From NCBI GenBank assembly GCA_020137815.1, contig CM035352.1, positions 3,596,001 through 3,660,000 of the forward strand: DNA of 64,000 bases, in the 5' to 3' direction. The translations under genes and the position numbers were made by a program. Below are positions 1 through 64,000 of this stretch, piece by piece. Source of the stretch: Hormiphora californensis (Eukaryota; Animalia; Ctenophora). Position 1 is the stretch's first letter; the number at the start of each line of letters is the position of its first letter. The notes under the pieces are model-generated. The model saw nothing but the letters and a program-made list of their open reading frames with translations. It was not told the origin of the DNA and ran no database searches.

Positions 1-559
1 CTGCCAGTACAGCCCCCTGAAAAGGTGGAAAAGATCTGGACAATTGCCAAAACAGAGACCGTTCTCATCATCATGTGTAACAGTATTGAGGTGCTGAACT
101 TCCAGTTTGCAGATAGTTCATTAAGCAGCTGTGCTACAAGTTTGGGTGGTGATGTTGTGGATAATATCAAGTTTGGCTCTACTGACACAGCATCTAAATT
201 CTACAGAGGTAAGGCTAACAACAAAACGTTTATATCGGTCCAGTGTTTGTGCAGTATGTATCATGAGAGTTTGAGTACAGAACCTGGTTTATGTTATTTT
301 AGTGTTCTGCAACGTTCAGTGTACAGTGTACACATTACACAAGCTCCTATTCAATAAACTCACACCAATTACTCTTTACATTTAGCACCAGAGTGTCCTG
401 CTTTTACTTTTGAGGGATCAACACAAAGAAGCTGGACTGCCTCGCCAACAGGGACCACTGTCACCATCGAATGTACTAACAACCATATTCTTGTCGGAAG
501 TGTAACACTATCTTGCCAGATGGATGGATCGTGGTCAAGTGATGCACCACAGTGTGCTG
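1..559 (+). CDS. Internal exons of a multidomain extracellular protein: ctenophore-type repeat domain followed by a Sushi/CCP domain (gene incomplete in window)
   Basis: Exon <1-208 (LPVQPPEKVEKIWTIAKTETVLIIMCNSIEVLNF...DTASKFYR, donor G|gtaagg) and phase-1/phase-1 exon 386-559 (tttag|...ECPAF...GTTVTIECTNNHILVGSVTLSCQMDGSWSSDAPQC...|gttagt) with the Sushi Cys/Trp pattern. Confidence 0.8.
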
Positions 560-3119
560 GTTAGTGAATAACAGTACTGTATTTCGTAGTTACTAATATC
601 ACTATTCATCGGATATTAGTAACATTTCATTACAATATAAATACCGACGACATTACAGACTCCCCACAGACTCTATATGACGAGATTACATAAAATTCCT
701 GCCCCCTGTTCGGTAGTAATCACACACTTCGATCACACGAACATTTCCCCAACAAGTGAATAATAAAACTTAGATATCCCTACACGCCTTTCCCTGCAAG
801 GGGAGAGGCTGCTACTCAGCTGTTGTACACAGGGAGGACTCATGTTATCACTGATAAGTGTGTTCACACTAAATGTCAAGTTCAATTTATACCACAATTA
901 AAGTTTTATAAACTTACTTATACGTTGTGGGTTAAATTATTTTACCGACGACTGACGCTATGACGAAGTTGCAAGAACGTTCTAAAAGACCGTTCTGCAA
1001 CAAAACTAATCGCAGTCTCTCTCACACATACACATACACACACAAACCATTACCAAGAAAGTAATCTAGATATCTAATTCACCCTACACATGTCCTGATC
1101 CTTTCCATGATTACTTCTGTGATCTTGATCAACAAAATTTCTTGTCTCCTTGTTGAACAAAAGTCCCGGGTCCCCTGTCGGTTGTGGGATTCTATGGGAG
1201 CAGATTACGGTAAAAAGGATTGGCCGCGCTGGTAGATTGGAAAGGTAGAAAATTAGACTGCATCATCTTTCAAATGTAACACGCGACCTCCATGCATCCA
1301 GCCGGACATGCTGTTGGGTACAGGATACGCTGCGCCCATGGCCCCTTTTGGGCTTTCACCCCACTCCCTAAACGGGACTGAAAGCCACGCCCCGGCCACT
1401 ACCTCTGGAGTCTGGAGACGCTCTCAAGCGAATTCTCAAATAGCGAACAATCTTGCTGTCTGTTCTACTGCCCCTGGAATCACTCTCCCGACTCCTCGGT
1501 CCCCGCCACGCACCACGCTTGACGCTCCGAATCAACACGAAAAAACCCGAAAAAATCGAAAAAATCGAAAAAGTTCTTTTGCTTATCGAGAAACAGCAAT
1601 CCGACACCGGGGTCTCAGATAATAAACGCACACCACGATCGGTCACAGAGTGAACCTGCAAAGTGGTACTGGGTACAACACCGAAGTGTCGAGAGTACCC
1701 TCGTAAATACAAATACAAATACAATTATAATTTATATCCCGCTTTTGGGCCTATGCATTGTTAGTGCTAGGAGGACGCCGTTTCAATCAGTCGATTGAAG
1801 CAACGCACCCACCACTAACAAGCCTTCTAAAGCGGCTCTTATAGGATTATAAGATCCTAAAGGCCTTAAAAAACCGTCGGCAGTCATTCGATATAATATA
1901 TATAAATGTATGTAGAAAATAAGGGTTATAAAATATCTAATTAAGAAATAGCGTAATTAATTCGATGAGTGATTAAGTAGTTAGATAATTGAGAAATTAA
2001 CTAGTTAGATAATAGATAATTAACTAGTTAGATAATTAACTAGTTAGATAATTAACTGTTGATTAATAAGTACATAGTGTAAATACTAAGTAAGTAGTAT
2101 AGTTTAATAATTAATTCAAGTAAAAGGCTAGTGATCTAAAAAGGAGGCGAATAGCTAAGTAATTAGTTAATGGATAAAGTAACTGTAACAGGATAACCGA
2201 TAAGGTAATACACACTAACCTATTAATTGCTATATAAGGTTATGATCTAATAAATGGCCTATGGAAAATTCTAAAGAAGCTGGTAATAAATTAATGAATA
2301 ACGAGGTAGAAAAATAAAAAGCAAGAGACCAGAGGTCAGTCAGATAGGTTAAATACAAAGCTGTTAATAAATTAATTAATTGGAGCGGTAAAAAATAAAA
2401 AGGCAGGAGACCAGTGCAATGGCCAGTCAGAATAAGTTAATTAATGCGGTTGGGTTTAAAATTTAATGTATATATACGATAAAAACGTTAAGCTAATTAT
2501 AGTAAGCTGTAAGATAGATAACTGTACTAGACGTAAGTATATAGGTTCTAATTTAAAGTAATTTTAAGGTAACTAGGATAGAGAAGATATAAAATTAAGA
2601 GCTGCCCAACTTAGAAACTCTAGAGTCTATTCTCCAAACACACTCGTATAAAGTCCATGTATGTTTATCGTCTTGATGTCTTCGAGAACGTAATACCCTC
2701 CGTGATGTTCAATGAACATTGTTCAGGCTGGCTCACTCGCTCGCTCAAAGAACCTATGACTCTACTCTAGCCAGAAAGGAAAGAAACTCAACACACACTG
2801 TCACAATACAACCAGAAAATATACTCAAAAAACTCGACACTCTTGACATGATATCAGACCCCTACTCTACTCATATGTTGGAGGAAAGGACTTCAGATGA
2901 TGATGTAGTTATAGGGGATGTAGTCAAAATAGGAATGTAGTAGTGATAGGAATGTAGCACAGCAGAGGAATGTAGGACGTAAAAGGAAAGACCTCCCATC
3001 CGAGACTTCACCACAACACAGCCTTTCCCACGATGAATCTAAAACTCCTAACCGAGACTCAGCAGATCACCTCAAAACCTCACAACAAAGCCAAAAGAGG
3101 CACCACTTCAAAGACCCTA

Positions 3120-3465
3120 CCACCACATCACATGCTACACCACCACTTCACATACTTCACCACCACTTCACAGACTCCACCGCCACTTCACAGACTCCAC
3201 CACCACTTCACAGACTCCACCACCACTTCACAGACTCCACCACCACTTCACAAACTTCACTACCACTTCACAGACTCCACCACCACTTCACAGACCTCAC
3301 CACTTCACAGACACCACCACTTCACAGACTCCACCACCACCACTTCACAGACACCACCACCACCACTTCACAGACTCCACCACCACTTCACAGACACCAC
3401 CACCACCACTTCACAGACTCCACCACCACTTCACAGACCCCACCACCACTTCACAGACTCCACCG
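3120..3465. repeat. Minisatellite, ~21-bp unit CACCACTTCACAGACTCCAC with variants
   Basis: Directly visible tandem array; it explains the His/Thr-rich ORF 3033-3554. Confidence 0.9.
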
Positions 3466-3609
3466 GAAGACCACACTACAAACCCCCGATGCAACCAAAG
3501 CCTAACACAAATCCATCATGGAACCCGGTTGGCAAACGTTGCAGCGCGGGATAAGGCAGCGCGGGATAAGGCAGCGCTTTTCAAGGAACCCGGTATTGTC
3601 GGATACGGG

Positions 3610-3998
3610 ATAAGGAACCATAATAAAGTTCAAGAGCGCACCCCATCCAAGAGCGTACCACCTCCAAAAGACACCACTCCAAGAGCGCACCACATCAAAG
3701 AGAGCTCCCCGTCCAGAAGATACCGCGCGCAGGGGACACCACGCGCAGAAGAGACCGCACGCGCAAATACAACGCCGCGCTGGTCTCTTCTGCGCGTGGT
3801 GTCCCCTGCGCGTGGTATCTTCTGGATGGGGAACTCTCTTTGATGTGGTGCGCTCTTGAAGTGGTGTCTTCTGGAGGTGGTCCGCTCTTGGATGTGGTCT
3901 CTTTTGGGTGTGGTGCGCTCTCAGGTGTGGTCTCTCTTCGATCGGGTACGCTCTTGGGTGCTCTTGGAGGCTCTTGAACTTTATTATGGTTCCTTATT
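3610..3998. mobile_element. Palindromic (foldback) MITE-like element
   Basis: ATAAGGAACCATAATAAAGTTCAAGAGC...AGAAGAGACC on the left is mirrored by GGTCTCTTCT...GCTCTTGAACTTTATTATGGTTCCTTAT on the right, centre near 3770; internal ~20-bp subrepeats. Confidence 0.75.
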
Positions 3999-4189
3999 GC
4001 TGTTTGAAGTTATCGAGAAAAGTTTCCAAAAAAGACGGTCGCGGTTGTGCCCTAACGCGCGCACTCGTTTTTATTATTGCTTCGCGTGCGCTCATCATCT
4101 GATATGAGCTGGCTTACAGGCGTCGTTCTTGAGAACGCGCCGTTCTTGAGAACGCGGATACGGGGTAAGTCGGAAGAACCTGTCCGTTC

Positions 4190-4562
4190 CTCTCATGAGC
4201 GCTCATGAGTGTATCATGAGTGTATCATGAGTGTATCATGAGTGTATCATGAGTGTATCATGAGCGCTCATGAGACGTTTTTAGGTGTTTCAACGTCTCA
4301 TGAGCGCTCATGAGTGTATCATGAGTGTGTCATGAGTGTATCATGAGCGCTCATGAGTGCTCATGAGACCTTGCTCATGAGCGCTCATGAGACATATGTC
4401 TCATCCCATCTCTGTTTCAATGTCTCATGAGCGCTCATGAGACGTTTTGACCTACATGTGCTCATGAGTGTATCATGAGACATATGTCTCATGAGACATA
4501 TGTCTCATGAGACGTTAGGGTTATGGTTATGGTTGGGTTTAGGGTTGGGCTAGGGTTAGGGC
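4190..4562. repeat. Array of self-complementary 10-11-mers (CATGAGTGTAT / CATGAGCGCT) followed by a degenerate TTAGGG tract
   Basis: Directly visible; gttagggttatggttatggttgggtttagggttgggctagggttagg at ~4514-4561. Confidence 0.8.
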
Positions 4563-4623
4563 TTTCCTTTAGGTCTAGGGACCCGGCCCGTAGAGGGTAG
4601 GGCTAGGTCCAAGCCTATGGGTC

Positions 4624-4848
4624 ACAACGACACTCAGAGCTGACACTCCACAAAGTCCTCCTTTGGGAGCCTACTCACGGTCAATGTAAACGTGGCAGGC
4701 CCTCGAAAACCTTTGTGGATGTTCTACGGCAAGATACGGGTCTGGGAGACGTGAAGGAGATAGCTTCAGTTATGGAGGAACGTGATGCGTGGAGAAAACT
4801 TATTCAAGGCGTTCGGGAATTCCACCCGCCTTAAGTCAAGTAAGTCAA
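4624..4848 (+). mobile_element. 3' end of an RTE-clade LINE (5'-truncated); second copy at 6628-6827 continuing at 8130-8147
   Basis: Translates QRHSELTLHKVLLWEPTHGQCKRGRPSKTFVDVLRQDTG...MEERDAWRKLI*, which has the RTE C-terminal RGRP...DR.W motifs, followed by a short (TAAGTCAAG) repeat tail. Confidence 0.8.
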
Positions 4849-7800
4849 TAACGAACAGCTCCCCCGTATTATGTGGCCCTCATGTTCTGATGATGTATGT
4901 TTCCAATAATCAAGAGAAGATAATCCAACAACCTCGGTCCTCGCGTTGGCAAACCTTGCAGACCCCATGTCCCTACTCCCTATTTCTTGTAGTAGTATCT
5001 GATATTACATACAACAAGCTACAGATATTTCATTATTTCAAATTAGCAAGCAATTTCTGGCTCTTACAGCCGTCCATTGGGCCTAGATTTCTAACGAGTA
5101 TTTATGAGTCTCATTTTGTGACTTATCTCTAGTGTCTACTACTCTAAGTTACTAGGCTCTAAATCCAACATTTTTTAATATCTTCTTCATCATAATGTTT
5201 CTCCATTGGTTAGTTTTTTTTAAAAAATTAGTCAGGTCGTTCTCTTACGTCTAAACTTCAAAGTTCTGGCTCCTAAGCTAAGATGACTTTATTTAGTACT
5301 GTATGAAAATGGTAATTGTTTAAATATATAAATGCGTCGCATTTCTGAATGGTTATTAAAAATATCGTTTATGACGAGAGTTATGAAGTGTTTACTGTAA
5401 CCACTCAGACATGGGTCTGGGAAGTCTGGAATCCATGATAACATAACTCTTTAGATGCAGTCTAGACTTGACAGATGTGGCGAGCGGCGAAGGGCAATGA
5501 AGGGTTGAGAGAAGGATTGAGGAGATGCACGGATGCCAACCGTTGAGCAATATTACGGTGGAGAGAGAAACGGAGACCAATAAAAAATTGTTCGGAACAT
5601 CCTAATTGAATCATATTATTTTTGTCTGAGTTATCGATCGTTGGTATGCTGCGATGCTTTGCTCAGTTGTCATTGAAGCTTCATCCGCCATTGAATCTAG
5701 AATTTGACAGGGGATCCTTGAACCAGAATATATAATTTCAATTCGGAGGGAAATATTGAGAGATAGAGAGGGGGAATACAATCTCTATTATAATTTGAAA
5801 ATGTCGCGTTGCCGAAGTCGTGGCCGTTCCGTTTTGCTGGGCGACGAGATTGCTTCTTCATAAAATATTAAGTAAAGCTGTCTTTTACTCTCTTGTGACA
5901 ATTTTATATTATTTTTTAAATAAAATTTGGCAATTAAATTTCCATAGTTACAGATTCAGTTGCCATAGCAACAAGAGAGGCCGAGGGACAGTAGGCGGTA
6001 CCTAAATGTTAACCAGATCTGAGAGAATACGTACGTGCAAAACCACGTTTTTGTCAACAAGTCAGTCATTTCTTGACTAATTTGCAAAATCTTGGGCGTG
6101 TTGGAAAGAGGACATTGAGCTCTTTCAAATGAGACCCGGAGTCGAGTGAGTTGTCAACAGCCCGTGCTTGCAACGTACCCTATCATGGGTGTGCTAGTAT
6201 AATATACTATAGGAGTCAGATCAGATTCTTTTGCCCAAGATTCATTGTATCTCATTTATTATTTTAAAATTTTATCGACGTCTTTGGTGATGCAGTCACC
6301 CCTTCAAACGAAGCACACGAAACGAAGCCCTCTTACAACATAAGCTAGGGGATGGCATCACCAATCGACGTCTGAACTCTGACCTTGTAAAAGTAACACA
6401 TTTAACATGTTCTTAGCAATTTTAGCTTTTCACCAAAAATTACGCTGTAGAGAGATACAATGGGGCAAAAGGGAGTTCCCTCTTACACGGTTACATGGCG
6501 TCATACACATTTCTATTTGGAATTTCTATCTGGAATTTCTATTTGGAATTTCTATCTGAAAGAACCGCACGTGCAGATGCGCCGCGCTGCAGCTCATATT
6601 CACGTGCGAGATTAAAGGGAGAGACGACAGAGCTGACACTCCACAAAGTCCTCCTTTGGGAGCCTACTCACGGTCAATGTAAACGTGGCAGGCCCTCGAA
6701 AACCTTTGTGGATGTTCTACGGCAAGATACGGGTCTGGGAGACGTGAAGGAGATAGCTTCAGTTATGGAGGAACGTGATGCGTGGAGAAAACTTATTCAA
6801 GGCGTTCGGGAATTCCACCCGCCTTAAGGGTACACCTGGCGTTTTTCATCATTGAGTGCCCAACCAAATGACTTCACTAGGGTTTAGTTCATACAAAATG
6901 GACCTCAAATATGCAATTTTAGCCCTAAAGTCGAATTCATATTTTTGCTACAGCCTATTTTCAAAGTGGCGTTTTTTAAATTTTTGTTGAAATTTTTAAC
7001 CTCAGGACCACTTTTTTTGAGATAGAAACATTAGATTCTTGGAATTTGAAGAGAATATAAAGGTAAATAAGCCTAAAGAAGGATTTTTGAAATGGAGCTT
7101 ATTTCTGGCCATGAGAACGGTTTACTTTTTTACGTCTTTGACACGCTGGCTGAGAATGTTCCCATACTTCATTAGAGATGAAAATCTGGAAATAGTTGCT
7201 CAAAACGATTATCTATGTGGTCCAAAAATTTTGGAACTTTCCCGTCAAAGATGCGGTGTACAGAGCTTGTTTTGTGAAACCCGTCTTTTTGAAAAAGAGG
7301 GAAATTCCCTGTATCTCAAAAACGGATGATCGTAGAGACCTGGGACCAAGCTTAATCGATTCAGAAGGTCCGATTTTGGGGGGGTCATCTTAGAGACATT
7401 TTGCTCCTACTCCAGCCGTTTTTGCTGTAATTGCGAAAAAGGTATCAGTAAGTAAGGGGGGAAATCAGCCCGAAGCAGGCTACTGGAATAGTTGTTCCCC
7501 CTTTTCATAGAATTGGTTTTTCGCAATTACAGCAAAAACGGTTGGAGTAGGAGCAAAATGTCTCTCAGAAGACCCCCCCAAAATCGGACCTTCTGAATCG
7601 ATTAAGCTTGGTCCCAGGTCTCTACGATCATCCGTTTTTGAGATACAGGGAATTTCCCTCTTTTTCAAAAAGACGGGTTTCACAAAACAAGCTCTGTACA
7701 CCACATCTTTGACGGGAAAGTTCCAAAATTTTTGGGCCACATAGATAATCGTTTTGAGCAACTATTTCCAGATTTTCATCTCTAATGAAGCATGGGAACA

Positions 7801-9925
7801 TTCTCAGCCAGCGTGTCAAAGACGCAAAAAAGTAAACCGTTCTCATGGCCAGAAAAAAGCTCCATTTCAAAAATCCTTCTTTAGGCTTATTCACCTTTAT
7901 ATTCTCTTCAAATTCCAAGAATATAATGTTTCTATCTCAAAAAAAGTGGTCCTGAGGTTAAAAATTTCAACAAAAATTGAAAAAACGCCACTTTTAAAAT
8001 AGGCTGTAGCAAAAATATGAATTCGACTTTAAGGCTAAAATTGCATATTTGAGGTCCATTTTGTATGGCCTAAATCCTGGTGAAGTCATTTGGTTGGGCA
8101 CTCGATGATGAAAAACGCCAGGTGTACCCTTAAGTCAAGTAAGTCAATAACGAACAGCTCCCCCGTATTATGTGGCCCTCATGTTCTGATGATGTATGTT
8201 TCCAATAATCAAGAGAAGATAATCCAACAACCTCGGTCCTCGCGTTGGCAAACCTTGCAGACCCCATGTCCCTACTCCCTATTTCTTGTAGTAGTATCTG
8301 ATATTACATACAACAAGCTACAGATATTTCATTATTTCAAATTAGCAAGCAATTTCTGGCTCTTACAGCCGTCCATTGGCCCTAGATTTCTAACGAGTAT
8401 TTATGAGTCTCATTTTGTGACTTATCTCTAGTGTCTACTACTCTAAGTTACTAGGCTCTAAATCCAACATTTTTTAATATCTTCTTCATCATAATGTTTC
8501 TCCATTGGTTAGTTTTTTTTTAAAAATTAGTCAGGTCGTTCTCTTACGTCTAAACTTCAAAGTTCTGGCTCCTAAGCTAAGATGACTTTATTTAGTACTG
8601 TATGAAAATGGTAATTGTTTAAATATATAAATGCGTCGCATTTCTGAATGGTTATTAAAAATATCGTTTATGACGAGAGTTATGAAGTGTTTACTGTAAC
8701 CACTCAGACATGGGTCTGGGAAGTCTGGAATCCATGATAACATAACTCTTTAGATGCAGTCTAGACTTGACAGATGTGGCAAGCGGCGAAGGGCAATGAA
8801 GGGTTGAGAGAAGGATTGAGGAGATGCACGGATGCCAACCGTTGAGCAATATTACGGTGGAGAGAGAAACGGAGACCAATAAAAAATTGTTCGGAACATC
8901 CTAATTGAATCATATTATTTTTGTCTGAGTTATCGATCGTTGGTATGCTGCGATGCTTTGCTCAGTTGTCATTGAAGCTTCATCCGCCATTGAATCTAGA
9001 ATTTGACAGGGGATCCTTGAACCAGAATATATAATTTCAATTCGGAGGGAAATATTGAGAGATAGAGAGGGGGAATACAATCTCTATTATAATTTGAAAA
9101 TGTCGCGTTGCCGAAGTCGTGGCCGTTCCGTTTTGCTGGGCGACGAGATTGCTTCTTCATAAAATATTAAGTAAAGCTGTCTTTTACTCTCTTGTGACAA
9201 TTTTATATTATTTTTTAAATAAAATTTGGCAATTAAATTTCCATAGTTACAGATTCAGTTGCCATAGCAACAAGAGAGGCCGAGGGACAGTAGGCGGTAC
9301 CTAAATGTTAACCAGATCTGAGAGAATACGTACGTGCAAAACCACGTTTTTGTCAACAAGTCAGTCATTTCTTGACTAATTTGCAAAATCTTGGGCGTGT
9401 TGGAAAGAGGACATTGAGCTCTTTCAAATGAGACCCGGAGTCGAGTGAGTTGTCAACAGCCCGTGCTTGCAACGTACCCTATCATGGGTGTGCTAGTATA
9501 ATATACTATAGGAGTCAGATCAGATTCTTTTGCCCAAGATTCATTGTATCTCATTTATTATTTTAAAATTTTATCGACGTCTTTGGTGATGCAGTCACCC
9601 CTTCAAACGAAGCACACGAAACGAAGCCCTCTTACAACATAAGCTAGGGGATGGCATCACCAATCGACGTCTGAACTCTGACCTTGTAAAAGTAACACAT
9701 TTAACATGTTCTTAGCAATTTTAGCTTTTCACCAAAAATTACGCTGTAGAGAGATACAATGGGGCAAAATGGAGTTCCCTCTTACACGGTTACATGGCGT
9801 CATACACATTTCTATTTGGAATTTCTATCTGGAATTTCTATTTGGAATTTCTATCTGAAAGAACCGCACGTGCAGATGCGCCGCGCTGCAGCTCATATTC
9901 ACGTGCGAGATTAAAGGGAGAGACG
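4635..9925 (+). repeat. Tandem duplication of a ~1.99-kb unit (4635-6626 and 6628-9925); the second copy is interrupted by a MITE
   Basis: Identical ORF translations at 5392/8691 and 5820/9119 and a shared N-terminus at 6495/9794; only about four differences seen between the copies. Confidence 0.93.
6828..8129. mobile_element. Non-autonomous Kolobok-type DNA transposon (1.3 kb, ~610-bp TIRs, TTAA TSD)
   Basis: TTAA|GGGTACACCTGGCGTTTTTCATCA...TGATGAAAAACGCCAGGTGTACCC|TTAA; empty site with a single TTAA at 4831-4834. RR..YY termini with a TTAA TSD fit Kolobok rather than piggyBac (CC..GG). Confidence 0.88.
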
Positions 9926-11035
9926 CACATTAACGTTATACGATTGTCTCTCACTCTCTCTGGAAAAACCGCACGTGCAGATGGAGATGCGCCGTGCCGT
10001 GGCTTAAATTCACGTGCGTGTTATAATACATATTCTGACAGAAATTACGAGCAAGAAACTCCAATGTGTATGACGGACTGTAAGAGCATTGGCCTGACCC
10101 TATTCTCATTTCTTTCTGCACACAGATCACGCAAGAACTGTGGTCAGAGCATTGGCTCTTACATTTGCAATCGATGCGATCGCCCCAATTTTCTTGTTGT
10201 TCCAAACAAAGAAGCAGATTTGTAAGAGATAAGTAGATACAGATACAGATGCAGATGTAGATAGGAGGGTAGTTTCATCCTCTGATCACACACACATTTA
10301 CCTCATGATATAGCCCTCCCTCTCTCTCACCCCAGAAAGGGCAAATCACCCTTGACCACGCATGTTTAAAAGAACTGCTAGCAGAGAGAACCCAGCGAGA
10401 AAGGGAGAGAGAGAGAAAGAGAGAGAGGAATGGCAAATGTTTTTTGTTGATGACTTTAAATGCTGGTGGTCTTCATTTGCAGCTCCTTTTGTTGCTCAGC
10501 TTCAGCCAACCGATTTAGTGATTTCCCAACTCGCACCTCCTATTATACCAATATGTTTTCACTAAACTGATTTAGCCCACCCACGAATTCTGTAGCTAAT
10601 ACCCGAGTTCTTAGAATTAAGGGTTTACAACTATATATATCGAATCATGGGGGGGGGGGGGGGTACAGCCCAAAAATCAACCATAACCTGGATGTCTAAT
10701 TCTAAAATGGTTGATTTTGTGATACTTTTTTGTTTTTTTACATTTTTGGGCTGCACCCGCCACCCCCCACCCATCAAAAAACGTTTACCCACCTATAAAG
10801 AGGCGAAAAATATTGCAAAATATATGTGTCAAAAAATATTTGACGAAGAAGCCTTCTCGCTGCAATTACCAACGTTCTCAATTTTGACGAGGTTCATCTC
10901 CAAGGTCTTAGATGTATGGCCATCTACCATACAGATCTCCTAGTTACCTATGATTCTCACTCAGTGCTCATGAACGATCTCCCACAACTATCTACACACG
11001 ATCCTCTACCCCTAATGCAGCTCTCTTCCACTATT

Positions 11036-11178
11036 GTCTCTCTCTTTCTCTCTTAGTTCTCTCTCTATCTCTCCCTCTCTCCTCTCTTTTTCTCTTCTCT
11101 CTTTCCCTCTTAGATTTCTCTCTCTATCTCTCCCTCTCTCTCTCCTATCTTTTTCTCTTCTCTCTTTCCCTCTAAGTT

Positions 11179-11249
<71 letters not shown>

Positions 11250-11887
11250 CCCATCTCTCGTTCTCCGCTCTTTCTCCCTTCAATTCAATCTCAGCTCCTG
11301 TAATCTCTAGAGTTTGATTCAGCCTATTAGTTCTGCCCTCTATAACACAGCTACCACAGCTGTTGGTATCTATCTGATGTTTGAGTGCAATCAGTACTGC
11401 ATAGAATAATGTTCTGAATCTCTCTCTCTCTCTCTATCTCTATCTCTCTCTCTCTGACTCTCTCCCTCTCTCTAGACTCTTTCACCTTCTCTCTCTATTT
11501 CTTTCTCCCCTGATAGGGGATATAACGAATTTTAAATCCTTGCCGCGGGAGTATATGTCTGTTTTTCTGTTACATCTGTTGGCTTATAACAAATTTCCTT
11601 AGAAGAAATAAAATGATGAATCAGACAACATAAAACAACTTAGCTACCAGCTGTGTTATTCGTGACTGCCTTTAAATTATGTTAGTACAGAATTTAAGGT
11701 ATAAGTACACAACCACCAATATTCATCGGGTTAGACTATTATAGAGTGGCTTTGTGTGTAATATATAGTATAATAGTGCTGCACCAACAGAATGTTCTTC
11801 GCTGTACCATATAGAGCGGTGAACTCGCCATTATAATAGTTGTAATCGTCTCTCTCCATCTCTCTCCATTCCCCCTCTCTCTCTCCA

Positions 11888-11944
<57 letters not shown>

Positions 11945-12190
11945 CCCCTCTTTTTTGCGGTAATGGACCCTTGATGGAGTGCCTTCCGACGGATCGCCCT
12001 CTGTTCATTATAGATATTCCCATCTTCTGACATCCATAAATTATATTATATATTGCTCGCCTATTTTTCTATAAACTATATCGGTCTTCTATTCCAAAAT
12101 TATATAATACTAGCAAAACTGGGGCGATCGTACCGATCGCAAATCGAGGGATCTGTTTCCATATTTTTTCTCGATGTCTCTATCTTTCTG

Positions 12191-12285
<95 letters not shown>

Positions 12286-12332
12286 GTCTCTCTCTCTGTC
12301 TCCCTCTCTCTCTTTCTCACTCTTTCTCTCTC
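11036..12332. repeat. Cluster of (CT)n microsatellites (~11036-11250, 11420-11500, 11850-11950, 12177-12332)
   Basis: Directly visible; similar tracts at 24140-24260, 32120-32230, 39220-39320 and 48212-48362. Confidence 0.95.
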
Positions 12333-12502
12333 GCTTATGATATATGCTATGAGAATTAAACGAGAATTAAACGAGAATTAAACAAATAAAGATCAAAACA
12401 CTTGTACTGTGTTGCTAGATCCTAGACACGCACACTCACACACACACACACTCACACACGCAGACACATACACCCACACACACACAAACACACACACACA
12501 CA

Positions 12503-14143
<1,641 letters not shown>

Positions 14144-14491
14144 TACGCACGCAGACGCATACTCGCTCACACTCCTATATAATCAAACGCATAAACGGCA
14201 TACACTCCAACCACTGACACATCACCGAAGAGTTATTGCAGACAGACCGAGAGGATGCACCTGTTCTGCACATCTTCACCAAACATGACTAATAGCGTCA
14301 GTGGAATGGCTCTTCACCGGGCATGACATGGCGCCAGTGGGGCCGGCATCTTCACCAAACATGACTAATAGCGTCAGTGGAATGGCTCTTCACCGGGCAT
14401 GGCATGGCGCCAGTGGGGCCGGCAGTGTTGTTGTTTAAAGGACTTCAAGGTAGATGCGTGGTTTTCATTGAGATGGGATAGTTTGTCGAGG

Positions 14492-17400
14492 TTAGGTCTT
14501 GACATGCGCCGTGTTCCAAGTCGGGGCAGGATGCCTGATTTTGTTTGCTTTGCGTAGGAATACTGCAGTTTCCCAGGGGTGGTCCTTGAAGAGGCTTCTC
14601 ATCCGAACCGCATGTAGCTGTGGCTTATTTGTAGACAGATGTTGTTTCCTGATGTCGTCGTACCCTGGACAATGCAATAATACATGTTCCTCGTCCTCCG
14701 TGATTGTCTCGTGTGAGGGAAGTTGAGAGATTAGCAGGAAAGTAAGGTGATCCTCTGTGGTGCAGATAGGACAGGCTCTTTTCTTTATCAGTGTGTCCTC
14801 CGTCCTTGTACTTTCTCTGTATTTTTGTTGCCTTCCCACTTCAATGTTGAATCGATGAGCACTGCATCTCAATCTTGCTATCCATTTAGATAGGTCACGT
14901 TCGAGGTCAAGATATTCTTCTTGATAGAATGATGTTTTCACCACATTGTAAAACTCCATCTTCTTGTTAGTAGTGCGATCCCTGTTCCAAGTGGTGGTGA
15001 ACGTGTCTTCCTTGTTGAGACGGCTCATGGCTAGTACTTGTGTGACCCAGTCAAGCTCCAGTATTTCTTGCTCCTTCAGAGCATAAACCACTAACGGGGT
15101 GGGAGTATCATGGGTGTCACGATTTTCCATGTCTTTGATGCGGTTAAAGTACTTAAGAGCTCCGTTTCCTAGTGCCAGTGTCAGAGGGAGGCGCCCGCAG
15201 TCACCCCACACCGCAACATTGGAGGCCCGGGTGTGTATTCCCAACGCCATCTTGCAGAATGATAGATGCAATCGTTCCAAGGGCGATTTGGCTATGATCT
15301 TCAAATCCAGTGAGTCTTTGCTTATAATTGACTTCCAGGATGTGTGCGGGAGCCATACTTGAGAGCAGTAGCTAGCCACGGGAAGGACTAGTGAGTCGAA
15401 AAGTTTCAGCGCTGTGCGGGGACTTATCGCCGAGAAATCGATTTGTTTCTTTATGGCGAATACAGCTCTGAGGGCTTTTTGCTTGAGCTTAGCTTCATTC
15501 AACTTAAATGATCCGTTGAGAGTGAAGGTTACACCCAGGTAGCAATATGTTTTTGCGGAGGGTATTCTCTGTCCCTTGTATATAAAGCCTTCACTTTCTT
15601 TTAGTTTGACTGCTGATTTGTTGAATACCATGACTTCTGTTTTCTTGAGGTTTACGGAGAGCCCCCATTCCTCACAGTATTCCTCTAGTACATCGATGAG
15701 TCGTTGGAGGCTGGCAGGGTTAAGAGCCATCAGAACCAAGTCGTCCGCCCATAGGAGGTGAGAAATGTATTTCCCCGCCAAGGATGGTGATGAAGAACCT
15801 TCTTCCCTGTTGAGTCTTACCGAGAGCTCGTGTACGTAGATCTTAAAGAGCTCAGGACTTAAAGGGTGACCCTGTTCGGTGCCGATGTTAACCTCTATAG
15901 TCTCTGTGAGCTTACCAAGGAGCTTAATTCTGGCTGAGGAGCCCGTATACATATCCTTGAGTACACCAAAGAACCGGCCACGCACGCCGTATTGATAGAG
16001 TTTATACAGTAGGGCCTCCCTGCACACGGTGTCAAAGGCTTTGGAGTAGTCTACAAACACCGTGTACAGGCGAGATTTTTGCTGGATGTATTTATCTATG
16101 GTTGTCTTCAGGGTTAAGACATGGTCAGCGGTTTGCGCTCCTTTGCAGAAACCTAGTTGATTTGGTAGATCAGGTACTTCAATGGAGCGGAAATCCAGGA
16201 GTCTATCCAGAAGGATCCCAGAGAATAGCTTTCCAAGGTTGCTTGCCACGGCCACGGCCCTGTAGTTGTTAGGATCATACCTACAGCCCTTCTTATACAA
16301 TGGGGTGACGAGTGATTCTTTCCAAGGATAGCACTGATTCTGGAGACATTGGTTAAACAAGTTGGCTGTCGCCTCCATGACTTCTGTACTGCTTGCTTTC
16401 AGGAACTCGTTGGCAATTTGATCCTCAGCTACAGCTTTTCCGTCCTTGAGTCGCCTTGTTACAGCTGCCACTTCTTCTGTTGTAACATCCCTGTTGAGGG
16501 CTTTGTCTAGATCTTCTGGTATGGGTTTGTCACATGTTGATTCCCAGTACATGGCTTGTTCGTTTCCTGAGATGGCGGCTGGAGGGGGCTGTTTGGCGTA
16601 GAGTTTTTTGAAGAACTTACAGAAGTTTTTCATGTCAAAAGCGTCCAGCTTGTTCTCCGAGGGTGCAAAGCTCTTTAACTTCTTGAGGTTTTTCCAGTCA
16701 ATGTTACCATCATCGATGTCTTGGGAGAGTTCTCTGATGCAGCGTCTCTTAGTGTTTCTTACCAACCTTCTGTGATCCTTCTTCGTTGTAAAGAGTTGAC
16801 CCGTGATCGTTCCAGAGGGATTCATACCCGCTCTTTGGGAGATTCTGTTCACCAATTTCCTGGAGGGTAAGCAATGTCTAAACCATGGTTGTTTAGGGAT
16901 GGTTTTTTCTTCTCTTTGACTTCTTTTGATTGGGGTTCTCTTTTTTGAGAGGCACCGTGATGTCAGCTGCCTTTTTGAAGACTCCAACTAGCCTTTGGTT
17001 GAGTTCCATAGTTTCATTGACTGACGAGCAGGATACTTCTTTGATTGCCTTGGCTTCTGCATAACATGCGTTCGCCTTGAAGTGTCGTTTTAAAAGCCTT
17101 CTTATCATCGGCGGTGTGGAGTTTGTATCTGCTCGGGGCTGGGTCTAGGTCGGCCAGAAGTGTTTCCTCGGTGATTTGAGGGCCATGGTATGCCAGCTTG
17201 GTTAGACAAGGACGATGGTCAGAGAAAACGTTCAAGTCCAAGATTTGATAGCTTTTAATCATGGCATGCAATCCAGTCGTCACTGCTGTGTAGTCTACGA
17301 CACTGGATCCATTATATTTCACGCAGGTATATTCTCCTGTAATGTCACCCACACAATTACCGTTCAGGAGAGTAGCGTTCATTGAGGCAAGCAGGTCAAT

Positions 17401-18048
17401 GAGCTGTTTACCTCTGGCATCGGCTTGCCGTGTATCTTTTGAAGAGCGTGATCGGCCTTTTAAGGTTTGGTGAGATCTCGGAAAATCCTCGTGTTCAGAA
17501 GATATTTCAACCAGATCATGGTTCAGAGTATTGGTTCTTGCGTTCATGTCACCACACAAGAGTATCTCGGTGTGTTGATGATTCAGAAGCAGACTTAGGA
17601 GAGATTCCATGACTGATGTCTGGTTACCCGCGTTTCGGCGTTTGTATGATGAGTGGGAGGGAGAGTCGTAAACATTTATCACTAGCAGCGGCGTTTCTCT
17701 ATCACTGCTGTGAGGGCTCAAGTTGACAGCTAAGATGTCCTCATGCCCGGTGAACACCTCCCGTGCTCTCCATCGTGTAGCGATTTCTCTTGCAATTCCG
17801 GTGCATACCCCACCTGACCTGGATTTGTCCCTCAGTTTGTTGTAGCATAGGTATCCAGGAATTGATATTGAGCCCTTAGTCTCTTGGAGGCAGAAAATAC
17901 TTTTTCCCTGCAGTATTTCAAGGAAATCTGGGTCGTCTTGTTTAGGTCCACCTACTGAGCTGCCGTCCTGAATGTTCCAGTGCAAGACTTCGAATGGGAT
18001 ATTCTTCAAGATGCTACGATTCATGGTTGTTGTTTGTGCTGTTGTCAT
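14492..18048 (-). pseudogene. LINE ORF2: AP endonuclease + reverse transcriptase + CCHC, split by two frameshifts near 17075 and 16945
   Basis: APE motifs HWNIQ, FCLQET, GDMNART, VVDYT, SDH; RT motifs YRAVAV, NQLGF, FVDYSKAFDTV, GTEQGHPLSP, WADD, YLGV; C-terminal RLRCSAHRFNIEVGR...C..C...H...C. The linker continues through ORF 16893-17108. Confidence 0.92.
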
Positions 18049-21000
18049 TTGCCCGTCTCCTAGGGAGCAGGCGGCCTGTCATTCTGTCGAGACTGTCTCT
18101 GAACTTGATCCAGAGGAGGACTTTCCCGTAGGCCGTAGTGATTTTCGCTTCAGGCAATTCATTTTGGATTTTCACGTGTGTGTTGAGGGGACCTGGGTGG
18201 CTGGTGAACACTTGAAAATCACCTCCATCTTTTGTTCTTCTATAGTTGGTGATGTAATCTGACATTGTATCACTGAATCGCTGTAACTTGTCCCGAAACT
18301 CCGCGTGCTCGGTGTTTTGAGGCACCAGGGGCAGCGAGAAACACGTTTTGCCTTTTTTGCAAGCAGATCTAATGAGCGCTTTACATTCACCAATCACCTC
18401 CTCTGACTCCCGTCCTTCATGGATGTCCGCATATCCAAGGTGTATGATGATTAGGCCGGGTTTGTAGGATTCGATTTTGCCGAGTATCGTAGTGTCCGTC
18501 GTTGACTTCCCAATGGTTGGACATTTCACTGTCTCGACTTCGTAGCGCTTCGTGAATCTCGCTTTGTCAAAGTCGTTGAAGGTGCCGTCGTGTATGAGGA
18601 GACACTTTTCTTGTCCGATATTAGCTCTCGTGTTTCTCCCGGTATTATCTCTACCGGTACTTCCACCATCAGCCGACTGTTGTTGACTTTGCCTTGTAGA
18701 GGCGGTGGTATTTCTGTTTCTACTAGCTTGTCCGCGGTGGGCTGAATATGTTATGTTTCCCGCGAACCTGCTATTGTGTGAGTGCGAGTTATAGCCGATC
18801 GTTCCTGGTCTTCTATAAGTCTGTCTCGCCTCTTCTGGCTCGATAGTGGGGTTATCTCCTTGGTCGGGTGTATCAGGGCCGCTTTGTCTGGGCCTTCCTG
18901 TTTCGTTGACGCCCCTTTGGTGAGACATTGTTCTCTTTAGGTTTGCAATTTCTTGCTCCATTGCAGATGTCTTAGAGGATAGGGCTTCGTTTTTCTGATG
19001 GAGTTCCTCTGTCTTCCTCATTTGATCTGCTTTGGTCGGATGATTGAGGTCTTCCGAATCCTGCTCAAGTTTTTCTATCTTCTGCGTGAGCTCCTCGATC
19101 GTCCTCGATTGCTTGCTGTTATCCGCCTGTAGTGTGTTAGTTTTCTCTGTTAGGCTCTTAAGAGCCTAACAGAGAAAATTGATAGACATGCTCAATTCGT
19201 TTATTTTATCTGTTTGGCTTGAGCAGGTAGTCTGTAGATTGCTAATAGCGACTTTTAGACTTTCTATGACCTCTTTGAGAATTGAAATTTCCTTGGTGGT
19301 TGTAGGATGTTGCAGTGAATCACGTTTGATCCTATCGATCTCGCTCCCCATGGTGTCTTCGTTCTCAAGGATCGCATCTACACACGCCGTGTTCCTATCA
19401 GTCTCCGATCTTAGCTGAAGAATACTCTTCTCTAGAGTCAGAATCTGTCCGGTACTTGCCCACTCCTCCTTCGATGGACACGTCGTGGGAGCCGCTTGCC
19501 GTGGTGGCGTTTTGATATAGTCGTCCTGCATCTTTGGAGTGTTCTTCATTGGACTATCTGTGAGTTTCTCGCTGGAGTATCTCCTCAGGATTTCCTCTTT
19601 TGTATTCGCTGTTTGGACTTTCCTTTTATCTTTTCTCCTCTCATTATGTTCCTCATTCAGATCAACGTTGGTGGTGGATAGAATCTTTTTGAGTCGTTTG
19701 GTCTGTCTTTTCTTCATGTAGGAAGTGTTTAGGTTGACTTCCCTATCAGTCTCCTCGAGAATGAAGTTGACCAGTTGATACTTTCTGGCATAAGCGTTGC
19801 CTCCCGGCGTGATGCCTAGCTTTTGGAGTTCAGGTTTGACTACTTGATCTCTTAATGACAAGATGAGGAACTCTGTAACAGATTTAGGGGGAGCTTCATC
19901 GTTCTGACAAAACTTCACTAAGGTTTCCTTCAGGAGAGCATGGTTTCCAGGGAGGAAGTTACTCGGGCATATGTTGCATATTTTAAGAAGCTTTATCGTG
20001 GTTTTCTCGTTTGTTGCGCTGGCTGCATTGACCAGAAGTGACTCAAAACTGCATACCCTCGGTGCCTTGGTATCTTCAGCGCCGTCTTCCTCACCGGAGG
20101 CAGTATATTTACTCGTCTCCGCGTCCTTTCTGTCTGTGCTGCTTATTCTATCAGCATCATCTACGGGTTTAGGCATCTCGTTGTCTGGGGTTGACCTGAT
20201 AGATGTCGGTAAACCCTCCGTACCTTTGGTCTCAATAGGTGTAATTGAGCCGGTGGGGTCCTCTCGAGGTGGTAGATCATCATCATCTTTCGGAAATTGC
20301 TCTACAGGGGCTGATCTTACCGGTTCCGAACTGACAGAGATCTCAGGTATCGGTAAAATGTCCGTGCCTTTGGTCCGGATCTCCGACTGGTTAGGGTGGG
20401 CTGGCCCGCTAGGATCCTCTTGCGTGGTGGTCTCTGTCAGGTCATGCCTTTTCTTCTCTTGAGTCGGCAACTGATCTGTAGGTACAAAACAGATAGGATC
20501 CGCTGGCAGTGTCGTCGTCGTCTTTGGGGGTTTCAGCTCGTTGTCCTTCTTGTCGTTTTTGTCCTGGTGTGGAGTTCTGGATTTGTGTTTGGGTACAATC
20601 CAGTAGTGGAAATCAAGTGTGGTGTTTCCGGCTGAGGTCTTCATGGGTCTCACTGCGCTGCTGTGTTTCGGGTTCACAAATACAGCCGATAGTGTGTCCA
20701 TGTTCAGTTCGACAATATTTTTTGTTGATCTGTATTGCACCTTCTGTTCCATTCCTATGTGTAGAACAGTGAGCACATCTTCTTCCGATTGGAATTTGAC
20801 CTCGTTTTCTCTGCTGTACGTTGATGTGATGGTGAGGTGGTTCCATTCACCTCCGCCGATGTTTGGGAAGATGCTCCGACGTTTGGACAGAAGTACAGAT
20901 ATTAGGTCTTTGTAAATCTGGGGACAGTACTCGCAGTCTGTACCGAGATTCAGAGTGCACATGGATGATAGTGTACTGTCTCCGTATCTTTTCATGAGAT

Positions 21001-22653
21001 CTCGACTAATCTGGCCACCCAGAGTGGCAGCGTCAAGGGATTCCTCTAAGTCTGATCCAGAACATTTAAATAGGATTAGTGTGTTTGTTCTAGGGTCATA
21101 TAGGGGTCCCTGGGAGTCGAGTTTTGATCGTGGTGGAGTTTGCACCCTCGGGTTGAGATGAGAGTCGCTTAGGAGTGACTGTGGTGGGTCACTGAGGGTC
21201 CTTCTTCTGTTTAACCGTCCATAGGGGCTGCCACGTCGAGGTGTTCTAAACTGAGGGGTACGGGTGGGATCTATACCGTGATCTTCTTTGACTAGCCTGT
21301 TGCTCGTGGTCGGGGATTGTTCCTCCTGAATCGCCTCGGCACCAATGAGAGTGCTGCTCAGGGCTCCATCAGCCTCACGGGCTCCACCGTAACCGAGCCA
21401 GGACAAGTTGAAACTGATCCCAGGCAGGACCGTCAAAAGAAGCAAGAACACGAGGATGTTGGGCCTCAGTGTGTGGTTTGCGGGTGGTGGGTTAGCTTCG
21501 AATTGGAGTTGTGTTCTGGTGAGGTTAGCACTGTTGGAAGATGGGGAGGGTGAGGGTTGGTGGTGGTAGGTGGGTGTGTCTCACCAAATTGACACCAAAA
21601 TTTCAAACTCGGAGAATTTCAAAAAAAATTATATCATCTGAAAGCGGGTAAAGGACTGATCATTTCGGTATGTCGCGTCAGTTTAATTGATTATCAATTA
21701 ATTAATTATTAATTAATTAGCGACCGTAACATTGGTAACGACCGTAACGTTTCGGTCGTTACAGTGTATTCTATTTAAAATTACACATAAAATGGTCGTA
21801 ACAACCGTAACGTAACGGTCGTTACATATGTAACGACTGTAACGTAACGGTCGTTACATTTGTAATGACCGTAACGTAACGGTCGTTACATTTGTAATGA
21901 CCGTAACGTTTTACTACCGTAATGTTACGGTCGTTACCTAAAATGACCATATTTTGTAACGACCGTAACGTTACGGTCGTTACAAATGTAACGACCGTAA
22001 CGTTTCGGTCGTTACATTTGTAACGACCGTAACGTTTCGGTCGTTACATTTGTAACGACCGTTACGTTACGGTTGCTGTTACGGTCGTTACAAATGTTAC
22101 ATCTCCAGAATGTTCAGGCAGCCACGGCCATACTTTTTGGACTAAGGCTTCAGAATTCAGACAGGAGAAAGTACTCAGTCACAGCTACCGCTGAGTACCA
22201 GTTTCAACTTCGTACGATAACTACAACCGATTCTATGATCGTTCAAAAATGCGTTACGGTCGTTACGGTCGTTACGTCAACGCCAAAAAAAGGCTTTTTT
22301 TGGCATATTATGCATCATAATTCAGCTCAGTGATGCATAATTATCATGATATTTAGTAATTCAGTAGTTCAGACATTTTCTGACAGTTTGGTACAAAAAT
22401 TAACAAAATTGGCCAATGTTTAGGTGGTCTACGGACCTGTACAAAATTTCCAAACTCGAGGTGTCAATTTGGTGAGACACACCCAGGTAGGGAAATACAA
22501 AAATTCCGAACCGGTCAACTCGTCACTAGTAGTGATGCTACTGCACTCCCGAAATGCAAGTTTCCAATCGAATCCAATAATTATGAGGAAAAATGTAGCA
22601 ATCAACACGTATGATGTGTTGCGTGATGACCTTCTACCGAGAAGTTTCTTCAT
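18014..22653 (-). pseudogene. LINE ORF1 (~1230 aa when reconstructed), interrupted by a MITE and by a 21-nt inverted duplication that introduces TAG
   Basis: ORF 19166-21451 is in frame with 18014-19021 across the TAG (48 open codons between them). Removing 21572-22488 joins MKKLLGRR...EFLYFP to TYHHQP...NILVFLLLLTV in frame. SGNH-like C-terminus (CLLIHD...IIIHLGYADI). Confidence 0.82.
21572..22484. mobile_element. MITE with 25-bp TIRs and 4-bp TSD AGGT (Sola-like), with an internal array of GACCGTAAC/GTTACGGTC palindromic repeats
   Basis: AGGT|GGGTGTGTCTCACCAAATTGACACC...GGTGTCAATTTGGTGAGACACACCC|AGGT. A 6-bp TSD reading is also possible, but only the 4-bp reading restores the ORF1 frame. 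Confidence 0.85.
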
Positions 22654-22706
22654 AATGGTAGTTTGATCTTTTCCTATATAGTGGACTGAGTCGCAAATTT
22701 CTTGTC

Positions 22707-22796
22707 GCCTCCGTGGCGCAGCAGTTAGAGACTCTGCTCGCCGCGCGGAGGGACTAGAGGGAGGGAGGTTCGAGTCCCACTCGGGAAAATTTTTTT
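22707..22796 (+). ncRNA. tRNA-derived Pol III unit (SINE-head-like), not a canonical tRNA
   Basis: A-box-like TGGCGCAGCAG (~22714), B-box GGTTCGAGTCC (22767-22777) in a T-arm-like GGGAGGTTCGAGTCCC, and a T7 terminator at 22790-22796; the anticodon arm and acceptor stem are not canonical. Confidence 0.65.
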
Positions 22797-23288
22797 GCGT
22801 GGGTCCCCCTAACTTTTCTTGTTTTACCGAACAGAGGATAGAAATGGGACTCATTATAGGTAGTTATTGGCAGATTTGAGACAATTGCTTAGGTAGCTGA
22901 TGTTTTGAAACCCAAACCTGTAGCCAGAAACTCGGGTGTGACGTCCTTTTTTCTGTTGATTTCCTACACAATCACTGCCGTCGGGACCTCGGAAAAGAGG
23001 GAGAGAGAGGGTCGTGAGAGAAGGTATGGTGATGGTGGGGTAGTAACTGCTTACCGTACAGTACAGACGACCCCGTACCGTCACCAGTACCGAGGAGTTT
23101 TGGAAGGAAGGACGGTCTCGCTAATCAGTAATTATCAGAGTTGGAGTTTCAGGTACCAGTCAGTTCCGGGAAAAGGGTTGGTGTTATGTGATCCCTCTCT
23201 TTTTCCTCTCTCTCCCTTTTATGTTTGTGATGTGACCCCTCTAGTTCGCAAGCAGTTCTCTAGCACTTGTGATACGTGATACCTACGA

Positions 23289-23371
23289 ATCACGTCGTCA
23301 CACTGACGGATCACGTCGTCACACTGACGGATCACGTCGTCACACTGACGGATCACGTCGTCACACTGACG
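23289..23371. repeat. 21-bp tandem repeat x4 (ATCACGTCGTCACACTGACGG)
   Basis: Directly visible, with no spacers. Confidence 0.9.
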
Positions 23372-23679
23372 ATAGGGTGTCACATTTCCGACCAAATTTG
23401 CATTAGATATAGTTAGATAGTACATCTGTAGATCTGTAAAACAATAAAACATAAAATATTTACTTTATTTTCATGTTGCAAATGCTTGCTTGCTTTGCTG
23501 CTTTCATGTCGTACGTGCCATTTCAATGTGGTAAAGAGCAGGGGGGCATTGTTTGTATAAAAACAATTATATATTTTAGTAATAACTTGCACAGTCACAC
23601 ACTATACAACAGTATAATAGTAGTTGCAACAGTAGTTTCATGTGATATAGCACACGTACTTTGTATGAAACCGTTTTCA

Positions 23680-23921
23680 GATGATCTTTTACTTTTTACT
23701 TTTCTTCTTCTTCTTGTTTCTTATCTAACAGATCATCTCGACACATTCTCACATCTTTTTTTCGTTTCTAAAAAGAAAAAGTAAAAAATAAAAAACAAAA
23801 AACAAAAAACAAAAAACAAAAAAAAAACAAAAAAAAAACAAAAAAAAAGATGTGAGAATGTGTCGAGATGATCTCGTTAGATAAGAAACAAGAAGAAGAA
23901 TGAAAAAAGTAAAAGATCATC
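23680..23921. repeat. Inverted repeat (~80-bp arms) around an A-rich loop
   Basis: GATGATCTTTTACTTT...CTCGACACATTCTCACATCTTTTT is mirrored by AAAAAGATGTGAGAATGTGTCGAG...AAAGTAAAAGATCATC. Confidence 0.8.
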
Positions 23922-24186
23922 TTCTCATTCTTAAGTGTACCTTTAAAGCTTCCCCAGCTTACTGAGAAGCAGGTTATGTTCTAAACAGATTGCTGAGCCT
24001 CATTTTCTCAGCGTTTAGACTTCGAGTGCTTCACAATATAATTTTGATGTTTACCAATGTACTTTCTTTAAATCTGACCCTCGTCATCAAACCAACGCCA
24101 AAACAGTCCCAATTTTGGAAGTAACCTGTTAAAATAGCTCTCTCTCCCTCTCTCCCTCTCTCCCTTTCTCTCTCCCTTTCTCTCTC

Positions 24187-24260
<74 letters not shown>

Positions 24261-24769
24261 TTTGTTAATTTCACACCATTGTGTTATGACATCCTTTTGT
24301 CATGTTCTATTTAACTACCTACCTCTTATGTTTTCTCGCTCTCTTAATTTCTATTTTCTTCCTCCCTCTCTCGCCCTCTCCCTCTCTCGCCCTCTCTCTT
24401 TCTCCCTCTCTCTTTCTCTCCCTCTCTCGCTTTCTCTCCCTCTCGCTCGCACCCTTGTTTTCACCACATAACCCTCATCTGAGAAATGAATGTGGAATGA
24501 AAAGCATTCAGAGAGCCCTCTGATATTCAGTCTAAGTAAGGCACTATTATCTTTTCAAATGGCTTGTTCAAAGAAAATGAATTTATTAATCAATGCTCCT
24601 TGATTCTTAGTGAGTACAACTAAATGTCCATGATTATATTCAACGCGATTTATTATACGGTGCAGCTTGGTAAATGCCGATCAATTTATTCATGTTGGAT
24701 CCAGATCCCTCATCTGGCCGTTGTGCAATTGATTAATTGTGCTATATAATTCTTCTACCGAGTGTTGGT

Positions 24770-25050
24770 TAAAGTCGAATTTTTTAATCAAGGGACAGGG
24801 GGCTGCACATTCAGAGAGGTCGCACGGCGTTGTATTTACGCGTGACAATCGAGATCAAGTTCCTGGCAATCTTAAGACTTGAACCCGGAAGCGTTGGAAA
24901 GATAATTTTAAAACCTTTTCAATGCAACCAAAATCAAGTCTTTATCTTATCAGGAACAGGAGATATAATGAGCGAAAACGTTTAGCACGCGCAAATCGAC
25001 TTTTATAAATGCACGGCCCCCTGTCCCTTGATTAAAAAAATTCGACTTTA
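24770..25050. mobile_element. MITE with ~34-bp TIRs starting TAAAGTCGAA; related element at 62310-62575
   Basis: TAAAGTCGAATTTTTTAATCAAGGGACAGGGGGC ... GCCCCCTGTCCCTTGATTAAAAAAATTCGACTTTA. Confidence 0.8.
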
Positions 25051-25392
25051 GTTTTATGGAATGCGGACTGTACTGATAACGTTCTGTCCACCATGTCCAC
25101 TAAAGTGTAGGCAACGAACTGGATCCGCATGTGAATCTCACCGGTGAGAACAAATGCGAGACACACAGCCAGTTGGTCGTTGTTTCGTTTTCATTTTCGC
25201 TTTCATTATCAACAAGAAACTTTAAGTTGACCATATATATGTTACAATTGCCTCTCTTCTGAGATCTTTATAACTGTGGCTTGAGTTCTGTGCCATGTCG
25301 GAAATCAAATGCAAGAAATATTCACATAGTTCATTTTCTATACCTATGAATACAAGAGCTCATTATACTTCTTCTTTCCCCATTTTATTTGA

Positions 25393-25820
25393 CTAGCGCA
25401 CCCATTGGGTGCGCCTCAAGTAAGGCCTTTTGATAACCCACCCGGCTTCGCCGGTTGGTTCCTTTCGCCACTTTCAACGTCAATAACACGGTTACCATAG
25501 CAACTGGAGTGGTAACTATGGGGACTGAATTGTTGAAATTCATTCAAAAATATCAGCAAACTTCCACTGGAAGTTCCAAAACTGCGAGGAACAGCTTTAC
25601 AGCTTTGAGCACATAAAGTGTTTTATGAAGGAGCACTGTCGCGTAGAAACGCACTGAACGAACGACCACCACTTCGACGTCGTTCATCTCCAAATTATAA
25701 TAGTTAGTTTTGTTTATTTGCTCAAGATGTTTGCAGCTTGTTAAGTTAGGGGTGTGACAACAATTTCGCAGAGGCCAATCAGTCACTAATTTCTCAATAT
25801 TATATATCTATATTTTGATA
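25393..25820 (-). mobile_element. Probable non-autonomous Helitron
   Basis: The minus-strand 3' end is the hairpin GCGCACCCA-A-TGGGTGCGC running into CTAG|T; the AT-rich 5' boundary is approximate. Confidence 0.5.
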
Positions 25821-26985
25821 GGGTGGTGACAAAGTAAGTCATTGACCTGATCCACACCATATTTAACCTTGTTGAGTGAGGGGTGAGAGTTCTCCACCCC
25901 CTTACTCAACAAATTTAACCATTTTCACGGGTTCACTGAAGCCTGTCATTGTCTTGAGATAATTGCTGCTCCCTATATAGTTACCTCACCGCAAAGCTTT
26001 AACTTCACTCTTGCTTTGTTCGACCCTCCCCCAAATTACACATTTGCTTTGTTGAGTACCGAGGTTTGGTCGCTACTTCAGGTCTAGCTCTACGAAGTCT
26101 AAAGTCCATTTTTATCAAACTGTTCAGGCATCAACTCGTGTGTGTGTGTGTGATATTTTAATTTAGTTTACGTTGCACACGCTACACGTTAATATGTGAT
26201 AGACGTGCAAAACAATTCCACGCACGACTTTGGGGGGTGAACACTGTTCACCCCCCAAAGTCGTGCGTGGAATTGTTTTGCACGTCTATCACTAACTGAA
26301 CAGTGAACACTGAACACTGAACACTGAACAGTTGAAAAAAAGGACTTTACGTAGCAGCCTTAGCAAACAGTGCAACAAGAAAGTTTGTTGTATTCAGGCA
26401 TGGTTTCCTATTATATCACAAACAAGCTCTTATTCAGCTCTGTTTGTTGAATGAAAATATCTTCAATAGCGGTGATTGCCTCTGGGGTGGAAATGTATAC
26501 ATACCTTTGATCCAGTGCTGATTGCCATCAATACGATTACGATAGATATTATCCCAAAACTGATTTTGGTCTCACATGAGACATTGCACTATGATTTATC
26601 ACACGCAAAGCAATGTTAGATGATTTCTTTGATCTACGCCAAGATTTTCTCTCGTTCATCCCATGCATATAATGGCTCCTCCAAGATTTGATGTGGTTTG
26701 ATACCATATGGTGTGTGTATCTCTTTCTCGTGGCAACAATTTCATTTCTAGTCTACATCCCCTTTCTTCGCTGGATATAGCGCCAAGTAAAGGTAATCTC
26801 AGAATTATACAAACGGACAGACGCTTGGAAATTTCCCACCTTTTAGTAGCCTAATAACGAGCCACACACGAAAAAGATATTATGTAGTGCAAGTGCTAAA
26901 TGCTGGGAAATCGTGTTCTTTGCATATTGTGTGAGAATTCCAAAATAGATATAACTAGAAATATAAAATCTTTGTGGGTGTCTAT

Positions 26986-27266
26986 AATAGGGGTCTCTAA
27001 TAAAGTTGTGACTTGTCACTGTAGTCTTGCGGAGTAAGTTATGTGACTTATCACTGTGTGGTGCGTGTACCAAAACGCACATGGTTCACGCAGCGGTGCA
27101 GCCTCACAACACTTGTCAATGTGCGATTGTGACTCACACATGGTTTAGGCCGCACCGCTTGGGAACCATGTGCGTTTTGTTATGCACTCCACACGGTGAT
27201 AAGTCACATAACTTACTCCGCACGACATAACAGTGACAAGTCACAACTTTATTAGGGACCCCTATT
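26986..27266. mobile_element. Palindromic MITE (~130-bp arms)
   Basis: AATAGGGGTCTCTAATAAAGTTGTGACTTGTCACTGT... is mirrored by ...ACAGTGACAAGTCACAACTTTATTAGGGACCCCTATT; no clear TSD. Confidence 0.8.
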
Positions 27267-27940
27267 TTATCATTATTGCATCCATTGAAAAACTTTGTTC
27301 CATAGAACTTCTAACTTTACATTTTACAACTTTAGCCTTCTATTAGAAGGCTAAAGTTGTAAAGTTAAATACCGTTCACCGCCATAGCCATTTCCCTTCT
27401 CTTTAAAGACATGGTATATTTACTAAATAGTAAATATACCATGTCTATATAATAATATAACTAGGATGGGTCATGGTGGGTGGTCCTTTGCAAAGGACCG
27501 CCTCGTTACCTTTTTTGCTGTGGCAAAAGTTTCTCAGAAAATTGCTCAGAAATTTCTCAAGAACAAGAATTCTTGTACCAAATAATATTTAGCAAGATGG
27601 TCCTCTTTTAACTAGCTTCCTCGCCATCCGCCGATGTGTACGCTGGTTTGACGTAGATCACTAGATCAGGGTTGTTGTAAACTAGATCATTTAGTTATCT
27701 TATTCTGATTTCTGCTGAATTATAGTTCATCTAAGGGCACACCTTAGTTTGTCGATCTACGTACTACACCAGCTTTATAGTTTGTTTCATTTTAAGCGCA
27801 TATGCCATTTAACTAGTTTTTCAAATGATTTCATGGTTGTAGCTATAATGTCATTACTAGTTTATCAATTGATGTCATGTGTATTGTTGCAGATATGTCA
27901 TTACTAGTTTATCAAATATTTTCATTGTTGCAGCTATACT

Positions 27941-29301
27941 ATGTCTTTTGGAATGGCTGCGAATTGTTCCACATTGGACACTCACTATGGAGATGTCACT
28001 AACGAGGCACAGAGGATATTGCTATTAGTTTACTCTATCGGAGTTTTTATTATTGGTGAGTTTATATTGCCCTATTATTATTGATGTGTTGCTCGGAAAA
28101 ATTAAATAAATCTTCAACCAATAGTTACACGTAATACTAAGGATGAATAATGATCCACTCATGCTGACCATCAAGCTGTGTGCCCCATCTCCTAACTCAC
28201 CGACCTTCAGGTGTAATTGGTGACGTTGTTGTCCTATTCTGTTCGATATCTTACATCAATGTGACCTACAACGCAGATAACATCACGATCCTCTTTGTCA
28301 AGCACCTCGCTATAGCTGACCTCCTATCCCTTATCACGGTGGTGCTACCCCTGGCTATAGTCCACGCAGCTAAGAAGTGGATACTGGGATGTGTGCCGTG
28401 TTACCTTCTCGGGGTGCTAAACAACTACCCAGGGCTCCTTCACATTCACTTCATCTTGTTGATATCAGTACACCGCCTCCTCAGATGTGTTATCCCAGTC
28501 CGTTCCGGGACATTTTTCACCCAGAAGCGATCGTACGCGCTGGTCGCCGCGGTATGGGTATATTGTAGCGTAATCCCGGTCTGTGTTTTTCTTGCACAGT
28601 TGGAGATTACATTCATCACAGACAGTTGCACCTTAGACACGTATAATGTTACTTCCCAGTTCGCGGGGGTTCCCATCGGCACGATCATGGCTGCACTTTG
28701 GGTTCTCTACATTTGTGTGCCCTTTGTGGCGGTCATCATGGCCATCCTCCTTCTGGCAATCAACTCCTGTAAACTCACCGGAGTGGTTTGGAACCGAAAT
28801 AAAAGGATTCTTTATACCACCTTTCTCATTGGTGGCCTATTTGTCCTCTCCTGGTCTCCACACATTTTCTTCACATTTTGGCGATCATTAGACCACGATC
28901 TGATCAGTAATTCTATGAACCGTATACCTCAGTATTGTCATATGGTGAGCTTGTGTATCAACCCCATTGTCTATACAATCGTTAACCGGAACTTTAAAAA
29001 GTTTATGAAGGAGCACGCCAGGAAAGTTTCTGAGGCAACGACTTCCTTTTCGACCGGGGGAACGACCACCACTTCATCACGACCCTCCTCTGCCATTGGC
29101 AGTAAAGTCCGGAGGTGGACCAACTTTGAGATTATTTTCGAGAACTCTAACCAAGAGGCAAATGAACCAATACGGCCCTCATCCGGGAGGCGGAGTACCA
29201 GCCCACGGTATTCCGTGGCTTCAGAAATGCTGACTATTCAGCCTAAGGCTAAAAATAGGAGAATCTCACGAGTTACTTTACCAGATCAGACTGCCGGATG
29301 A
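27941..29301 (+). CDS. Class A (rhodopsin-family) orphan GPCR, 2 coding exons, ~401 aa
   Basis: Exon 27941-28055 (MSFGMAANCS...YSIGVFII, G|gtgagt) joins 28211-29301 in phase. Seven hydrophobic segments with HLAIADLL, W..G..PC, SVHRLLRC (DRY variant), SWSP and INPIVY. Confidence 0.9.
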
Positions 29302-29499
29302 AGTATCAGTCCAGGTACCCTTTTTTAACGCCGTAATGGGATCCAGAGGGATATCGGACATTATTCTTTTGTTAGTCGCTTATTATACTGGTATGTGGTC
29401 AGCAGGTCAGATCAAAATAAAGACAAGTTTTGTCGCACAAAACAGATAAATTGTAAAGACAGAATGCACATGGACACAATAAGAGAGTTTGTTGAATTG

Positions 29500-29830
29500 T
29501 TATTTGCTGTTTTGCTGAATATTGTAGGATTTTATTATGCCTATACGTTGTACCTGAAAACTTATAACACGAGACCGAAGGTCGAGTGTTATAAGTACAA
29601 CAATAATGATCCGAGACCACAGGTCGAGGCAGATTCTTGTACTTTAGTGCACGAGCCTGCGAGTGCCACTAAGTGTAACTACCTCACGAGCCTGCGAGTG
29701 ATGTAGTTTTACTTTTTGACCGAGCCTGCGAGGTCTAAAAGTGTAAGAATCTGGGACATTATTGTTGACGTCAGGTACAACGAAAATAGGCATAATAAAA
29801 TTGCATTGTAAAATTTTTAAAACAAGAGTG
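29500..29830. mobile_element. Hairpin-rich non-autonomous repeat (Crypton-like appearance); similar architecture at 36332-37020
   Basis: Serial short GC hairpin motifs (CCGAAGGTCGAG, CACGAGCCTGCGAGTG x2, GACCGAGCCTGCGAGGTC). The 36332-37020 element has inverted pairs TATGAAACCCGATAG/CTATCGGGTTTCATA and CTATGAACGTTTGT/ACAAACGTTCATAG. Superfamily is inferred only. Confidence 0.4.
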
Positions 29831-30261
29831 AGAGACAGTTTAGGGCGTAACAATAGAACGAATTCATGATAAGGTAGCAGGCAGAGATAAGATAACGCCT
29901 GAGATCTATAGGTAAAGAGAGTGAGAGATTAGCGAGAGTGAGAGAGAGATAAAGAATGTGTGGGTCTGGGAGTTCGTGACTGTTATCTTGATCTCGGTGT
30001 TGCAACGGCTTGAGAGTGTGACATAAAGAAAGAGAGAGAGGGAGTTCGTACACGCTTATCTTTCGAACGGTTTTTAGTGTGACAGAAACAGTAAGGAGTA
30101 AGGACTTCTAAGTGCAGCAGTGTTATAAGTTTTCATGTATCACTGGGGGGTGTTATAAGTGAAAACTTATAACACTGGGGGGTGTTATAAGTGAAAACTT
30201 ATAACACTGGGGGGTGTTATAAGTTGTACAAGCAGTGCTACCTAAAGAATTATATTATATC

Positions 30262-31955
30262 TCAAAATTTTACAATGTTTGTTTCATTACCATCCGAGAC
30301 TTTTCCTGAGCCTGCAGATCTTGTTGGGGCCTGATCCGCCATACTGGAAGTAGGGGCGGCATTTGTTGTTGTTGTACTCTGCTGCTGGGTCATGTATAGA
30401 AATGGAAGGCATCGAGGAATCCATGATTGTAGTAGGGCAGCAGTTGTAGGCTCAGTTCCATTTCTAACTGCCTTCCTCCATCGTGCCCTTCGGTTTTGAA
30501 ACCAAATCTGAAGAAATTACCGGTTAGAATTCGAGACACGACCTCGTAAAATTTGGATTGGATCGCTGTGTGGATCTTTAAATCTTCAATATATCGAGTG
30601 CGAACTCCGAGAGAGTTTGTGGCAAGTCATTGGCCCGGTGTGGCAATGTTTTTTAAGCTACGAGGGTCGAGGGGGCAGCAGGTGTTTTGAATTATACCTG
30701 AACACAGCTCTCACTTAGTCCCACTCTCCCTCTCTCTCTCATACCTGAACACAGCTCTCACTTAGTCCCACCCTCCCTCTCTCTCTCTCATACCTGAACA
30801 CAGCTCTCACTTAGTCCCACCCTCCCCGCCAGCTCCTCCCTCAGCACCAGATCGGGATAATGTGTGCGTGTAAACACCTGAAGAAGGAGTTGTAAGGGGA
30901 GAGATACAATGAAGGAGTATTGTGTGAAGGAGTACATGTAGAGTTGTTGGGTCACCTGAAACTGTGTCCCGTATGAACAGTTCAATATTAGGGTAACTTA
31001 TCGGGAGGGGATGGGAGAATTTGGATAAAAGCCGAGCTCAGGTGGTTTATTGGGATTAAGTGGTCAGAGAGAGATAAATTGCTTAGGAGCCGAGTATTGT
31101 GTCGCAGTGACCTTAAAATTCCTTGAAATTCAATATCAGATTGTTGCAATTGAGAGAACACAGCTGTTTTTCGTGAGAGGCGAGAGCAATAGATGGTTAA
31201 AACGATGGTTAAACGGTGAAACGATAATATTGTTACCCTAAAAGCCCACCCACTGAGCTTTTTTTGTTAAAATATAATGCATGATAAGATTCTCTCAGAG
31301 TTGTAAAAGTAAAGAACGAAGAGTCGGCCGAAATTCTAAATATTTTTTTCGCAAGGTAAGCTGTTGTACGAAAAAATAAAACATCATTTGCTATAAATAA
31401 ATTGTTGAGTTTTTAAACCCTTTGAGGTCCACTGCACTGATCATGGACTGAACGAATTTTCCTCCCTGGAAATATAACCAGGATGATATATTCTAATAGG
31501 CTACAATTACCTTCTCGAGCTCGTCCAACTGGACCATGGTGAATCTGGTTCTGTGTCGAGAGCGGCGTCGTCTGTGACACAACTCCTCAAATAAACATCT
31601 CTCTTGGGCAAGCAGGGGACCTGAAGATATCATTTAGGTTACTTTTTGGGTTTCTTCTGGAGCTGTCTATTTTTTTTTCTGATCTAGAATCTAGATCCTA
31701 GACTGTCTAGTAGACTAGACACCTTCTAGAGACCTACGTACCGAATCTAGGATCACTCTTGGCGAGTAGGGCCTCCACGGAGTACTGGAGTGGCCGGAAT
31801 TCCTCCAGGACCGGTCTCGCAGATCCAGGTGGCGTCTGGTCAGGGAACATTAACATCCGAGGCTGATCAACTGCTGCTGGTGGTGGTGACGGGGCCTGGT
31901 CAACATGTTTGTTGTTGCAGGGGGCCTGCTCCTGGTCGGCTGTTGAAGTGCTCAT
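30262..31955 (-). CDS. PRD-class (Q50 paired-like, aristaless-type) homeobox transcription factor with eh1 motif
   Basis: Exons 31955-31742, 31620-31511, 30877-30794 and 30507-30262 give YSVEALL (eh1) and [17 protein letters not shown]|[28 protein letters not shown]|[12 protein letters not shown]; intron at the classic PRD 46/47 position. The C-terminal end is less certain. Confidence 0.92.
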
Positions 31956-32145
31956 GTTGGTATTTGAACTTGGTGTTGCTGATATTGGGAAAAGAGAGAG
32001 TCAGAGTAAACGGGTTCCATGAGCTGAACTTTGGCAAAGTGATTGAGCTCGACAAAATGGCAAACAGAGGGAAAGCAACTGGTTGGTACTTGAGTCATAT
32101 ATCATTTATGGAACGAATGAGAGAGAGCTGGAGAAAGAGAGAGAG

Positions 32146-32231
<86 letters not shown>

Positions 32232-33498
32232 ACTATACAGCTCTAATGAAGTGAAAGAGTTAATCAGATCGGGTTAGAAAACCGTTGTACAAAAGCCACA
32301 AGAGCATATTGGACATTGATTGCTTTCAACTCTCACTATCTATCAATCTCTCTTCCTCTATCTATCTATCTCTCTCTCTTTCTCTCTCTTTCTCTCTTTG
32401 TGGTTTGAACGCTGGTGATGGGGTTTGATTGATTGGTAACAGTGCACGAACAACCTATAGCTCCCCAGTCCTCATAGCATAGAAATATAAATAGCATAAG
32501 TAAGCAGTTTTCGCTTTCAGAATAACTCTGGCAAAATCAAACATCTCTCAAGATTACATAGCTTTGAAAATCTGAATAAGCTGGTATCTAGATGAGCAGA
32601 ACTTTGTAATACCTCTGCAGCACGCAGCTGAGTAATGATTCGAAAGTCCGGGAATAGTAGTCAACTTATAGAAATCTCATTCACTACTCACCACACACAC
32701 AGTGCACGTGACTGCATGGTGTCCCCGTGCTGTTATTAATATTAACTTCACAACTCGATTAATTTTCTCTCCTCTATGTAGATGTCTTAAACAAAGGACA
32801 CGGGGAGGGATGCACCTAGCTGGGGATAGGTCGAATGAATTGCACTTTCTAGATTATCTCGAACCGGAGCACTAACTCCCTCTCCCTCTCTCAATAAAGA
32901 GATATTGATCACACAGCTTGCAGTGATCACATGGGTCAGTACTTAATAAAATACAGATGGAATGTGTCCAATATGATCATCAGCACGGTGCCACGGGTGG
33001 TTCCATGTTTATTGCCCCTAGAAGAGTTCTCCATCTTATTACTGGATCCAGTTCCTTTCAGATTATCATCCAACTGAACCCACTATTCCCTAGTTCCCTT
33101 TATCACCCTCTATGTAACTCACCTCCAATCTTCATAATTATATGCAGCTCGTATCACTGACAGTAAGTGAGTGAGGTTCCGAAAAGAAACAGTCGCAAGA
33201 TAAATAGGCAAATTTAGCAACACGAAAATAAATTAAGCGATACCATTTTAGCGGAGTCCAACAGAGAAAAGAAAGAATCACGTACCATGATAGTGATTCC
33301 TAAAGTGAGAGATATGCAGTTTTTCAGGGGGGGGGATTATCCAAAAAAAGAAAGGCAGTTTTGGGGCAGGTGGTAAAATGTGTCAAAAGTTTACACCTTA
33401 AACCTGGGAACATAATTCAGAATTGTTCAACAGCACAAAAACGCCATGTCAACCGACTCAATACGGATAGTAGCTAGATGGGACGATTTGTCAGATTG

Positions 33499-36400
33499 TC
33501 ACTTCTTCACCATCCCCTTCGTCCGTTTGTCCAACTCTAATTCCCTGCAAATTGTGTTACAATTAATTCACTCTGAAAAATCAATAAATTAACAAACAGA
33601 CAAATATACAAGCAAACAAACAAGCAAACACACGAAAGGACAAACGGACAAACAAACAATTAAACCAACAAATAAACAAACAAACCTCTTCATTGTTATG
33701 TCATCGAATTCTTCACTCGTACATCGTTTAATTGAGAGAGTCTGAGTTACCTTTACCCTCTCTGCCGCACATTCTTGTTTTGAACACAGAGCACTGAAAG
33801 TGAAATAGGTGCATATTGTTTCTATTTTTTATCACCATGATGATCTGCAGATAGTCTTTAATTTCTCGAAAGCATCAGACATGTCTGGACAACCAAAAAA
33901 ATTTGACAGGTATCATATGTGATGATTGATTGATAAGCTCAAAGGCTCGAAGGCCCTCTTTAATCTCTTTATCAGAGGGCGAGCATGGCAGTTGAACGCA
34001 CCTAAGATAAGAGGGACTTGTCCTTTTTTGGTTGTCGGGAGCATTATTTTTTAACTAGCCGTTTATTAGTTAAATGTTAGTCGGTGGCTTAAAAATATTT
34101 AGATTTCTCGAAAGGCTCTAATATTCTGAGAATTAAGATTAAAGATCTCCCACGGTTTCACACGCCACATAACCGACGGTGAATTTATTCGCGTTTCGCA
34201 TGCAAATTTGGGACATGGATGGCTGGTATAACTATACCTATGTCCTATCTATCATTCATTGACATACCCAGTGGATAGAGAACTTGATTGCTGCGTCATT
34301 TCAATCGTATACCTAGCCTCCTCTAGATCTCCCATCACAGCCGCCTTCCTTCCCATTTTCCTCCCCTGTCTCTTCTGCATTACCGTATAGGATGAGAATC
34401 TTCGCTGGGCTGCAGCCGTGTCTGTCATGTTACCTGTCAGCCCTCCACGGAGAACGTTATCTTGGGTAATAGCAGCCCTCCTTCTTAATCCCTTACCACC
34501 CTTCCTCTGTGTCTGTCTGTCAGGAAATAATAGATCTGATTTAGATCCGGGAAAATTAATGAATTGGATAGTAATATAAGTTCTAAAAATAGTCCTCTTT
34601 CAATTACAGATCACCATATACGTCAAACCTCCTTATTATAGTGAGACTGGCCACTTGGAGACGGGGAGTTATACAATGAAGGACAATACGTAACGTAGGG
34701 AATAATTGCAAACTTCTTTACCACACCCCGCGACAAATTTTGTAAAGGAGGGTTACAACAATATTTTCACCATATAGCGCTACTACAGTTGCTATGCCGC
34801 TATGGTAACTTACCTACTACTCCGGTTGCTATGGTAACTCACCTACTACTCCGGTTGCTATGGTAACTCACCTACTACTCCGGTTGCTATGGTAACTCAC
34901 CTACTACTCCGGTTGCTATGGTAACTCACCTACTACTCCGGTTGCTGCTAAGATTCTCCAGCTGAGTAGTAACAGGTCGGGAAGGCGTCATCTGGTGATC
35001 GGGTGATAGAACCCCAACCGGCTCACTTCCCGCAACCGGGATTTGGATTATTGGAGATCGAGTGGTGGTCGATAGAAAGTATTTCAAGGCCCGGAAGTCA
35101 TCCATCAGGGACTCTGTGTCGTCCGGGCTAACATTGGGAACGCGGCCTGTTATAGGGGAGAGATGTGTTTTTATGTCTTATTACCCTCCTGTATTCTGTT
35201 ATAGGGGAGAGATGGGTTTTTATGTCTTATTACCCTCCTGTAATAGGGGGGAGAGTATTTTTATGTTCTAACCCTCCTTCAAAAAATGTGTACGGAAAAA
35301 GAGAGAGGATCGAGCAAGGTAGAGAGAATAACTGCTTGGTATAACTCAACTCATAGTTTTTTAGTTTAACTACTAGGGTTAGGTAGTTTTTTAGTTTAAC
35401 TACTAGGGTTAGGTAGTTAAATTTGACTATAAACGGCTTGGGTGGTTTGACTAGTATACGTCGTAGTTAGCCACATAACCCACTTCGGGAGAGCTGAAGG
35501 TTAGCTAGTAGCTAGTCAAGTACTGGCGCCTGCTATTCAGGCTAATAAAATTCGACTAAAGTAACTATTAAAGTCGAATGTTCTGAAACCACCCCCTTTT
35601 TGTTTGTGGCGTCGTATTTGCGTGTGACAGCACCCCCAATTGTGCTCAATATGATCATCTGGGGGCAAAAACGCATATTATAAAAGAAAACACGGTGACT
35701 TTTGGGGCTGTGGCATTGCCACCACAGTTGAATTTAATTCGAATGGCTCATTTCCCCAATACAATAAGCATCCTACAACACATTTGGTTAGAATAAATCA
35801 TACAGATATGTAGCTAACTAATACATCTAGGAGAAACACAAATAACACAACCAATTAATAAATTATAAATCTAGCACTACAAATTTAAAGGATAAAATTA
35901 TTAACACACATATATAAATTATTACACTTATACAAAATCGGTTACTTTAAAATCATACCAGAATCTGTTTAAACATGATGGTCTTCTATCATAATAACCA
36001 AAAAGCCTATAATTTTAGTTTGAAGATATTGGTTGAGAAAAAAGGGATGAGAGCCCAAACATCTCAAATCTGAAGTCGTGGGTTTCCAATTTGTGACAGG
36101 GCTGGGGCCACCCAGTGGGTAATTACATGGTTAAAATAAGTGGCATGAACTTATGACTAGCCAGTAGTTAAGCGATAAATTTAAAGAGACATGCTAACAT
36201 ATGTATTATATGGCACCACCCCGCCACCAACTCCCTAATACTTCTAGGAACTTTTCATACTGATAAGAAACTAAATTAACGAGTATTAAAACTCTGATAG
36301 TACATATAGCCTTCTAAAATGTTATATGTATTATGAAACCCGATAGCTGATTTATCAGTCTTTTGAACATTTTACGCGCACTCGATAACTGCGAGCTGGG

Positions 36401-37922
36401 GGATTTAACACCCTGCTCGCTATTTATCAGACCAGTGCCCTTTTTCACGCGTTTCTCTTCATTTTCATAACATGCGTGTAAATTTCCAAGTAATGAAAAT
36501 GTGTGTAAACACACAGTTCTGTCAATAACAGAGAGGGGAACACATCTGCAACACTTTTCAATGTTATCTCTCTCATCAAGAGGCAAAATAATCGCATTCC
36601 ATTCGTTTCTCTCTCTCATTCTCTCTTTTACTGTTCAATATCTCTCAATGTGTGTATTGGCCCCAATCTTGCTCTCTCTTACTCAAATATGTAAGGAACA
36701 GTTGCAACTAGGTGCCAGTTAGTCTACACACAGTTTGGGGACGTCTGTTGACTACAGCAGTCCTTGTGTGTTTCACCTTGTGTTGTGTCTCTTATTTGCG
36801 TGTAATTACTATCGGGTTTCATAAACTATGAACGTTTGTTAGCCTATCGCGTTATAGGTTTAAATCACCTCCCACTCACCCTCGGCTAGCGCCTCGGGAT
36901 CGGCGTCGGGATTTAAACCAGTTTAATCGCCCTGCCGGGCGATTAAACTCCAGTTGGCTGTTCCCAGCTCGCGCTGGGAAAAGCCAACTTCATAACGCGC
37001 CAGTCTACAAACGTTCATAGTTCATACTAGTAGGCCCGTTCGCCCTACGGGCGAATTTCGGGGAAATGGTAGCTGGATTAGGGAATGCTGACATCACCTG
37101 CACCATCCGTTCCTAGCCTATCTCTCACTTTCTCCCTATACTACGTTGTTTTACGCTATGTTGTTGTACGCTCTGGGCTTTCTGTCAATGTCAAGGTGCG
37201 AATTTAAAAAATCAATGTCAGGGAGGTTCAGTGCTGTTACAGAAACTCATCACGTGAAAACTTGGCCGCCATGTAGCCAATTCAGAGATTTCTATATTCG
37301 ATTGGAGTAATCACCCTTGGGCGACGTTGGGTAAAGCTATCAGTAGTCGTTGATTGGCTCGCTTGAACACGTTGGCGTAATCTGTAATATTCTCTAGCCT
37401 GCTCTCTGACAGCAGCAGATCTTCCGGACCCAGATGACCGTTGCCGAATAGCGCTTGGGGTTGAAGAGTTAGACATCAGGACAAAAGTAAAAGAATGCAC
37501 GTGCAGAATTTAATTTCCCTTAGTACCCAAAACTGCAACTGGGAGTGAGGTTTCTAAGTTGCTCTAATAATTGCACGTGCAGGTGTAGTTGCTAGGTGAT
37601 GTAGCACTGACAATTTGAATAGTAAGTAGTATGATGTATGGCCAAATCAGAAAATTTGATCCAAGATCCCAATATTAACCACTGATCCCAATATATCACT
37701 TACCTAGCCGACTAATGCGAGTACTGAACCTCCCGGGACTGGGTACAACCAGCAGACGATGAGAGATGGAGTCTGGTCTTGCTAGAGGTGGTGGTTGCGG
37801 CTGGAGGAATACTTGCGAAGCAGGCTGATCCCTGTACAACTTCTTCAGAGAATACCTGGAGGTGAGGTTTTGGGACCTATAATTCTTGTTATGGGGTTTT
37901 ACTGGTTGTTGTAGGGGGTCAT
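33499..37922 (-). CDS. Putative orphan gene, 6 exons, ~248 aa, low-complexity and basic
   Basis: Exons 37922-37903, 37855-37704, 35146-34930, 34516-34313, 33793-33686 and 33544-33499 have GT-AG junctions in consecutive matching phases with no stops (MTPYNNQYSLKKLY...LRRRAAI...RRFSSY...ELELDKRTKGMVKK*). No domain recognised. Confidence 0.55.
34799..34946. repeat. 29-bp tandem repeat x5 containing the RFX X-box-like GTTGCTATGGTAAC and a repeated splice donor
   Basis: Unit GTTGCTATGGTAACTCACCTACTACTCCG; the minus strand reads GTAGTAG|GTGAGT. Confidence 0.9.
37027..37599 (-). mobile_element. Non-autonomous Helitron (copy A; copy B at 63056-63617)
   Basis: A|TCACCTAGCAACTACAC ... TTCGCCCGTAGGGCGAACGGGCCTACTAG|T: TC start, subterminal hairpin, CTAG end, A-T target, no TSD; homologous to copy B along its length. 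Confidence 0.85.
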
Positions 37923-39215
37923 AGATCTGCTATGCAGTTCAGACGACCTCTGCAGCTTTCAGACATGATTATGATTTTTGCGGCTGAGCGCGCACGCCAC
38001 ACGGCTCATTAGTAGGTAACTTGGCGCGCCTTCTTATTCTTCCCGCCAAACTGCATATGCAATTGGTATCGAAGACACCTCACACTCTCACATCGCGGCC
38101 TTCGTTTGGTGCGCTTTGCGCGCCGGCAAGGGAGGGGTAACTTCGTTACCAAACTATGCAACAATTCCTCCTCTCCGAGTCCGATAAATTAAGAAAAAGG
38201 CCTTGTCAGTTGTTTTACTTTTACTTACAGTTACCATACAGTCAGTCGCCGTAGAAACGATTTAATTAGCTAATTAAGCCTGATTACCGTTTCAGGTGGA
38301 AGAACTTTGTTTTGGTTGGCCGGGATCCCCGTGTACAAGAATCGTAGCAGCAGAGACGGTAATTGGAGTGGAGTAACGAGTGTTCGTTCCATGTCCGGTA
38401 GTGGCAACACAGCACACTGTGGGGAGGATACTATATTAGTGAACACAGAACAGGTGAGTTATAAACGTTAATTTATAAATAGATTGTGTGTGGGGGATGG
38501 GGTTTGAAGCTCATATCTGATATCGAAGACGAGCACAAACAACAAACATGTTGTTTATTCTCGTTTTGTTATGTGTTATACCTTGAAGGATTGAATCCCC
38601 TGCTATAACGGTGCTGGTAGTCCGATTCCATGGTTACATTCGACTCTGGGGTGTCTGTCACAAATCCTGGAAATATGGGGTCATGTTAAAGTGATGAGGT
38701 GCACGAAAACGAAATTTGGAATAATATCTAAATAAAAAAATAAATTGTGTATAACATTCCTTGGTGTCCAATTAGAATTTTGGTGAAAAGATGACGTTGT
38801 TGTTGTGGTGCTGCGATTCGGACTATGCAGTGGTCCTATGTGAGAGCAGGGTTAAATCCCCCGGACCCGGATCCTGTTGGATCTGAGGGCCCGGAGGGCC
38901 TGCGGAGTTAAGGTAGGTAGAACAATGAACATAGTGGTAAGTTGAACAATGTACATATAATGGGTTAAAGTAAGAGAAAAATATATAAGGGGAAGTAAAG
39001 CTCATGGTGACGGAGCAAAAGACCTCCTAAACTATCTGGAAAGAAGCCCAACCGTCTGGAATGGAGCCTAAGAAGGGGGGGGGGGCGTGAATTTAATATC
39101 CATGTCCTAAATATACACGCCCGACTTAAATGTCCCTGGGACATTAAAGGACATTGAATTAAACATGCATTTTCTATTATTAAACTAAAATAGTGTTTTC
39201 AACACAAAATGAAAA

Positions 39216-39322
<107 letters not shown>

Positions 39323-39654
39323 ATTTTTGAGAAGATATGTGCGGTTTTATGTCAAGTCACACCTGGGCTTAGACTTGACGGTGACTCTTTTGTCGAATGC
39401 AGTTGATTCGACACTTTTCGCTACGTTTGCTCTTAAATTATCAAGCTTGAAAGAAGAGAATTATATTATATTTCTCGAAGAATTATATTATATTTCTCGA
39501 CTGATGCTCTTCTGTTCGCGCACCCACAGGGTGCTCCCCTCACACCTACGCGGACAAGCAATTGCCTTGACGTCACGATAGCACGGTATATAATAGTCTT
39601 TGGTACAAGGCGTATCTTTGCTACTTAAATTTCTCCGATAATTTTGCGTCTCAA

Positions 39655-42600
39655 ATGGTTCTCTTTTATCCTGCACTTTTTATTGTTGTCACCAGGGTAC
39701 TTTCTGGTGATGATCAGTGTCCAATATCAGTGGAGAATGGGTTTCTGGTGAGGTGTTGTGCATTCAACGAATCATCTTTTGCCCTTGGAGGCATCCCCAT
39801 GACATGTCTAAACTCAAGCGCTGTGTATTACAAGGTTTTTAAATACAACCGGTTCTCAAGAACCATGAAAGCCTATATAAATACCTTGTGCCCTTACGAT
39901 TCCATTGAGTATCAGGCTTGTGGAAATGTAGATTTTAAGACTTGGTCTGAGTCACAAGCCGCTCCAACAAAGCTCTTCCAAACGTCCCCCGTGTGCGGGA
40001 AGTTGTGTTATGAACGTGATATGGGCATGTACGGGTTTCACACGGCATCACAGACCTGCCCCAGTGCTCAAACCAGTATATTGTACAAAATACGTACTAA
40101 TGAGGGTGAGAGCTTGGAGATACGGATAAAGGAGGGAGGAATCTGTGACGGAGCTTGTGACGAAGTGGAGTTAGTGTCACCCATGGGTGACACAAATCCA
40201 GACGATTATTTAAATTGTGTAGATGAAAGTTCTTGTGATGGGTATAACTACGGTTTTGTAGCTAAGCAAGGCACCCTGTATGTCTTTGCCCCCTTCAATA
40301 GTGACTTGAGCTACAACTCTCCAACCTTCCAAAATGATGATATTAAAGCACTAGTAGCTAAGTATGGGTCATGTGTTAAGAAACAATATAACTTTCCCCT
40401 ATACAACGCCTCCCGTTGCTTCATACCTTACATAAATAAACCAGACACTTATAGGCCGGACTTACATACCACTGACATGATGCGTTATTGTGATGACGGC
40501 TATGATCAGACTAACTGTTCAGATCCAGCAAAGGTCGCCGGTTCATGCCTTATTGGCGGATATCTCTCTACAGTTTCCATTTACATTGTCTGCCATGAGA
40601 AGGGGAAATTGTGTGATGACGACAGTCACAAAATATGTCCCACATTGAACCGGTATTGTACCATTCATAAGCATCGGTTGTGTAATGGACAAAATGACTG
40701 TGCTATGGGGGCGGATGAACGGCAGGAGACTTGTTTAAAGCTCACCCAACGATCGTGTGTTCGCAGTTTCAGTCAAAATCAGGGGCTACTTAAGATTCCA
40801 GTGGACTGGGTCCAAGATGGAGTGGTAGACTGTCTTGATGGGGAAGATGAAGAGAACAACTGGGAAACATGCGGTAAAGGCATCAGAAAGACAATTAATT
40901 ATTCAAAAGATAAATGTAATAATGTCTTCCTTTGCAAACATAATGAGTCACAATTTTTAGAGGCCACCCTGTTATGCTCCTTCACCTCAAACTGTGACGA
41001 AGGAGTCTGTCTCATTGCTAAAAGTAGACCGCAAATAACCAGAAAATTGTTAGAAGTGAGAACGGGAGTAGGAAAAACCCTCAGGAGTGCAATTTGTGTG
41101 GGAGGACTTGAACATTTTCTCTTGCTAGCGGGTCAACTTTGTCGATCGGAAACTTTCAGCCATTCGTTTCATGAGTTCTTTGGGAAGAATTTTACAACTG
41201 ACTTAGTTGTTCCAACAAAGAAGCGTGATTGTAGGTACTTTTACGGGGAAGCATATGTGTTTTACAGCTGTTCAGGACTTTGCTACAACGCGCCGTGTCC
41301 CTTGAAAAGACCCGTCCTTCATAACACTTGTAGCAACCTCAGAAACACCTTTTATTCTCTCAACTTACAGCTTGGCTCAGTTACCATTCTACAAAAGTCT
41401 CGCGAACGGTTCCACAATAACTTCTTCGTTTGTAAAAACACTGACTGCATCCAGTTCGAGAAAGTGTGTGATCTTGTTGATGACTGTCTGGATAGATCCG
41501 ACGAAGAAGAATGTATAAATAGTTTTCAGTGCACCGATAAATCTGGTTTCCTCGCGTTGAGCCAGAAGTGCGATGGAAAGGTTGACTGCAAGGACCTATC
41601 TGATGAATGCAATGATAGTTGTAGAAGAAAAGCCGTAAAACACGAGGCTATTTTAGGAATTGCTTTTTGCATGGGAATTGCAGGAATAATCTTTGCAGTT
41701 GGTAGCATAATCAAAGGCTTTAAGAACATGCAGAAAGCAGAAAAGAGTGGCGAGTTCATCAATCAAAGCATGGTCTTGATGATTTCTTTAGGAGATCTAC
41801 TGACATCTGCGTATCTCCTAACTCTCACGTCAGTTCACTGGATCCACGGTTTGGGATTTTGTGAATATCAGTTTGAATGGATAAGTGGAGCCCCTTGTAC
41901 TGTAATTGGGGTTTTGAATAGCGTTGGATCATCTACTTCTTCCCTTGTGATGGCCTTGGTTAGCTGCTTCCGACTCCGTGGTACCGTAATGGCCCTTCGA
42001 TACCGCCGTTCAGATGAGGTTACCCGGAAGCTAAAGGTTAAAGTAGGCTTACTACTCGGAGGAGTCGTACTAATATCTCTGACAGCGTCGGTTATCCCAT
42101 TGATAGATGCTCTTGATGATTGGTTTGTCAATGGACTTGTATTTGATAAGGGTATCAAACTGTTTCTTGGAGTGATTGGCAAAAGTCAACTGCTGAAGAT
42201 TGTGCGGGGTTACCTTGGAAGCCACGAAACCCGACAAAGTCAGTCAGGCAACGCTGTGTCTTGGAACACATTCCAAGAAATGATTTCTGAGATGTTTTCC
42301 CAGGATTATGATCCGGTCAGGGGCAAAAAACTGTCCTTTTACGGTAACGACCCAGTGTGCATGTTTAAGGCATTTGTCCTTGTGAATGATCCCCAGGTAA
42401 TTTACGTTTGGGCTTTCCATATCTTGTATTTTCTCTGCTTTGTATGCGTTACGGTATGCCACGTGGTGATAGCAGTTCTCGCCAACAAGTCCCTTATCAA
42501 AAGTACCACAAGGTCTAATTCGCTCAGCCACAAAGTCTCTTTGATCTGCCTAACTGATTGCTGTTGCTGGGTTCCCTTCCTAATATGCTGTGCCCTCCAT

Positions 42601-43872
42601 ACGGCCGAGGTTGTGGACATGTCACCGTGGTACCAGGTCTTCTCCCTAAACATTCTCCCCCTCAACTCGGTTCTTAATCCTGTTTTGTACAATGATATTT
42701 TTACATCAGTTTGGAATTACTTGAAAAAACCCCCTACTACTAACGCTAATGCTGTCCCTGCTCACGAAGCCACTCCTGGTACCAATCCTTGTATCACTCC
42801 TTGCATCACTCCTGAAGCCGACCCTGAAGCCACTCCTGGTACCACTCATGAAGCCGACCCTGAAGCTACTCCGGAAGCCACTCTGGAAGCCAGTCCTGAA
42901 GCCACTCCGGAAGCCACTCCTGAAGCCACTCCTAAAGCCACTCCTGGTACCACTCATGGGGCCGACCCTGAAGTGACTCCTGAAGCCACTCTGGAAGCCA
43001 CTCCGGAAGCCACTCTGGAAGCCGCTCCTGAAGCCGACCCTGAAGCCACTCTTGGCACCACTCATGTAGCCGACCCTGAAGCTACTCCGGAAGCCACTCC
43101 TGAAGCCACTCCGGAAGCCACTCCTGAAGCCACTCCTGAAGTCACTCCTGGTACCACTCATGGGGCCGACCCTGAAGTGACTCCTGAAGCCACTCTGGAA
43201 GCCACTCCGGAAGCCACTCTGGAAGCCGCTCCGGAAGCCGCTCCGGAAGCCACTCCGGAAGCCACTCCTGAAGCCACTCCTGAAGCCACTCCTGGTACCA
43301 CTCATGGGGCCGACCCTGAAGTGACTCCTGAAGCCACTCCTGGTACCACTCATCGGGCCGACCCTGAAGCCACTCCAGAAGCCACTCCTACGTCCGCCCT
43401 TGAAGCCACTCCTGAAGCCACTCATGTAGACGACCCTGAAGCTACTCCGGAAGCCACTCCGGAAGCCACTCCTGAAGCCACTCCGGAAGCCACTCCTGAA
43501 GCCACTCCTGAAGCCACTCCTGGTACCACTCATGGGGCCGACCCTGAAGTGACTCCTGAAGCCACTCTGGAAGCCACTCCGGAAGCCACTCTGGAAGCCG
43601 CTCCGGAAGCCACTCCGAAAGCCACTCCTGAAGCCACTCCTGGTACCACTCATGGGGCCGACCCTGAAGTGACTCCTGAAGCCACTCCTGAAGCCACTCC
43701 TGGTACCACTCATGGGGCCGACCCTGAAGCCACTCCAGAAGCCACTCCTACGTCCGCCCTTGAAGCCACTCCTGAAGCCACTCATGGGGCCGACCCTGAA
43801 GTGACTCCAGAAGCCACTCCAGAAGCCACTCCTAATACAGCTCCTGAACCTGCTGAACAGCAAATCAACTGA
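39655..43872 (+). CDS. Single-exon LDLa-repeat class A GPCR (GRL101/LGR-like) with a long C-terminal PEAT repeat, 1405 aa
   Basis: Signal peptide; LDLa motifs (CNGQNDCAMGADE, DGVVDCLDGEDE, CDLVDDCLDRSDE, CDGKVDCKDLSDE); 7TM with SLGDLL, TDCCCWVP and LPLNSVLNPVLY; EATP repeats at ~42760-43835. Confidence 0.95.
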   Translation: MVLFYPALFIVVTRVLSGDDQCPISVENGFLVRCCAFNESSFALGGIPMTCLNSSAVYYKVFKYNRFSRTMKAYINTLCPYDSIEYQACGNVDFKTWSESQAAPTKLFQTSPVCGKLCYERDMGMYGFHTASQTCPSAQTSILYKIRTNEGESLEIRIKEGGICDGACDEVELVSPMGDTNPDDYLNCVDESSCDGYNYGFVAKQGTLYVFAPFNSDLSYNSPTFQNDDIKALVAKYGSCVKKQYNFPLYNASRCFIPYINKPDTYRPDLHTTDMMRYCDDGYDQTNCSDPAKVAGSCLIGGYLSTVSIYIVCHEKGKLCDDDSHKICPTLNRYCTIHKHRLCNGQNDCAMGADERQETCLKLTQRSCVRSFSQNQGLLKIPVDWVQDGVVDCLDGEDEENNWETCGKGIRKTINYSKDKCNNVFLCKHNESQFLEATLLCSFTSNCDEGVCLIAKSRPQITRKLLEVRTGVGKTLRSAICVGGLEHFLLLAGQLCRSETFSHSFHEFFGKNFTTDLVVPTKKRDCRYFYGEAYVFYSCSGLCYNAPCPLKRPVLHNTCSNLRNTFYSLNLQLGSVTILQKSRERFHNNFFVCKNTDCIQFEKVCDLVDDCLDRSDEEECINSFQCTDKSGFLALSQKCDGKVDCKDLSDECNDSCRRKAVKHEAILGIAFCMGIAGIIFAVGSIIKGFKNMQKAEKSGEFINQSMVLMISLGDLLTSAYLLTLTSVHWIHGLGFCEYQFEWISGAPCTVIGVLNSVGSSTSSLVMALVSCFRLRGTVMALRYRRSDEVTRKLKVKVGLLLGGVVLISLTASVIPLIDALDDWFVNGLVFDKGIKLFLGVIGKSQLLKIVRGYLGSHETRQSQSGNAVSWNTFQEMISEMFSQDYDPVRGKKLSFYGNDPVCMFKAFVLVNDPQVIYVWAFHILYFLCFVCVTVCHVVIAVLANKSLIKSTTRSNSLSHKVSLICLTDCCCWVPFLICCALHTAEVVDMSPWYQVFSLNILPLNSVLNPVLYNDIFTSVWNYLKKPPTTNANAVPAHEATPGTNPCITPCITPEADPEATPGTTHEADPEATPEATLEASPEATPEATPEATPKATPGTTHGADPEVTPEATLEATPEATLEAAPEADPEATLGTTHVADPEATPEATPEATPEATPEATPEVTPGTTHGADPEVTPEATLEATPEATLEAAPEAAPEATPEATPEATPEATPGTTHGADPEVTPEATPGTTHRADPEATPEATPTSALEATPEATHVDDPEATPEATPEATPEATPEATPEATPEATPGTTHGADPEVTPEATLEATPEATLEAAPEATPKATPEATPGTTHGADPEVTPEATPEATPGTTHGADPEATPEATPTSALEATPEATHGADPEVTPEATPEATPNTAPEPAEQQIN
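42760..43835 (+). repeat. Coding 12-bp minisatellite (GAAGCCACTCCT) with higher-order GTTHGADP units
   Basis: Directly visible; frame preserved throughout. Confidence 0.95.
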
Positions 43873-45429
43873 GAAGATTGTGTAGTCGGTACATGCTGGT
43901 GTGAACTTATAATGTGTGGCACGCAGTGACTTTATTGTAATGGAGATGATGAGCTCATTGAGCACTGCAGGCGTACAGGGTAGACAGTACAAGGCTAGCT
44001 GCAAACTACAAGCTGCATTCAAGACTGTGTTGTGTTTTACGTGATTGCATTTTACAGTAAACTCTTGATTTGCTGGGTTCAATTTCTTGTCTCTCAACCT
44101 GTCAGGGCTTTCCCAAATTTTAAAATCATCATCATAATATACAAATTGTTTACCAAACTCTTGTCTTCCATGATCCTGTCTCACCGCGGGTTTGAACAAA
44201 TCAAGCCAACTGGTTCCCCCGTTCACAAGTCCGGTAAATCAAGGGTTTACTGCATACCCTTGATTTACCGGATGACGTCTCTATGTTGTGCTTGAAATTC
44301 AGAGTTAACTAGGAACGTGCATGCTCGTGCAAGCTTCAAACACAAGTTAGAAGCATAGGGCCTTCACTAAAGTGTTCCTTGGATCAATAAATAAATAAAA
44401 GAAGCAAGATGGTGAAGGTTGTTATAAAATGATAATGATAGTGATTTGTGACTGAGGGTCTGTTTAACGTACTATCAAAACTACCTGTATACGGGGTGTT
44501 CAAGAGATCGGTGCAACGTACTGCAGAATATAGCGATAAAACAAAAACTAATGGCAGAGGGACCGTAACTGATATTTACAGACATATACTGACTGATAGC
44601 CCAGTGAGCATAGAGGTGAGAAACATGAGGAATGAGAAATGCCCTGTAAACGAGGGTGTTAAGGATGAAGCCACTAGGCCAGAGAGCCGTATTATTGATT
44701 ATGCATAATTGATTACACCCAATTATGAGGACAATTGATTGTGAGGACGGTGTTAATTTGGCAGGCTATTGCTATTGAAGATTTATATTTTGATGAGTAC
44801 AACAAGGTTCATGCTTCTAACTTGTGTTTGAAGCTTGCACGTGCATGCGCTTTCCTAGTTAACTCTGAATTTTAAACGCATCATAGAGACGTCATCTTTT
44901 CACCAAAATTCTAATTGGACACCAAGGAATGTTATACACAATTTATTTAGATGTTATTCCAAATTTCGTTTTCGTGCACCTCTCACTTTAATGACTTCAG
45001 CAAGCAAATAAATCTACAAGCGCCGCCCAGCAAATCGCGGTAATATCGTCCTAAGAATCTTAGGACAGTATTACCGCGATTATCAGTCATTTATCGTCCT
45101 AAGATACGTGACTGATAACTGAAAAAGTACTTGATTTGTTCTCTAGAGAGGTCTGAAATGGCCTTTAGAGGTCTAGCCTCGCACTTGCCCCGCCAGCATC
45201 GATCTACTAGCACCCGGGGGACTGCCATAACATGTAAATTTGTAGCAGACAAATTAGCATGCTTGATGCCTGATATTCACATAAATCAACCTCTCTAAAC
45301 GGGTGAATCATCATTTCTCTACTTCTTGCTTGACCCTGAACAAAATAAATTCGGCCCCTTTCTGTTTTGAACTCTATTTGCTGTTTTTACCGAAAATTTT
45401 TCGCAACTTGTCCGCCCTTATCCCCCGCC

Positions 45430-46185
45430 ATGACGGATCTAAAAGTGATTGGAGCTGGACTCGGTCGAACTGGAACTACCTCCCTCAAATCCGCACTGGA
45501 TATCCTGGGTCTTGGTCCCTGTCACCACATGAGTGAGGCGATGGAGCAGCCACCGGAGATTGTTAAGTTGTGGCAGCGAGTTGCAAATGGAGAGGTTGAC
45601 TACCTAGAGACAATATTTAGTGGTTACACCTCGACCCTTGATTACCCTGGGTGTCTATTTTTCGAACAATTCCTCTCTCTAAGCCCCTCAGGGAAGGTGA
45701 TATTGACCCTACGAGATACACCAGAACAATGGGCTGTCTCTGCTGGACGGACCATTTTCTCCCGATCCCTTGGTCGTCGTTTCATCACCTCCCTCCTCTT
45801 CTCCCGACCCTTCAACAACCTCTACTACCTGCAGCATATCCAGGAGCTGGCGAGGGAGAAGCACGGTAGGGACCCGTTCGGGGGAGGGTGTAATCTGGCC
45901 CTGTTGTACCGAGAATGGGAGGAACACGTGAGATCTACCGTTCCGGAAGATAAACTGCTAGTTTACAATGTTAGGGAAGGGTGGAAGCCGCTGTGCCAGT
46001 TCCTGGGAGTACCAATACCCGATGTACCCTTTCCAAACAAGAACTCTGCGAAGGGATACTCCAATACCAACCATTTCACGTCCAGTCAGAAGACGGTAAA
46101 GAAGGTGGTTATGTTGGTGGTTCTAGTTTTGATTCTGGCTGTGATTCTCGCACTTCTTCTTCTACATTATCTGGGATACTTTTAG
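45430..46185 (+). CDS. Intronless P-loop sulfotransferase-family protein (Sulfotransfer_4 type) with a C-terminal membrane anchor
   Basis: LKVIGAGLGRTGTTSLKSALDILG.GPCHHM, KVILTLRD...W, VPEDKLLVYNVREGWKPLCQFLG.PIPDVPFP.KN; hydrophobic tail; ATG in CCGCCATGA context. Confidence 0.92.
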   Translation: MTDLKVIGAGLGRTGTTSLKSALDILGLGPCHHMSEAMEQPPEIVKLWQRVANGEVDYLETIFSGYTSTLDYPGCLFFEQFLSLSPSGKVILTLRDTPEQWAVSAGRTIFSRSLGRRFITSLLFSRPFNNLYYLQHIQELAREKHGRDPFGGGCNLALLYREWEEHVRSTVPEDKLLVYNVREGWKPLCQFLGVPIPDVPFPNKNSAKGYSNTNHFTSSQKTVKKVVMLVVLVLILAVILALLLLHYLGYF

Positions 46186-46723
46186 AAATAAGCTGGAGTA
46201 ATATTGAACACTTTGTGAAGTACCTGCATCTTTCCATTTCTATTTCTACGTTGTTGAGTGAGGGGTGGGACCCCTTACTCAACAACTTAACTATGATGCT
46301 CCGATATACTAGGTAGGTCCGATATACTAGGTAGGTCCCCAGAATATATGTTCTTTCAAGATCGTGAATTATTGAAATTCGTGCGTGACATGTCAGAACA
46401 ATTGCATGGAATGCAATGTTAATGAGCTCTCGAGTTTAAAAGGATGCTAAAAATATATTATATGAATGATTTTGTTAATTTTGAAGTCAAAACTGACATT
46501 GACAAGTAAGATTCGATTTGAGATTTTCTTGGTAAATCTAAAAATATGACACTCCATAAAGCATCTTGAATTATTCCAATTTCTAGTTTATTTTATTTTC
46601 CGATTTCGGAATTCTGCAGGAATCCAAACTATATCCATGTCTCCTTCATCATAAGATATTTCCCTGTCCAAAACTTGTGATGTACTTTGCAGACTCTAGG
46701 TAACCATGGTAACCACTGCATGG

Positions 46724-47074
46724 TTAACCCATGAGATAGAGAGCTCGTTGACCGGGCGCTACACAAAGTTCCCTCGACCGAACTATGTAACCGTCCCTAA
46801 ACCACTCCGTTCCAAGATGTGTTAGCAGGGCAGATGGCGATTCCCATTCCTCTATAAACCAAAAAATATCCTCTTTCTCGTAGTCGCGGTTCGCACTAAA
46901 TCGGATAACTCCCGGTTCTTGAAGGGAGGTAGTCAAATGCTCCGATACGAGGTCCTTGAACGCTTCTATCTTGGTAGGGTCAACGTAGATTTTCACAGTT
47001 AACCCCACCTTTCCGGTGTAAGTGGTGGATTTAAGCCAGCCTACCACGTCTGAGATGTTTTCCATCACGGACAT
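46724..47074 (-). CDS. Intronless antibiotic-biosynthesis monooxygenase (ABM, LsrG/YgiN-like) protein, 116 aa
   Basis: VKIYVDP.KIEAF...SLQEPGVIRF......DIFWFIEEWESPSALLTHL matches the ABM EPG / E.W.S...H pattern. Confidence 0.85.
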   Translation of the reverse strand: MSVMENISDVVGWLKSTTYTGKVGLTVKIYVDPTKIEAFKDLVSEHLTTSLQEPGVIRFSANRDYEKEDIFWFIEEWESPSALLTHLGTEWFRDGYIVRSRELCVAPGQRALYLMG

Positions 47075-48239
47075 GACTAGAGAGAGGAATGAGTGAAATT
47101 AGTAATTCCGGGAGAATGGAAGAAGGGGGACCATGAACCTATATCTGAGCACACTGTCAGGTTATGAAGCAATCAAACCAGGGATAGACATGCCAAACAC
47201 ATGAAAAAGTACACACTGCCAAGCAAAAATCGGCAAATGCAATGTATGGAAAAGTGTAACATGAGAAACTCCTACACAGGCCACAAATCAAACTCGCACT
47301 AAATATCGTTGTGCAGCCTGCCGTGGTGAAATCTAATTTCCAACTCATTATCCTTCCTAGTAGATTTTACCATAACAGCCACACGTCAAATATATATTCA
47401 TCATTCGTATTACCGGGCACCCCTTACAAACAACTTGATTATTTTCTTGTGATGTATCCTAACCTAGGACAGCTAAAACAGGCTCCTTGTTGCGTAAGGG
47501 GTGGGACAACAAGCTCCTGTTCGTTATAGAGAGTATGCATTGCCGAAATATCGTGATTTATCGAAATTCGTGCATGACATGTCAAAACTTGCATTCCAAT
47601 GAACTCGCATTTAAGCTTCATGTTATTTAAATAGTTTTGTTAATTTAATGTCAAAACTGACAAGTACGTAAGAATAAGACTAAATGGTGCATTCAACTTC
47701 ATGCCCCTCTGTTCACCAACCCCCCCCCCCTTGATCACAAACCTGAGTAGGTAGTTGTGGAGGTGGATGTGAATTTTCCAGCCAGCTGGGGTGCCAGGGT
47801 GAACGGTTTAAGACAGGAATTATGGCGGGGGTCCTCCTTTTCTAGTCTGTATCAGATGAATAGGGTCAAATTATTGAATAACAAAGGAGGACTCAGTCCG
47901 AAACTATGCCACGGTTGAAACTCTCGAAGGATCAGTTATTTACCTGCCTTGCTCGAACCTATCTCACCGTGCCCCGCATAATATAAAGGATTTGAACGAA
48001 ACAATTATTTACCTGATTGATGGAACTTTAGACCAATGAATGGGCAATTTAGGCAGTTTCAGCCTAAACGGTATGGGCTTCCTGCTGCGATGGTTTATCA
48101 TGTCCTATCGACTGTGTGTGTGTACCACAATACTTGAACAAAGCACAAAATGAAAAATCTATAAAAAGATGAATCAGAAGGTGCGCCAGATCCACAATAG
48201 AATATGATAACGAGAGAGAGAGGGGAGAGAGAGAGAGAG

Positions 48240-48317
<78 letters not shown>

Positions 48318-48697
48318 GATAGAGAAAGAGAGAGAGAGAAAGAGAGAGAGAGAGATAGAGAGGGACTGCTCACAAAAAGATGTGGTCAATTGCAAAATGA
48401 TAGGTTACACCTTACCAACAATTCTAATGCCCCCTGCTGAGAAGCTCACAGATTGCAGCTAGTAGCTCTCCCCCATCACAACCTGCAGACAATTGGAGCT
48501 TTACTATCGGTCGAATTGATCCAATCACTGATCAATGATAATAATAATATTATCTTCCTGTATGAGAGCACTGTCGCTTTTGAGAATTAAGACGGGCCGG
48601 GGTCTGACAGTTATCTTCTGAGGCCTGAGATTATCAGGACCTGAGATTCTCAGGATCTCAGAATCTGAGAATGTGTTTTGGTTGGTAATGGTATTTA

Positions 48698-48995
48698 GGG
48701 GTGTTTTGGTTGGTATGTGGGGGTGTTTTGGTTGGTATGTGGGGGTGTTTTGGTTGGTATGTGGGGGTGTTTTGGTTGGTATGTGGGGGTGTTTTGGTTG
48801 GTATGTGGGGGTGTTTTGGTTGGTATGTGGGGGTGTTTTGGTTGGTATGTGGGGGTGTTTTGGTTGGTATGTGGGGGTGTTTTGGTTGGTATGTGGGGGT
48901 GTTTTGGTTGGTATGTGGGGGTGTTTTGGTTGGTATGTGGGGGTGTTTTGGTTGGTATGTGGGGGTGTTTTGGTTGGTATGTGGGGGTGTTTTGG
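48698..48995. repeat. 22-bp G/T-rich minisatellite (GGGGGTGTTTTGGTTGGTATGT), ~13 copies
   Basis: Directly visible; accounts for the ORFs at 48658-49212. Confidence 0.95.
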
Positions 48996-49885
48996 CTATG
49001 TATGTTAGTGTTATACTGGGCGGGGGTATTATTTTTCGATCGTTTGACCCAACAATTGTTGCGTCTAACTGAGTGTGTATTGTTTGTCTTTCAGCCCACT
49101 GGTGTGTGTAGTATCTCAGTAGCCACTCTGTTTTTGTCAGTGTTGTTCCAGTTATCATTATGAATGTCAATGGTATGTAAAAATGGTTGTTGAGTAATTG
49201 ATAACTCAACACGAAAATGGAATATCGTATTCTATACCACCTCCCATTTTCTTGTTGTTGTGTAGACTAAAGTATTGGTAATGAACAGCTTTTAATGTAC
49301 CCAATAAAATATGAGAGCACACTTGAAAAAACAAGTCTTCTCGTGTTCTTATTTCTGATAAACTTGGTTTTTAATTAATTTCACTACATTGTAGCTGTCC
49401 TAGGGTCTGGGATTCTACATAGTTAAGCCCACATATCAAATACTATAATTCCCATCACCCTCTTTGTACAACATTATCTCACCTAGTAGTCAGGGCATAT
49501 GATGACAAAATGAGGGCATAATTGTTATCAAGCTGATTCCACTTCTAGTAGACTCTAATAGGTCCCTAGAAACACCAAAAAAATGTATAGGATCACACAC
49601 ACATATATATACCAGGCCATGTGGCATGTACTGCTCTGACCTCGATTCACACAGTGTACCATTATCTCCTTGTGCTCATGTACATTTTCCTTGCATTGCT
49701 CGACCCTCTTTCTCTCTCATGTCCCTTCTATCTGTTAATGTGTTGACTCTCTGATATCACAAGTTTCTACAGGCATATATCTAAAACTTGAATAAGTACT
49801 GCAGACCCACAATTAATAATTTTGTAATTGTAATCCAACCTCCGCAGCTATAATTATTGTATTTGACCCACCCTCTCCTAACCAG

Positions 49886-64000: not shown

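Follow-up and report, generated by a model that had tools for sequence, protein, structure and literature searches.

Of the components of LINEs, the ORF1 proteins are the least well understood. For ZfL2-1, a CR1/L2/RTEX element with an esterase-type ORF1 protein (PDB 4c1b), the consulted sections of PMC3905857 report that the esterase ORF1p dimerises and binds liposomes, that the isolated esterase does not bind oligo-A RNA, and that its catalytic residues are strongly conserved, and they propose membrane-linked retrotransposition. As far as these sections go, the locus described here shares with ZfL2-1 an ORF1 placed before the endonuclease-reverse transcriptase frame, a coiled coil, an Arg-rich stretch, a C-terminal SGNH-like domain and the proposed membrane link. 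In contrast to ZfL2-1, its ORF1p is about four times longer, has lost the catalytic residues, and adds a predicted AlkB fold, helical repeats and hydrophobic N-terminal segments. The same sections name Oskar as a non-catalytic SGNH protein (PMC3905857); its OSK domain (PF17182) shares this state with the present domain but belongs to an insect host germ-plasm gene.

The capture of an AlkB-family domain by a retrotransposon has been described for Phalaenopsis Ty3/Gypsy elements with an ALKBH5-like ORF (PMC9289625), but these are LTR elements in which a separate ORF encodes an m6A demethylase active in vitro, whereas here the domain is fused into the ORF1 of a LINE and lacks the iron ligands. 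Plant RNA viruses, which are also RNA-based mobile elements, likewise carry AlkB inside a large protein, the replicase, with occasional degenerate copies; in the available portion of PMC544882, however, most of these domains are motif-intact and degeneration is sporadic, whereas inactivity is family-wide here. Orthopoxvirus dioxygenases of the C4/C10/C16/F11/A51 type (10.1101/2022.11.22.517515, part of the text; PDB 8ag3) resemble the present case in that a dead fold is retained and detected by structure only, but they are stand-alone proteins of DNA viruses with a prolyl/lysyl hydroxylase-like origin. In the literature outside subscription journals and Repbase entries, our searches gave no report of an AlkB domain carried by a LINE ORF1. 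Our overall reading, to which we assign a probability of roughly 45%, is that the ORF1p would be a scaffold of two pseudo-enzymes acting as binding modules in a membrane-held particle.

Structure of the element

The window, i.e. the whole stretch of 64,000 nucleotides analysed, holds a broken copy of a ctenophore-type LINE with an unusually large ORF1 protein. ORF1 is followed by an ORF2 (14492–18023; minus strand, as all features below unless stated) with an APE endonuclease, a reverse transcriptase, a C-terminal Cys/His motif and a frameshift near 17000, which matches Exo_endo_phos_2 (7e-12) and RVT_1 (3e-29) in Pfam; the 3′ tail consists of (GT)n and three 9-nt tandem units (13967–14140), and copies of the element are dispersed. 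The element may belong to the RTEX clade, to which an ORF1 of the esterase type, the Cys/His motif at the C-terminus and a tail of repeats would be suited. The 5′ region (22654–23186) reaches to the point at which the contigs of X4 and X5, runs from two studies of organism A, stop. A very high-copy repeat sits upstream of this apparent 5′ end near 23186.

A preceding sequence-only reading had held that a MITE with a 4-bp target site duplication and a 21-nt inverted duplication interrupt one giant frame, and this was borne out, with 1233 codons and no internal stop once both are removed. The MITE (21572–22484, no strand assigned; 913 nt) occurs in this copy only and has 25-bp perfect terminal inverted repeats, the target site duplication ACCT (minus strand) and internal 32-bp palindromic repeats. 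It is absent from high-depth contigs of other LINE copies, those of X4 and X5 jumping from 21567 to 22485 (917 nt, 4 ambiguous letters), and is likewise missing in X10, a run of organism B that had no coverage at 22502–22855, a gap that carries no evidence either way. An intron of ORF1 was considered for the MITE and rejected, given that its GT..AG ends lie on the opposite strand. The inverted duplication (19158–19178, no strand assigned), also confined to this copy, carries an in-frame stop; it is missing in X4, X5 and X10, i.e. in three of the four runs covering the site, across which the frame of the homologue P0004 continues. The reported ORF1 length of about 1230 codons holds for the AUG at 22651–22653 (1233 aa), but an in-frame AUG 67 codons upstream (22852–22854) had been missed. 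As the element's first AUG it would extend the protein to 1300 aa; no other AUG occurs within the 533 nt that reach to the apparent 5′ end, and this one is the same in the X5 majority contig, which has 13 differences there in all.

Homologues and the AlkB-like domain

We collected 107 homologues of the ORF1 protein, and every named one is a ctenophore protein. ORF1 proteins of this LINE family are modular and comprise 1.2–2.2 kaa; in the long homologues, an AlkB-like domain is followed in turn by a helical tandem repeat, a coiled coil and an SGNH-like domain. Starts of homologues were those given by gene callers, and cluster mates were removed before motifs, hydrophobic segments and AlkB residues were counted. 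Word-seeded searches gave no match for the AlkB-like or the SGNH-like part, while a profile search returned five proteins, three of them new; no locus came out of metagenome scans that used the SGNH-like domain and the reverse transcriptase as queries.

The AlkB-like segment (20570–21121) had been proposed from motif spacing to be a 2OG-Fe(II) dioxygenase fold devoid of its HxD and Arg residues, and the structural predictions and the family alignment agree with this proposal. An AlphaFold model guided by an alignment containing no active AlkB (P0105, P0019 and P0125 were left out as misaligned, P0095 on purpose) reached a pLDDT of about 80–90 across the domain, as against 31.6 for a single-sequence prediction, and shows a double-stranded beta-helix preceded by an N-terminal part of AlkB type. 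Its best Foldseek match was E. coli AlkB (E 5.3e-7); structural alignment gave a Z score of 14.1 with ALKBH3 (rmsd 3.4, 165 residues aligned) and, in an unbiased structure search, of 13.5 with FTO, other 2OG subfamilies scoring only 1–2 Z units lower (NgTET1 12.4, prolyl hydroxylases 11.9). A search of the Atlas with the homologue P0023 gave matches at 0.92, with 22 of 30 in the PF13532 set, and one with the window's own segment gave no usable match. The assignment of the fold rests on predicted models because AlkB is not recognised at the sequence level: searches with Pfam, with HMMER and against PDB sequences returned no match, which does not exclude the fold, PF13532 matched none of 16 family members and P0095 alone, and hhalign to P0095 gave only 7.4%. 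A profile made without the window protein recovered that protein (iE 2.9e-9).

None of the 19 family members keeps HxD/E or R-x5-R. The His previously read as the distal iron ligand appears to be shifted by some five residues from the register of the true site and lacks conservation in the 19-member alignment; this assignment was therefore rejected, and no iron ligand is retained. Decay of this particular copy was also rejected as the cause of the losses, since the X4 contig has two differences in the domain, one of them silent; residues at which the family majority differs restore no catalytic residue. The distant homologue P0095, placed on a long branch in the tree, retains both active-site sets, including HxD/E and R-x5-R. 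Taken together, the models and alignments make us highly confident that an AlkB fold is present and that its catalysis is lost.

A relic in decay, or a folded spacer without ligand, is in our view a very unlikely account of the domain. Conservation is indeed very low (two alignment columns at ≥90%), one minor X5 variant has a 707-nt deletion that includes part of the domain, and viral AlkB domains are at times non-functional relics; yet according to the same portion of that work relics are as a rule soon lost (PMC544882), and here 19 divergent proteins retain the whole domain in a foldable form, while the adjoining acidic, Pro/Thr-rich linker (20060–20569), predicted to be disordered (pLDDT <50), varies freely among relatives and has in-frame indels in organism B. 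The domain is present at 11–22% identity in 15 of 19 matches of at least 900 aa.

An improbable alternative for the dead AlkB fold is a protein-binding or decoy module, or a rewired pocket, directed against host surveillance or repair instead of reading the element's own RNA. The family keeps pocket residues of its own (in the 19-member alignment, an Asn of the first strand in 17, a His of the LHxG strand in 15, and His or Gln of the last strand in 14), the N-terminal domains of Vaccinia C16 match the model at Z 10.2, and several inactivated Fe-dependent dioxygenases were exapted by orthopoxviruses, according to the consulted part of 10.1101/2022.11.22.517515. Nevertheless, the top structural matches are AlkB members that modify nucleic acids, ORF1 proteins as a rule act in cis on their own RNA, and no partner protein is known. 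We place nucleic acid at even odds as the ligand of the AlkB fold.

Helical repeats, coiled coil and SGNH-like domain

The region previously likened to a SAP motif is a conserved all-helical domain (19745–20059) of two helix-loop-helix repeats of about 45 aa each, SAP/HeH-like by eye only. It was modelled at a pLDDT of 88–94, and its two halves align at 94.6%. No SAP match was found in Pfam or PDB sequence searches, a negative that does not count against the fold; the structure-match lists of the modelled protein were filled by the AlkB domain. As had been noted, a coiled coil follows (18920–19447), with matches that are non-specific coiled-coil matches only.

For the C-terminal domain (18071–18610), the suggested SGNH/GDSL likeness gains support at the sequence level from the order of the SGNH blocks and from family-profile matches to SGNH proteins. 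Against the PDB, eight of 11 profile matches were SGNH-type by name (best E 0.005), and ZfL2-1 (4c1b) was matched at E 0.062; P0059 exceeds the Lipase_GDSL cut-off in Pfam. The window's domain lacks the catalytic set of nucleophile Ser, Gly, oxyanion Asn and DxxH, and among 108 SGNH-like domains Ser is kept in 27, Asn in 16 and DxxH in seven. Ser and DxxH occur together in three of the 108; in one of these, P0083, the pair is probably incidental, as this protein nests inside the dead family. The Oskar OSK domain gave weak Pfam matches below the cut-off, with P0078 at E 4.2e-5 and the window at 0.2. The OSK domain is reported to bind RNA, to judge from a title in the reference list of PMC7250577.

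The N-terminal region

By hydropathy, the two hydrophobic segments claimed for the N-terminus are in frame and could each span a bilayer. Segment 1 (22570–22611) follows a basic stretch and is short, with 14–15 residues and a Kyte-Doolittle 19-mer value of 2.05, whereas segment 2 (21410–21457) reaches 2.20; the values 2.20 and 2.05 were attained by three and none, respectively, of 1000 protein shuffles. Among the organism B changes listed, segment 1 is still hydrophobic, and only five of its 13 changed codons are synonymous. Conservation among relatives, on the other hand, is not evident: segments number 0–7 per protein, differing in place and sequence, and occur in eight of 12 long homologue N-termini, which are unalignable. 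They are concentrated upstream of the AlkB-like domain (19 in 7871 aa vs. none in 11,512 aa downstream).

We also considered that the dead AlkB fold, helical repeats, coiled coil and dead SGNH-like domain form a soluble RNP scaffold, with the N-terminus as an open frame over 5′ regulatory DNA and the hydrophobic stretches as an incidental product that the element tolerates, removes by cleavage or skips, which we regard as possible but rather doubtful. Such a scaffold would agree with the lack of shared sequence or position among the segments, with their rate in homologue N-termini (2.4 per 1000 aa), which is not above that in the six-frame translated window DNA (3.1 per 1000), and with the sister family P0011/P0012, whose proteins as called start about 128 aa ahead of the AlkB-like domain and have no hydrophobic segments. 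It would also agree with an antisense A-box/B-box-like stretch followed by T7 (22714–22796, plus strand), which we take to be a Pol III-like unit and which lies within the ORF1 frame upstream of 22653. ARAGORN, tRNA finders and Rfam made no call for this stretch; its footprint in translation is seen again at the N-terminal end of P0023, of P0142 and, in two places, of P0036. Among 1223 peptides, a profile of this footprint gave the highest rank to the upstream frame of the window (E 1.3e-4). Against a soluble scaffold stand the frames that stay open over 400–800 codons in the N-termini of 12 families, and the finding that two segments of ≥2.0 within 120 random codons arose in at most 0.1% of trials (0/2000 with local composition). 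Moreover, in this family the two segments follow both AUGs, and the Met that comes next falls within the AlkB-like domain. We consider real membrane anchoring in this LINE family to be evenly poised.

Between segment 2 and the AlkB-like domain lie conserved PY and RxRxxS short motifs (21188–21238), found in nine (1.3 expected) and 13 (2.3 expected) of 15 proteins, respectively, which we assume to be PY-NLS-like and basophilic-kinase/14-3-3-like.

Possible role of the ORF1 protein

We hypothesize that an ancestor had both enzymes active, as P0095 is motif-intact, and that catalysis was then lost while selection held the folds. In the double pseudo-enzyme scaffold that we prefer, the dead AlkB fold and the dead SGNH-like domain would package and shield the element RNA on a coiled-coil oligomer, nucleic acid being bound by the AlkB groove and an Oskar-like SGNH surface, and the helical repeats may touch DNA or chromatin. 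A hydrophobic N-terminal hairpin would hold the particle on the ER or nuclear-envelope membrane, its two membrane passes keeping every folded domain on the cytosolic or nucleoplasmic side, and the PY and RxRxxS motifs could govern nuclear import and phosphorylation. It is fairly probable that both dead folds are kept as binding modules. A more specific version, in which an integral-membrane ORF1p builds the RNP as a hairpin scaffold on the ER or inner nuclear membrane, recognises and masks methylated bases on its own RNA through the dead AlkB, offers the dead esterase as a second surface and docks to chromatin through the helical repeats, appears unlikely to us; it would bring the particle to the nucleus by way of membranes, a path that is not known from any LINE.

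A LINE family that apparently captured both enzymes and kept their folds after catalysis was lost separates binding from the enzymatic role, and the role of the esterase in LINE ORF1 proteins becomes directly testable, with P0095 as the motif-intact comparator. The family further adds a structurally cryptic group of AlkB pseudo-enzymes that Pfam, HMMER and PDB sequence searches missed. A genuine membrane anchor would directly support the membrane-linked retrotransposition put forward in the consulted sections of PMC3905857. In Mnemiopsis, membership of this pseudo-enzyme family is found under the annotation of hypothetical host protein.

Structure of the element and reconstruction of ORF1

The giant ORF1 at 18014..22653 belongs to a single LINE copy on the minus strand (~23186 to ~13967), which comprises, from 5' to 3', a 5' region, ORF1, an ORF2 encoding endonuclease and reverse transcriptase (Pfam E-values of 7e-12 and 3e-29) and a simple-repeat tail. 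L1 ORF2p and R2 are the best PDB matches of ORF2, which carries a frameshift near 17000, and this copy is dead. The stop codon of ORF1 and the probable AUG of ORF2 share a few bases, in different frames (18014-18023). A tandem duplication of 76-bp units with 99% identity was seen in the LINE 3' region (14271-14422), and a second LINE ORF2, related to this one, is present as a 3' fragment on the opposite strand, tail to tail with the present copy (12560-13755, +). Immediately upstream of the LINE 5' end, a very high-copy repeat consists of 21-bp tandem units (23190-23420).

ORF1 is split by a MITE at 21572-22484, bounded by 25-bp terminal inverted repeats and flanked by a target duplication of 4 bp, and by a 21-nt inverted duplication at 19158. 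As the sequence-only reading had proposed, removal of both yields a single stop-free frame, here of 1233 aa, and contigs from other copies lack both insertions. The MITE is skipped exactly by contigs of organism A, the source of runs X4 and X5 from two studies (depth 263 and 597), and is also absent from organism B (run X10); the 21 nt are absent from all three runs covering the site. The indels listed in ORF1 for organism B (9, 9, 21, 33 and net 36 nt) are all multiples of three, and the exception among the listed ORF1 indels is a minor X5 variant with 707 nt deleted. ORF1p may be 1300 aa long, because an in-frame AUG at 22854, the element's sole AUG upstream of 22653, is unchanged in the X5 majority contig. 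The MITE target duplication reads AGGT on the plus strand (21568-22488), which provides the insertion with GT..AG ends; it could be cleanly spliced from a plus-strand transcript in an introner-like manner and is antisense to ORF1 here. Its GGG..CCC ends and 4-bp duplication resemble those of Sola2-type elements.

The protein family

A search of 1.84 billion representatives with the C-terminal 383 aa matched 107 proteins, the closest named homologue being a Pleurobrachia bachei protein (80% identity over 299 aa). Five of the 30 clusters looked up were named, all from Pleurobrachia or Mnemiopsis, which makes a ctenophore host very probable. Among the 19 matches of at least 900 aa, the AlkB-like domain was found in 15 and the helical domain in 18, in the same order as in the window protein, by profiles that themselves contain many of these proteins; when the window protein was left out of both seeding and iteration, the resulting profile recovered it at iE 2.9e-9. 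In two Mnemiopsis gene models the SGNH-like domain reads on into a LINE endonuclease, supporting the LINE context. The architecture is real and shared across the family. Two SGNH-like domains, an internal duplication, occur in the homologues P0059 and P0117 (P0093/P0117 pair).

The helical domain was modelled as helical hairpins (pLDDT 88-94), and its halves align at 94.6%. The homologue P0042 carries the entire domain twice, as does P0130 (P0042/P0130). It resembles SAP/HeH by eye, for which Pfam and PDB profile searches gave no support.

The AlkB-like fold and loss of catalysis

Sequence methods gave no AlkB match to the window protein. We rely on an AlphaFold model built from 25 family sequences, with active AlkB deliberately absent (alignment-free folding gave no usable model), in which residues 21-190 mostly reach a pLDDT of 78-93. 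Foldseek ranked E. coli AlkB first (E 5.3e-7), with 219 matches at E <=0.001, in agreement with the fold proposed earlier, and VIA-align superposed 165 residues on ALKBH3 (Z 14.1, rmsd 3.4 A). Without Foldseek, VIA-align returned FTO, ALKBH3, ALKBH6, ALKBH7, Ofd2 and AlkB at Z 12.5-13.5, with NgTET1 and prolyl hydroxylases next (Z about 12); a viral structure library also returned AlkB-like domains. Independently, the Atlas grouped the same domain of the homologue P0023 with PF13532 clusters (0.92; 22 of 30 matches). The modelled 2OG dioxygenase-type fold is secure, and its assignment to the AlkB subfamily is likely, with a small lead over other subfamilies in the model.

The claim that this domain is catalytically dead is well supported among relatives: neither HxD/E before the central strand nor R-x5-R on the last strand occurs in any of 19 family members. 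An Asn is conserved in 17 of the 19 domains, and two inward positions hold His in 15 and His or Gln in 14; these residues could occupy the pocket or rewire it. By profile, the C-terminal domain is SGNH-like, with the ZfL2-1 esterase 4c1b among its matches (E 0.062), and its catalytic residues are mostly gone: of 108 sequences, 27 retain Ser, 16 Asn and 7 DxxH. Judged from these residues, both enzyme domains are very probably dead in the family. The homologue P0095 has both AlkB motifs, with PF13532 at 7.8e-21 beside a GDSL-like domain, and in P0105 and P0125 the last AlkB strands appear intermediate. In a tree of 40 SGNH-like domains, the window family is sister to P0008-P0012 (support 100/99), and P0095 and P0105 lie apart from all others, on long branches flagged by the tool as possibly false. 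The simplest interpretation would be descent from an active ancestor. P0095 itself (677 aa), with intact AlkB motifs and Ser, Asn and DxxH in its GDSL-like domain, is a candidate for a LINE ORF1 whose two enzymes are both active.

ORF1p is a variant of the esterase-type ORF1p and apparently undescribed so far. Esterase ORF1ps occur in CR1, L2 and RTEX elements (PMC3905857; PMC5408684); there the active sites are conserved and there is binding to liposomes, though none to oligo-A (PMC3905857), whereas the active site is lost here. Active AlkB is encoded by an ORF of orchid Gypsy elements (PMC9289625), AlkB domains are carried by plant RNA viruses (PMC544882) and dead dioxygenase folds by poxviruses (10.1101/2022.11.22.517515). 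The portions available of PMC11203168 and PMC7250577 contain nothing on the present domain combination, and the open literature yielded no account of AlkB within a LINE ORF1. Most likely, ORF1p is an RNP scaffold that would oligomerise via its coiled coil, use the AlkB-like and SGNH-like pseudo-enzyme folds as binding surfaces and perhaps be held at a membrane.

The N-terminal region

The membrane part of this proposal is about even. Two segments (22570..22611 and 21410..21457, -) follow a basic stretch and are unusually hydrophobic for the ORF1 protein and against random codons of local composition; both lie upstream of the first internal Met, which is inside the AlkB-like domain. Segment 1 is still hydrophobic in organism B, with 5 of 13 changed codons synonymous in a partial list and no clear constraint. 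Across the homologues, 19 hydrophobic segments fall in the 7871 aa that precede the AlkB-like domain, whereas the 11512 aa separating it from the SGNH-like domain contain none; among 12 N-termini at least 390 aa long, 8 have one or more, two proteins accounting for 11 segments. These segments do not align with one another, their rate is below that in six-frame translated window DNA, and none occurs in the sister family's called proteins. Part of the N-terminal frame reads, in antisense, an A/B-box-like stretch ending in T7 within the LINE 5' region (22714-22796, +), whose translated footprint recurs in several divergent homologue ORF1 N-termini (picked by eye, post hoc). Taken together, these observations suggest that the N-terminus may instead be open regulatory DNA whose encoded peptide is hydrophobic by chance. 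The A/B-box-like stretch, with related higher-depth sequences in organism A, may represent an antisense Pol III unit that is conserved in these LINEs. P0105 and P0125, in which AlkB decay is intermediate and the N-terminus holds 7 and 4 hydrophobic segments, respectively, are the strongest candidates for an ORF1p that spans the membrane several times.

Immediately upstream of the AlkB-like domain, RxRxxS is present in 13 of 15 proteins (2.3 expected) and a basic-x2-5-PY motif in 9 of 15 (1.3 expected), both patterns having been chosen after the alignment was seen. Most long homologues share a conserved acidic patch, a Cys and an amphipathic Trp-containing helix in the ~100-250 aa upstream, and segment 2 of the window protein aligns with the start of this helix.
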